64,000 bases of DNA from a virus (IMGVR_UViG_3300025648_000013); one strand, 5' to 3'; positions 1 to 64,000 are shown, numbered from the stretch's first letter. Notes: generated by a model not told the origin, from the sequence alone. Made by a program: numbers and translations.

Positions 1-540
1 TATGGTCGTCGCGGCTGCAATCCTGTTGATTGTATGTCCTGTGGTGGCAGTGGTGTAGAATATGGTGAAACTTGCATCACTTGTGGTGGTGAAGGTTTCC
101 TGATCGATGACGAGGAAGCTATCCTGCAAGATCGTAACATCGTTGAACTGATTCTGGATGAAAAACTGGATGACATCAAGGCTCATCTGCCCGCCGAAGA
201 TCGTGATCGTCTGACTCAGTTTGAGAGCAATATCCATTTTGATATTGCTCGTCGCGTAAGGCTGATTGGCATGAAGCTGGAATATCTCCGTGAGCGTGGT
301 ATTGATCGTAAAACGTTTGCAATCGATCCGAAGCACAGTGTTGGTGTTGATGCTTTCCTGCGTAGTGTTGGTGTTGATGCTTTCATGCGTCCTATTATTT
401 TCAAGAACTTTGATAACGACATTATCAGTGGTCTGAAGATTGGTGAAGACGTTCGCAACACGATCCGCAATAACCTTGGTCGCACGGCAAAGTACGAAGC
501 GATTCGTGATGCTTGGTTTCCTGGTGTAATCTTTAACTAA
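1..540 (+). CDS. hypothetical early protein with DnaJ-like CxxCxGxG zinc-finger repeats (probably starts before the window)
   Basis: CMSCGGSG and CITCGGEG motifs; frame is open back to position 1. Confidence 0.6.
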   Translation, partial: YGRRGCNPVDCMSCGGSGVEYGETCITCGGEGFLIDDEEAILQDRNIVELILDEKLDDIKAHLPAEDRDRLTQFESNIHFDIARRVRLIGMKLEYLRERGIDRKTFAIDPKHSVGVDAFLRSVGVDAFMRPIIFKNFDNDIISGLKIGEDVRNTIRNNLGRTAKYEAIRDAWFPGVIFN

Positions 541-542
541 GG

Positions 543-683
543 ATGTTCGCGGTGGTAAAGATTCGGTGTAAAAATACGGGTGAGGTGTATGAAGCTGTAG
601 AAAACTATAGCGGAGGCACATATAAACAGAAGCGGGGTACTTTTCGCCCATTGCTTCTAGAAGAATGGATTGAAATATCCTGA
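543..683 (+). CDS. small hypothetical protein (46 aa, MFAVVKIRCKNTGEVY...)
   Basis: Translated by hand; fills the gap between ORFs; below the ORF-track cutoff. Confidence 0.5.
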   Translation: MFAVVKIRCKNTGEVYEAVENYSGGTYKQKRGTFRPLLLEEWIEIS

Positions 684-702
684 TATCGCCCTGCCTTTTC
701 TC

Positions 703-732
703 TTGACAGTTTGTTTTATTTTTGTTACACAT
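703..732 (+). promoter_or_regulatory. sigma70-like early promoter
   Basis: TTGACA at 703-708 and a TA-initiated -10-like hexamer at about 726-731, upstream of the 766 ORF. Confidence 0.5.
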
Positions 733-765
733 TGCGTATACAAGATGTACGAAAGGTCTCTGTAA

Positions 766-1320
766 GTGAATATCTTTTATATCGATGAGTCTGCACAGCA
801 ATGCGCTGAGTGGATGGTTGATAAACATTGCGTCAAGATGATCGTTGAGACGGCACAACTGTTGTCTACTGCACATCGCATTCTTGACGGTGATGAGTAT
901 GTTGGTGAATCTAAAACTGGTCGTAAAGCAAAGCGTTGGCGATTGAATGATGGTCGTCAAGATGTTTTGTATTCTGCTAGTCATATCAATCACCCTTCTG
1001 CTGTGTGGGTGCGACAGTCGGTAGAAAACTATAACTGGCTTGTAGATCATCTGTTTGCTCTTGGCGATGAGTACACTTATCGTTACGGCAAGAAACATTC
1101 GACAATCGAAAAGCTTGGTTATCAGTTGCAGTCTCCACCTTACAAGTTGAAAGAATGGGACTGGACTCCAATGCCTTGCTGTATGCCAGACGAATACAAA
1201 GTGTCAGATGATCCTGTATTGAACTATCGAAACTATTATGTCAATGCGAAGGCATATCTGAAAAGTTATAAGAATCGTCAACCACCGCCATGGTGGCCAG
1301 ACGATTCTGGTGTCTTTTAA
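766..1320 (+). CDS. pyrimidine-dimer DNA glycosylase / endonuclease V-like protein
   Basis: MNIFY...DKHCVKMIVETAQLLSTAH, HINHPSAVWVR and YRNYY motifs typical of the phage family. Confidence 0.8.
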   Translation: MNIFYIDESAQQCAEWMVDKHCVKMIVETAQLLSTAHRILDGDEYVGESKTGRKAKRWRLNDGRQDVLYSASHINHPSAVWVRQSVENYNWLVDHLFALGDEYTYRYGKKHSTIEKLGYQLQSPPYKLKEWDWTPMPCCMPDEYKVSDDPVLNYRNYYVNAKAYLKSYKNRQPPPWWPDDSGVF

Positions 1321-2053
1321 AATTACCAGGGTCGTACATTTTACCACAGTGCTTACATTCTATTTTTGCTGGTTTGGTAAATGATGTAACTTTACGTCCC
1401 TTTCTACTCCTTAGAATTTTTAATTCTTTGGCACGCTCTTCTCCGTGAATTTCTTCATACGTTTTCCCTTTGAGATATTCTTTCGAAACGCCAGTGGTAC
1501 GTTTTCGTATTTGTTCTTTTAGCACTTGCGCCTTTTCCTCGCCGTAAATCTCCTCATATCTCTTACCCTGTCTTTTGGAACGCAGAGCGTCTTTCGTAAT
1601 TTCTGTATGATGCTTTCCAAGCATTCCTCTCGGATGAGTTTTATCTGGACTTTTATTCCACGACATTAACGAGTTGCTGTCCAATTCTTCTTTCATTTTA
1701 TCACTCCGGCGCTGTCGTCTATTTTTGGTCCAGTATTTTTTCGCGCCTTCTTGCATCTTTTGTTTTTGTACGGTGGATCTTGGAGAACTATTACCCTCTC
1801 CACCCTCGCATACATTATGCAATATTCCGTTTGGATCTATATTTTTCCTACCATACCACCTAATATATCGTCTTTCAAGAGCACATGCTCCTACATTACT
1901 AAGGCGTGTTTCGAGAAATACAATTTTAGATGTGTCTTTAGGAGTAGATATTCTACCATGATCTATAAATGCCCTTGTGCCTTTACCTTTACCGATATAG
2001 TATGGTGTGTTAGCCGAAGATCGTAAATAGGCATATACGTAATAAATAAACAT
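1241..2053 (-). mobile_element. free-standing GIY-YIG homing endonuclease with NUMOD3-like repeats and C-terminal zinc finger
   Basis: YYVYAYLR...PYYIGKG...R, conserved E and N, HTEITK motif, CKHCGK; own late promoter and RBS. Confidence 0.85.
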
Positions 2054-2120
2054 TGCTGGTGCTCCTTAATAGCAGTAGTGCGGTTGGACATGCCACTGTC
2101 GCGAACCGTATCTATTTATA
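2054..2120 (-). promoter_or_regulatory. late promoter (TATAAATA, 2120-2113) plus structured leader RNA with RBS hairpin
   Basis: Stem CGGTT/AACCG with inner GACA/TGTC, then AAGGAGCACCAGCA-ATG; matches the leader at 43824-43896. Confidence 0.7.
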
Positions 2121-2122
2121 TG

Positions 2123-2176
2123 AAAACACATCTTCACAAGTGGACTAAGCGTGATGCACCGGAATGGATAGCATAA
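2123..2176 (+). pseudogene. displaced original 3' end of the glycosylase gene (KTHLHKWTKRDAPEWIA*)
   Basis: Aligns with the current C-terminus KAYLKSYKNRQPPPWW and with the family K-W-T-K-R-x-x-P-x-W ending. Confidence 0.7.
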
Positions 2177-2199
2177 ATACTCCTAAAAAGGAGTATACT

Positions 2200-3117
2200 A
2201 TGGCACAGTTAAGTGCAGCCGAACTAAGAAAATATAGTTGGCGCCCAGAAGTCTTTATCAAAAAGATTCAAGACAAATCGCCATTTGAAATATCTGGGGG
2301 TAAGAAGGTAACTCTTCTTGCCCCTGCTTCTGTTATTACTACTTTACGTTCAGGATCTAACTCAGAACTAAATGCACTTAGGATTGCGGATATCGAAGGA
2401 AATCTATACAAACTAAGTGATTTTGTAAAAAATAAAGAGTTTGGTGGTAAAGGCGAAGGATCTGGTATGATCAAAGAAGATCGTGCTTTGGCTTCACTTA
2501 GAGAGCAGATAAATAAAGCAAAGACTGATATAGGCAAAGCAACGATACAAATCAAAATAGGAAACACAACCTATGATGTATTTGATGTTGTCTCTACACC
2601 AGGAACACCAAAGTCAGACTTTCATCTGATAGACAACGACGGTAAAGAAGTTGCATGGATATCACATAAAGACGGCTCAAGGGCAAAAGACTTTCAGCAA
2701 TGGGGCGGCGTATCACAAAGCAAAGAGCCGACGATATACTCCGATAGAGAAACACAAGCCCTTATTAAGGACATCAAAAACAAATATCCTAATGGATTGC
2801 CCAATGTCACAACAGTCGCAAGAAAGATCAAAGAGAAGCGTTTAAAGATGTTGTCTGTATATGGCAACGAATATGGTAAAAGATATAGCCGTCAAAATGT
2901 CACTTTGATGTTACAGGGTGATATCAAGCTATCAAAATCTGGTTCATATTATATCATAACTGCTACTCATACACATTTGAATGGTGAAGATATGACAAAT
3001 GATTATGAACCTGTGTTTATGGCAATATATAAAGGCGATAGAAGTGACTTTGGTATTAGAGGAACTCGCGTCGTTATTGCTCCTCTTGGATGCAGAAAGA
3101 TTACAGAGTTTATATAA
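2200..3117 (+). CDS. PD-(D/E)XK-type nuclease-like protein conserved in T4-like phages
   Basis: TPKSDF...WISHK motif; AAGGAG RBS before ATG 2200; CATAAATA late-promoter variant at 2172. Confidence 0.55.
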   Translation: MAQLSAAELRKYSWRPEVFIKKIQDKSPFEISGGKKVTLLAPASVITTLRSGSNSELNALRIADIEGNLYKLSDFVKNKEFGGKGEGSGMIKEDRALASLREQINKAKTDIGKATIQIKIGNTTYDVFDVVSTPGTPKSDFHLIDNDGKEVAWISHKDGSRAKDFQQWGGVSQSKEPTIYSDRETQALIKDIKNKYPNGLPNVTTVARKIKEKRLKMLSVYGNEYGKRYSRQNVTLMLQGDIKLSKSGSYYIITATHTHLNGEDMTNDYEPVFMAIYKGDRSDFGIRGTRVVIAPLGCRKITEFI

Positions 3118-3120
3118 ATA
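3113..3120 (+). promoter_or_regulatory. T4 gp55-type late promoter TATAAATA
   Basis: Exact consensus; other copies at 10404, 22642, 25970, 34212, 34871, 36290, 43824, 44866 (+) and 2120, 43909, 44893 (-). Confidence 0.8.
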
Positions 3121-3149
3121 CAACATAATCCAGCAATCAAGGCATAATG

Positions 3150-4310
3150 ATGATCAACTTCCTATCATTCTTATCAGAAGCAGTAGAACACATCGGTGGT
3201 ATCCAACATATTGAGCATCCATCCGATAGAACATTTGACGGACCAGAAGCGGCACAACATGCAGTAGACACGCTACGTGGTGCAGCAACAGGAACTGCTC
3301 CAATCTCACGTAAGATTGACGATAAGATGTCATACAATGTCATCAAGACTCCTGATGGTCGCGTTGGTGTAAAATACAAGGGCAAAGGTTCGCATTACAA
3401 CTTCACCAGCGAAGATGTCGATACACAGCATGGGCACAAGCCATATCTTGCTCATCCTCTGAAGCTATTACTAGAGCATCTACCAAAAGTCCTACCTGAT
3501 CGCCCAGGCGAGTGGCAGGGTGGTTATATGAGCGATCCATCAATGAGAACAATCTCAAATGGTCGTATCTCACATCAACCAAACACAATCGAATATTCTG
3601 TACCAACAGACACGAAAGAGGGGCAGAAGCTTCGCAACTCTAAAGTCTCTACAGTTATTCACAGCGAACTTACAGGTCCGAACAGGGAAGCACATCCTGT
3701 TACGGACCTTTCTGAGTTTAAAGAGCATCCAGACGTTCACATGGTGAGTCATCTAGTATCACACGATGAACAACATGGCATTGATCCTGTTGCAAAGCGT
3801 CAAGCATTGACACATCTAGACCGCGCTGAAAAGCTAATGAAGAATCACACCTATGATCATTTAGCTGGCCACGAGATTCCACTTCGCACTTATATCAACT
3901 CAACAGTATCGTCTGGTGAAGAGCCAACGGTTGAAGGATATAAAGAGCATCTTGGTCGTTCTCATCAAAAGAAAATCGATGCTGTTAAGATGCAAAAGAC
4001 CAAAGACGCTAAGACAGCCGAACGCGATGCTGCAATGAAACACGTTGAAGAGAATGCAAAGTCTTTTGGTAAGTCGCTAAAGATTCATGGGCACGTTCAA
4101 AATGCCACCAACATTCTAGCAAGAGCATTGGCCAAGTCTGCACATGGCGGATATGGGCACGCGATTGAAGGCAAAGAAACTGGACCAGAAGGTTTCGTTT
4201 CAAACGGGCTAAAGATCGTTGATCGTGGTGAAGGTGGCTTCAGTCAAGCGAATCGTGCTCGAAGTGCCATTCTTCGCCATTCTCCCAAACTCTCAAAGAT
4301 GGTAAGTTAA
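3150..4310 (+). CDS. conserved T4-like protein, possibly ligase/nucleotidyltransferase fold, with capsid-targeting-like N-terminus
   Basis: HIEHP, KIDD, EGFV and KIVDR...FS.AN motifs; N-terminus MINFLSFLSE. Confidence 0.55.
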   Translation: MINFLSFLSEAVEHIGGIQHIEHPSDRTFDGPEAAQHAVDTLRGAATGTAPISRKIDDKMSYNVIKTPDGRVGVKYKGKGSHYNFTSEDVDTQHGHKPYLAHPLKLLLEHLPKVLPDRPGEWQGGYMSDPSMRTISNGRISHQPNTIEYSVPTDTKEGQKLRNSKVSTVIHSELTGPNREAHPVTDLSEFKEHPDVHMVSHLVSHDEQHGIDPVAKRQALTHLDRAEKLMKNHTYDHLAGHEIPLRTYINSTVSSGEEPTVEGYKEHLGRSHQKKIDAVKMQKTKDAKTAERDAAMKHVEENAKSFGKSLKIHGHVQNATNILARALAKSAHGGYGHAIEGKETGPEGFVSNGLKIVDRGEGGFSQANRARSAILRHSPKLSKMVS

Positions 4311-4311
4311 T

Positions 4312-5130
4312 ATGGGCGATTTTTACGATAAGATTACAAAGAGAATCGAAGCTGCCAAGGGCACACAGTCTGCTATTCAAGCTGGTGCAACTATGACTGG
4401 TTCTCAGCCAAATCAGATTCTAATCAATCCAGACGTACAACTTCGTACCGAAGCTGCTGATCCTGATATGTTTCGCAAGCATCACACACTGTTCTGGGGT
4501 CGTGCAAATCCACCACATGCTGGTCATGAAGCAGCATATGATGTTGTGAAAAAAACAGCAAAGAAGAATGGTGGCACATCGTCAATGGTTCTCACGCGAT
4601 CACAAGATCCAAAGAAGAACCCATTAACACCAGAACAAAAAGAAGAACACGCTAAGGCTGCTTTTCCTGATGTCAATACTTCTGTAACAGATAAAGACCA
4701 TCCTACACTAATGCATCACTTGTCAAAGCTACACGAGAATGGTGTTACTGATCTACATCTTGTTGCTGGTTCAGATCGTATTCCAGAATATCAAAGACTA
4801 CTTGACCAATACAATGGTGTTCATGGTCCACATGGGTACTACAACTTCAAAAAAATCAACATCCATTCGTCTGGTGATCGCGATCCAGACGCGGAAGGCG
4901 TTGCTGGTATCTCTGCATCAGTCATGCGCGGGCACGCTGGTGCTGGTCGCCAGAAAGAGTTTGAAGCTGGTGCACCATCTGCAATGAAGCCAGAACAAAG
5001 AACAAAAATGTATAATGACGTTCGCGCTGGCATGGCTGCTGGTAAGGGCAAGAAGGGTCTGAAAGAAAGCATGGAAGACTGTGATATCTGCGGCAGAACG
5101 GGATGCTTGGTTCACAGAAGAAAGTACTAA
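4312..5130 (+). CDS. cytidylyltransferase-family (HIGH-motif) nucleotidyltransferase
   Basis: FWGRANPPHAGH, KNPL, VAGSDR, RDPDAEGV.G.SAS motifs. Confidence 0.8.
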   Translation: MGDFYDKITKRIEAAKGTQSAIQAGATMTGSQPNQILINPDVQLRTEAADPDMFRKHHTLFWGRANPPHAGHEAAYDVVKKTAKKNGGTSSMVLTRSQDPKKNPLTPEQKEEHAKAAFPDVNTSVTDKDHPTLMHHLSKLHENGVTDLHLVAGSDRIPEYQRLLDQYNGVHGPHGYYNFKKINIHSSGDRDPDAEGVAGISASVMRGHAGAGRQKEFEAGAPSAMKPEQRTKMYNDVRAGMAAGKGKKGLKESMEDCDICGRTGCLVHRRKY

Positions 5131-5132
5131 TC

Positions 5133-6203
5133 ATGGATCCAAGAGTGTTTAAACCTAAGTTACCACATGTACTCAAAACTGGCTCAGTTGGTAACAACCC
5201 TGGATTTCAAAGCAAACCTCGCGTTTCTGAACCTGCGATGGCAGTATCTAAGCAACAGCATTCTATTAAAAAGAAAATCACAGGCACAGATATTCGTTCT
5301 GATCGACCATATGGTGCACAACCAACTAAAGCTGATGCTGTGACAAAACACCTTAAAGACCAGCAACATGCTTTAAAGATACACAAACAAAACTTTGCTA
5401 ATGCTGCTCGTGCTAAAACGAATCCAGCTAAACCACATAATCCACAGAATGCTGGAGACAAAAATCCACTTTCGGTGTTTGAAGATGTGAAGCCAAAGAA
5501 GTACAAGAAAGCACCAAACTACAAAGATAAGCAGATCATGGGGCTTAATGCCACTTTTGGTGGTAACAATCAGAGTCAAGGGGATACAACAGGCGTGACT
5601 ACAAATCCATACGAAAGTGCCCGATACAACATTCCTTTTGATCGTGCTGGCTCAGACGATAAGCCTATTGGTCTAGACAAAGACCTCGAATCAAAAGATA
5701 CCACAAAGCAACTGAAGCGCCGCAAAGCAATGAAGCTTGTGAAAGCGTATGTTGATGAAGAAGGCATTGGCGGTGAAGGCACTTCAGGTGGTTGGGGAGC
5801 AGAGAATGCTGGTGACCCAGGTGCTTCTGCTAGTGGTGGTCAGAACTATACACTAGCAAAGAATGCAAACTCTAAAGGCTACAAGAAAGCCAAGACATTC
5901 AAGGCGATGAAAGAATCGCTTTTTTCTGAAATGGGTTTCGATGGCATCTCTGGTGCAACTGATGCAAGCCCAAATCAAGACGAAATAAATACTGGTACTA
6001 TCGGTCAGCCATTGACGATTGACTCAGCTATCAGCAATGAGAAGCGCAAAGCCAAGAAAAAGGCAGTCAAAGAGGAAATCGAAGTATCACTTGGAACCAC
6101 AGGGAAACGCAAGAAAGTGTTTTCATCAAAAGTTCCTATTCGTATGGCAGACGGTTCTATTAAATCATTACCACCTGGTAAAAGTGGAAGTTCAGGGCAT
6201 TAA
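5133..6203 (+). CDS. hypothetical, probable internal head protein
   Basis: Lys/Gly-rich with several [MVL]-x-E putative prohead-protease sites. Confidence 0.55.
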   Translation: MDPRVFKPKLPHVLKTGSVGNNPGFQSKPRVSEPAMAVSKQQHSIKKKITGTDIRSDRPYGAQPTKADAVTKHLKDQQHALKIHKQNFANAARAKTNPAKPHNPQNAGDKNPLSVFEDVKPKKYKKAPNYKDKQIMGLNATFGGNNQSQGDTTGVTTNPYESARYNIPFDRAGSDDKPIGLDKDLESKDTTKQLKRRKAMKLVKAYVDEEGIGGEGTSGGWGAENAGDPGASASGGQNYTLAKNANSKGYKKAKTFKAMKESLFSEMGFDGISGATDASPNQDEINTGTIGQPLTIDSAISNEKRKAKKKAVKEEIEVSLGTTGKRKKVFSSKVPIRMADGSIKSLPPGKSGSSGH

Positions 6204-6205
6204 TA

Positions 6206-6928
6206 GTGAATGAGAAAGAGCAAAAACTTCTGAATAATCTATCTAGACTTCTGGGCAATCCAGAAGTTTCAGAAAGTGCATTTAAGCAGATTGAAGAAGC
6301 GGCTGCAAAGAAAGAGAAAGAGCGCAAACTATTAGAACAGTTTGAGAATGCTCTACTTGGTGTTGCTGCTCCAAAGAAGATTGAAGAGAAGTCTGAAGTT
6401 ATTGTAGAGACATTTGTTGATAAGCGCAATGAGACTACTCGACAAATAACACAACCTAACTCTGCTGCCACTCCAGTTGAACCACAACCAAAAGTTCCTG
6501 AGACGATTATTAAATCTGCGCCGCCAGAGATTCCGCCAGCAATGCGGAAAGAGATAGATCAACTCAAAAAGACAGTGCTGAATCTACATCAGTTTGCCTC
6601 GCGTATCTCTCAAATGGGAGGCGGCGGGGCTGGTTCTGTTGATGAACTAACCTTTCGCGCAATCGGTGTTAATACAAACTATACAGCAAAGAACCATGAT
6701 TATTATATCGGTGTTAACTGTCCTACAACATGTACGATCACATTACCACCATTGAAGAAAAGTGGATATCAGATTGTCGTGAAAGATGAGAGTGGTCAGT
6801 GTGCTATAAATAACATCACAGTGGTTGCATCGAACGGCGACACAATCGACAACGACACTTCTGCAATAATGGGTATTAATAATATGAGTTTGACTTTTAT
6901 CTATCGTAATGGCTGGAGAATTATCTAA
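6206..6928 (+). CDS. putative virion protein with C-terminal fibre-type beta domain
   Basis: GGGGAG linker, then YYIGV...ITLP...VVKDESG...GWRII domain. Confidence 0.55.
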   Translation: MNEKEQKLLNNLSRLLGNPEVSESAFKQIEEAAAKKEKERKLLEQFENALLGVAAPKKIEEKSEVIVETFVDKRNETTRQITQPNSAATPVEPQPKVPETIIKSAPPEIPPAMRKEIDQLKKTVLNLHQFASRISQMGGGGAGSVDELTFRAIGVNTNYTAKNHDYYIGVNCPTTCTITLPPLKKSGYQIVVKDESGQCAINNITVVASNGDTIDNDTSAIMGINNMSLTFIYRNGWRII

Positions 6929-8403
6929 TGTCTTTTGTTTTCACTAATAACGTTGCCATAGAAAACAGCAATAGTTCTCCTATTACCAATACAACACCGC
7001 TTCCAGTAGTTGGTAATATTGCTATCTCTGGTGTATCTAACACAAACATCTACAATAGCAATGGCACATCAATTGCCAACACAACACCACTTCCTGTTGG
7101 TGTACAATCAAACACAACAAACTACGTCTATGTTCAACAAGCTCCAACGTGGTCACAAGATGCATTATCAAAGACTAGAACATCAGCTACACTAAACCAA
7201 GAATGGTATGTTCCTGTAGTTGATGACGATACGTCATTTAGATGGTCACAAGCACTAAACGGAACAAATGCAAACAGCCAATTCTTAGCAAACACTGCCG
7301 AAATTCAAATGACTAGTGGTAACACTGCTGCTGGTTATACATATCGTCAGACTTTTTCTAAGTTCAAGATTGTTCCTGGTACATCACACCTAATCTATAC
7401 TACACTAAACTTCACAGCTAACACAACTGAATCGGGTGTTACTAGACGATCTGGTATGTTTGATCCATCAAATGGTATCTATTGGGAACAGGGTGGTGCA
7501 TCAGCAAATACTCTTGCCATTGTTGTAAGAAGAACTGTTGCTAATGGTTCTGTCATTGAAGATCGTGTATATGCAAACAGCTTTAATACAGATAAGCTAG
7601 ATGGCACTGGTCCTTCTGGTTTTAACATCTTTACAAATGGATTCAACAAATACTATACGTTCTGGTTCGACTTTATTGGTGGTAGAACTGGTCGTATTCG
7701 TTTTGGTATGGGCACACCTATTGGTCCACAAATCTGTCACGTTCAAAGCTATACTGCACCTGGGCTAACAACAAACTTTATCACTGACAACAGCTTACCG
7801 CTTCGTAGAGAAATCTTCAACTCATCTACACAAACGACACCACCCACATTCAACATGTCTGGTATTTCGTTTCAAGCAGAATCACCGTCATCGTTTAATC
7901 CATCACCTACTACTGCATATAATACGAATGGATACATTTCAGGCACAACACTAACACCAATCATGTCTATTGGGTTACGAGCTGGTGTACCGTATCAAAG
8001 CGCAGATATTACTCCTGGTGAGTTTAATCTTGTTGATATTAACAACCAAGGCAAAAACTCTACTGCCGCAACGTTCTTATATACAGTCGTATATAATGCC
8101 AATGTAAACGGAACATATGCATTTAATGGCAATAGTGCGGTATCTAATTCAAATACAGGCAGAGCAAGTCAGTATTGGACCTGGAGCAACACAGCAACAA
8201 TAACTGGTGGATTGACTGTACTTTCTGGCATCACACAATCAGGTGCAATATCGGCAGCATTTGATGGTCTACCTGGAACGTTTAACTTGGGCGCAGATAT
8301 CAATCAAAACCCTGCAACACTGACCTTGTGTGTGAGACAGTTGGCGGCTGGTGGCGGTACGTCAAACGTTGTGTCATCTTGGAACTTTATCGAGCAACTA
8401 TAA
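6928..8403 (+). CDS. putative virion structural protein (lectin/beta-sandwich-like)
   Basis: 491 aa, Asn/Thr/Ser rich; N-terminal NTTPLPV repeat. Confidence 0.55.
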   Translation: MSFVFTNNVAIENSNSSPITNTTPLPVVGNIAISGVSNTNIYNSNGTSIANTTPLPVGVQSNTTNYVYVQQAPTWSQDALSKTRTSATLNQEWYVPVVDDDTSFRWSQALNGTNANSQFLANTAEIQMTSGNTAAGYTYRQTFSKFKIVPGTSHLIYTTLNFTANTTESGVTRRSGMFDPSNGIYWEQGGASANTLAIVVRRTVANGSVIEDRVYANSFNTDKLDGTGPSGFNIFTNGFNKYYTFWFDFIGGRTGRIRFGMGTPIGPQICHVQSYTAPGLTTNFITDNSLPLRREIFNSSTQTTPPTFNMSGISFQAESPSSFNPSPTTAYNTNGYISGTTLTPIMSIGLRAGVPYQSADITPGEFNLVDINNQGKNSTAATFLYTVVYNANVNGTYAFNGNSAVSNSNTGRASQYWTWSNTATITGGLTVLSGITQSGAISAAFDGLPGTFNLGADINQNPATLTLCVRQLAAGGGTSNVVSSWNFIEQL

Positions 8404-9281
8404 TGAAAAACTTTGGCACATTCACAGAACAAAAGATCAAACTGATTCAAGAGAAGTTGAAGTATGGTATTGGCGATCTTGATCCTGTTCTAAGCAAAGA
8501 CACAATGGATTATCACTATCACGGGCTGGCTGCCAAATATGTTGAAAGGTATAATAAGAATGAAGGTGATAAAGACTTTAACTTTGGTGGCGCTATTCTG
8601 CATAACTTGTATTTCGCTCAGTTCTGCGAATCAGGATCTTCTGAGTTTGGAGGCACAGCAAAAGAAAAGATTGGCGGAATACAGAGCCTATATGAAAAGA
8701 TAGAAGAAGTCGCAAAGGGCATTCAAGGATCTGGATGGATCTATCTTGATGATAAGTGTGATATTCATGTTATTCCAAATCACGAATATCATTCAGGAAT
8801 GAAAATAGTTCTTTTGATTGATTGGTGGGAACACGCTTGGGCGCTTGACTATAAAGCAGACAAGATGGAGTATCTGAAGAACATCTTCAAGATCATTGAC
8901 TGGTCGGTAATCTCTGGTCGATTTGTTTCAATGCTAAAAGAAGAAAGCGAAGTTGCTTCTATTCCTGCTGGTCCACAAGGGCAGATGCAGGATGTATTGA
9001 AGAATCCATCTCTAATGCACAACGACAAGAATCAAGCATATGCCGCTGCTGAAAAGATGGCATCAGAACAAACCAACATAGATGATCGCGCATACATTCT
9101 TTCATACAGAGACTACCAGCGCGCTCATGTCAAGCAATTTGTTGTCATATATAATAAGACATTACTCTCACAGGCTCCAGACTGGAAAGAACGTGGGTAC
9201 ACGATTATTGGCTGGGTTTCAAGAAAAGACGGCAAAGTAATCAAAACACCAGATGGCAGATACGTAAAGGAACAACAATGA
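8403..9281 (+). CDS. sod: Fe/Mn superoxide dismutase with C-terminal extension
   Basis: Metal ligands in MDYHY, LHNLYF and DWWEHAW; QGSGW motif; likely start ATG 8403. Confidence 0.85.
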   Translation: MKNFGTFTEQKIKLIQEKLKYGIGDLDPVLSKDTMDYHYHGLAAKYVERYNKNEGDKDFNFGGAILHNLYFAQFCESGSSEFGGTAKEKIGGIQSLYEKIEEVAKGIQGSGWIYLDDKCDIHVIPNHEYHSGMKIVLLIDWWEHAWALDYKADKMEYLKNIFKIIDWSVISGRFVSMLKEESEVASIPAGPQGQMQDVLKNPSLMHNDKNQAYAAAEKMASEQTNIDDRAYILSYRDYQRAHVKQFVVIYNKTLLSQAPDWKERGYTIIGWVSRKDGKVIKTPDGRYVKEQQ

Positions 9282-9739
9282 GCGATCTTGGCGATGCACT
9301 TAGGGTAGCACTAGCAGACACATTTGCTTTTTATTTGAAGATTCATGGGTATCATTGGAATGTAACTGGCGAAGACTTCTATGAGTTTCATAAGTTTTTC
9401 AATAAACTATATGATGAAGTGTGGGAAGCAGTTGATGCTATAGCAGAACACATTAGAGCAATTGATGAATATGCTCCAGGATCACTCAGTCGTTTCTCAG
9501 AACTGACAAATATTGAAGATGCTGTAACTATTCCATTGAAAACAGGAAATGTTTCTACTGCTGTGCAAATGGCATCACAACTTTTACATGACAATGAAAT
9601 CGTTATTCAATCGCTTACTCGTGCATATCATGAAGCAGAAGCAGAAAAAGAACTTGGTGTCAGCAACTTTCTACAAGATCGCATTGACATTCACCACAAA
9701 CACGGTTGGCAACTTCGTTCTACGGTAAAAAACAGATGA
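9278..9739 (+). CDS. dps: Dps / ferritin-like DNA-protection protein
   Basis: HWNVTG..F...H......Y......D.IAEHIR ferroxidase signature. Confidence 0.9.
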   Translation: MSDLGDALRVALADTFAFYLKIHGYHWNVTGEDFYEFHKFFNKLYDEVWEAVDAIAEHIRAIDEYAPGSLSRFSELTNIEDAVTIPLKTGNVSTAVQMASQLLHDNEIVIQSLTRAYHEAEAEKELGVSNFLQDRIDIHHKHGWQLRSTVKNR

Positions 9740-10395
9740 AAGATAGAATACCATACACATATAGAGTAACACATATTACTTCTGGCAAACAATATTATGG
9801 TTGCAGATTTGCAAAAGGTTGTCATCCTGACGATTTGGGTAAAGAATATTTTACTTCTTCTAAAGTGATAAAGGATATCATAGATAAAGAAGGAAAAGAT
9901 GTTTTGATATTTGAAGTAAGAAAGACCTTTGATTGTGTAGTAAAGTGTCAAAAGTATGAAAATGAAGTTTTAAAAAGATTGAAAGTTACTCAAAACGAAA
10001 AGTGGTTAAATCGTTACTATGGTCACATATACAAAACTGAAGATCAGTCTTTGGGTGGCTTAAACCTTAAAGAAAGACGAAAATCTGATAAGTTATTTGA
10101 TGAAAACGTTCGTAACAATATTTCTAAATCAATAAAGATCGCCAATGAAGAAGGAAAGTGTGGCTTTTCATTAGGACATGCAAATATCGCGGGTAGTATA
10201 GGCGGAAAAAGCAAAAGCGCAGAAAAACTAAAATCATGTGAAGCCAACGTCAAGAAAGCACAACAAAGTATAATGGGTTCTGTGTGGATATTTAATCCCA
10301 CTATATCAAAAAGAAAACGAATAAGAAAAGAAGATTTAGAACAATATCTTCAGATCGGTTGGATCGACAAGATGGGTTCCACAAAGAATCGATAA
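9736..10395 (+). mobile_element. GIY-YIG (Seg-like) homing endonuclease
   Basis: PYTYRVTH...KQYYGCR, YFTSSK, E...L...WLN; ATGA overlap with the dps stop. Confidence 0.75.
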
Positions 10396-10438
10396 TCAGT
10401 TTTTATAAATACAGAAAAGAATCCTGTAGGAGCGCCCG

Positions 10439-12148
10439 ATGCCAATCAATAAAGATACACCAACATCTGAAATCATTCATGACTTTGTGAAATCAAAGAA
10501 TCCAAAGTTCGCGGGCAAGAGTAAGGCCGAGCGAGTGAAGCAGGCTGTTGCTGCATCTTATAAGGTTCATGGTGAAGAAGTTGAAGAATCAAACAACACA
10601 CCATATGTAAGAAAGAGCAAGACAAATCCAAATGCTTGGGATGCAATGAACAAGCACGGTAAGGTAAAGACGTTTGGTGCAGAGTTTAAAGATTCTGCTA
10701 TGCGTCATGCCGGTCTCACTAATGAAGAAGTTGAACATATTGATGAGATATTCAGCGATGGACCTGAAAAATTTACAGATGATCATCCAGCACAAAAAGA
10801 GTTCTACAGCAGACTTAAAAGTGAAGCACATCCTTTTTTGAATACAAGTTTTAGAAAGTATGCCGACAAAAGAGATTCTATTAAAAATGAAGTCGCAAAA
10901 AAACACAATGTTGATCCAAAAAGCTTTTCAGATTTTTCATCCGATGATATTTCAAATTTGACTGGCAGAAAATCTACGAAAGAAGAAACCGAACTAGAAG
11001 AAGCACGAGGTCGCCCAAAGAAGGATCTTGGATACACAATCAATCCTAATAATAAAGAAAAACTCTATCATGATAATCCCGAGCATATGGATCGCATTCG
11101 CAGGCTTCGCAAGAATGGTGTATTGCCGCCAGAACAACACGCGCCATCAGAACACATCATCAACATACTAAGGCAAGCTTCTACCAATCAGACTGGTGGT
11201 CAAGACATCAAGTATGAGAATGGTAAGACACATCACGTATCAGGCTCTATGGCATCAAAGACATTAGATCACTATAATAGTCTACCAAAGCCTGCGGATA
11301 AAGAAGCATTTCAAGCCAAGATTCGTAAATCACATGAAGAACACAAATCATCCTTAGGGGAAGAAGTAATGTCAGAAGAAACAAAAGCGCCACTTTGGGG
11401 TGTAAGTTCATCAAACAAGTTCCGTAATCTGGAAGAAATGGATAAATCTCCAGAAACCAAGTTTGATCGTGCAGGACAAGATCGTGCTAAAGATAAAACA
11501 GCAACTCCAATCGGTGCAAAGAAGTTTGTCAAAGATGCCGAATCTGCAATGAATAAGTCTTTCAGTAAAGAAGAAGCCGAACTAGAAGAAAAGAAGCTAA
11601 TCGGCAAGCAGAAGAAGCTTGATAAAAACGACAATGGTCATCTAGACGCTGAAGACTTCAAGATGCTTCGTAAAGAAGAGTTGATGTCTCTGTTCGCAGA
11701 TGCACTTGAAGAAGGTATCTTTGACGAGTCAGATATTGATCGTCGAGTTGAGAAGGAACTAGAAAATCTGGAAGTCCAGATTTTAAATCTGGAAGAGTTG
11801 TCAAAAGGAACTCTAGGTTCTTATGTTAAGAAAGCAACCGTTGACGTTCATAATAATGCATATAATGCTGGCAAAAAAGAAGGAAGCGGTAAGCGATTTG
11901 ATCAAGAGAAACTTATGAATGGATTTGGTCGACAAATCGGTATTCAAAAGGCAGTAACTAAACTTGCCAAAGAAGAAACCATCAGCGAATCAAATGAACA
12001 AAAGGTAACACCTTATACTGCTGCTTCGCGCTATCATGCTGTCGAATCTGCTGTTCGTGATATCATGTCACAAAATCAGAATCTAAAGAAGATCGCTGAA
12101 GAAGAAACATTTCGTAGAAACAATCCAGGTCTATTCAAGGATAAATAA
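10439..12148 (+). CDS. modular internal head polyprotein
   Basis: Short modules separated by VEE/IDE/LEE/ISE sites; late promoter at 10404. Confidence 0.6.
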   Translation: MPINKDTPTSEIIHDFVKSKNPKFAGKSKAERVKQAVAASYKVHGEEVEESNNTPYVRKSKTNPNAWDAMNKHGKVKTFGAEFKDSAMRHAGLTNEEVEHIDEIFSDGPEKFTDDHPAQKEFYSRLKSEAHPFLNTSFRKYADKRDSIKNEVAKKHNVDPKSFSDFSSDDISNLTGRKSTKEETELEEARGRPKKDLGYTINPNNKEKLYHDNPEHMDRIRRLRKNGVLPPEQHAPSEHIINILRQASTNQTGGQDIKYENGKTHHVSGSMASKTLDHYNSLPKPADKEAFQAKIRKSHEEHKSSLGEEVMSEETKAPLWGVSSSNKFRNLEEMDKSPETKFDRAGQDRAKDKTATPIGAKKFVKDAESAMNKSFSKEEAELEEKKLIGKQKKLDKNDNGHLDAEDFKMLRKEELMSLFADALEEGIFDESDIDRRVEKELENLEVQILNLEELSKGTLGSYVKKATVDVHNNAYNAGKKEGSGKRFDQEKLMNGFGRQIGIQKAVTKLAKEETISESNEQKVTPYTAASRYHAVESAVRDIMSQNQNLKKIAEEETFRRNNPGLFKDK

Positions 12149-12349
12149 GTGCCTATTATAGCACATAATATCATTATCACGAATAAGCAGGAAGCCGTAC
12201 CTCAGATCAAACACCAAGAAGAGGTGCATCTGAAAGTATCGGCTCCTCCTGTTGTGAAAGTAACGGCTAATGTTGCTGTGGTGCAAATCCCAGACTTTGT
12301 TGAGAAGCCATCTGACTACGTTTCAAGCATGTTTCATTTGCATAAATAG
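12149..12349 (+). CDS. small hypothetical protein
   Basis: GTG start directly after the upstream stop, with RBS. Confidence 0.5.
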   Translation: MPIIAHNIIITNKQEAVPQIKHQEEVHLKVSAPPVVKVTANVAVVQIPDFVEKPSDYVSSMFHLHK

Positions 12350-12386
12350 ATAAATAATCACAAAAGAACTCGCAAGGAGAATACGA

Positions 12387-14429
12387 ATGGCTTTATGGAA
12401 ATCAACAGATCAAGCAAACTCTGCACCAAAGTTTTATGGCATTACTGCAAAAGATAAAGCTTATGCACAGCAAGCTAACGTCACTACAACTGGAACATTT
12501 ACTCAAGGTAGTAATGTCATCTCTTCAATGGCATCAACTGTAGGTGTTACAGTCAATCAGCTAGTCATTTCAAACACTGTGCTGGCTAACCTATCATCTG
12601 GTGCTATCGTTACAGGTATCATCAACTCAACCGCAGTTCAAATGTCACAGACATTTTCAGGTACAACTGCTGCTAGTGCAAATATTACTTTTGATTATAA
12701 CCACGTAACTGGTTATAACCTATACAACAACACTACACCAAATGCATTCCAGAACAACCAAGCTCTTGGCGTATTCAATATGTTGAATATTCCAAACTAT
12801 GTTACTGTAACTGCAAACACCATTGCTGGCAATAACATTCTAACCAATCCAACACCAGCATTTGCAAACACACAGACGGGTGCCCTTTCACAGGGTAACG
12901 CGATTATGACTGGTCTAACATCGACCGCAAACATTGCTCCTGGTATGGCAATCTATGGTACTGCTGCTAATACAACTGGCGGTTCACCAGTTTGGTCAAA
13001 CACTGGCTCATATGCTGCTGTTGCTAACGTGATCAACTCAACCGCTGTTCTATTGAACACCACATCACCACTAACAAACGCATCATCAACTTTCTTCTTC
13101 TCAAAGATTGCACCAGGTATGGTCGCTTCTGGTAATAACCTACCAGTACTACCAACACTTTATGGTACAACTTCAACAAACACCGCAACAATCACTGGCA
13201 CCATTTCAAATGGTACAATCGGTTCAAATGGTAACATTCTAAACGTTACATCATTTACTGGTCCAGTACTTGCTGTTGGTCAAGAACTACTTGCTAACGC
13301 AACTCTCGGTATCGCAAACGGCACTTATGTTGTTTCATCAACTGCCACAAACGGTATCGGTAACTATGTACTAAGCGGCAACTCAATCTCAAACGGCGCT
13401 TCTGGTGCTACTGTTACAATGTCAACTGTTCTTCCTAAGGTTGTTGCAGTCAACGCTACTACAGTTACACTATCATCAAACGCTTATGCGACTGGTTCTT
13501 CTACTGGCAACACTGTAAACTTCTCAACATATGAACAAACAGTATTTGGCCACAGCCAACATGCTGGTTGGACAGAAGTTCGTTACGGTTCAGGTCCAGT
13601 TGCTACATTCACTGTTAACTCAACTTCAACTTCAGGTTATGCTAACGGAGAAACAGTCATCGTATCTGGTGGTTCTGCTAATGCTCTCGGCATTATCACA
13701 ACTAACGCTGGTGCTGCTGGTTCAGGCGCTAACATCGCTTCTGTTGCACTTGCTTATCCAGGTGCTGGTTTCACCAACACTTCAGTTGCTTCACTAACCT
13801 ATCAGCATCAGCTACACGTTGCTAACGTTACAGCAACTGGTACGCCTTCAGGCTATGTTGTTGGCGACAAAGTTACTGTCACTGCTACTTTTGCTCTCGC
13901 ATCATTCACTGGTGTTATTGCTAATGGTATCCTAACTGCATCATCAGTAACAGGTACGATCACAGTCGGCAATATCATCACTGGTACAGGCGTTGCTACA
14001 GGTACACAGATCCTTGCACAGCTATCAGGTACTGCTGGTGGTGCTGGAACATATGTCGTAACCAACAGCGTCAACGTTGCTAGTGCTTCTATGGCATCAT
14101 CTGGTCAGATTGTTGCTGCTACTGCAAACCTAACATCAACTTCAGTTGCAAACTCAAACATCACGATCACAAACCCAGGATTGTTCACAAACGGTCTAAC
14201 AACTGCTAACCTAGTATTCACTTACTCAAATTCGAGCGGTGGTACAGGTACAGGTACAGGCATTACGTTTGCTGGTTCATTTGGTGCAGCATCTTCAGGT
14301 GCACCAGTCAACGTGACACTTGGTGGTCGTTCTGGTCGTACATACGTTGAAACACTAGTTGCTCTAACTGGCACTTCACCTTATGTAACTGAAAACGCTG
14401 CTGATAATGGTACATTCCCTAACTCATAA
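12387..14429 (+). CDS. virion structural / fibre-like protein
   Basis: MALW...HAGW...GR...ETLVA frame with long Asn/Thr/Ser-rich insertions; AAGGAG RBS. Confidence 0.65.
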   Translation: MALWKSTDQANSAPKFYGITAKDKAYAQQANVTTTGTFTQGSNVISSMASTVGVTVNQLVISNTVLANLSSGAIVTGIINSTAVQMSQTFSGTTAASANITFDYNHVTGYNLYNNTTPNAFQNNQALGVFNMLNIPNYVTVTANTIAGNNILTNPTPAFANTQTGALSQGNAIMTGLTSTANIAPGMAIYGTAANTTGGSPVWSNTGSYAAVANVINSTAVLLNTTSPLTNASSTFFFSKIAPGMVASGNNLPVLPTLYGTTSTNTATITGTISNGTIGSNGNILNVTSFTGPVLAVGQELLANATLGIANGTYVVSSTATNGIGNYVLSGNSISNGASGATVTMSTVLPKVVAVNATTVTLSSNAYATGSSTGNTVNFSTYEQTVFGHSQHAGWTEVRYGSGPVATFTVNSTSTSGYANGETVIVSGGSANALGIITTNAGAAGSGANIASVALAYPGAGFTNTSVASLTYQHQLHVANVTATGTPSGYVVGDKVTVTATFALASFTGVIANGILTASSVTGTITVGNIITGTGVATGTQILAQLSGTAGGAGTYVVTNSVNVASASMASSGQIVAATANLTSTSVANSNITITNPGLFTNGLTTANLVFTYSNSSGGTGTGTGITFAGSFGAASSGAPVNVTLGGRSGRTYVETLVALTGTSPYVTENAADNGTFPNS

Positions 14430-14465
14430 GTAATAGTATAACAACAACACACTAGGGGTTTGAAT

Positions 14466-16031
14466 ATGTCAAATGGTCCGATTAAGATTACACAACTACC
14501 TGTTGCAACGACAACAAATCCTACACAGGACTTGATGATCATTGTGCAGAATACTGCCGGTACCAATACGACATATTCTATTACTCCTAGTGTGTTGTTA
14601 GCACAAACTGCTTATTATACTGCAAACAACGCAAACTATCTAGGTGGAGTTGCTGCTGCTTCTTATCAGCTAAACTCCACCCTTGCTGCAAACATCGCAT
14701 CATATCTTCCAACATATGCTGGCGTAGTCAATGCATCCACTTATACTGTTGGTTCTTTCTTCTTAGCAAACTCAACCGCAACTTACATTGGCAACACTTC
14801 TGCAAACGTACAGATCAGTGGGCTAAACGTTGCTGGTACACCATCCGCACTTGCTGGTTTTGGTAGTTCTAATAGTTCTGTTGATATCGTCATCACCAAT
14901 GCCAACAATGGCGTCAATGCATCATCCGACTTTGCTGCTTATGATAATAACGGTCTAGTTGGAAACAACTTCATTGATATGGGTATCAGTAGTTCCACAT
15001 TCAGCGAATCATTCTGGACTATCAATGGACCATCAGATGGTTATCTCTATACTGGCAACACCAATCTTTCAATTGGTGTTGCTGCTTTGGGTGGCGGCAC
15101 AACAAATTACATCAACTTCTTTGCCAATGGCACCCTCATCACAAATGAAGTGATGAAAATCACAGCAACCAAAGTAAACATCGGCAACCAAGCTGCTGGT
15201 GCAGTATCGCTTACTGTTGGTAACGGTTCAGTCAATGCTGTAATCAACTCAACGACTGTTGTTACTTCTATTGTCAATGCAACTACAAACGTTTCTACCG
15301 TAACCGTCTATGCCTCAAATGCGGCAGTATATGCTAGTGCGAATGTTGTAATCAACTCTTCTGGTGTAGCTGTTGCAAATGCTACTGGATCTCTTCTTGT
15401 TTCAACTATTGGAACAACTCAAGGTTTCTCTGCAAACGCAGCACTAGTTACATTAGGTAACAATACAGTAAACACACAGATCAATGCCACTCACTTCTTT
15501 ACTGGTAACTCAACTAACTACGGCTTTGGCAACTCAACATATGAAGCTTTAGTTACTGCGGCTGGTGGGGTAAACACCAGTGTCTATCTGATCAACTCAT
15601 CTTCTGCCAATGTTGGTAATAGCACAGTTTATGGATTCGGGAACTCAACTGTTGAAGGATTGTATAATACAGTAGCAAACACTAGCGGTGTATTGACAGC
15701 ATCAAACTTGTCTATCGGCAACTCAACATCAAACGTTACAATCAACTCAACTGTAGTTGCTATTGGATCCGCGACATCGGCCGCGAATGGTGCTAGTTAT
15801 CTTCCAAATGGGCTAAAGCTAAATTGGGGTTGGGTATCAGCCAGTTCTTCTGCCGGCGCCGTTACTTTTACATCACCTTACACCACAAACGCATGGGTTG
15901 TTATTGCAACAAGCAACACCGCAGTCGCTACATATGGTGCCGCTGTTACCGCGTGGACAAAGACAGGTGCAACAATCTTAACAGCAAACGCCGCGGCAAC
16001 TAATGTGTTCTGGCAAGCAATCGGAACATAA
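14466..16031 (+). CDS. tail-fibre-like protein
   Basis: KITQLP N-terminus, GNST repeats, C-terminal YLPNGLKLNWG fibre-tip domain. Confidence 0.65.
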   Translation: MSNGPIKITQLPVATTTNPTQDLMIIVQNTAGTNTTYSITPSVLLAQTAYYTANNANYLGGVAAASYQLNSTLAANIASYLPTYAGVVNASTYTVGSFFLANSTATYIGNTSANVQISGLNVAGTPSALAGFGSSNSSVDIVITNANNGVNASSDFAAYDNNGLVGNNFIDMGISSSTFSESFWTINGPSDGYLYTGNTNLSIGVAALGGGTTNYINFFANGTLITNEVMKITATKVNIGNQAAGAVSLTVGNGSVNAVINSTTVVTSIVNATTNVSTVTVYASNAAVYASANVVINSSGVAVANATGSLLVSTIGTTQGFSANAALVTLGNNTVNTQINATHFFTGNSTNYGFGNSTYEALVTAAGGVNTSVYLINSSSANVGNSTVYGFGNSTVEGLYNTVANTSGVLTASNLSIGNSTSNVTINSTVVAIGSATSAANGASYLPNGLKLNWGWVSASSSAGAVTFTSPYTTNAWVVIATSNTAVATYGAAVTAWTKTGATILTANAAATNVFWQAIGT

Positions 16032-16043
16032 TGATATTCCATA

Positions 16044-16436
16044 ATGCATGAAAAACTTGATGAAACAAACTTTTTATTATATTCAGCTAAACATTATGAA
16101 AATGCACAATGTTATGACACTGTGGAGTTTTATGATGACTTGAAGAGATTCAAGTATCTGAAAAGACTATTCAACATCTATTCTGAAAATGGTGATTTGA
16201 GGGAGAGGCTGATACTAAATCATATTATCGTCATTTATAATGTGTTTGGTTTAGTACCAGCCACTCGTATGTTGTTCTTCAAGTTATATGAATACAAAGA
16301 AATGTTGAAGCCCTTCCTTGAACTTCTAAACTATATGCCAGATCATGTTTTAAATATTGGGCTCCAAGGTATAAACATTAAAAACACAGACATTGAGTCT
16401 GATATATACATCAAGAAGAGGCTAGAGTCAATATGA
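16044..16436 (+). CDS. conserved T4-like hypothetical protein
   Basis: EFYDDLKRFKYLKRL...RLILNHIIVIYNVFG motif. Confidence 0.7.
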   Translation: MHEKLDETNFLLYSAKHYENAQCYDTVEFYDDLKRFKYLKRLFNIYSENGDLRERLILNHIIVIYNVFGLVPATRMLFFKLYEYKEMLKPFLELLNYMPDHVLNIGLQGINIKNTDIESDIYIKKRLESI

Positions 16437-16717
16437 AAAGCTTAAGAGAACTTCAAGAAGAAGTCAAAAAGACCCCATGCAAGGTATGTCACGAAGTCAA
16501 GTGTGATTGCAGCAAAGAAGTCAAGGAAGACGTCGAGTACCAAATGGCTCGTACAGAACTTGAAACAGCAAAGCGCGCTTGTGAGAATCTAATGAAGATG
16601 CTCAAAGGTGAAGGCGATCTTCCTGCTTGGGTACAAACAAAGATCGCTAAAGGCTCTGGCATGTTAGATGCTGCTGCTGACTATATGATGTCAGGCAAAG
16701 AAACGGGCGACGAATAA
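16433..16717 (+). CDS. probable internal head protein
   Basis: MKSLRELQEE N-terminus; MA...L.AWVQ.KI motif. Confidence 0.55.
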   Translation: MKSLRELQEEVKKTPCKVCHEVKCDCSKEVKEDVEYQMARTELETAKRACENLMKMLKGEGDLPAWVQTKIAKGSGMLDAAADYMMSGKETGDE

Positions 16718-17100
16718 TGGAAAGCTTTGCTTCTTTTTGTGAAATGAAAGATGATCCTTGCTGGAAGGGTTATCAGATGGTGGGCAAAAAGAAAAAGAAT
16801 GGCAAAGAAGTTCCTAACTGTGTCCCCGTCAAGGAAGATGTTCTTGTAGAGCGCGGCGCAGACTCTAAGGGATACTATCGTTCTACCGAATCTGGTGCTG
16901 GATTGACAGCAAAGGGCGCTAAACACTTTGGTATTCATACTGCCGTTACAAAGAAGCCAAGCGAACTAAATCCTGAAGGCAAAGCAGCGAAGCGCAGAAA
17001 ATCATTTTGTGCTAGAATGAAAGGCAATCCAGGTCCAATGAAAGACGAAAAGGGTCGCCCAACACGCAAAGCAATGTCTCTAAGAAGGTGGCACTGCTAA
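16717..17100 (+). CDS. probable internal head protein
   Basis: MESFASFCE N-terminus; PCWKGY...VPNCVP and RRKSFCARM...SLRRWHC modules. Confidence 0.6.
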   Translation: MESFASFCEMKDDPCWKGYQMVGKKKKNGKEVPNCVPVKEDVLVERGADSKGYYRSTESGAGLTAKGAKHFGIHTAVTKKPSELNPEGKAAKRRKSFCARMKGNPGPMKDEKGRPTRKAMSLRRWHC

Positions 17101-17351
17101 TGAAAAAGTTTAGAGATTTCAGAAGCGATCTAAACGAGACTTCTGGTGCGGCACCAGCAGTGGTGGACGCAGGTCTTGCTAGTGTGATAGATCCCAACAC
17201 AGGAAAGCCAGCATCGCCTCCAGTGTACAGGAAAAAGCAAAAAACCTACCAAGAAAAAGAAGCTGATCGCCAGAAAGAATACGCTAAAGGTCCATCACAG
17301 ATGCAAAGACGTGTAATGGGTGGAGTAAACATGGGAGGGTTCGGTGCTTAA
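17100..17351 (+). CDS. probable internal head protein
   Basis: MKKFRDFRSDLNE N-terminus. Confidence 0.5.
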   Translation: MKKFRDFRSDLNETSGAAPAVVDAGLASVIDPNTGKPASPPVYRKKQKTYQEKEADRQKEYAKGPSQMQRRVMGGVNMGGFGA

Positions 17352-17751
17352 CTTTGTTTCAAATCTTTGGAATACTATCAAGGGATTTTCACCTTCTGGT
17401 ATTCTTATGTCTTTGGCACCATATGGCATTGCACTATTGATTGGTGTACTTGGATACAACTATGTTTATGATAAAGGATACAATGCAGCTAAGGCACAAT
17501 GCAATGCTGCTGTGATCCAATCTACGGTAGATGCTCAAACGATACAAATAAATAACTTGAAGAAACAACTTTCTGATGAGCAAACCGCTTTACAGAATGC
17601 CCAGACAAGTAAACAGATTGTCGTCCAGAAAGTTATACAGGCAAAACAGGTGATCGACCATGAAGTACAAGACATTCCTAGCTGCGATGTTGATGCTACC
17701 GTTATCGGCGTGCTTAACGGCGCCCGCACGACCACCAGTAATAGTAACTAA
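17344..17751 (+). CDS. inner-membrane spanin (Rz-like)
   Basis: N-terminal TM helix, coiled coil and C-terminal Cys; overlaps a lipoprotein ORF. Confidence 0.7.
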   Translation: MLNFVSNLWNTIKGFSPSGILMSLAPYGIALLIGVLGYNYVYDKGYNAAKAQCNAAVIQSTVDAQTIQINNLKKQLSDEQTALQNAQTSKQIVVQKVIQAKQVIDHEVQDIPSCDVDATVIGVLNGARTTTSNSN

Positions 17752-17929
17752 TCCTTGCAATCCACCTGTTGCTTTCACAACAAAGCACGGTGACTTGCCA
17801 AAGGTAACACAAACAAAGTTAACAGAAAAACAAGTGATCGATTTGTGGTTAGATGATATTCAATCATATAATGACCTTAATGTTGATCATTCGTCATTGA
17901 TAGACTGGGTTCAGACTCACTGCAAATAA
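17660..17929 (+). CDS. outer-membrane lipoprotein spanin (Rz1-like)
   Basis: Signal peptide with lipobox LSAC, Pro-rich, overlaps the Rz-like gene in another frame. Confidence 0.7.
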   Translation: MKYKTFLAAMLMLPLSACLTAPARPPVIVTNPCNPPVAFTTKHGDLPKVTQTKLTEKQVIDLWLDDIQSYNDLNVDHSSLIDWVQTHCK

Positions 17930-17939
17930 GAGGAATACA

Positions 17940-18290
17940 ATGTCTGATTTAGAAACCAAAGTTGCCGTATTGGAACGCGATATCACACAACTTACAAGTT
18001 ATTGTGACAAAATAGACGTAACAATGGAAAAACTCACGGACATTTCCATTTCTCTTAAGGAAATGCTTGCTGTTCATGAACATAAACTTGGGCAACATGC
18101 ACGTGCAGATGAAGACCTTTATGCTCTTCACCAGGAAACCAACAAACGAATCGATTCGCTTCATGTTGATCTTACTGGCATCAAAAACAAGCAGGACCTA
18201 CATAAGTGGTATTTCACAGCGACAGGCGTTGTGGCTTGCTTTATTCTTTTCAAAATGGGACTTATCCCATTCATGGCACCTTTTCTCTAA
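17940..18290 (+). CDS. coiled-coil protein with C-terminal TM helix (possible lysis protein)
   Basis: MLAVHE motif and C-terminal hydrophobic segment. Confidence 0.55.
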   Translation: MSDLETKVAVLERDITQLTSYCDKIDVTMEKLTDISISLKEMLAVHEHKLGQHARADEDLYALHQETNKRIDSLHVDLTGIKNKQDLHKWYFTATGVVACFILFKMGLIPFMAPFL

Positions 18291-18297
18291 AAAACCC

Positions 18298-18340
18298 TTG
18301 ACATTGGTCTACAGTTGGCGTATTATACAACTGTAGATTC
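18298..18340 (+). promoter_or_regulatory. sigma70-like promoter embedded in a perfect 10-bp inverted repeat
   Basis: TTGACA 18298-18303, TATTAT 18321-18326; arms TCTACAGTTG (18308-17) and CAACTGTAGA (18328-37). Confidence 0.6.
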
Positions 18341-18357
18341 AGATGTATAGGATGAAT

Positions 18358-27958: not shown

Positions 27959-28418
27959 AGTTCATAGTTTTCGTGTCCATACGATGCTTCACGATCCTGC
28001 CTTTCAGAAAGAGATTGGTAGGACCGTGAAGATCATCGACAAGTATGATGTTCCTTATGTCGCTGGTTATTCCAAAGACGGTAAAGACATCTACATTGAT
28101 AGACACTTAAACGTAAACTTTAATGGTACAAATATTACAAAATACCTCCTTGTTCACGAAAGAGTGGAGAAGGCCTTGATAGATGTGTTTGGGCTTCGAT
28201 ACCAAGAAGCCCATCACATTGCGTTAGCAGTAGAGCATGACGCGGTTGTTGGTGATGGTATCAATTGGAGAGATTATTCCAAGTTTGTTGATAAATACGT
28301 CAAGAAACTTGATCATGAAAACCTCAAGTTATCACCACCAAATCTAGACCTCACGCCCTACGAAGACGAAAAGGACTTCTCCAAGTTCGTGAAAAAACGG
28401 AGTAAACAAAATGATTGA
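27945..28418 (+). CDS. putative metal-binding / zincin-like protein
   Basis: HERVE...YQEAHHIA...EH motif. Confidence 0.5.
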   Translation: MALPKVHSFRVHTMLHDPAFQKEIGRTVKIIDKYDVPYVAGYSKDGKDIYIDRHLNVNFNGTNITKYLLVHERVEKALIDVFGLRYQEAHHIALAVEHDAVVGDGINWRDYSKFVDKYVKKLDHENLKLSPPNLDLTPYEDEKDFSKFVKKRSKQND

Positions 28419-28572
28419 TTGGATCGAATGTTCTATATGTGAAACAGAATACAAGTTGATTAGTAAAGAACCAGGCATACAAGTTGAGTTTTGTCCATTT
28501 TGTGGCGTTGATGCTGATAGCCAGTTCACACCAGAAGAAGTAGACGACGAAGATGAAGAGTTCGACAGTTAA
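28411..28572 (+). CDS. small zinc-ribbon protein with acidic tail (53 aa)
   Basis: Translated by hand: CSIC...FCPFCG...EEVDDEDEEFDS; GGAG RBS. Confidence 0.7.
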   Translation: MIDWIECSICETEYKLISKEPGIQVEFCPFCGVDADSQFTPEEVDDEDEEFDS

Positions 28573-28992
28573 ATGGATTATGAAAATCCATGGATCTATG
28601 ATGGGGAACCCTTTACTGATGCACAGGCTGATGGTCATTTTGCATTTGTTTACTTGATCACAAATAAAGTTTCTGGTCGAAAATATCTGGGCAAAAAACT
28701 CTTCACAATGGCTGGATATAAGACTATAAAGGGTAAGAAGAAGAAGATTCGCAAGCCTAGCGATTGGAAGACCTATTATGGTTCTTCTCCAAGTCTGAAA
28801 GCAGATGTTGAAGATTTAGGCAAAGAAAACTTTTCTCGCGAGATACTAAAAGTTGTTGACAATAGATCATCCGCCAGTTATTATGAAGCGAAAGAGATGT
28901 TTGCTGTGGATGCGATTCTTTCAGATGAATATTATAATGATTGGTGTACTATAAAGATTTCATCGATGCATGTGAAAGCAATCTATAAATGA
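28573..28992 (+). CDS. endonuclease II-like (DenA-like) GIY-YIG nuclease
   Basis: FVYLIT...KYLGKK...SDWKTYYGSS...FSREIL...YYN; compact, no NUMOD domains. Confidence 0.75.
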   Translation: MDYENPWIYDGEPFTDAQADGHFAFVYLITNKVSGRKYLGKKLFTMAGYKTIKGKKKKIRKPSDWKTYYGSSPSLKADVEDLGKENFSREILKVVDNRSSASYYEAKEMFAVDAILSDEYYNDWCTIKISSMHVKAIYK

Positions 28993-29067
28993 GATAGGTT
29001 CTGTCAGTTGTACCTTAAACGACTGTCAAATGTTATAACATTGTTTTATTTTAATGGAGAATACTGA

Positions 29068-29541
29068 ATGAAGAATCTTATGTTTGCCCTCGCGGCTCTT
29101 ACCGCTGTTGCTGCTGCTCCTGCAATGGCAGATAGCTTTACTGGTCCTCGTGTAACGGGTGTTGTTGGTTATCAGAACGTCACCGATCTTCCTGCAAATC
29201 GTAGCTTCACCTATGGTGTCGAAGCTGGCTACGATCACAAGCTTGTAGGTCCTGTTACCGTAGGTGTCGAAGCTGGTCTAGACAACGTGTTTGATCGCAC
29301 CGATGTTAACGTTGGTGGTCGTCTTGGCTATGAAGTAACTCCACATACTCTAGTGTATGCCGGTCTAGGTTATGACAACCTCCGTGATCTAGAAGCACAC
29401 AATCTCCAGGGTCTTCGCGCTACCGCAGGGCTTGACGTTAATGTGATTGGTCATGTCTCGGTTGGTGCACAGTACACCCACACCGATCTTGGCGCTGTCA
29501 AGAACAATGGTGCGGCTGGTACGGTCACTCTCCGCTTCTGA
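29068..29541 (+). CDS. outer-membrane beta-barrel protein with signal peptide
   Basis: AAAPAMA signal, amphipathic strands, C-terminal Phe. Confidence 0.8.
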   Translation: MKNLMFALAALTAVAAAPAMADSFTGPRVTGVVGYQNVTDLPANRSFTYGVEAGYDHKLVGPVTVGVEAGLDNVFDRTDVNVGGRLGYEVTPHTLVYAGLGYDNLRDLEAHNLQGLRATAGLDVNVIGHVSVGAQYTHTDLGAVKNNGAAGTVTLRF

Positions 29542-29567
29542 TAAATAGAAGACCACACCCCAGTGAG

Positions 29568-29590
29568 AATGCCCTCCGGGGGCATTTTTT
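29568..29590 (+). terminator. Rho-independent terminator
   Basis: AATGCCC-TCCGG-GGGCATT followed by a T run. Confidence 0.8.
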
Positions 29591-29594
29591 GTGG

Positions 29595-29622
29595 TTGACA
29601 TTTTTATCGAATCAGCTATGAT
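29595..29622 (+). promoter_or_regulatory. early promoter with CGAATC (GANTC) in the spacer
   Basis: TTGACA-TTTTTATC-GAATC-AGC-TATGAT. Confidence 0.8.
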
Positions 29623-29645
29623 GAAAAAGTAGTCAGAGAGAGAAA

Positions 29646-29834
29646 GTGATTCGTTTCATGAAAATGTTTGTTGCTCGTAATCACAATGGGACTTTCATTG
29701 CTAAAGGTGTTGACCTTGGAAATCTGATGGAAGAAGTCATGCTCTATGAAGAAGTGACTGGCAATCGGTGCACCGTCGGCCGAGAAGAGTTTGAAGTTGA
29801 ACCCAAGCGCAACATTATCGCTGAGGAGATTTAA
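29646..29834 (+). CDS. hypothetical early protein
   Basis: ORF directly behind an early promoter; start codon uncertain. Confidence 0.55.
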   Translation: MIRFMKMFVARNHNGTFIAKGVDLGNLMEEVMLYEEVTGNRCTVGREEFEVEPKRNIIAEEI

Positions 29835-29835
29835 T

Positions 29836-30054
29836 ATGGCTGACAAGTACGGTCGCGGATATACTTTCACCCACGATTGGGCTGGTGGTATTGTTCTTGC
29901 TGAAACGGAAACGGGCTGGACCATCTATTTTCAGCCTGGCGATGACGCTGCAAAGATTGATGATTATTTCGATCTTCTCGTTGGTGAATGCGGATACGAT
30001 GGACAGTCTGCATTACGAATCATCTGGGAAGAATATAAAGGAATGGCTGCTTAA
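29836..30054 (+). CDS. hypothetical early protein
   Basis: GAGGAG RBS before ATG 29836. Confidence 0.6.
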   Translation: MADKYGRGYTFTHDWAGGIVLAETETGWTIYFQPGDDAAKIDDYFDLLVGECGYDGQSALRIIWEEYKGMAA

Positions 30055-30055
30055 T

Positions 30056-30454
30056 ATGACAATGCATCTCCTAGGTCCTGCTTATACCACAAACTCAACT
30101 AAGAAGCGTAAGCCGCAACTAAACACGGCGAAGTATGCTCAAGATTGGGTGGACTATAATAAGCAGATGAAGCGGCTTGGTTTTAAAACCAAGACGTTCC
30201 AAGAGTATGTTGCATATCGACAAGGCAATGCCGCATACAAAACAAAGACCGTTAAGACTGGTATGGAAGCTTCCACATACGTTCGCAATGCGCCCAAGTA
30301 TGAGACTGGTGATGGCATCGGTGTGACGTTTGCCAAAGCGCCTAACACATATACGGGCGACAAGCTGCTCGGCATCGCCACGATGCATAAGAGCAATCTG
30401 GTACCTGTCTTCAGTCAGGAAGACGCGGAAGATATTTCTAAAATGAGGCGATGA
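30056..30454 (+). CDS. conserved T4-like hypothetical protein
   Basis: YTG..LLGIATMHKSNLVPVF...A.DISKMRR motif. Confidence 0.7.
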   Translation: MTMHLLGPAYTTNSTKKRKPQLNTAKYAQDWVDYNKQMKRLGFKTKTFQEYVAYRQGNAAYKTKTVKTGMEASTYVRNAPKYETGDGIGVTFAKAPNTYTGDKLLGIATMHKSNLVPVFSQEDAEDISKMRR

Positions 30455-30458
30455 CCGC

Positions 30459-30486
30459 TTGACATTTATCGCGAATCTGTTATGAT
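30459..30486 (+). promoter_or_regulatory. early promoter with CGAATC in the spacer
   Basis: TTGACA-TTTATCGC-GAATC-TGT-TATGAT. Confidence 0.8.
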
Positions 30487-30519
30487 GAAAATATAGACAA
30501 TGAGAAGGAATGATTCGTT

Positions 30520-31245
30520 ATGACTGATATCCAAAGCAAGATCAAGGCTCGCATTCGCGCTCTCTCGGCTAAGACCGTCAAGAATGGTTGCTCGGAAGAA
30601 GAAGCACTTACCGCAATCAACATGGTGGGTAAGTTGCTCTCGCAATATAATCTGTCCATGAACGAGGTCGAACTTCGTGATGAAGTTTGTGACACTTTGA
30701 AGATTGATATTGGCAGCAAGGTCCGCAACGGCGTCTATTACGCTCTCTCGGATATCGCTGGCTTTACCGATTGTAAGGTGTGGACCAATCGTGGTGCCAC
30801 TCTGAAGTATTGCTTCTTTGGTCAAGAAAGCGATCTACTGATGGTGAAGTATCTTTATGATATTATCCTGTCGGCTATGGCAACTGAACTGGCAAAGTTC
30901 AAGAAGACTCCTGAATATAAGGGAGCATATAGCAAGAAGGGTGCTACCAGTTCGTTTACCACTGGTATGGCAATGCGTATTGGTCGTCGTCTGAACGAAA
31001 TGAAGGCTCAGATGAACGGCGAAGAAAAAGCTGCACGAGGCGGCAGCAATGCTTTGATTGTTCTGAAGAATCAGGTTGTCAATCAGGCATATCGTGAACT
31101 TGGCTTGCGTCTTAAGAAGAACTATGGTGGTACCACCATTCGTGATGGTGCAGCATATCGCAGCGGTCAGTCTGCTGGTGATCGTGTCAATCTTTCTCGC
31201 CCGATCAATGGTCCTGGCGGCAATGTTTTGCGCATTGCTGCTTGA
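30520..31245 (+). CDS. DUF2786-like protein
   Basis: I.AL...T...GCSEEEA..A....KLL.QYNL N-terminus; AY..G...G..V.L C-terminus. Confidence 0.65.
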   Translation: MTDIQSKIKARIRALSAKTVKNGCSEEEALTAINMVGKLLSQYNLSMNEVELRDEVCDTLKIDIGSKVRNGVYYALSDIAGFTDCKVWTNRGATLKYCFFGQESDLLMVKYLYDIILSAMATELAKFKKTPEYKGAYSKKGATSSFTTGMAMRIGRRLNEMKAQMNGEEKAARGGSNALIVLKNQVVNQAYRELGLRLKKNYGGTTIRDGAAYRSGQSAGDRVNLSRPINGPGGNVLRIAA

Positions 31246-31269
31246 CATTTAAATCGAATCAGTTATAGT
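31242..31269 (+). promoter_or_regulatory. early promoter with CGAATC in the spacer
   Basis: TTGACA-TTTAAATC-GAATC-AGT-TATAGT. Confidence 0.8.
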
Positions 31270-31317
31270 AAAAATATGAGGTCGAGTGGTTCGACCGATT
31301 TGAAAGGTGATTTGATT

Positions 31318-32295
31318 ATGGCACATATGATTGAACAACTCTCTGATGGATCTTTTAGTCATGCATACGCTGGCGATCTGCCCTGGCACGGTCTCGGCTT
31401 CAAGGTCTCTAATGACCTCACTCCTGAACAGATGATGGAAGCTGCTCGGCTTGACTGGACAGTTGACACTGTTCCTCTTCCTGCAATGTATAACGGTCAG
31501 AAGATCAACACTGGTCACTCTGCTCTGATCCGTAGCAGCGATAGCAAGGTGCTTGACGTTATCACGGATGACTGGAAGCCTCTTCAGAACCTTGAAGCTT
31601 TCCAGTTCTTCAATGATTTTGTTGGCGCTGGTGATATGTCCATGCACACTGCTGGTTCTCTGATGGACGGCAAGATGGTATGGGGTCTTGCAAAGATCAA
31701 CGACTCTTTTGAACTGTTTGGTGGAGACAAGGTTGAAGGCTTCCTGCTCTTCAGCAATCCTCATCAGTATGGTAAGTCGATTGACGTTCGTTTTACTCCC
31801 ATCCGTGTTGTCTGCAATAACACTCTGACACTTGCTCTTGGTGGCAAAGCTTCTAACATGGTGAAGATCAATCACCGTCGTGAGTTTGATCCTGATATGG
31901 TCAAGGAAACTCTCGGTATTGCTAGTGATAAGCTTGCTAAGTACAAGGAAATGGCTGCCTTTCTCGGCACCAAGAAATACAGCAATGAAAACATCGTTGA
32001 ATACTTCAATCGTATTTTCCCCAAAACCTCTGACAAGAAGAACTCTGTTGCAGAAAAGGCTGGCCAGTTGCACAGTCGCGCTGCACAGTTTGCGATGGAA
32101 GCACTCCATGAACAGCCTGGTGCACAGTTTGCAGAAGGTTCGTGGTGGCAGGCAATAAATTCGATAACATATTTGACTGACCACGTTCTTGGTCGGTCAA
32201 ACGATACTCGCCTTGCTTCTGCTTGGTACGGTGTCAATCAAAAGAAGAAGATTGATGCTCTAAATCTTGCGATGGAATACGCTGAAGCTTCTTAA
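31318..32295 (+). CDS. DUF932/DUF945-family protein
   Basis: MAH...PWHGLG, QN.EAF.FF, TAGSL, TPIRVVCNNTL. Confidence 0.8.
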   Translation: MAHMIEQLSDGSFSHAYAGDLPWHGLGFKVSNDLTPEQMMEAARLDWTVDTVPLPAMYNGQKINTGHSALIRSSDSKVLDVITDDWKPLQNLEAFQFFNDFVGAGDMSMHTAGSLMDGKMVWGLAKINDSFELFGGDKVEGFLLFSNPHQYGKSIDVRFTPIRVVCNNTLTLALGGKASNMVKINHRREFDPDMVKETLGIASDKLAKYKEMAAFLGTKKYSNENIVEYFNRIFPKTSDKKNSVAEKAGQLHSRAAQFAMEALHEQPGAQFAEGSWWQAINSITYLTDHVLGRSNDTRLASAWYGVNQKKKIDALNLAMEYAEAS

Positions 32296-32300
32296 GTCTC

Positions 32301-32329
32301 CTGTCCTGAGCATGACGGTAAAATGCTCA
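32301..32329 (+). ncRNA. H-type RNA pseudoknot in an intergenic leader
   Basis: S1 CTGTC/GACGG, S2 TGAGCAT/ATGCTCA, 1-nt L1. Confidence 0.5.
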
Positions 32330-32348
32330 TCTTCCTGGAGATTATGTT

Positions 32349-32576
32349 ATGAACCCTGTTATTAAGAAAATCGGTGAAAGAACTGGATTATACATGGAAA
32401 ATCACTTCTCTGGTGGTTTTCCTAATGATTCTTTAACTATTGTCGAAGATTTTGCTGAGGAAATTATTAGAGAAGTTATCTCTGTTCTACATAAGCGATA
32501 CATGGGTGACCATAATCGAGAAGATATGGAAGTTCTTAATTGTATTGTTGATATTAAAAAACATTTTGGAGTTTAA
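32349..32576 (+). CDS. hypothetical protein
   Basis: GGAG RBS; FAE.II.E...IKKHFGV motif common in phage ORFs. Confidence 0.6.
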   Translation: MNPVIKKIGERTGLYMENHFSGGFPNDSLTIVEDFAEEIIREVISVLHKRYMGDHNREDMEVLNCIVDIKKHFGV

Positions 32577-32580
32577 TAAA

Positions 32581-33348
32581 ATGACTAAAAGTGATAAGAT
32601 TAAGTGGGGTCCAGCAATCGACGTCAAGGTAGTCCGCGAGCGGCCCGACTGGCTGAAGGCCAGCGAAATCTGCGCGATCAAGGATCGTGGCACGTGGTTA
32701 GGCGAGGGCGGCACATGCAAGGCGTCGATGTGGTCGGCCATCAGCTTGAGCAGGTCGGCGGCGATGTGGTCCTGGCATGAAGACATCACCCAGATCAAGC
32801 TGATGGTCGATCATGACTACTACACCTTGCAGAAGTACAACGAGATGTACGGCACGTCCTTCACGTACTGGGGCGGGCAGAAAGAGAAACCCGACGACTG
32901 GGACGGCATCGCCGTAGTGCTGCGTAATGGCAGTACGATCCCCAGCCCAATCAGTTGGAGCTCCAACTTCTCGGGCAGCCCAATCAGTTGGAGCCACCCA
33001 TGCCACCCTTGGATGAAAGGCGTCAATGGGAAGGGCGACGTCATCGGCTACACGCGCAAGGTGGAACCTGTAACCAAGAATAATACTGAAGAAGCAATCC
33101 CGCAGTGGGCGCTGGACGAGGCGAAGACGCGGTTGAACGAGGAAGTTGGTTGGCATCTTTATACGGCCGAAAGCTCCGCACCCAAAATCCTCGCCCGCAT
33201 GATCGTGAAGCTGAAGCAGCCACCTGTTGATCCTGACGAGGAAGCTTTGAAGCGGATACTTAAGACTGTCTGCGTAGTAAAAGAACACTGTGGTGGAAAC
33301 TGGCATTCCGCCCTCGCTCAGTACAAGAAGGAGATTGGCCGTGGTTGA
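32581..33348 (+). CDS. hypothetical mosaic protein with GC-rich segment
   Basis: WGPAI, RPDWL and P.DWDG..V.LRNG motifs; GC-rich codons. Confidence 0.6.
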   Translation: MTKSDKIKWGPAIDVKVVRERPDWLKASEICAIKDRGTWLGEGGTCKASMWSAISLSRSAAMWSWHEDITQIKLMVDHDYYTLQKYNEMYGTSFTYWGGQKEKPDDWDGIAVVLRNGSTIPSPISWSSNFSGSPISWSHPCHPWMKGVNGKGDVIGYTRKVEPVTKNNTEEAIPQWALDEAKTRLNEEVGWHLYTAESSAPKILARMIVKLKQPPVDPDEEALKRILKTVCVVKEHCGGNWHSALAQYKKEIGRG

Positions 33349-33535
33349 TAATATGCGAGTTGTGCGTTTTTATAAGAATCGATTCGTGTCAACTACTCAA
33401 GGTGCTGTGAACCAAAAAGAGTATACAGGTCGAACTGAAATCCAAATCAAAGTACATGTTAACAGTGTAGTAGGCGATAAAGTTGTAAGTTCTATGGAAT
33501 GGCAAACTGTACCAACTGTAGATATGGAAGGTTGA
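33341..33535 (+). CDS. hypothetical protein
   Basis: GGAG RBS before GTG 33341; EWQTVPTV ending. Confidence 0.5.
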   Translation: MVDNMRVVRFYKNRFVSTTQGAVNQKEYTGRTEIQIKVHVNSVVGDKVVSSMEWQTVPTVDMEG

Positions 33536-33538
33536 AGT

Positions 33539-33793
33539 ATGTCTTGTAGTGTTCCAGACTTGCTGGTGTCTCTACCAGCCGTCTTAATGTTGGCCATGTT
33601 CGTGTATATCTTTAAGCGACATCTAACGTTGGATGCTGCTTGGAATGAAGGCTTTGATGCTGCTAGTATGACACACGATAATAATAACCCTATCGGGCAT
33701 ATTATTGGTCAAAATACTGTTGACAATCATGTTGAAATCATGGTAGAACATAGAGACGGAACATGTGCCCGCTATAGAAAGGTTGAAGTATAA
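33539..33793 (+). CDS. hypothetical membrane protein
   Basis: N-terminal hydrophobic helix. Confidence 0.55.
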   Translation: MSCSVPDLLVSLPAVLMLAMFVYIFKRHLTLDAAWNEGFDAASMTHDNNNPIGHIIGQNTVDNHVEIMVEHRDGTCARYRKVEV

Positions 33794-34050
33794 TGTCATA
33801 TAAGACTGTTGAACTATCGTATGAGCAACTTGATCGGATTGTCTGGAAGACTCTTGAAGAGACCCGAGACAATCTTACTAAAGACCTAGGTGCAAATAAC
33901 AACGTGTTTGTCTTTGGTGATCCAGAGGCAGATGATATTGAAATCCAGAAAGCCATTGATGCGTTTGATCTAGTCATTGACTGGTACGTACCACTGGTAC
34001 AGGATTCCAGGAGTCCTGGAATATTCCAGGAGAGTAATCCGATAACTTAA
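33793..34050 (+). CDS. hypothetical protein; 3' end altered by fold-back insertions
   Basis: Coupled start; palindromic insertions at 33988-34031. Confidence 0.6.
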   Translation: MSYKTVELSYEQLDRIVWKTLEETRDNLTKDLGANNNVFVFGDPEADDIEIQKAIDAFDLVIDWYVPLVQDSRSPGIFQESNPIT

Positions 34051-34073
34051 AGTATATTGATGGAGAATATGTA

Positions 34074-34178
34074 ATGAAAACGGATGATGGCGGCTTTGGT
34101 ATTTGTGTTGTATATCTTTTAATCGGTGTACTAGTAGGATATGCTATCGCATTTGATCGCATTTTGTCTTGTTACTAA
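34074..34178 (+). CDS. small membrane protein (34 aa)
   Basis: Translated by hand; GGAG RBS; hydrophobic core. Confidence 0.45.
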   Translation: MKTDDGGFGICVVYLLIGVLVGYAIAFDRILSCY

Positions 34179-34256
34179 CACCTGGAAGAATGATGCAATA
34201 AAGCATCATGATATAAATACCTAGGTATCATTGCCACTTTATAATAGGAGAAAACT

Positions 34257-34472
34257 ATGAGTATTGCATTAGGAATCGCGATTGCTATTATCGCATTTGT
34301 CGCTGGTCTTTTTCTAAGCCCAAAGGCTACCGCTGAAGTTGAACAGTTGAAGGCTGATCTTGCCACTGCTGAAGCAGACATCAAGGATCTGGAAGACCGT
34401 ATCAAGGAACTTCTTACTCCAGCACCACCTCCAGCGCCTGCTACGAAGGTATCAAAGCGCAAGGTAAACTAA
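34257..34472 (+). CDS. membrane-anchored coiled-coil protein
   Basis: Late promoter 34212, AAGGAG RBS, TM helix and coiled coil. Confidence 0.65.
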   Translation: MSIALGIAIAIIAFVAGLFLSPKATAEVEQLKADLATAEADIKDLEDRIKELLTPAPPPAPATKVSKRKVN

Positions 34473-34513
34473 TCTCTTGACATTTTATCATTGAAGTTTT
34501 GGAGTTTTGAGTC

Positions 34514-34828
34514 ATGTCTTTGATTGCTTTTCTTGAAGATGATGATCCTATGGTCAATGAGATTCAGACATTATCAGAAAAAATTCGCCAAAGACGAATA
34601 CAGATGCTAGTTCATTCATACCTCTATTATGAGATGGATAATAGTATCATTGATGACCACAAATGGCAACAATGGGCAGATGAACTAGTAGAACTACAAA
34701 GAAAGAAGCTTCTGATTGGCTTCTATGATGAAATGTTTAAAGATTGGACGGGCGATTCTGGTGCTTTTCTAAAGTTTGATCCTTGGGTCAAGAAGCGCGC
34801 GTTGCAACTTTTGAAATATAAAAGATAG
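34514..34828 (+). CDS. stand-alone NAD+-dependent DNA ligase subdomain-Ia-like protein
   Basis: HSYLYY....IIDD..W......EL..L motif. Confidence 0.6.
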   Translation: MSLIAFLEDDDPMVNEIQTLSEKIRQRRIQMLVHSYLYYEMDNSIIDDHKWQQWADELVELQRKKLLIGFYDEMFKDWTGDSGAFLKFDPWVKKRALQLLKYKR

Positions 34829-34847
34829 ATATTGATTGAGTTTGCTC

Positions 34848-34878
34848 TTGACATTTTATCACGAATCGTATATAAATA
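34848..34878 (+). promoter_or_regulatory. overlapping early (TTGACA...CGAATC...) and late (TATAAATA) promoters for tmRNA
   Basis: TTGACA 34848-53, GAATC 34863-67, TATAAATA 34871-78. Confidence 0.75.
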
Positions 34879-34883
34879 AGTTA

Positions 34884-35215
34884 TCAGTTGTTTGAACGCG
34901 GACTGAAAGATGTAAAGACGGGAGTTCGATTCTCCCCATCTCCACCATCTACAATGCTAGTGGAATATGACTGTGATCTGCCATTGAAAGAGATGGCCAA
35001 ACAGATACAGATTAGTATTGTAGTTGATGGGGATGACCTGGGATCGATTTGCATTGGATAGGAAAGTCTAGACTGATTCGCTGGCCGAGTGGCTAAAACT
35101 GTAAATGTCAACCTAGTTGCACATAATGATAATGATTTTGCCGCGATGAAAATCGCCGCCTGATCTAAACATCATTCGGAGTTTTGGTGCTGTACTCTGT
35201 CAAATAAACAGCACC
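34884..35215 (+). ncRNA. ssrA: circularly permuted two-piece tmRNA; tag (A)AHNDNDFAAMKIAA
   Basis: T-arm GGGAG-TTCGATT-CTCCC plus CATCTCC-A-CCA ending at 34947; 5' piece GGGGATG at 35029 gives G3.U70; CTAGTT-GCA resume context; tag ORF 35119-35163. Outer ends are approximate. Confidence 0.9.
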
Positions 35216-35927
35216 ACCGTATCTTGCTTTATATCTGCAAGCATTACCGCACAACTTTTTGTTTGGATTTCTTGTCTCAATCCGAGTTTTACATACAGGA
35301 CAATCAAATATCCTATAAGGTCTAACATTCGGATTATTTTTCCAGTATTCCTTTTTCAGGTCTGACATTAACTTCTTTGTTTGCTCTGTATGTGGTTTTA
35401 CGCCTTTTTGTCCCCTGTTCCAAGCTGGATGAGACTTGCCTTTATTAGAACTACCATTACCTCCAGAAGAATGTTTCTTCTGATTGTAATATCTAACAGT
35501 TTTGTTGTAAATATTGGGTGTCCAATAAAGTTGTTCGTCTTTGATCATGTTTAGCCAACGCTGTTCTGCTTCACGCAAATCTTTGTTGTCTCCTTTTAAA
35601 GATTCTGCGTGTTCTTTTCTAATATAATCATACATTGAAGAATTGAAATATCTAGTTCCATGTTTTTTGGTATGCATTCTAAATGAGTTATATGCAAACA
35701 ACATTTTCTGTCTGTGTATACTTCCTCGTTCACACATTCTAATCAGAAGTAAATGACATATATAATGTTCTTTTGGTGTCAACAAACCCAAATTAGCATT
35801 AGAGTTGCTTCCATTGAATGGACTACACTTTGGAATTATGTGGTGCTTCTCAAAATATCCTTGACTTTTGTTTAGCATTGTTTATAATAGAAAAGTAACA
35901 TTTTGAGTATTTGTTGGTTAAAAACAT
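35165..35927 (-). pseudogene. frameshifted chimeric HNH / GIY-YIG-derived homing endonuclease
   Basis: AAGGAG plus ATG 35927 (MFLTNKY...) stops after 25 codons; EKHHIIPK...N...LT.KEH...H lies in another frame; downstream EQRWL...RYYN, NUMOD3-like repeat and zinc finger. Confidence 0.7.
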
Positions 35928-36060
35928 TATGGACTCCTTTATTATATTGTATATATTTATGAAATTTGTAATGGTGGTAGAGATTATACCAAAACAAACT
36001 GTTGCAAAACTGTTGAGATTGTGGTAAAAGGAGATAAGTTCATTATTAAGGAGAACGTGA

Positions 36061-36294
36061 ATGGATGAGTTGAAGATCAAAACACCAGCAGAGTTTGCTG
36101 AAGAGATTGAAGAGTTAATATGGCAGTATGATATTGATTATATTGATGCTGTTATGCTATACTGTGAACGAAACAATCTAGAAGTTGAGACAGTGGCGTC
36201 TCTAGTAAAGGGCAATGCCAATCTGAAGTCGCGAATGCAGAGTGATGCCGAGAACTTAAACTTTCTGCCAAAAGTCGCCAGATTGCCTGTATAA
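36061..36294 (+). CDS. gp33: late-transcription co-activator
   Basis: F...IE......YIDA...YCE.N..E.E......LK......A..LNFL; located before gp32. Confidence 0.85.
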   Translation: MDELKIKTPAEFAEEIEELIWQYDIDYIDAVMLYCERNNLEVETVASLVKGNANLKSRMQSDAENLNFLPKVARLPV

Positions 36295-36395
36295 ATACAT
36301 TGACACCAGAAGATATATGGTGTACAACAAGATATACATTATGAATACTGTGGATAATAAACATACAACAACTATACAAACATAAGGAAATATAT

Positions 36396-37319
36396 ATGGA
36401 CTTTAGCAACCTCAAGCGTAATAGCGGTTCAAGCATCAACAAGCTTAACGACCAGCTGAAGAAACTCAACACAAATGAAAACCAGTCAAGCAAAGACGAC
36501 CGCTTCTGGTATCCTGCAACAGATAAGACTGGTAATGGCTATGCTGTTATCCGCTTCCTTCCTGCTCCAGGCGAAGAAGATGTGCCATTCGTTCGTGTGT
36601 TTGAACATGGCTTCAAGGGCCCAAGCGGCACTTGGTATATCGAAAAGTCTCTGACCACACTCGGTCAGAACGATCCAGTTTCTGAGTATAACACTCAACT
36701 CTGGAACTCAACTACCGATGAGCAGTCACCAGCCCGTAAGCAGGCTCGTGAACAGAAGCGTAAGCTAAACTACGTTTCGAACATCTATGTTATCAAGGAT
36801 CCTGCGAACCCAGAGAATGAAGGCCAGGTTAAGCTTTTCAAGTATGGTAAGAAGATTTTTGATAAGATCAACGAATCAATGAATCCTGCTTTTGCGGATG
36901 AAGAAGCAATCAATCCATTTGATCTTTGGACTGGTGCTAACTTCAAGATCAAGATTCGTCAAGTTGCTGGTTATCGCAACTACGACTCTTCAGAGTTTGA
37001 AGCTGCTGGTCCTCTGTCAAAGGATGACAATAAGCTTGAACAGATTTGGAAGTCAGAGCATTCTCTACAAGAGTTTGTTGATCCAAAGAACTTCAAGGAC
37101 TATGATACATTGAAGCGTAAGTTGCACGCGGTTCTTGGCTTGAATGAAGCGGCTGCGGCTCGTCGTGAAGTCTTCGAAGATCCTATCGCTCGTGCTGAAG
37201 CACCGGTGCAGAGTCAAGCTGCTGCACCAAAGATTGCAGCCGCACAAGATGATGTGCCATGGGCAACAGATGATGAAGACGATGATCTAGCTTATTTCAA
37301 GAAGCTGATATCAGACTAA
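36396..37319 (+). CDS. gp32: single-stranded DNA-binding protein
   Basis: D.RFW...DK.GNGYAVIRFLP, YGKKIFDKI, NPFD.W.GANFK and acidic tail; unstructured A/C-rich leader. Confidence 0.95.
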   Translation: MDFSNLKRNSGSSINKLNDQLKKLNTNENQSSKDDRFWYPATDKTGNGYAVIRFLPAPGEEDVPFVRVFEHGFKGPSGTWYIEKSLTTLGQNDPVSEYNTQLWNSTTDEQSPARKQAREQKRKLNYVSNIYVIKDPANPENEGQVKLFKYGKKIFDKINESMNPAFADEEAINPFDLWTGANFKIKIRQVAGYRNYDSSEFEAAGPLSKDDNKLEQIWKSEHSLQEFVDPKNFKDYDTLKRKLHAVLGLNEAAAARREVFEDPIARAEAPVQSQAAAPKIAAAQDDVPWATDDEDDDLAYFKKLISD

Positions 37320-37329
37320 ATAGAATACT

Positions 37330-37421
37330 GGAGCAATGGCAGAGTCTGGCTTATTGCACTCGCCTTGAAAGCGAGAGAACCCGAAAGTCTACCGTGGGTT
37401 CGAATCCCACTTCTTCCTCCA
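37330..37421 (+). tRNA. tRNA-Ser(UGA)
   Basis: Anticodon arm CTCGC-CTTGAAA-GCGAG, long variable arm, GTGGG-TTCGAAT-CCCAC, encoded CCA. Confidence 0.85.
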
Positions 37422-37430
37422 GAGTAACTT

Positions 37431-37457
37431 AGGGGTAGCTTCGGCTACCCCTTTTTT
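37431..37457. terminator. Rho-independent terminator between convergent units
   Basis: AGGGGTAGC-TTCG-GCTACCCCT followed by a T run. Confidence 0.9.
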
Positions 37458-37737
37458 ATTGTGATGATGAATCGTCTGGTGTTGGATCGTTTGGTCTACT
37501 AGTGAACTTCTCAGCGCCAGCAAAACCAATACCAGCAATCGCGATGTCACGAAACGACTCAAAGATAAACTGTTCAACATGAAGATTGAAGAACGTATTG
37601 GAAATACCTAAACCCATCATAAAGAATGTTGATATGAATGCCAAAACACGCTTTGATGATGGATAACCATCGATGTCTTTAAGTAGTTCTGCTATCCATG
37701 GAAAAAACTGTGATAGCCATGCGAATAGTTTTATCAT
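37456..37737 (-). CDS. two-TM holin-like membrane protein
   Basis: SSKRV plus two hydrophobic helices, EKF ending. Confidence 0.55.
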   Translation of the reverse strand: MIKLFAWLSQFFPWIAELLKDIDGYPSSKRVLAFISTFFMMGLGISNTFFNLHVEQFIFESFRDIAIAGIGFAGAEKFTSRPNDPTPDDSSSQ

Positions 37738-37746
37738 AATGATTCC

Positions 37747-39177
37747 TTATGTTCCTGCGTGATGTTTATTGCCCTGTGCTGGTTCTTCTGCACCAAAATA
37801 AGATTCTACTGATTGCCACCAACTACTTGAAGACGAACTTTTGTTGCCCTTAGAACCACCTGGTGGTGTTGGTGAAATAGGCGAAATATCTGGCATCTTA
37901 CCTGCATAAGAGTCTGATAAGATTTTCTGCTGCTCTTGGTCGAACGTTCCCCAATGGTTCCTAAGTTTAGGTTGTTTCAACTTGATCGCTGCTATATCTA
38001 TATGCATGTGATCGCGTTCAAATCCTATACCAGTGATACCTTCTTTTAGTGCTGCTTTGAGAACTAGCGTTCTACCCGCATTTGATTGTAGAATAGGATT
38101 TCTAGAGTAACCTATGTCTAATGCTGTACCAGAATCGTGTCTTGTGTCAGGTCCTACAGCGCGACGGTGATCGTCTCTCGCGCCTGTAATGATGAACTTG
38201 GTGCCGACATCTTTTTCTATTCTTTTGAATGCACCAATGATATCTGGATCAATGCCGTGAAGTGTGACGGGATTAGAAGGATCGGTTTTGAGATTAACTC
38301 CCTCAACTTCTTGTGCAGTTAATGGCCTTACTTTTGGTAAAGGCATATTAGGCAAATCAGAACGACTGTTAGGATTTCTTCTTGGACCAGATGCTGGCTT
38401 ACCTGAAAGACTTATTTTTGTCGTTTCTTCATTTTTAGACACAGACACAGTAGAACCATATTCATCTCCTTCAGTATAGTCTATCTGTTCACCTGCTCCC
38501 ATAGGAACTGATGTAACGTCTAGTCTTTTAATGTCAGATTCTTTTTGTTGTGAAACTAATGTGGGAGCAGATTTCTTTTGATTCGTTTGCCCAGCGGTGC
38601 CTGATATATTCGAAGCAGCTTCTTTTACCTTGCGTTCGTCATCTTTTCTTTCATCTTCAACTGTATAAGGCTTACTCTTATCGCCTTGATCTACATTTGA
38701 TGTCTGTTCATATTGTGACACATTCGCAGCTTTTGTTTGTCCTCTATCACTCACTCCGATATTAACAATAGACATCAAAATGTCATATACATTGTCCATA
38801 ACTGTTGATAGTGTAGTCTCTACCGTAACGAACATCTTCTTTAACATTTTGAAAATGTTTTCGCCGAATCCTGCAATCAATACAGATGCAGCAACAACAA
38901 TGCCAGCAATCATGCCTCCCATGTCACCATCATCATTCTGTTCTTTGGTTACAGCAAGTTCTTCTGGGTTTGTTTCCATTTTTGGCTGCAACTTAACAGC
39001 ATCTATTTTCTTTGTTATAGAAAATATTCCAACGGCAGACAGAATAGCAACACCCAAATCATGCGTAAGCGCACTAATGCGGTTCTCTTCAGTGAGAACT
39101 TTAGTTACGACCTCTACTTCTTCTTTAGGCTTTTTGGATTTAGACCAAAAAGAGTTGATGGTTACATTCGGTATCAT
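37747..39177 (-). CDS. tail-associated protein with M15-type zinc peptidase domain
   Basis: ITGARD...H..G.ALDI...HMHID. Confidence 0.65.
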   Translation of the reverse strand: MIPNVTINSFWSKSKKPKEEVEVVTKVLTEENRISALTHDLGVAILSAVGIFSITKKIDAVKLQPKMETNPEELAVTKEQNDDGDMGGMIAGIVVAASVLIAGFGENIFKMLKKMFVTVETTLSTVMDNVYDILMSIVNIGVSDRGQTKAANVSQYEQTSNVDQGDKSKPYTVEDERKDDERKVKEAASNISGTAGQTNQKKSAPTLVSQQKESDIKRLDVTSVPMGAGEQIDYTEGDEYGSTVSVSKNEETTKISLSGKPASGPRRNPNSRSDLPNMPLPKVRPLTAQEVEGVNLKTDPSNPVTLHGIDPDIIGAFKRIEKDVGTKFIITGARDDHRRAVGPDTRHDSGTALDIGYSRNPILQSNAGRTLVLKAALKEGITGIGFERDHMHIDIAAIKLKQPKLRNHWGTFDQEQQKILSDSYAGKMPDISPISPTPPGGSKGNKSSSSSSWWQSVESYFGAEEPAQGNKHHAGT

Positions 39178-41600
39178 TAGCCCATACCGACGCCCATAGC
39201 AGGCTCATTTGCATTGAAGAATACTGAGACACGATCTTCATACGATGTTGAAGCAAATGGAGAAGGAATACCGTATTGCTGTGATTGGTTCAACTTAACA
39301 CCTCTCATAGGCATTGTACTTCTCATTGATCCTGAACTGGATTCCATAGTTTTAGAAGAATAAGGTGGTGAAGATCCCTTTTCAGATTTATCTGGTCGAA
39401 CATTTCTATCTGTTCCTTCAGCATGTACGATAGAAGATTTCGCTTGTTCGAATGACATACCAGAAGCATCTGGATGCTTTCTAAAGAAGTTCCAGGTGTT
39501 CTGTAGTTTGTGATTCTTCTGATTGTGTTCGTATAACCATTTAGCTGCTTTGTCTTGTGTAGTCTTATCAAAAGTATCATTAGGAGAAATGATACCATTG
39601 TCCATAATAGTTTGTAGTGTAACACTGTTTATAGAATATGCACCTAATCCACTATCAGCACCATGTGGCAACTTACCTCTAGAGTTAGGTATCAAAACGT
39701 TTTTTTGGAAATCGAATACTTCTGATACTTTTAGTTGAGTTAACTTCTTACCTGGGAACTTATCTTGGATTTTACCAAACTTTCCATATCCCAATACAAT
39801 ATCATATGAAGAATCGGCGATTTCTGTCTGTCCACCGCCGCCACCGACTGTATTTTTTTTGTCTCCAGCAGTTGCAGGATTGAATCCTCCAGCAGTTGCA
39901 ATGTTGCCAGCAGTTACTGGTGTTGTACCTGTGATTAGACCAGCAGCTATTTTTGCTTGGTTCAATGCATCAGAAGCCATATCAGATGCTACATCAACTA
40001 CTGTCTTTTCGCCAGTGATGATCTGCCAAATCTTTGTTGCAAGATACTCACCTACACTAGCACCGCCAAAGCCTCCGATAAGTCCACCCACCACGCTGCC
40101 TACTGCGGCACCAACTAGATTGCCCACACCTGGTATGACAGTACCCAAAGCACCAAAGAGCGCACCACCTGCCGCAGCACCACCAATGGCACCTAACTCT
40201 GCTCCAATGAATGCACCTAATGCTCTCACGAAAGCCTTTTCGACTTCATTCCATGATCCTGTACCAATACCAACTTTTAACAAAGCAATCAATGGATCTA
40301 AGAACATCAGAAACTTAGCATACTTTGCTATTCCCTGAAGTATTCCTCTAATAGGGACAAGATAGCTGAGTGCCTTTGCCGCTTTACTTGACATTTTCAT
40401 TGCGCCACGACCGGCACCTTTTGCAAGCATTTTGCCTAATGAGTCCGCTTCTCTGGTAACAACTTCATCTTGTGCCATCGCGATTGGTTTGCCAGACTCA
40501 TAAGCTTGTTTATCTGAAAACATATTCTTGAAAGATTCGTTGAACTTTTTAGGATCTTTCAATACTACGTTTCTTAGCAATGCTCTTTGTGCAGACTTCA
40601 ATGATTGTTTTGTGCCTTGCCCAAACTCACCGCGACTTTGCTTATAATATGTGTCAAACATGCTGCGAAGATACTTCTCTTCTGCACCAACTTGTGATAT
40701 CTTAGTTACACTGCCTTCAAATGGCTGCAACTTTGCTAACAGTGTACTTCCTGTTCTGGAAGCCCATTGAGACAAACCCTCTAAAGATCGTGTCAGAGTT
40801 TTAGATGCAACTAGTAATCCAGCAGCTAATCTTTGTGTACCATCCCATGTCCATTTTGCGAACTTGTTATACCAATCAAGTATCGTCGGCATCAAAGCAA
40901 CGGTTAGAAATGGAAGAATAGAACCGCCAGACTTATCGTTTAGTCCTTTGGCTTTGGCTAGCCATGGATAAGAATCTTTAGTAGAATATTTTAGAGTTTC
41001 TTCCTGGCTCGATATCTCTTGCTCTGCTATGCGATCACGTTCTAGTGTGAGGTGATCGCTCAAAACTTTCTTGATGCCGAGCATATGGTTGTCTAGTCGT
41101 GACAACTTGTTATCAATAAGCGTAAGTCTAGAAACGATCAACGCCATAGTGTTGCGTTGCATCGCTTGTTCAACATCACGAGGATCTGGCTTTTGATTTC
41201 TGCCGAACCAGAATCCTTTTGTCAAAAGAGATTCTTGTTTTGAGATGTTTCGATTTACATCATCAAAGTTTTCTGAAGCAGAGGTGCTAGTTGAGCCAGC
41301 ATATGTGCCCGATGATGTTTCTTTTTCTACCGATTCTGTGCTATCTGCTTTATCGTCTTTGTTTTTACCAAAGATCGACCTAACTGTCTTCCCAATCTCA
41401 CCTATCTCTTCAGCACCAATCAACTTGTTAATGATGCCACCGCCTCTTTTAGCAGCGACACCAGCTTCTGCTGCTTCACCTGCAATAGCGCCACCTTCAG
41501 CGGCCATGGCGCCACCTTCTGCTGCAATCCCACCAACTTCAGCGGCACCAGCAATCATCTCGCCAGCTTCGATAGCACCTATGATTAGAGGAAGAACCAT
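39177..41600 (-). CDS. tape-measure-like protein with lysozyme-like C-terminal domain
   Basis: Helical, Gly/Ala-rich TM zone; GAYSI...TL...FD..TQDK motif; downstream of gp26/gp51. Confidence 0.65.
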   Translation of the reverse strand: MVLPLIIGAIEAGEMIAGAAEVGGIAAEGGAMAAEGGAIAGEAAEAGVAAKRGGGIINKLIGAEEIGEIGKTVRSIFGKNKDDKADSTESVEKETSSGTYAGSTSTSASENFDDVNRNISKQESLLTKGFWFGRNQKPDPRDVEQAMQRNTMALIVSRLTLIDNKLSRLDNHMLGIKKVLSDHLTLERDRIAEQEISSQEETLKYSTKDSYPWLAKAKGLNDKSGGSILPFLTVALMPTILDWYNKFAKWTWDGTQRLAAGLLVASKTLTRSLEGLSQWASRTGSTLLAKLQPFEGSVTKISQVGAEEKYLRSMFDTYYKQSRGEFGQGTKQSLKSAQRALLRNVVLKDPKKFNESFKNMFSDKQAYESGKPIAMAQDEVVTREADSLGKMLAKGAGRGAMKMSSKAAKALSYLVPIRGILQGIAKYAKFLMFLDPLIALLKVGIGTGSWNEVEKAFVRALGAFIGAELGAIGGAAAGGALFGALGTVIPGVGNLVGAAVGSVVGGLIGGFGGASVGEYLATKIWQIITGEKTVVDVASDMASDALNQAKIAAGLITGTTPVTAGNIATAGGFNPATAGDKKNTVGGGGGQTEIADSSYDIVLGYGKFGKIQDKFPGKKLTQLKVSEVFDFQKNVLIPNSRGKLPHGADSGLGAYSINSVTLQTIMDNGIISPNDTFDKTTQDKAAKWLYEHNQKNHKLQNTWNFFRKHPDASGMSFEQAKSSIVHAEGTDRNVRPDKSEKGSSPPYSSKTMESSSGSMRSTMPMRGVKLNQSQQYGIPSPFASTSYEDRVSVFFNANEPAMGVGMG

Positions 41601-41615
41601 TCTTACTTGCTTTCT

Positions 41616-41774
41616 TTACTGACTGTTCTTTTCGGCTTCTATTTCCTCTTTGATCATATTAACGTAGATATCACGCTCAAAGGGTATTAGACTTTCTATT
41701 TCATCAATAGTGTAATTATGATATTTTTTCATAGAAAATATCAAAGAATAGTAACCACCCAGATCATTGTGCAT
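41616..41774 (-). CDS. gp51: baseplate hub assembly protein (52 aa)
   Basis: Translated by hand: L.GYY...FSMKKYHNYTIDEIESLIPFERDIYVNMI. Confidence 0.8.
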   Translation of the reverse strand: MHNDLGGYYSLIFSMKKYHNYTIDEIESLIPFERDIYVNMIKEEIEAEKNSQ

Positions 41775-42496
41775 CAAACCAAGGTAAAAAAATCATCTAG
41801 CGAAGACAGTTCGATTTCTCGTTCTGTTCCCATGCTGTTTGTATATTCGATCTTGTAATATAACTTAGGCATAGTATCAAAGAACTTCTGAATATCGGTA
41901 AAGGCAGACACACTTAAAGATTCCACAAATGTCTGTAGTTCTTCTGGCGTTTCATCTTTCGCTGGATAAACGTTCTCGGCATCATAGACGTAATCAATAC
42001 ATGAAGATATCATGAACAATGCAGCATCTTCTTCCGCGATGTCCAGTTCTTCCATTTTGAGAATCATAGTTGCAGTTGGATACTTTAGAACAACGCCGAC
42101 TTCTTTGTCTACTTTGATCTTGTTCTTGTGTTCTGGTGTATGAACGATTTCGATTTGATCTAGAGGAACTTCGAAGTCATAATGCTTTTGGTCTTCATGA
42201 TCCATATATCTCAGCTTCACCATGTTGTCCACAGATTTGGCTCTGATTTTGATGAAAAGGTATTCTAGATCAAATGTGGTGAGGTTATCCACATCGACAG
42301 ATGAACCGTCAGATAACACCACACAGTTGTTGATGATCTGCTTAAGCGCGTTGACGATTTCTTTCTTTGTTCCGCCTGCTTGTGCCATGAGAAGAATCTT
42401 CTCTTCTTTGACAAGAAACGGGCGAAACTTGGCATTCTTGTTTGTTGAAGGAATAGTCACATCAAACAAAGGCACTTTGAGTTTTGGTAAAGCCAT
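41774..42496 (-). CDS. gp26: baseplate hub subunit / chaperone
   Basis: MALPK..P......PS....FRPFLVKEEKILL, FDLEYLF.KIRAKSV, FF.TMPKL. Confidence 0.9.
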   Translation of the reverse strand: MALPKLKVPLFDVTIPSTNKNAKFRPFLVKEEKILLMAQAGGTKKEIVNALKQIINNCVVLSDGSSVDVDNLTTFDLEYLFIKIRAKSVDNMVKLRYMDHEDQKHYDFEVPLDQIEIVHTPEHKNKIKVDKEVGVVLKYPTATMILKMEELDIAEEDAALFMISSCIDYVYDAENVYPAKDETPEELQTFVESLSVSAFTDIQKFFDTMPKLYYKIEYTNSMGTEREIELSSLDDFFTLV

Positions 42497-42511
42497 AATA
42501 ATCTCCTTGTA

Positions 42512-43204
42512 TTATGATAGATAAAAGTCAGTGTAACTTATAGTCATGTCTACTTTGACGTATTGATCTGTTGCACTCCACGATAAATCGATAGGTGACA
42601 TTGATCTAAGAAAACATTTATTGAAGTTGTATGTAATCAACTCCTTGGCACCAGCAGTATAAACAATAACTTTTGTTGTAAAAACAATATCATCTTTATA
42701 CGCAACTTCATAAGGAGATGCTGTATTTGAGAATAATCCGCTGCCACGACTTACATTCAGATCGGTGTTGGCCATAGAATATGATTTATTAAATGCTGCT
42801 GTCCCTGAAAGTGTGTTAACAAGATCAACGATACCTATTGGCCGACTTTCTGGAGCAATGATAGTCACACGTAATGGCTGAAATACTGGTCGATAAGGAA
42901 CATCTTCTAATGGACCATATCCATAACGTCTGATCTTTTCGGTGTCTAGAGAAACATCTGGAAGTTCAACTCTTTCTGCCAAGAACTTATACACCTCATT
43001 GTCTAATTTAGAACCAGTAAAAACGACTCTATATAAAGTCGATCTTAAAGTTCCTCCTGCGCCAGATAGCTCTGTTTTGAACCTTTCGATAGAAAACTCT
43101 TGAGGATCTACAGGCGGTGGCGCGCGGCGGGCAGTTACCACAATATCCGGATCTACGGGCGAGTCTGGACCTGTTGGTGTATTAGTAGGTGGATTAGATG
43201 CCAT
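42512..43204 (-). CDS. tail-tube-initiator-like (gp54/gp19 fold) protein
   Basis: Tube-fold motifs (LP...L, PY...F, LSW, V..SY); position in the block. Confidence 0.6.
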   Translation of the reverse strand: MASNPPTNTPTGPDSPVDPDIVVTARRAPPPVDPQEFSIERFKTELSGAGGTLRSTLYRVVFTGSKLDNEVYKFLAERVELPDVSLDTEKIRRYGYGPLEDVPYRPVFQPLRVTIIAPESRPIGIVDLVNTLSGTAAFNKSYSMANTDLNVSRGSGLFSNTASPYEVAYKDDIVFTTKVIVYTAGAKELITYNFNKCFLRSMSPIDLSWSATDQYVKVDMTISYTDFYLS

Positions 43205-43806
43205 TATCTTGAACCTCTATTGATAATCTGCTTAGAATCTTTCCAGACTTGATCTTTGCTTGCTTTCGCGAAGTTCTCAACAGGTAGAAACAATGCGATG
43301 TCCCATTCTGCTGGAACAATATAGATAAACTTCGATCTTAGATGACCTGTTAGATACTGCTTGATGCAAGGCTTGATGTACTTATTCGTAGCCGCAGCAT
43401 TCAATATGTTATAACTGATATTCAACTTAGCGTTATCACTCAGATTTGCATCATTAACATACGGATAGAGCATGTCCATCAACTTCGCTCTCAGAACTGG
43501 TGGTAGATAGTGTAGATTGATGCCGATGAAGCCGTCTGGAGTCTTCTTCAGAGGGAAAATCAATGGGAACATATCGTAGTAGGGCAAAGTCTTTTTGTAC
43601 TTTGGATCGTATTGGAACATGTACATACGACCAACCTGAATCTGATTGGTGATTGCAGTCTTGTTCGCTAGTAGTCGCGTCTCGGTAATACTGGAAAGCT
43701 TCTTGGCGGTGTTTCGAAACCAGTTACGTGCCTCTGTTGTTCGCCCAGGAACTTGCCCCTGTCGAATGCCTTGTGCTAATGTCTGATCGAATAAACCTAT
43801 TGCGAT
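43204..43806 (-). CDS. gp2: DNA end-protector protein (start uncertain: ATC 43806 or ATG 43866)
   Basis: GRMYMFQYDPK.K..LPYYD.FPL, GINLHYLPP..RA, W..A..LP. Confidence 0.9.
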   Translation of the reverse strand: MAIGLFDQTLAQGIRQGQVPGRTTEARNWFRNTAKKLSSITETRLLANKTAITNQIQVGRMYMFQYDPKYKKTLPYYDMFPLIFPLKKTPDGFIGINLHYLPPVLRAKLMDMLYPYVNDANLSDNAKLNISYNILNAAATNKYIKPCIKQYLTGHLRSKFIYIVPAEWDIALFLPVENFAKASKDQVWKDSKQIINRGSR

Positions 43807-43823
43807 GTCGAATATCCTAAAAC

Positions 43824-43896
43824 TATAAATAATAATGTAGATCGCGGTGCCCGCCAAGAAACCCATCTACTCTAACGCTTACAAGGAGCATCAGCT
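43824..43896 (+). promoter_or_regulatory. late promoter plus structured leader RNA, homologous to the leader at 2054-2120
   Basis: GTAGAT/ATCTAC stem, CGC bulge, GGT/ACC inner stem, AAGGAGCATCAGCT-ATG. Confidence 0.7.
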
Positions 43897-44835
43897 ATGT
43901 CTATTTATACATCTGATATGGAATGTCGAATATGTTTTCGAGATTTCAAGTCTACTTTATCTCTAGCTAGACACATATCACAAAAACACAATATACCATC
44001 AGAGACATATTATCTTACTTACATCGGCGACAACAAATGTGCGCTCTGTTCGTCTGCTACCAAGTTCAAACGACTAGGAGTTGGATTTTCATCCACATGT
44101 GGACACAAATGCGGCGCAAAGTTTTTTAGAGAAAATCTAAAAAATGATGATATACGCTATGATAAGTTTATCGATAAAGTCAAAACAAATCAAACTAAAA
44201 TATGGAAAGAACGTTATGCGGACGGCAGTATTGTCGAACTAAAAGAAAAGATGAGAGAAAGCAATACTGCCTCTCATCTTTCTCCGCAAGAACGAAAAGA
44301 GCAATACAGTAGATACTACACCTGTGATGAAGAAACTATCGCTAGACTAAATAAAACAGGCGCAGAACAATGTATTAATAATATAACAACAGGAAAAGCT
44401 GGATACGTATCCATGTCAAAAGGTAAGTTCACTCCCAAAAATCCAAGTAAGTATATGGGAGATCCCACAAACATAATATACAGAAGTTCTTGGGAACTAC
44501 ACTTCTTTATGTATTGTGACAAGCATCCAGAGATATCAGGATGGGCATCAGAAGAAATGACAATACCTTATGTCTCTCCTATAGACGGTAGATATCACCG
44601 ATACTTTCCAGACGTACTAATAAAGAAAAAAGACGGCAAAGTCATATTGGTTGAAATCAAACCATATACGCAAACACAGGAACCAAAAAGACCTAAAACA
44701 CAAACAAAGCGATACATTGAAGAAGTAAAGACGTATGTTGTTAACCAAGCCAAATGGAAAGCAGCGAAAGAACACGCGGATGACAAAGGATGGGAGTTTG
44801 TTGTGATGACGGAAAGAGAACTTTACTCAAAATAG
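43897..44835 (+). CDS. gp4: head-completion nuclease (TnsA-like) with ~170-aa N-terminal zinc-finger extension
   Basis: KGKF.PKNP.KY.GDP..I.YRSSWE, YFPD, VEIKP, NQAKW.AA; N-terminal CRIC...H....H and CALC. Confidence 0.85.
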   Translation: MSIYTSDMECRICFRDFKSTLSLARHISQKHNIPSETYYLTYIGDNKCALCSSATKFKRLGVGFSSTCGHKCGAKFFRENLKNDDIRYDKFIDKVKTNQTKIWKERYADGSIVELKEKMRESNTASHLSPQERKEQYSRYYTCDEETIARLNKTGAEQCINNITTGKAGYVSMSKGKFTPKNPSKYMGDPTNIIYRSSWELHFFMYCDKHPEISGWASEEMTIPYVSPIDGRYHRYFPDVLIKKKDGKVILVEIKPYTQTQEPKRPKTQTKRYIEEVKTYVVNQAKWKAAKEHADDKGWEFVVMTERELYSK

Positions 44836-44839
44836 AGAA

Positions 44840-44857
44840 GATGAACTTGCCTTTCAT
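44840..44857 (-). pseudogene. stub of the original gp4 start (ATG AAA GGC AAG TTC ATC = MKGKFI)
   Basis: Matches the gp4 N-terminal KGKF; minus-strand TATAAATA at 44893-44886 and a GAG RBS upstream. Confidence 0.6.
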
Positions 44858-44902
44858 TTTTTCTCTATAAATAGTTTGTGCATCGTATTTATAGGGAACG
44901 AA

Positions 44903-46231
44903 ATGGCCGATACATCAAACTATCAATCATTTGCAAACATTACGGCAGTTCCACAAGGTCTTGTTCCAAGTGCAGGCAATGGCATCAGCCCAGGCGGTGT
45001 TCCTAGTACAACTCAGTATTCGATGGCGGCTGCTGGTGTTGTTATGAATAGTGTCAGCAATATATCTTCTCCTATTTCAGATGCGGCTTTATCTGGAAGT
45101 GCTACATTCAACCCATCTACAAACCCATTAGATACGGGCGACAATAGCAACTCTAATCCTGCACAAAAAACAGCAACTACACAACAAGCTACTTCTGGTG
45201 CTTATGCGATTTCTTATCCTGGAGATTTGCCAAAATATTATATGACACTTGGCGTCTATGATTATGTTCGACAAAAACCTTTAGAATCTACATTGGTAAC
45301 TCCAAAGTACACTATTGCTTTGCCTCTTCCTGATGGTGAAGGACTAACAGACAATACAAGTACACAGTGGAATGATAGTTCTTTGGGTCATTGGGGTAAT
45401 GCTCTAGAAAACTCAAACGCAATACAAAGTGTTTTAAGGAACTTTCTTGGCAACAAAAACGCTTCTGCGCCAGATAATGACTCAGCAAAAACCATGATAT
45501 CCGATTTAGGAGGTGATGCTCTATTATACATCGCAGATAGTTTTGCTAAAAATGCTTCTGCTGAAATGGCTGGCACAATAGAATCTGCAACTGGTTTGGC
45601 ACCAAACCCAGCACTTGCTATGACGTTCAAGCAAGTTGATTTCAGAAAGTTTCAGTTTTCTTGGCTACTGTCTGCTAGAAATAATGCAGAAACAGATATT
45701 ATCAAAAATATTGTTGTTGCCCTAAAACAAGCACAGTTGCCAAACTTTACTAAAGGGTCAAGTCTGATCTTTCAGTATCCAAATATCGTTCAGCCTGCCT
45801 TTTTTCCTAAAAATGCACAGAACTATATGACAGACTTCAAGCCTTGTGTTATCACTGCGGTTAATGTTAGATATTCGCCTGCCTCCAAATCACCTTCATT
45901 TTATAGCACTACAGGAGCACCTGTGTTTGTGGAGTTGTCTATCGCATTAGAAGAAATGCAGATCAGATTGCCAGGCGATTACCAGCTGGTAAACCAGTCT
46001 AACACAAGTCCAGTAACAGCTAAAGCAAGTCAAGGTGCGCAGACAGGGCTTGAAATACTAGGCATATCAGCAAGAGGCATTACGCCACCAACATCGGGCA
46101 ATAAAAACACAAAACCAACAGATCCTGGTGCATCTGACGCGCAACAGCCAGGAATGACTTCTGCACATCAAGCGGCAGAGGCTGCCCGCGCCAAAGGACA
46201 GAGTGGTTATGAACCTGTACATGGTGGTTAA
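44903..46231 (+). CDS. gp48: baseplate tail-tube cap
   Basis: IALPLP, NP.....F....FRKFQFSW, FKPCVIT.V.V.Y, L...E. Confidence 0.75.
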   Translation: MADTSNYQSFANITAVPQGLVPSAGNGISPGGVPSTTQYSMAAAGVVMNSVSNISSPISDAALSGSATFNPSTNPLDTGDNSNSNPAQKTATTQQATSGAYAISYPGDLPKYYMTLGVYDYVRQKPLESTLVTPKYTIALPLPDGEGLTDNTSTQWNDSSLGHWGNALENSNAIQSVLRNFLGNKNASAPDNDSAKTMISDLGGDALLYIADSFAKNASAEMAGTIESATGLAPNPALAMTFKQVDFRKFQFSWLLSARNNAETDIIKNIVVALKQAQLPNFTKGSSLIFQYPNIVQPAFFPKNAQNYMTDFKPCVITAVNVRYSPASKSPSFYSTTGAPVFVELSIALEEMQIRLPGDYQLVNQSNTSPVTAKASQGAQTGLEILGISARGITPPTSGNKNTKPTDPGASDAQQPGMTSAHQAAEAARAKGQSGYEPVHGG

Positions 46232-46289
46232 ATGACAAAAATGAAAACGATTAATAAAATAACAAGCAAACGCATTTTAAGAGCCAAAC

Positions 46290-47237
46290 ATGACACAATA
46301 CTTTAAGAAGTTTCCCGTAATCAACTACAATGGTAGCCCAGCTATCAACTTGATGTCGCGTGTCAACATGTCCAAGCTAGCCTTAGACAACCTACAGTCA
46401 TATTATGATTATACCATTCCAGACAACACAAGACCAGACAATCTATCTTATGATTACTATGGCGATCCAGATTATGTATGGCTAATCTCTTTAGCAAATC
46501 AGATCACAGATCCATATTATGACTTTCCTCTCACTGATACAAACTTAAATCAGTTTATCATTCAAAAATATGGTTCGGTCAGCTTCGCGCAAAGTTACAT
46601 TCAATACTTCCAGACAAACTGGGCAACAGATAGTTCTATCATATCACCCACAGAGTTTAACTTGTTGTCGACAAGTTTTCAGAAATACTGGTCACCAAAC
46701 TTAGATTATAACAACAACATCTACGAGTATGTGCGCAAACAAGAAGATTGGATTGTATCAACAAACATGATCCAACAGCTTCAGGTTTCTTATTCAAATG
46801 AAATAACCACAGAAGGTGGATTGGTCATTGACACAGAGAGTGGATATGACATGACAGGACCAGAAGGCGTTAACACTATTTCATTCAACGTGGGTGAGAC
46901 TGTTCAGCAGAATGGTTACACAATAGGTACCGTTGTATATGCCAATACTTCAGAGATGACAATCCAACACATCTCTGGTCAAGTAGTGGGCAACACTTCT
47001 ATCTATGGTGCAACAACTGGACCAATCACAGGGTTCTACTCAAACGCATCTGCAACTGTTTCTTCAGTTACAACAGTTGCAACAAATATTCCAACAAATG
47101 AATGGTATTATTGGACACCAGTAACCGCATATGATGTTGAGACTTCGAAGAACACATCAAACAAGAGCATCAATCTTCTAGACAATAGATATGCAATCCA
47201 AGCAACACAACAACTTAAAGACCTATTGCTGACATAA
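46290..47237 (+). CDS. gp53: baseplate wedge subunit
   Basis: YF.KFP.I.Y, RPD.LS..YYGD....W....N.I.DPYYD.P. Confidence 0.85.
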   Translation: MTQYFKKFPVINYNGSPAINLMSRVNMSKLALDNLQSYYDYTIPDNTRPDNLSYDYYGDPDYVWLISLANQITDPYYDFPLTDTNLNQFIIQKYGSVSFAQSYIQYFQTNWATDSSIISPTEFNLLSTSFQKYWSPNLDYNNNIYEYVRKQEDWIVSTNMIQQLQVSYSNEITTEGGLVIDTESGYDMTGPEGVNTISFNVGETVQQNGYTIGTVVYANTSEMTIQHISGQVVGNTSIYGATTGPITGFYSNASATVSSVTTVATNIPTNEWYYWTPVTAYDVETSKNTSNKSINLLDNRYAIQATQQLKDLLLT

Positions 47238-48493
47238 TGACACAACAATATACAAAACCAGATTCGGTACAAATCAATAAAGTCATGCTCTCATCGGTGA
47301 GTGGGAGCAAGCAGTCTATTGATATTACACAGTATGTTGTTTCTATTGACATCTATGAAGATATGATGTTTCCATGTATGCGCGCTGATATTCTATTCAT
47401 CGATTCGGTGGACATCATTACATCTTATCCGATCATTGGTGAAGAACTCATTGAAGTATCATTTCAAAACCCTGGAGTTGATACAATATTCGACCACACC
47501 TTTCAAGTTGTAAGACAAGGTGGTCATATGTTCAATCAGACAGGTACTTCAAGAACGTATGCTGTTCATTGTATTAGCCCAGAGTTTGTCACAAACACTT
47601 CACAATATATTAGTGAAAAGCAAACGGGCACGATTGATTCTATTATCGATAATATTCTGAAGAAACATCTGAATACCAAAAAGAAGTTCACCACAGAGCC
47701 TACTAAGGGTTCTCAGACAAATCTAATCAGCCGACTAAGGCCATTCCAAGCGATTGACTTTCACAGAAAGCGTGCAGTCTCACAGCAGTACGCTTCGTCT
47801 TCATATTGTTTTTTTGAAAATCAAGATGGGTTCAATCTACTGTCCATGGAATATTGCTTAGATCGTGGTCAAAACAACATTAGAGCATCGTTCATCTATG
47901 ACAAGACACAGACCACAGATTCGTTAAAGAACAACTATCGCAGTCTTCTGGATATTCAGCAAGTGACATTGGTAGACAATACCAAGAAGCACACTCAAGG
48001 TTCATTGAATAACACAGTTCGCAGGTTTGATTTACTTACAGGTAAAGTGCAGACAACAAACTATGTAAATATTCAGCAACAAAACAAGTTCAAATTTGCT
48101 TCCAAAAAGCCTATTGCATTGAACACTTCTACATATGAACAGAAGTATGGTAACACGGCTGCGACCACATTACTTGTACCACATAGCAGTGAATATGCAG
48201 AAAACTATATTGATACATCAATAGGTCCAAAGCATTCATTTGTTACCAAAATGGGGCAGAATATATATCAGATGTATATCAATGGTGATGTGACAATCAG
48301 AGCAGGTGATGTTATTACGGTGAATGTGCCAAATACAACTGGCGATACTTCACCAACATCAGACAATAGATTATATGCAGGCAACTATCTTGTAAAGAGC
48401 CTTAGACATATTATTTTGAATACACCATTATCTGGCCAATCGTATACCATGTCAATGGAACTTGTGAAGGGGTTTTACGAAGATTATGCATAA
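47237..48493 (+). CDS. baseplate hub (gp27-like) protein
   Basis: IYED, PIIGEE, FFEN.DGF, G.YL...LRH; lies between gp53 and gp5. Confidence 0.7.
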   Translation: MTQQYTKPDSVQINKVMLSSVSGSKQSIDITQYVVSIDIYEDMMFPCMRADILFIDSVDIITSYPIIGEELIEVSFQNPGVDTIFDHTFQVVRQGGHMFNQTGTSRTYAVHCISPEFVTNTSQYISEKQTGTIDSIIDNILKKHLNTKKKFTTEPTKGSQTNLISRLRPFQAIDFHRKRAVSQQYASSSYCFFENQDGFNLLSMEYCLDRGQNNIRASFIYDKTQTTDSLKNNYRSLLDIQQVTLVDNTKKHTQGSLNNTVRRFDLLTGKVQTTNYVNIQQQNKFKFASKKPIALNTSTYEQKYGNTAATTLLVPHSSEYAENYIDTSIGPKHSFVTKMGQNIYQMYINGDVTIRAGDVITVNVPNTTGDTSPTSDNRLYAGNYLVKSLRHIILNTPLSGQSYTMSMELVKGFYEDYA

Positions 48494-49326
48494 TGACCAC
48501 AACTAGAATGGGCGAGAATGGAATGCGTTGGTGGCATGGCGTCGTTGAAGATATCAACGATCCAAAGCAACTTGGGCGCGTTCGTGTTCGTATTACCAAT
48601 GAGCATGATGATCCCAAGATCAAAACAGCAGACTTGCTTTGGGCTACTCCTATTCAGTCTCCCACTTCAGCCGCGAATGCTGGTGTCGGTCAAGCACCTG
48701 TTGGTATGGTCAATGGTACACACGTATTTGGTTTTCATTTAGACGGCAATGAAAAGCAGCTTCCGATGATCTGGGGCACATATGCTAAACTACCAGACGG
48801 CACACAAGCGACAAATGACGTGCCTGGTCTTGCTCGTGGTATCAACACACTTAACATACATAAGTTTGGCACAGAACCAGGCTCAGCATATGCAGCAAAG
48901 TATCCGTACAATCAAGTGACAGTCACACGATCTGGTCATGTTATAGAATATGACGATACTCCTGGTCACGAAAGAATCCGCGTATTTCATAAATCAGGCA
49001 CATACACTGAAATAAATAGTGCAGGACAAAGTGTTTCCAAGATTGTTGATGATGGATGGGAAATCATAGTCAAGAATAAACATGTTTTTGTTGGAGGCGA
49101 CACTACAGTTATTGTAACTGGAAACTGCAACATGATTGCTAATAGTATTACAATGACATCTGCAACAGACATTTCAATGTATGCTCCAGGTGGATTGCAT
49201 GTTCTAGGTTCTGGTATAACTACAAGCGGCGCCATTGTTTCTGATTTATACCCATCAGGAACATTCACAACACCGACAGGCGATAACGTATATTTTGATA
49301 GTGGTATTATTACAGGAATAGATTAA
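48493..49326 (+). CDS. gp5: baseplate spike (OB fold plus beta-helix, no lysozyme domain)
   Basis: W.GVVED..DP..LGRVRVR, YPYN.V..T.SGH..EYDDTPG.ERI...HK.GT. Confidence 0.9.
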   Translation: MTTTRMGENGMRWWHGVVEDINDPKQLGRVRVRITNEHDDPKIKTADLLWATPIQSPTSAANAGVGQAPVGMVNGTHVFGFHLDGNEKQLPMIWGTYAKLPDGTQATNDVPGLARGINTLNIHKFGTEPGSAYAAKYPYNQVTVTRSGHVIEYDDTPGHERIRVFHKSGTYTEINSAGQSVSKIVDDGWEIIVKNKHVFVGGDTTVIVTGNCNMIANSITMTSATDISMYAPGGLHVLGSGITTSGAIVSDLYPSGTFTTPTGDNVYFDSGIITGID

Positions 49327-49328
49327 TC

Positions 49329-50789
49329 ATGGCATCAACTCCACCAGTAACTACATCAAATCTTACGGATTCGATAACAGCACTAAATGCTGCTGCTCCT
49401 TTGGCTATTAATATTCCTCCATTTAGTCAAAGCGAAATTGACTTGATTAATGCATCTGTGAAGACTTCTTTACAGATTGCCAAGATCAATAGTGACATTC
49501 AAGACATCGATGTTAATATTGAACATATCAACAAACTCACTGCACAGATTCAATATACAACGAATTGTGATAACTTACAGAAGATTGTAAAGCGTAATCT
49601 GGCAGGCATTGAATCAAAAGCTAAAAAAGCAATACAACATGAACTGGATCTTGTAAAGCAATATCTTCCCATTTCTAGTTTACCTTCACCTAATCCTGTA
49701 TCTATTGTTAACTGGTTGGGAAAATTGATATTTGGTACAATATCACCACAACTTGAAGCACAGATCAAGTATACACTTGCTATTGGCAAACTTGGATTTG
49801 CAGTAGAGAAACTAGTAGTTGCCGTTGAGGCGGCAGCGCCTAGACTTGAAGCATGTGCTATTCAGACTTTACAGCAACTACAGAACGAGATTCTAAATCT
49901 AGAAAATCAAGCAATATCTGCCGCAACTAAACCAATCAATACAGTTATAAATAACATTGATACGGCGGTATCTCAGTTGCAAAATGCTGCTATTAGCACA
50001 GTTACAGGTGCTTTAGGCAATAATAATATTGTGACAAATACACTTGTCAGTCAAATCAATGCAGTATCAAAAGCAGTTGATATTACAACAGGTACTGCTG
50101 CATTAAGTGTTGTTAATGGCATACAATCAACAGTTTCATCTGCCGCTGCTCCTGCTCTACAAAGAGTAAGCCAGATGCAACAACAAGTCACAACATTATT
50201 AGGATCATCTGGCTCAAATGGATATCCTATATACGACACTTCAAACACTGCGAACTTCTTAACTAGCGCGATTGCTATTGGAAACACACACGCAGAGTTT
50301 TTGCAAAATTACGTATCAAACGTGACAATAACATCTTCTCCATTTACTGGCACCGTGACTTCTGGCAATAATCAGATTATACACTATGATGTAAACACGG
50401 CCGTATCAATCGGTCAAGTGTTGGTTGCAGCCGATGGATCTATTCCAGCAAATACAACAGCAGTGTCTATAAGTAATACGCCTGGTTCATTCTCTGCAAC
50501 TATCAGTACATCACAGTCCTCTGTCTTAACGATGTCGCCTATAGATAGTAATGTTGTGATTGGTTTGGCATTGACATCAACTGATCCCGCATTTGCTAAT
50601 GGTTGTACAGTTACGAACGTATATAACAATCTAGTTACTGTTTCTGCTCCTTATTTAGGAACAACACCAAACACGATTACTTTAAACTATATTGTAAATG
50701 CTATTATTATGTCTAATAATGCTACATCATCAAATACAAGTGCAAGTATTACATTCAATCAAATACCAATTCCCGTAGCAGGAACATAA
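49329..50789 (+). CDS. hypothetical baseplate-associated protein
   Basis: Helical N-terminal half and beta-rich C-terminal half; between gp5 and gp25. Confidence 0.55.
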   Translation: MASTPPVTTSNLTDSITALNAAAPLAINIPPFSQSEIDLINASVKTSLQIAKINSDIQDIDVNIEHINKLTAQIQYTTNCDNLQKIVKRNLAGIESKAKKAIQHELDLVKQYLPISSLPSPNPVSIVNWLGKLIFGTISPQLEAQIKYTLAIGKLGFAVEKLVVAVEAAAPRLEACAIQTLQQLQNEILNLENQAISAATKPINTVINNIDTAVSQLQNAAISTVTGALGNNNIVTNTLVSQINAVSKAVDITTGTAALSVVNGIQSTVSSAAAPALQRVSQMQQQVTTLLGSSGSNGYPIYDTSNTANFLTSAIAIGNTHAEFLQNYVSNVTITSSPFTGTVTSGNNQIIHYDVNTAVSIGQVLVAADGSIPANTTAVSISNTPGSFSATISTSQSSVLTMSPIDSNVVIGLALTSTDPAFANGCTVTNVYNNLVTVSAPYLGTTPNTITLNYIVNAIIMSNNATSSNTSASITFNQIPIPVAGT

Positions 50790-50790
50790 T

Positions 50791-51222
50791 ATGGCACAGT
50801 CATCGTTTAACCAAGACAAGTTCACACCGACTACCAAGCAATCACTTCTCTTTAGTGACATGTTTGATAGCTTTCTGGTACATCCAGAGTTGCACGATCT
50901 TGTGTTAAGAAAAAACGAAGACTCTGTAAAACAATCTGTGATGAACATCATCTTGACTAACAAATATGAAAGACCGTTCAATCAACACTTTGGTTCGAAC
51001 ATTCAGAACTTTCTATTTGAGCCAATGACATCATTTACCCAGAATAACATTCAAACAGAAATCATGAATGCTATTAACAACTTCGAACCTAGAGCGCAAC
51101 AAGTCAGTGTCGATGTTACACCAGATGAAGAGAACAATGCGTATAACATTAGCGTCTCATTTTACATGATAAATAGTTCAGCACCCGTTTATCTTTCGAC
51201 CATATTATACAGAGTACGCTAA
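50791..51222 (+). CDS. gp25: baseplate wedge subunit
   Basis: SV.NII.T..YERPF...FGS.....LFE, FEPR. Confidence 0.9.
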   Translation: MAQSSFNQDKFTPTTKQSLLFSDMFDSFLVHPELHDLVLRKNEDSVKQSVMNIILTNKYERPFNQHFGSNIQNFLFEPMTSFTQNNIQTEIMNAINNFEPRAQQVSVDVTPDEENNAYNISVSFYMINSSAPVYLSTILYRVR

Positions 51223-53009
51223 TGGCAAATACCAATATCACGTTGACATCTCTGGACTTTGCGGACTACAAGAATAGTCTCAAAACTTTTCTACAGTCTC
51301 AGTCTCAGTTCCAAGATTATAACTTTGATGGTTCAAATCTCAGCGCAATCTTAGACCTATTGTCATACAACACATATATGAATGCGTTCTATATGAACAT
51401 GGTCGCATCTGAAATGTTTCTGGACACAGCACAGCAACGCGACTCGGTCGTTCTTCGTGCAAAAGAACTCAACTACGTACCACGTTCTTTCAGATCATCA
51501 TATGCTCTGGTTGATCTAGTTGTTGCAAATGTTAATCCATCTATTGTTTTGCTAACTATTCCATCAGGCACATCGTTTACTGGCAGAGCAGGCACAAACA
51601 ACTACACATTCTCGACTAATCAAACAATCGTAGTGCAAGCCAATACAGATGGCAATTTCTATGCATCAAACGTTGCGATCTATGAAGGCACTTCGGTAAC
51701 AGATACATTTACTGTACAGCCTGCATCCAATACAGATGTTCAACAGTTCACACTATCAAACCCAACTATTGATACCACATCACTATCTGTTGTGAGTATT
51801 GAGAATGGTGGTGCTAATGTTATTCCATATATACTTTCAACGACATTGCTTGATTTGACAACGAACTCAAATGTTTACTTTCTACAAGGTGCAGACAATA
51901 GTCAATATCAAATCATCTTTGGAGACAATGTTGTTGGGCGCAGACCAGCAGACCAAGCGATTGTTGCGGCCACATATCTCGTCACAAATGGTCAGTTACC
52001 AAATGGCATTGCATCATTTACTCCAAACGGCACACTAGGCAGTTCATCGAATATCACGGTGAACACAGTATCGCCAGCACAAGGCGGTGACATTGGCGAA
52101 GACATCAACTCGATTCGTTTCAATGCTCCACGCTACTTTGCAACACAAGATCGCGCAGTTACGACATCTGATTATGAAACTCTTCTCACTGTAACTTATC
52201 CAGAGATTCAAGCAATCTCAGTATATGGTGGAGAGACAACATCACCACCACAATACGGCAAAGTGTTCATCTCATTGAAGCTATATAACTTTGATAATAT
52301 TCCACAAGATAAAGTCACAGAATATTCACAGTTCCTTGCAACTCGTGCGCCATTGACTATTGTTCCTGTGTTCGTTGAACCAGACTACACGTATGCTTCT
52401 GTTGCTACCACTGTCAAGTACAATATCAATCAGACAACACTACAGCCAGCAGATATCTCTACATTCGTTACATCTGCTATTCAGACTTACAATCTACAGT
52501 ACCTTGACAACTTTGCATCAACTCTACTATATTCGCGTCTGGTAGAAGCAATCGATTCTGCACATCCAAGCATCATTTCAAATCAGACAGAATATTCTGT
52601 TATGAAGAAACTATTGCCAACATCTGCAACACAGAACTATACATTAACGTATAACATGCCATTCAACACTGAAGGTCAATCAGGAACTACTGTAACCACC
52701 ACACAGTATATTGTTGATGGTGTTTATTATACCATTGAAGACACAGGCGCTTCATTTAATACCATTACACAAACATACACAGGCAATCTGATCGTATCTG
52801 GTCAGCCATCGAATGTTGTTGGTACTGTTGACTTCACTAACGGTGTCATTACACTAACCAACTTCTTTGTTGACTCATATGTAGGTGATGCTATTCGTTT
52901 CTATTGTCAGTTGCCAGAAAATGTCAAAGATGTTTCAACATCACAGAATGTTATCTTTGAGATTCCAAATGACGAAATCATTGTCAACGTCCAAATCGTA
53001 AGGCAGTAA
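51222..53009 (+). CDS. gp6: baseplate wedge subunit
   Basis: LDF...K..L..FL..Q..F.DYNFDGS, FLDTA..R.SV, Q.RAVT..DY. Confidence 0.9.
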   Translation: MANTNITLTSLDFADYKNSLKTFLQSQSQFQDYNFDGSNLSAILDLLSYNTYMNAFYMNMVASEMFLDTAQQRDSVVLRAKELNYVPRSFRSSYALVDLVVANVNPSIVLLTIPSGTSFTGRAGTNNYTFSTNQTIVVQANTDGNFYASNVAIYEGTSVTDTFTVQPASNTDVQQFTLSNPTIDTTSLSVVSIENGGANVIPYILSTTLLDLTTNSNVYFLQGADNSQYQIIFGDNVVGRRPADQAIVAATYLVTNGQLPNGIASFTPNGTLGSSSNITVNTVSPAQGGDIGEDINSIRFNAPRYFATQDRAVTTSDYETLLTVTYPEIQAISVYGGETTSPPQYGKVFISLKLYNFDNIPQDKVTEYSQFLATRAPLTIVPVFVEPDYTYASVATTVKYNINQTTLQPADISTFVTSAIQTYNLQYLDNFASTLLYSRLVEAIDSAHPSIISNQTEYSVMKKLLPTSATQNYTLTYNMPFNTEGQSGTTVTTTQYIVDGVYYTIEDTGASFNTITQTYTGNLIVSGQPSNVVGTVDFTNGVITLTNFFVDSYVGDAIRFYCQLPENVKDVSTSQNVIFEIPNDEIIVNVQIVRQ

Positions 53010-53010
53010 G

Positions 53011-56000
53011 TTGAGCCAAGTCGAACAAACTATATCGAATCTGATTCCTAGTCAGTTCCCTTCATTCTATAATGAACAGGGACCTAATCTGATTGCATTC
53101 ATTCAAGCATATTATGAATGGATGGAACAGTCATATGATGTGGTACAACTAACTGTCATTGATTCGACCACACAGTTTGCTAATAACGAAGTTGTATACC
53201 AATCAGACTCAACAAGTAATATCATATCATCTGGCACAGTTGTGAGTATATCAGGTTCCACTATCACTGTCAAGAACATTTCTGGTACTTTTTTATCTAA
53301 TACACAAATATATGGTGCAGCGTCAGGTGCTGTTGGTTCTGTAGCTGTCGCTGGTGCGCCTGTGCTGCTTGGTAATCCTATCTATATGGCTAGACAGCTA
53401 ATGTCTTATGCTGACGTGGACACCACTCTGGATGACTTCCTGGTGTATTTTACCGACACATATCTAAGTGGCATCCAGTACACATCACTGGCAGACAAAA
53501 GACTTACCGTAAAGAAAGTCCTTGATCTATACAGAGCAAAGGGTAACATTCGCGGGCTAAAGCTTTTGTTCAATCTGGTGTTTGGTGAAGATATCACTGT
53601 TTATCTACCAGGAGAAGATATTTTCACAACATCTTCTGGCACATGGATTGTTCCACAGTATCTAGAAGTCACTGCATCACCACGTAACGCAAGCTTTGTT
53701 GGCAAGACTGTAACTGGTGTTTCGTCTGGTGCAACTGCATTCGTTGATCATATTGTCAAACGCAAGATCGGCGCACAGCTAATCAATCTATTTTATATCA
53801 CAAATGTTTCTGAAAAGAACTTTCAGACTGGTGAACTACTCAGTTATGATAACGATCTAACCAACGTTCCTTTTGTCCTTGGTTCACTCAGCGAACTTAT
53901 CGTGCAAGAAGGCGGATATGGTTTCAATGTTGGTGATATTGTTCCACTTAATGGCCAGTTCGGGGCACAGGGCACAGGTCGTGTTACTGGTATTTCAGAC
54001 GTAACTGGTATCGTTAGTTTCATAAGAAATAATGGTGGCTGGGGATATGCAAATAATGCAAATATTTTAATATCAAACACTGTCATTGGTCTGTCGAACG
54101 TTCACACAACACTACCTACAAGTCAGGCGCCATTTGAAAAGTTTTCTAACGTAACTTTTGTTAATCCATCAAATCTGTCTGCAAATCTATATGCAAACTC
54201 TTTTGCTTATGGTGCAAATGCTGCTGTTGCTGTTTATGGTGTTACTGGATCATTTACAACAGGCGAGAAAGTTACTACATCAGATGACATTACAGCGAAT
54301 GTAATCACATATTCATCAAATACTCTTGTTGTTACTGGATTATCAAATAGCTATTTTGGTACTGGTGTTACAGTAACAGGTCAAACATCTGGCGCCACTG
54401 CTACAGTAAACAACTTCACCACAGAGATTGGTGTTATTGGATTGACTGGCGCGCTCACAAACGCATACACATATGTTGTAGCGAACTATCCACGATACTT
54501 GACAGTTACAAGCAACACTGCTGCATTTGTTCCTGGTGAACTAATCTATCAAAGTAATGGTAGCGCGAACGTTGCCACAGGTATTCTATTAGCAGCAAAC
54601 TCCTCGCAGTTGACATTGAACGTATCAAACGGTGCGTTCGTCACTACGTATCAAGTAGAAGGCAATGTGTCTAGCGCAAATGCTGTTATTTCTGCTGTCT
54701 CTGCTGCACAGAACGTTTCGGCCAATATCATCAGCATTTCAACTGGCACTTATGCGAACATGGTGTTGGGAGTAATCAACTCATCTGAAACGATCTTTGA
54801 TTACGCTGATATGATTGATGGATATAATAGTAACGGTCAGTTATATCTTTCATTATCATTAAATGCTATTAGTTATGGATTCCCTAAGTTTCCATCGGCA
54901 AACTTGACTGTTGGTTATTTAAATGATATTCTATCGTTCAGCGTTCTACAAGTTGGCGAGATTGAATCTATTTTACAGACAAATCCTGGTGAAAACTATA
55001 ATCATTCACCATATGTCGAAATCTATCAGCCATATGTGGCGGCACTCAACAAACAAGATTATGTAATCACTATTGCAAACCCTAACGGTTCTTTTCTCTT
55101 AAATGAAGAAGTCACGCAGAATGTTGCAACAAATAATGCCATAACTGTAAATCTCACCACAAAGCCTTCATTTACTGCTGGTGAGTCTGTATATCAAGTA
55201 AACAGTACACCTGCTGGCACATATCTTGCAAATAGCGTTAGTTCTATTCTGTTGGCCAATACAGGTGCACCAAACTTTACTTCTACCTTTGCTGCGAATA
55301 ACTATATTCTAATCGGCGGTAAAGACTTACGATTTGTCACTAGTGTTATCAACTCAACGGCATTACAACTAGCATCAGCACCAAGCACCGAGAATGTCGC
55401 ATCTTCTGTGTCTATTCTATCTTCTATTGGTGTGGTATCGAATATTCCACAAGCGAATATTCTTTATGTCTCTAGCCCTATTAATACCGCCAACGTTTCG
55501 AATACAACAACATTTGTGGCTTCACAGAATGTTTTCGGATTAACGTCACTCGCAACATCAAATGTAAGTTCAGTCGGTCTTACATCATATGGCACAGCGA
55601 TTGGTAAAGTTCTATCTGTAAATAATAATGTGATGAGTGTTCGTCGTTGGTCTGTCAATCAAGATTTTAGTGTAACTGGAAACAATATTGTTGGTGTACA
55701 GAGTGGTACTTCCGCAAATGTTGTTTATGTCGCCGCAAACACAATATCAAGCTATGCAGGCGATAATGCAAATGTAACGGCAAACGTTGTTACAGAAACA
55801 GGTACTGTCACATCACTTGCCGTTCAAACATCTGGTATTGGTTATGTCAACGCTGAAACTGTTACATTCTCTTCAAATGATGGAACAAGAACTGGTACAG
55901 CTATTGTCAATCTAGGCAAACAAGGTGTTGGCGTTGGGTTCTACACATCGACAAAGGGCTTTTTGTCTGCTGATAAGTATCTACAAGACGGTGAATATTA

Positions 56001-56175
56001 TCAGACATTTTCTTATGAGATTAAATCATCACTCGACTCAAGTCATTATGAACAAATGGTAGAAGATGTTGTTCACATGGCAGGAACTAAGTTGTTTGGT
56101 GCTGTTGTGAAATCAAGTACAATATCCAAGCAAGTGGAAATATCTAACGCTAACACTGGTCCGACTACACATTAG
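53011..56175 (+). CDS. baseplate wedge initiator (gp7-like)
   Basis: QFP.F...F..AYYEW, Y..KG, LQD..YYQ.FSY.IKS...H.AG; TTG start. Confidence 0.75.
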   Translation: MSQVEQTISNLIPSQFPSFYNEQGPNLIAFIQAYYEWMEQSYDVVQLTVIDSTTQFANNEVVYQSDSTSNIISSGTVVSISGSTITVKNISGTFLSNTQIYGAASGAVGSVAVAGAPVLLGNPIYMARQLMSYADVDTTLDDFLVYFTDTYLSGIQYTSLADKRLTVKKVLDLYRAKGNIRGLKLLFNLVFGEDITVYLPGEDIFTTSSGTWIVPQYLEVTASPRNASFVGKTVTGVSSGATAFVDHIVKRKIGAQLINLFYITNVSEKNFQTGELLSYDNDLTNVPFVLGSLSELIVQEGGYGFNVGDIVPLNGQFGAQGTGRVTGISDVTGIVSFIRNNGGWGYANNANILISNTVIGLSNVHTTLPTSQAPFEKFSNVTFVNPSNLSANLYANSFAYGANAAVAVYGVTGSFTTGEKVTTSDDITANVITYSSNTLVVTGLSNSYFGTGVTVTGQTSGATATVNNFTTEIGVIGLTGALTNAYTYVVANYPRYLTVTSNTAAFVPGELIYQSNGSANVATGILLAANSSQLTLNVSNGAFVTTYQVEGNVSSANAVISAVSAAQNVSANIISISTGTYANMVLGVINSSETIFDYADMIDGYNSNGQLYLSLSLNAISYGFPKFPSANLTVGYLNDILSFSVLQVGEIESILQTNPGENYNHSPYVEIYQPYVAALNKQDYVITIANPNGSFLLNEEVTQNVATNNAITVNLTTKPSFTAGESVYQVNSTPAGTYLANSVSSILLANTGAPNFTSTFAANNYILIGGKDLRFVTSVINSTALQLASAPSTENVASSVSILSSIGVVSNIPQANILYVSSPINTANVSNTTTFVASQNVFGLTSLATSNVSSVGLTSYGTAIGKVLSVNNNVMSVRRWSVNQDFSVTGNNIVGVQSGTSANVVYVAANTISSYAGDNANVTANVVTETGTVTSLAVQTSGIGYVNAETVTFSSNDGTRTGTAIVNLGKQGVGVGFYTSTKGFLSADKYLQDGEYYQTFSYEIKSSLDSSHYEQMVEDVVHMAGTKLFGAVVKSSTISKQVEISNANTGPTTH

Positions 56176-56183
56176 GATTAATA

Positions 56184-58052
56184 ATGGGAACTACTACTCA
56201 ACTACTCACAAACAAATATAGACTTCAGAATGCTCAGGCGTTTGTTAACTCTGTGTCTTCTGGATATTATGTATTTGCGGGTCAAGCTGGCACATGGACA
56301 AATGGTGTTCCTACACTATACGATAATCCAAACACGACCGAGTTTACTGCATACAACACAATGCTGTTTGGTAAAGCATTGAACTCCTCAGATGCTTCAT
56401 TGATGATTAGTGGTGTTGCATGGGGCCATGGCTCAGTTTATGCAATGTATGATGACCAGAATACAAATCTTATTAATGAAAACTTTTATGTATACACATC
56501 AATAGGCACACCAGCGACTTATTATTATGTCTGGAAGTGTCTATACAACAATAACGGTGCAGCATCTACAGCACAGCCACTATACAGCGATACGATTGCT
56601 GGTGATCCATATTATGAAACATCTGATGGATATCAGTGGAAATATATGTACAAGTTCCCCGCTTCGTTGTATAATACTTTTGCTACTGGCGGATATATTC
56701 CAGTTTTACCTGATGCCAACGTAACAAGCAATGCAGTTTCTGGTGCAATCGACGTTATTGTTCCTGTTGATGGAAATAATAATATCACAGCAACAACTGG
56801 CTCTGGATACAACAACTATTACAACAACACTTTCTCTGCATCATCAATCACGAATACCACATATCCTTTAGTTGTTCTTCCACCAGACGCATCAAGTATA
56901 AATGAATATTATGATGGTTGCTATCTATATGTGACTTCTGGTGTTGGTGCAGGGCAATATAAGCAGATCACCAGTCACTACTCAAACACAAGTGGCACAT
57001 ATTTAACTTTGGCGTCACAGTTTGCGAACACACCAACCAATGGTTCTCAGTATCTTATTGCACCTGCTGTCACGATTCTGAATAGCAGCGATGCAAATAC
57101 GGCTGCGGCTGCAATCGCGCTTGTCAATGCTGCGGCTGGTAATAGCATTTATCAGATCCAAGTCCTAAATCGTGGTACTGGTGTATATGCGGCTGGAGCT
57201 TATGTGAATGTCTCTCCTGCTGTTGGTGTGTCAAACACTGCAACCATTCGCGTTATCGCTGGTCCTGAAGGTGGGCACGGTGCTAATGTAGCAGCCGAGT
57301 TGTTTTGCAATACAGTTGGCCTAAGCATCACTTTTGCAAACTCAGAAAGTAATACAATCCCAACGGTAAGCGATTATCAGTCTATTGGTATTATTCGCAA
57401 TCCACTATTCTCTAATGTTACGTTTACTGTTTCTGGAAATACAGGATTATTTACTGTAGGTGAGACAGTCACACAAACAATCGGTAATACCGTTTCCACT
57501 GGTATTGTCACAGATGCTTCGCCATTAGAAATCACCAATGCAAGTTCTACATGGGCAGTGTCAACAAATAGTTCTTCTGGTCTGATCCACGGCACAACTT
57601 CAAATACATATGCTCAGATTACAGCATTTACTATTAGTGGCAAAACAAAACCATTTACCACATTCACACAGTTCTATCAATATAGTGGATATTATACCAC
57701 AAGCACTTTTAGTTCTGGTCAATCTGTTTATCAGGGCAATCCAACGGTAAACTCTATTGCTAACTCGACAAGTCAACTTGTGGCAAATGCGATCTATTAC
57801 GCAGGTAATACAACATTAGTATATGTTACAGATAAGTTTGGTCCAATCTATTCGAGCAATACGATCAACTCATTCTCTGTGGCCGCTAATGGCACTGTCA
57901 CATCACAAGACACTCAATCATTCACTATAAATACAGTAACACCACCAGATTTGGTACCAGAAAGCGGCGATGTTCTTTATATTGAAAACTTTACGGCGAT
58001 CAATAGAGCAAATACACAATCTGAGACCATTCAGTTGCTTCTAAACTACTGA
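56184..58052 (+). CDS. gp8: baseplate wedge subunit
   Basis: VWKCLYNN, DGYQWKYMY, GGHG, SGDVLYIEN...I.R...Q.E. Confidence 0.85.
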   Translation: MGTTTQLLTNKYRLQNAQAFVNSVSSGYYVFAGQAGTWTNGVPTLYDNPNTTEFTAYNTMLFGKALNSSDASLMISGVAWGHGSVYAMYDDQNTNLINENFYVYTSIGTPATYYYVWKCLYNNNGAASTAQPLYSDTIAGDPYYETSDGYQWKYMYKFPASLYNTFATGGYIPVLPDANVTSNAVSGAIDVIVPVDGNNNITATTGSGYNNYYNNTFSASSITNTTYPLVVLPPDASSINEYYDGCYLYVTSGVGAGQYKQITSHYSNTSGTYLTLASQFANTPTNGSQYLIAPAVTILNSSDANTAAAAIALVNAAAGNSIYQIQVLNRGTGVYAAGAYVNVSPAVGVSNTATIRVIAGPEGGHGANVAAELFCNTVGLSITFANSESNTIPTVSDYQSIGIIRNPLFSNVTFTVSGNTGLFTVGETVTQTIGNTVSTGIVTDASPLEITNASSTWAVSTNSSSGLIHGTTSNTYAQITAFTISGKTKPFTTFTQFYQYSGYYTTSTFSSGQSVYQGNPTVNSIANSTSQLVANAIYYAGNTTLVYVTDKFGPIYSSNTINSFSVAANGTVTSQDTQSFTINTVTPPDLVPESGDVLYIENFTAINRANTQSETIQLLLNY

Positions 58053-58060
58053 GGATTATA

Positions 58061-61000
58061 ATGCCAATCAATACTGATCTTTCCGTATCACCATATTTTG
58101 ACGATTATGTCGCAAACGAACAGAACTATTATCAGGTTCTATTCAAGCCAAGTGTGGCGGTACAAACTCGTGAACTTAACGTTCTTCAGAGTATTGTTCA
58201 GAATCAGATTGAACAGTTTGGTGACAACATCTTTGATAGAGGTACTATCGTCAAGGGATGTAACTTCCAATACTTTACCAGTTATCCTTATGTAAAGATC
58301 AATGACATTACTGTCGCTGGTGGAAAAGCTTTAGTTAATAACTATGTTGGTTTATTCGCCACCAGTTCTTCGACTAATCTAACGTCATATATCGTCGGTT
58401 CAAATACTGGTTATCTATCACAAGCACCATTTCTTAATACGTTGTTTGTCAACTATACGAACTCTGGTGCAAATAACAACCAGACTGCATATTTGCAGAA
58501 TGATATTCTAACACTCACAGACGCAAACGTTTCGATCTTCGCGGTCAATGTTCCTGTTGGTGGTGTCGCTGCTGGTATTTCTAACTCAGATTCTGTTGTG
58601 TTCTTGTCAGCTATTGCCGTACAGAACTCAGCATCACTTGGTAGTGGCCAAGCACTTGTTGGTAATACTGTTTACACAGGAACTTATCCAGGTACAGTTC
58701 GCGCAACTGTTGTTGGCGTAAATACAACTGCGATTGCAAATACGATTGTCCTCAATCTTGCACCATTCTCAAACAGTTCATCATACGATATCTCAAATAC
58801 TTCTGTAACTGCAAGTGCATGGACATTCGCAAATAGTGCAGCGATCAAGATTGGTAACTCATCAGTAACAGTTGATCCTTCTGCCACGATTACTGGTATT
58901 ATTGGTTCTGGTGCAAATGCCGTTGTATCTACTTCGGCTACAGGTCAAATCCTTTCTGCTTCGGTGGTAACTCAAGGTAAGGGATATGTCATTCCTCCTT
59001 ATGTTACAGTCAAGACTGCAAATGGTACTGCTACTGTCGCGCAGATCGCAGGCAACACATCGCTTCTTACTGCACAGAACTATGCCGCGCAGGTTACTGT
59101 TGCAAACACTGCAACATCTGGTAGCACTGGACCAGTTGGCTTTGGATATGCGTTCTCCGTCTCTGGTGGCGTGATCTATCAGAAAGGGTACTTCGTTAAC
59201 GTTGCACCGCAATCTGTTGTGGTATCAAGCTACAGTCAATATCCTGATCAAGTTGTTGTCGGATTTAATACAGCCGAAACAATCATCAATAGTAATATTG
59301 ATGAAACTCTGCTTGATAATGCAACAGGTCAACCAAACTTCGCTGCACCAGGTGCTGATCGTCTTCAGTTAACACCAACACTCGTTGTCATCAATGCGGC
59401 TTCTGCTTCAGCGAACACACTATTCTTCCCAATCACTGCATTCTCGAATGGTCAGCCATATCTACAGAATCAGCAAACAATCTACAGCGCCATTGGTGAC
59501 AATATTGCATCTAGATCGTTTGACACAAATGGCAACTTCTTGATTGATCCATTTACATTTGCTTCAACTGTAACTGCACTAGACAGTTCAACGAACTCAA
59601 CTTCACAATCACAGAAATTCAATCTTGTTGTTGATCCAGGCGAAGCATACATTTCTGGTTATAAAGTCCAGACGTATTCAAGCTTCTTTCTACAAGCCAA
59701 CCAAGGTACAAATACTGTAACATCGAACGCACTATTCACCACATTGAACTATGGCAACTACATCAATATTCAACAGATTGGTGGTATGTTTGCATTCAAT
59801 ACTGGTGACTACGTAACACTATACGATACTGCAAAGACATTCCTTTCAAACAATGCTGCTTATTCATCAGGTAATACAACACCAGTTGGTAACGCAATCG
59901 GTACAGCGCGTATTCGTTCGCTAGTGCCACAGTCTGGAACACCAGGCAGCCCAAGCTATGTTGCTTCGCTATATCTTTATGATATCGATCTATATCCTGG
60001 CAAGAACATTCTAAACGCACAATCTGTTTATTATAACAATGGTATCAACCAGGGTATTGCTGATATTGTTCTCGTAAGCAATCCAACAATAAGTTCAACG
60101 AACGTTGCGATTCTTTCATCAGCCACTAACTCGACAATGCTATTCCCAGTTGGCGCAAATAACGTTTTAAGCACTGCGAACCACTCGTTCAACTATCAAG
60201 GCTTGTTCTCAACAGGAATATCTAACGTTGCTGTTAACGCTGCTTCGGGTGTTATCACGCTTCAGCTTGGTGCTGGAGAAATCTTCCCATACGGTAATGG
60301 TGCAACACTATCAAACAATCAGATGCTAGAACTAAGTCTAGTATTCACTGGTTCGAATGCACAGGCAAATGCTAACGTAAGTTCATTGACTTTGATTACC
60401 AGCACATCTAACACAATCGTTACGGTAAATGCTGGATCTACATCATCACTTTATGCTGGCGAGTATCTCAAAATCTACTCAAATACTGGTGGAGAAATCA
60501 AGAGAGTTGCAACCGCTAATGCTAGTGGTGGTGCAATCACTGTTGATACATTCCCAGCAAATGCAAACACTTCTGCAAACGTTGTGGTGTTCTATCCAAA
60601 GAACGTACCAGTGGCTTTGCCTACTGGTTCAGTCACAGTATCAGCGAATGGTTCAAAACTCTCCATCAACCTTGGAGCAGCGATTAACACCACATCATCA
60701 AACGTATCTATTGTTACACCAGTATATGCCACTGGCCAGTCAGTCACACAAAAGACACCAAATCGTGATACCACTGTAGCAATCAACGTTGCAAATGCTG
60801 TCAACTCAAATACTGGTCCATGGGCACTAGGCTTCCCAGACATCTTCCGTATGAAGAAAGTCTATAAAGCACCTGCTTCGAGTGTTATTTCTGGTAGCAC
60901 AGTTGTTACAGCAAACGTAGCAAACTCTGCATCTATTCCTTCAACTTGGATTGATGTCACAACAAACTTCTATGTTGACCACAAACAAAATCCAGACTTC

Positions 61001-62812
61001 TACGATATGGGGTATCTACATTTAACTCCAACGTCACAGCTTGCAATCAATACAACAGATGCATTGGTAGTACAGTTTGACCACTTCACTGAAACTGGTG
61101 GTGGCTTCTATACACGTAGTTCATATCCCGTAAATGATGCTCAACCATATGCAAACATTACAGCAACTTCAAGTGGTTATATCAACACTCTTGAAATCTC
61201 TGAGATGTATGACAGTCAGGGCAACTACTACGATCTAATCGATTATGTTGACTTCCGTCCAAGTATTGCAAATACTGCTAGTATTACAGTAGCTAATACT
61301 GCCAAGTCAACAATCAATCCTATCGACTACGGTGCATTGACTACACAGATTCTAACTGGTACATTGACAAGCGGCAACGTAACAGTCAATGCTATCTCAA
61401 ATACATCTGTAATCACCGTCGGTACTTCAGTATTCGCAACCAACTTTGGCATTCCAGTTGATGCGACTGTTGTATCTATTGTCAACTCTACTGCGATTAA
61501 TATTTCTTCAGCCGCGACTTCAAGTGGTTCAGCAAATCTAATCTTCAGTGGTGAAGTTGTCAAGTTCGGTACAGAACCACTTAGCACTTCGTATCAGTTC
61601 CCAACACCAGGTACCGCACACTCTGCAAACCTTGTGAACTATCAGGGTCGCGTTGATCGTCTAGTAGTTGATACAAAGGCAAATATCGTTTCTATTCCTG
61701 GCACACCTGGTTCAACTAAGTTGGTACCACCTGCTGAGCCAGCGAATACGATGACAATCAATCTAGTATTCGTTCCACCATATCCTTCTGTACCACAGAA
61801 GCTAGATCAGAACTATACAAATATTATTGATAAGCATGTTGCTAACGAAATCTATTCATTTGCTCGTGTTGCAAATCACACGATTTCTGTGCCAACATCT
61901 TCTACAACAAATACACAAATCAGTCAGCCACTTGTTTATACTATGTCTGATATCAATAGCCTTGCGAATCGTATTGCTGCACTAGAACAGCAAGCAAGTC
62001 TATCTGCACTAGAACAGAGCGTAAGCGGTCTAGCGATTCCATCATCAATCAATGGTGCTATCAATCGCTTCAAGTATGGCTTCTTCGCTGATACATTCCA
62101 GAGCAACAACTACACCGATGTGAACAATCCACAGAACACAACAATGATTGTTAACAACGAAGTAGTTGCAACTGTATCTTCTTACAATGTAGGCTTTAAC
62201 TTTGATACTGCCGATGACACACAATCTGGTGTTACTGGTTCACTATTGACGCTTCCATATAGTTCTGTGCCACTATTTCAACAGTTGGTTGCAACTAACT
62301 CTACTGCATATGTTCCACCACCAGTGACATATACAGGCACAATGTCAGTATCACCAGCAACATTTACCATTCTAACAAACGTACAGTCAACACTAGGCAC
62401 GACATATTCTTCACTAGGATATCCATCAACTGGTTGGTACTTGTGTAGTGCAAGTGGTATGGATCTAAGTGACTGGGGTTCATTCTTGCGTTCATATGCA
62501 ATCTGGATCGGTTCTGGTTATGATATTACAACAAATGTTTTCGAAACTGTTGTGAACTTCCCAACAACTGGTACATATTCATTCCAGTTTGCGGCAGATG
62601 ATACGGGCAGCGTTACACTCGACTCAACTGTTCTGATATCAGGCGTTTCGTATAACACTATACAAACCGCATCACATTCAGTTTCCGCTGGTCAGCATAC
62701 TATCATTATGTCAATCACAAATACTCTTCCAGATGCTGCTGGTGGTGCATTGGTAATATATAATCCAAACGGCACAATCTTGTGGTCATCAGCACAAGCA
62801 GTAGGAACATAA
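58061..62812 (+). CDS. VrlC/DUF4815-like large virion protein with C-terminal PA14-like domain
   Basis: PYFDDY...VLFKP...VQ.REL..LQ, APGADR, DFRP, RFK.GFF.D.F; terminal AADD motif. Confidence 0.75.
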   Translation: MPINTDLSVSPYFDDYVANEQNYYQVLFKPSVAVQTRELNVLQSIVQNQIEQFGDNIFDRGTIVKGCNFQYFTSYPYVKINDITVAGGKALVNNYVGLFATSSSTNLTSYIVGSNTGYLSQAPFLNTLFVNYTNSGANNNQTAYLQNDILTLTDANVSIFAVNVPVGGVAAGISNSDSVVFLSAIAVQNSASLGSGQALVGNTVYTGTYPGTVRATVVGVNTTAIANTIVLNLAPFSNSSSYDISNTSVTASAWTFANSAAIKIGNSSVTVDPSATITGIIGSGANAVVSTSATGQILSASVVTQGKGYVIPPYVTVKTANGTATVAQIAGNTSLLTAQNYAAQVTVANTATSGSTGPVGFGYAFSVSGGVIYQKGYFVNVAPQSVVVSSYSQYPDQVVVGFNTAETIINSNIDETLLDNATGQPNFAAPGADRLQLTPTLVVINAASASANTLFFPITAFSNGQPYLQNQQTIYSAIGDNIASRSFDTNGNFLIDPFTFASTVTALDSSTNSTSQSQKFNLVVDPGEAYISGYKVQTYSSFFLQANQGTNTVTSNALFTTLNYGNYINIQQIGGMFAFNTGDYVTLYDTAKTFLSNNAAYSSGNTTPVGNAIGTARIRSLVPQSGTPGSPSYVASLYLYDIDLYPGKNILNAQSVYYNNGINQGIADIVLVSNPTISSTNVAILSSATNSTMLFPVGANNVLSTANHSFNYQGLFSTGISNVAVNAASGVITLQLGAGEIFPYGNGATLSNNQMLELSLVFTGSNAQANANVSSLTLITSTSNTIVTVNAGSTSSLYAGEYLKIYSNTGGEIKRVATANASGGAITVDTFPANANTSANVVVFYPKNVPVALPTGSVTVSANGSKLSINLGAAINTTSSNVSIVTPVYATGQSVTQKTPNRDTTVAINVANAVNSNTGPWALGFPDIFRMKKVYKAPASSVISGSTVVTANVANSASIPSTWIDVTTNFYVDHKQNPDFYDMGYLHLTPTSQLAINTTDALVVQFDHFTETGGGFYTRSSYPVNDAQPYANITATSSGYINTLEISEMYDSQGNYYDLIDYVDFRPSIANTASITVANTAKSTINPIDYGALTTQILTGTLTSGNVTVNAISNTSVITVGTSVFATNFGIPVDATVVSIVNSTAINISSAATSSGSANLIFSGEVVKFGTEPLSTSYQFPTPGTAHSANLVNYQGRVDRLVVDTKANIVSIPGTPGSTKLVPPAEPANTMTINLVFVPPYPSVPQKLDQNYTNIIDKHVANEIYSFARVANHTISVPTSSTTNTQISQPLVYTMSDINSLANRIAALEQQASLSALEQSVSGLAIPSSINGAINRFKYGFFADTFQSNNYTDVNNPQNTTMIVNNEVVATVSSYNVGFNFDTADDTQSGVTGSLLTLPYSSVPLFQQLVATNSTAYVPPPVTYTGTMSVSPATFTILTNVQSTLGTTYSSLGYPSTGWYLCSASGMDLSDWGSFLRSYAIWIGSGYDITTNVFETVVNFPTTGTYSFQFAADDTGSVTLDSTVLISGVSYNTIQTASHSVSAGQHTIIMSITNTLPDAAGGALVIYNPNGTILWSSAQAVGT

Positions 62813-62814
62813 TA

Positions 62815-63372
62815 ATGGCAGGTTCTATTTACACGATAACTAATGGTATTGTAGGTCTACCAAACGGTTACACAAACTTGTCTGTACCACAAGGTTCTAT
62901 TATAACTCCACCAACTATTGGTCCAGATACACCACTCACAACACCACTCGGTGTAACTATTGCTGTAGAACAACTTGCTCGTGCCAGCAACTATACCGCA
63001 TCAAATCAAGCATTCAATCTTTCTGCTACTGGATTGAAGCCAAACACTATTCATACATTCACATTCAACGGAACAGATGTTTCTTCTATGTGTCAGCCAA
63101 CTGGTTGGGATCTGGGTGGTCAGTTAATCACAAATGCTAATGGTGCAATCTCTTTCACTTATTTCTACAACTCAGGCATTTCAACTGGGACTAACGTGAC
63201 CGCCACACAATCATTGATAAATAATCTGATTGGTAATAAGATAGGATTGTTGAGTAGTGCAGATGGTACATCAACTGCTCAGGTGACAATCACTATTGCA
63301 CAACCAACACCCCAAACAATACCTCTGATAATAAATTCATATTGGTATACAACTTGGGGACTAGACCTCTGA
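62815..63372 (+). CDS. virion protein (VrlC middle-domain-like)
   Basis: GLKPNT.H...F.G.DVS...L.T...G motif. Confidence 0.6.
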   Translation: MAGSIYTITNGIVGLPNGYTNLSVPQGSIITPPTIGPDTPLTTPLGVTIAVEQLARASNYTASNQAFNLSATGLKPNTIHTFTFNGTDVSSMCQPTGWDLGGQLITNANGAISFTYFYNSGISTGTNVTATQSLINNLIGNKIGLLSSADGTSTAQVTITIAQPTPQTIPLIINSYWYTTWGLDL

Positions 63373-63408
63373 TAATAAATTCATATTGGTATACAACTTG
63401 GGGACTAG
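63321..63408 (+). repeat. perfect 44-bp tandem duplication
   Basis: ACCTCTGATAATAAATTCATATTGGTATACAACTTGGGGACTAG at 63321-63364 and 63365-63408. Confidence 0.95.
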
Positions 63409-63450
63409 GATATGATCTGTTCGCTTAATATTTAATCTGATAGGGCTATA

Positions 63451-64000
63451 ATGTACATTAACTCGCAAACATTTTATTTGGATCCAAACTCAGTTAATCA
63501 GAGTGCTACGGTATTTCTGACAAGCATTGATTTGTATTTCCAAGAACAACCTAGTGCTACAAACAATGCGTCTGGGATCAATAATCCTACAGTAACGATT
63601 AGTGTTTCGCCTACAGATACAACTGGAGCGCCGCAATATACATCTATTCTTTCTGGTTCTATTGTCAATCTTCCATATGCATCTATCAATGTAGATCCTA
63701 ATGCTACCACTAAAACAACATTTACTTTTGCATCTCCTCTTCAGTTAGACACAGGAAAAACATATGCGATCAACGTTCAAGCGGATGACCCTGCATATGT
63801 TTTATGGACCGCACAAGTAGGTGATGATATCGTAGGTGCTGCACAGAATACGGGATTTACTGGATTTGCTGGAGGTACACCAGGGCAACTATTTGATTAC
63901 GGCAATAGTGGCAACATTACTCCTGTCAATAATGCACAGTTGAAGTATGGTGTTAGTGTTGCACAGTTTAGTTCAAATAACGCGACATATCAACTTGTCA
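63451..64000 (+). CDS. virion protein (VrlC C-terminal-domain-like), runs off the window
   Basis: Translated by hand: MYINSQTFYLD...FLTSIDLYF...TTFTFASP..L...YAI. Confidence 0.7.
   Translation, partial: MYINSQTFYLDPNSVNQSATVFLTSIDLYFQEQPSATNNASGINNPTVTISVSPTDTTGAPQYTSILSGSIVNLPYASINVDPNATTKTTFTFASPLQLDTGKTYAINVQADDPAYVLWTAQVGDDIVGAAQNTGFTGFAGGTPGQLFDYGNSGNITPVNNAQLKYGVSVAQFSSNNATYQLV

What the first reader, a model, noticed from the sequence alone, without database searches (positions are those of the whole stretch)
43824..44893. Essential head-completion nuclease gp4 apparently turned into a mobile element that replaced the native gene in inverted orientation
Seen: gp4 is on the plus strand, fused behind ~170 aa with C2H2 and CxxC zinc-finger motifs, and preceded by the same leader RNA as the GIY-YIG element at 2053. 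Just past its stop, the minus strand retains a late promoter (44893-44886), an RBS and ATG AAA GGC AAG TTC (MKGKF, 44857), which is the start of a gp4 pointing toward gp2. Inference: a gp4 paralogue gained a DNA-binding domain and homing-type expression signals, then displaced the resident gp4. It would act as both a selfish nuclease and the only source of the essential function, and it also supplies a promoter for gp2.
Basis: partly seen in the sequence, partly recalled or inferred. Interest (0 to 1): 0.8.

Follow-up and report, generated by a model that had tools for sequence, protein, structure and literature searches.

The report
Mobile zinc-finger gp4 replaced native gp4
In this uncultured T4-like phage the small essential head-completion nuclease gene (gp4) was cut out and replaced, backwards, by a longer zinc-finger version that carries the control signals of selfish "homing" nuclease genes, and this replacement has spread between phage lineages that otherwise differ.

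Summary

- **The gene.** ORF 43897-44835(+) encodes a C2H2 plus Cys4 zinc-finger arm (about 170 aa) fused to a complete gp4 nuclease.
- **The leader.** A late promoter and a structured leader precede it. A covariance model also finds this leader at the GIY-YIG gene at 2053. In IMG/VR it heads at least 117 stretches, mostly GIY-YIG, HNH and zinc-finger nuclease genes.
- **The unoccupied sibling.** Contig L026 is 99.1-99.6% identical to cassette-bearing contigs over 3.6-4 kb. It carries a 139-aa gp4 co-oriented with gp2, and that gene starts with exactly the "stub" bases.
- **The replacement.** About 1,038 bp (43804-44841) therefore replaced about 406 bp, in inverted orientation. The old promoter, RBS and five codons remain as a fossil.
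- **The effect on gp2.** gp2 now takes its late promoter, start codon and 21 N-terminal residues from the antisense strand of the cassette.
- **Spread.** The cassette is a 94-99.5% identity island in four backgrounds whose flanks are 40-89% identical.
- **Wider picture.** Zinc-finger-gp4 fusions are widespread and usually sit in the normal orientation.
- **Not shown.** That the nuclease drives its own spread is inferred, not demonstrated.
- **Earlier notes.** The scan had already noted the leader cassette in this genome and similar fusions on other DNA.

The parts
43804..44841 (.). Inserted segment (about 1,038 bp) that replaced the body of the native short gp4, in inverted orientation. The left junction is ambiguous by 2-3 nt.
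   Evidence: L026 matches the window up to 43803 on one side and from 44842 on the other. Between them L026 has 406 bp of short gp4. All four cassette lineages share the same junctions.
43824..43831 (+). Late promoter TATAAATA of the cassette, which drives long gp4. It lies inside the new N-terminal codons of gp2 on the other strand.
   Evidence: the position corresponds to the (A)TAAATA column of the 65-leader alignment
43803..43914 (+). Homing-endonuclease-type structured leader: hairpin P1/P2, invariant ACTCTAACGCTTA, SD AGGAGCA and ATG-NNT-ATT-TAT.
   Evidence: Covariance model R1: 88.3 bits, E 4.6e-20. P1 and P2 covary in 8 of 10 pairs. No Rfam family matches.
43897..44835 (+). Long gp4 ORF, 312 aa, stop TAG at 44833-44835.
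   Evidence: AlphaFold2 model with mean pLDDT 89
43897..44406 (+). Zinc-finger arm: a C2H2 finger, a Cys4 site (C48, C51, C68, C72) and long helices.
   Evidence: Invariant Cys/His columns. 721 representative proteins carry this module, in several architectures. Weak structural matches to Zif268-type and AFV1p06 fingers.
44413..44832 (+). gp4 head-completion nuclease domain (TnsA-like PD-(D/E)xK). It starts at an internal ATG (MSKGKF) that corresponds to the start of short gp4.
   Evidence: PF08722 1.1e-20. Foldseek TnsA 1t0f/1f1z, E 3e-4, prob 1.0. D239, E253, K255 and E220 are invariant in 22 long forms. 58% aa identity to the short gp4 of L026.
43902..43909 (-). Antisense late promoter TATAAATA embedded in gp4 codons 2-5; here it is the only late-promoter word upstream of gp2.
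   Evidence: The reverse-complement word is a family-wide feature of the leader (ATG NNT ATT TAT).
43204..43866 (-). gp2 (DNA end protector). Codons 1-21 (43866-43804) are new and are read from the antisense strand of the cassette promoter and leader.
   Evidence: phrog_429 matches residues 26-215 only. gp2 of L026 starts MAIGLFDQ, where the window has 21 extra residues and then AIGLFDQ. The frame stays open in L007 despite substitutions.
44842..44857 (-). Fossil of the native short gp4: ATG plus 13 nt (MKGKF).
   Evidence: Identical to the first 16 nt of the intact gp4 of L026.
44858..44893 (-). Orphaned expression signals of the native gp4: late promoter 44893-44886 and RBS GAGAAAAA 44865-44858.
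   Evidence: L026 keeps the same layout, with an identical RBS but a TATAAGTA promoter variant, in front of its functional gp4.
44866..44873 (+). Late promoter of gp48 (native, divergent partner of the orphan promoter).
43961..44335 (.). 375 bp (residues 23-147, both zinc sites) that are deleted in frame in the closest relatives (G001, L010-L014).
2036..2143 (-). Second copy of the leader in the window, heading the GIY-YIG gene 2053-1241(-).
   Evidence: R1: 57.2 bits, E 1.4e-11

Best explanation
**Shown.** The locus is an allele replacement.
- The ancestral arrangement is the one still present in sibling contig L026 and in all other T4-like phages examined. It reads gp48 <- | late promoter, RBS -> short gp4 (139 aa) -> gp2.
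- About 406 bp, from codon 6 of gp4 to the start codon of gp2, were replaced by a roughly 1,038-bp cassette lying backwards.
- The cassette consists of a late promoter, a roughly 65-nt structured leader, the start ATG-NNT-ATT-TAT, a two-site zinc-finger arm, and a complete catalytically intact gp4 nuclease. The leader is one that otherwise heads free-standing GIY-YIG, HNH and zinc-finger/PD-(D/E)xK nuclease genes.
- The old promoter, RBS and first five codons remain as a fossil.
- gp2 lost its coupling to gp4. It now begins at a new ATG inside the antisense strand of the leader hairpin and has 21 new residues. Its nearest late-promoter word is the antisense TATAAATA built into gp4 codons 2-5.
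- The cassette, with identical junctions, sits in four backgrounds whose neighbouring genes have diverged strongly.

**Inferred (about 45% for the last step).** Long gp4 is a two-in-one gene. Its nuclease domain does the essential head-completion job, so the cassette cannot be lost. The zinc-finger arm directs the same nuclease to cut genomes that carry the short allele during mixed infection. Repair from the cassette genome then copies the cassette, with short co-conversion tracts. The retained stub/promoter and the 5' end of gp2 act as the homology arms. After fixation the arm is dispensable and decays, as in the 375-bp in-frame deletion in the closest relatives.
For: - **Replacement.** L026 versus L005/L009 is 99.1-99.6% identical over 3.6-4.0 kb up to the last stub base, and 97.1% over the first 240 nt of gp2. 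Short gp4 lies between these flanks in one contig and the inverted cassette in the others. The junctions are identical in the window, L012, L005 and L007.
- **Canonical orientation elsewhere.** Seen.
- **Leader.**
- **Identity island.** Window versus L005: cassette 98.4-99.5%, gp2 89%, gp3 and gp48 only short matches of 70-83%. Window versus L007: cassette 94-95%, flanks 71-89%.
- **Co-conversion-like pattern.** L005 versus L026 has 6 mismatches in the first 111 nt of gp2 and 2 within 44 nt of the stub junction. The background is 16 in 3,597 nt.
- **Independent second case.** The same 305-aa long gp4 (P0021) is 99-100% identical in L019 and L020, whose flanks are 50-65% identical, with gp2 falling from 94 to 90%. 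L019 keeps a same-orientation fossil (MSYKGRFVP) with its own promoter and SD.
- **Third case.** L061 has the same leader, a separate zinc-finger ORF and gp4, all inverted, next to a 22-codon fossil of another gp4.
- **The arm is modular.** It is also fused to DUF7487, HNH (weak hit) and other PD-(D/E)xK-like domains. Some long gp4 carry NUMOD3.
- **Intact active site.**
- **Arm dispensable.**
- **gp4 as a nuclease.** gp4 is an essential, non-specific nuclease according to Benler 2020, as cited in PMC7824862; the PD-(D/E)XK prediction is in PMC1189080.
- **Known homing-endonuclease traits.** Late promoters, RNA hairpins and embedded host promoters are described in PMC2988022.
Against: - No cleavage, target-site or inheritance data exist, and the phage is uncultured.
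- Homologous repair cannot by itself create an inverted insert. The founding event must have been illegitimate, and no donor with a near-identical cassette in the normal orientation was found.
- The direction of the L026/L005 exchange cannot be read from the pair alone.
- Most zinc-finger-gp4 fusions sit in the normal place as the resident gene, and several lack the leader. The arm could therefore serve head completion itself.
- T4 gp4 is reported as non-specific.
- Whole-genome absence of a second gp4 could not be checked because the assembly is not held.
Confidence: 0.55

Rival explanations
1. Passive mosaicism. The inverted long-gp4 allele arose once by an illegitimate rearrangement at a divergent-promoter junction. 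It then spread by the ordinary, very frequent homologous recombination of co-infecting T4-like phages, helped by selection or hitch-hiking. The protein cuts no target allele.
For: - T4-like phages recombine heavily.
- The island edges coincide with the first usable homology, namely the promoter/stub and the 5' end of gp2.
- The leader is repeated many times per genome and could itself promote shuffling.
- The zinc-finger arm is deleted in five contigs without loss of the allele.
- The nuclease-domain tree mixes long and short forms, so gain and loss are frequent (quick tree only).
Against: - The same pattern recurs in three independent cases: the window clade, L019/L020 and L061. In each, a sharply bounded near-identical gp4 cassette sits in diverged flanks, with fossils of a displaced short gp4.
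- The cassette carries exactly the expression module of known classes of homing nucleases.
Confidence: 0.28
2. Accessory-domain reading. The zinc-finger arm is a functional improvement of head completion, for example holding the packaged DNA end for gp4 and gp2. On this reading long gp4 is simply a variant orthologue, and the inversion and the leader are incidental.
For: - Long forms are the resident gp4 in the normal orientation in at least ten loci: P0021 twice, P0014, P0007, P0006, P0034, P0016, P0011, P0004 and Marzo.
- The fusion point is conserved just before the KGKF motif.
Against: - The arm is lost in frame in natural relatives.
- It also occurs on unrelated nuclease domains and as a separate ORF.
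- This reading does not explain the identity islands or the fossils of displaced genes.
Confidence: 0.15
3. Assembly artefact: the inverted segment is a mis-join in a metagenome assembly.
For: None found.
Against: The same junctions appear in at least nine independent IMG/VR contigs from different samples and in four sequence backgrounds.
Confidence: 0.01

Closest known systems
T4 gp4 head-completion nuclease (Pfam PF08722 TnsA-like_N; phrog_218; Benler et al. 2020, cited in PMC7824862)
   Same: The C-terminal 140 aa are a full gp4: TnsA-like fold, invariant D...ExK and position next to gp2 and gp48. It is the only gp4 found in the sequence available.
   Different: - It is twice as long, with an N-terminal two-site zinc-finger arm.
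- It is transcribed away from gp2 instead of towards it.
- It is expressed from a homing-endonuclease-type leader.
- It shows presence/absence polymorphism against a short allele.
Free-standing homing endonucleases of T4-like phages (seg/mob genes; 'intronless homing', PMC2988022)
   Same: - A modular nuclease plus DNA-binding arm.
- A late promoter and a structured leader.
- A promoter for the neighbouring essential gene embedded in its own coding sequence.
- A patchy distribution among near-identical genomes.
- Identity islands with short co-conversion-like tracts.
- Decay of the selfish part after fixation.
   Different: - The catalytic domain is PD-(D/E)xK (gp4), not GIY-YIG or HNH.
- It is not an extra gene between host genes. 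It replaces an essential host gene and supplies its function.
- It is inverted relative to the gene it displaced.
- Homing activity has not been demonstrated.
MobE-type elements that carry or split host gene segments (Aeh1 nrdA/mobE, PMC3045599). The scan's own notes e1-119271 and e1-5896459 describe similar cases.
   Same: A mobile nuclease cassette brings along a copy of part of the essential host gene it invades, so that function is kept.
   Different: Here the host-gene copy is fused to the element's own DNA-binding arm and is itself the nuclease.
RBS-sequestering hairpins with late promoters upstream of I-TevI, segB and Aeh1 mobE (PMC2988022)
   Same: A late promoter directly upstream, a conserved hairpin, and the SD in a small stem.
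   Different: This is a different, much more widely shared sequence family (at least 117 IMG/VR stretches) that is absent from Rfam. It includes an antisense late-promoter word in codons 2-4, which is used here for gp2.

Membership tests
T4 gp4 head-completion nuclease | TnsA-like PD-(D/E)xK domain recognised by the family profiles | tested here: met
   PF08722 1.1e-20; phrog_218 1.6e-58; Foldseek TnsA 1t0f/1f1z E 3e-4
T4 gp4 head-completion nuclease | Catalytic acidic and lysine residues retained | tested here: met
   E220, D239, E253 and K255 are invariant in 22 aligned long forms.
T4 gp4 head-completion nuclease | Single-domain protein of about 140-160 aa | tested here: not met
   312 aa with a 170-aa N-terminal arm. 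Short relatives are 139-161 aa.
T4 gp4 head-completion nuclease | Lies upstream of and co-oriented with gp2, divergent from the baseplate genes | tested here: not met
   The neighbours are the same but the orientation is reversed. All comparators have the canonical orientation.
T4 gp4 head-completion nuclease | Required for head-tail joining; DNase activity | not testable with these tools
   Only one gp4 was found in the window and in a 68-kb relative. The whole genome is not held.
Free-standing homing endonuclease (seg/mob type) | Nuclease domain joined to a modular DNA-binding region | tested here: met
   A C2H2 plus Cys4 arm is shared with other nuclease architectures. NUMOD3 occurs in some long gp4.
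Free-standing homing endonuclease (seg/mob type) | GIY-YIG or HNH catalytic domain | tested here: not met
   The catalytic domain is PD-(D/E)xK.
Free-standing homing endonuclease (seg/mob type) | Presence/absence polymorphism between near-identical genomes, with flanking co-conversion | tested here: met
   L026 versus L005/L009; identity islands
Free-standing homing endonuclease (seg/mob type) | Cleaves the allele that lacks it; inherited above Mendelian frequency | not testable with these tools
   Needs enzyme assays or mixed infections.
Free-standing homing endonuclease (seg/mob type) | Dispensable for the phage | tested here: inconclusive
   The arm is dispensable (natural 375-bp deletion). 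The nuclease part is apparently the only gp4.
Conserved homing-endonuclease leader cassette (no Rfam family) | Late promoter, covarying P1/P2 hairpin, ACTCTAACGCTTA, SD stem, ATG-NNT-ATT-TAT | tested here: met
   R1 scores 88 bits at 43803-43914. 8 of 10 hairpin pairs covary. One P2 pair is non-canonical in the window copy.

The most novel reading that the evidence does not exclude
Long gp4 is a true homing endonuclease whose cutting domain is at the same time the phage's only, essential head-completion nuclease. It would be a selfish allele that drives by cutting short-gp4 genomes, cannot be deleted once acquired, re-wires the neighbouring gp2 (promoter, start codon, N-terminus) from its own antisense strand, and keeps a fossil of its victim as a homology arm for the next invasion.
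Probability: 0.4. Interest if true: 0.85.

Novelty: new variant of a known kind. Interest (0 to 1): 0.74.

Why it matters
Homing endonuclease genes are normally dispensable passengers that sit between or inside host genes. Here a selfish-type cassette has taken over an essential virion-assembly gene instead of sitting beside it, and has displaced the native copy.

- **An evolutionary route.** A host nuclease is recruited as the cutting module of a mobile element, in effect a natural zinc-finger nuclease.
- **A way for a selfish element to become irremovable.**
- **De novo coding sequence.** The 21 new residues of gp2 come from the antisense strand of a regulatory RNA element.
- **A testable pair.** The near-isogenic occupied and unoccupied contigs make the drive hypothesis directly testable in vitro.
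- **A portable module.** The leader, found in at least 117 IMG/VR stretches and absent from Rfam, is a widespread, portable expression module of phage mobile nucleases.

Tried and rejected
- **Rfam.** A scan of 43700-44000 gave no relevant family.
- **Single-sequence folding.** Folding the window leader on either strand is no better than shuffles (z -0.7 to +0.7). The structure rests on covariation across 65 copies, not on this copy.
- **Donor search.** No donor with the same cassette in the normal orientation turned up. The cassette 3' end pattern in IMG/VR found only the same nine contigs. The JGI metagenome scan gave nothing new. The next-best protein is only 45% identical.
- **Unoccupied sibling of L019.** None was found in IMG/VR.
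- **Zinc-finger loci search.** The search for related loci with zinc-finger alignments failed or returned only two loci, one of them new.
- **Fold search of the arm.** Only weak C2H2 matches (E 0.3-1) and generic coiled-coil matches (Z below 4) came back. No specific homing-endonuclease DNA-binding fold can be claimed.
- **Tree.** The careful maximum-likelihood tree did not finish, so only the quick tree is used, as weak evidence.
- **Simple in-place inversion of a resident long gp4: rejected.** The fossil is the start of a short gp4, and the locus holds two separate divergent promoter pairs.
- **L149 as an inverted gp4-gp2 block: rejected.** PHROG annotation showed its upstream gene is gp48, so the arrangement is canonical.
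- **Internal start at 44413.** The ATG is there and aligns with the start of short gp4, but no good SD precedes it. The Met is absent from many long forms. Internal initiation is therefore neither supported nor excluded.

Full report
**What is at the locus**

ORF 43897-44835(+) encodes 312 aa. Residues 211-306 match Pfam TnsA-like_N at 1.1e-20, and residues 174-311 match phrog_218 'head closure' at 1.6e-58. An AlphaFold2 model has mean pLDDT 89. Its C-terminal half matches TnsA (1t0f, 1f1z; Foldseek E 3e-4, prob 1.0). In 22 aligned long forms E220, D239, E253 and K255 are invariant, so the PD-(D/E)xK site is intact.

The N-terminal 170 aa hold a C2H2 finger, a second four-Cys site (C48, C51, C68, C72) and long helices. 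Structural matches are weak and only to classical C2H2 fingers.

The neighbours are gp2 (43866-43204, minus; phrog_429), a tail-tube-like gene, gp26 (PF12322), and downstream on the plus strand gp48 (phrog_230) and gp53.

**Orientation**

Every comparator has gp48 <- | -> gp4 -> gp2. This holds for:
- Stenotrophomonas phage Marzo and cyanophage S-RIM12;
- two IMG/VR relatives with short gp4 (L016, L017);
- the long-gp4 loci of P0021, P0014, P0007, P0006, P0034, P0016, P0011 and P0004.

The evidence is; for P0006 the contig shows only the gp48 side. The window has gp2 <- | -> gp4 -> gp48, so gp4 alone is reversed.

**The fossil is real**

The minus strand carries TATAAATA (44893-44886), GAGAAAAA, and ATG AAA GGC AAG TTC A (44857-44842). 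An exact-word scan of IMG/VR for the RBS-plus-stub word found the window's clade and one further contig, L026.

In L026 the same bases run on into an intact 139-aa gp4 (MKGKFTPKNP...). That gene overlaps the start of gp2 (MAIGLFDQ...), and both are divergent from gp48 and gp53.

L026 is 99.1-99.6% identical to the cassette-bearing contigs L005 and L009 over 3.6-4.0 kb, up to the last stub base. It is 97.1% identical over the first 240 nt of gp2. In between, it has 406 bp of short gp4 where the others have the inverted cassette.

Base-level alignment puts the junctions at window 43803/43804 (ambiguous by 2-3 nt) and 44841/44842. They are identical in the window, L012, L005 and L007.

**The cassette carries homing-endonuclease signals**

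The sequence from the late promoter (43824) to codon 4 is a conserved module.

Most ORFs behind it begin M-x-I-Y. They are:
- GIY-YIG with NUMOD3;
- HNH;
- C2H2-finger proteins, including one with a PD-(D/E)xK-like tail;
- further GIY-YIG-like sequences that Pfam does not recognise.

RNAalifold on 65 copies gives a two-part hairpin (6 + 4 bp) in which 8 of 10 pairs show compensatory changes, plus a small stem that holds the SD. It also scores 85-94 bits in front of long gp4 or its zinc-finger ORF in L022, L061, L149, L005, L007 and L009. Rfam has nothing comparable.

Other long gp4 genes lack the leader (P0021, P0014, P0034, P0016).

Late promoters, RNA hairpins and host promoters embedded in endonuclease genes are known traits of T4 homing endonucleases (PMC2988022).

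**Consequences for gp2**

TATAAATA occurs 15 times in the window against 3.8 expected. The only copy upstream of gp2 on its strand, apart from the distant orphan promoter at 44893, is 43909-43902. It lies inside gp4 codons 2-5 and is a family-wide feature of the leader (ATG NNT ATT TAT).

gp2 lost its own ATG at the junction and now starts at 43866, inside the antisense of the hairpin. Its first 21 residues are therefore new. phrog_429 matches only from residue 26, and the frame stays open in L007 despite substitutions. No terminator-like site lies between the orphan promoter and gp2.

**Evidence of spread**

| Comparison with the window | Cassette identity | Flank identity |
|---|---|---|
| L005 type | 98.4-99.5% | gp2 89%; gp3 and gp48 only short 70-83% matches |
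| L007 type | 94-95% | 71-89% |
| G001 type | 98% | 90-95% |

Between L005 and L026, mismatches cluster at the junctions. There are 6 in the first 111 nt of gp2 and 2 within 44 nt of the stub, against 16 in 3,597 nt overall. That is the pattern short co-conversion tracts would leave. Which member of the pair is derived cannot be read from the pair itself.

Two further cases point the same way:
- **L019 and L020.** They carry the same 305-aa long gp4 at 99-100% DNA identity, while their gp48, gp53, tail-tube and gp26 genes are 50-65% identical and gp2 falls from 94 to 90%. L019 keeps a fossil start of a short gp4 (MSYKGRFVP), in the same orientation and with its own promoter-like word and SD, just upstream.
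- **L061.** It has the leader, a separate 178-aa zinc-finger ORF and a gp4, all inverted relative to gp2. They abut a 22-codon fossil of another gp4 behind a TATAAATA.

**Age and modularity of the fusion**

About fifteen full-length long forms at 33-47% identity exist in metagenomes. The arm alone has 721 representative relatives, also joined to DUF7487, HNH (weak hit) or unknown C-terminal domains, sometimes in tandem.

Marzo has an unannotated homologous zinc-finger ORF that overlaps its gp4 in another frame. A quick tree of nuclease domains mixes long and short forms, with at least 4 changes forced by well-supported branches. The fusion is therefore old and recurrent, and it did not arise in this lineage.

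**Decay of the arm**

The closest relatives (G001, L010-L014) have a 375-bp in-frame deletion. It removes residues 23-147, including both zinc sites, and lies between short GCTAGAC repeats. The leader and the nuclease are kept. This fits a selfish part that is dispensable after fixation.

**What is not shown**

- No cleavage specificity or biased inheritance has been demonstrated. T4 gp4 is described as a non-specific DNase required for morphogenesis (Benler 2020, as cited in PMC7824862; fold prediction in PMC1189080).
- The founding inverted insertion needs an illegitimate event, and no donor was found.
- Only one gp4 exists in the window and in a 68-kb relative, but the full genome is not held.

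**Earlier notes of this scan**

Earlier notes had described the leader cassette in this genome, including the idea of an antisense late transcript (e1-5896435, e1-5896446). They had also described zinc-finger-gp4 fusions on other DNA (e1-5885930, e1-5783753, e1-5364355). I re-derived the leader independently. In this cassette the antisense promoter word sits where a gp2 promoter is needed.

**Verdict**

Horizontal spread is strongly indicated. Self-driven homing is plausible (about 45%) but untested.

Noticed in passing
L061:1806-3080: A more distant phage shows the same inverted layout but unfused. The leader is followed by a separate 178-aa zinc-finger ORF, a 26-nt spacer and a gp4 with its own SD. 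These abut a 22-codon minus-strand fossil of another gp4 behind a TATAAATA. gp2 there also starts (GTG) inside the antisense strand of the leader hairpin.
   Followed up: partly
L019:4826-5000 versus L020:4905-5000: Upstream of the identical long gp4 (P0021), L019 keeps a same-orientation fossil of a short gp4 (MSYKGRFVP) with a promoter-like word and SD. L020 lacks those 18 nt. L019 also has an extra 241-aa minus-strand ORF between gp2 and the tail-tube gene.
   Followed up: partly
L001:5992-6603 (Stenotrophomonas phage Marzo, MZ326868.1): An unannotated 203-aa ORF homologous to the zinc-finger arm overlaps the annotated gp4 by 100 nt in another frame. This could be a frameshifted fusion or two separate genes.
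   Followed up: no
L022:1772-2320 and L021:3891-4690: Further homing-endonuclease genes sit in the same neighbourhood. One is a phrog_655 endonuclease between long gp4 and gp2 in L022. The other is a NUMOD3 gene with the same leader (59 bits) between the tail-tube gene and gp26 in L021. The gp4-gp2-gp3 block looks like a hot spot for such elements.
   Followed up: no
alignment A2 (65 leaders), columns 40-73: Non-Watson-Crick cells in the hairpin are mostly A-C or C-A (9), with only 2 G-U. These would be G-U wobbles on the opposite strand.
   Followed up: partly
window 44842-44893 (-): The orphan late promoter is intact (TATAAATA) in the window, L012 and L007, and no terminator follows it. It may still produce an RNA antisense to the whole of gp4 that reads on into gp2.
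   Followed up: no
window 1241-2053 (-): A GIY-YIG endonuclease gene (270 aa) has a diverged copy of the leader, in which ACTCTAACGCTTA is replaced by ACTACTGCTATTA.
   Followed up: partly
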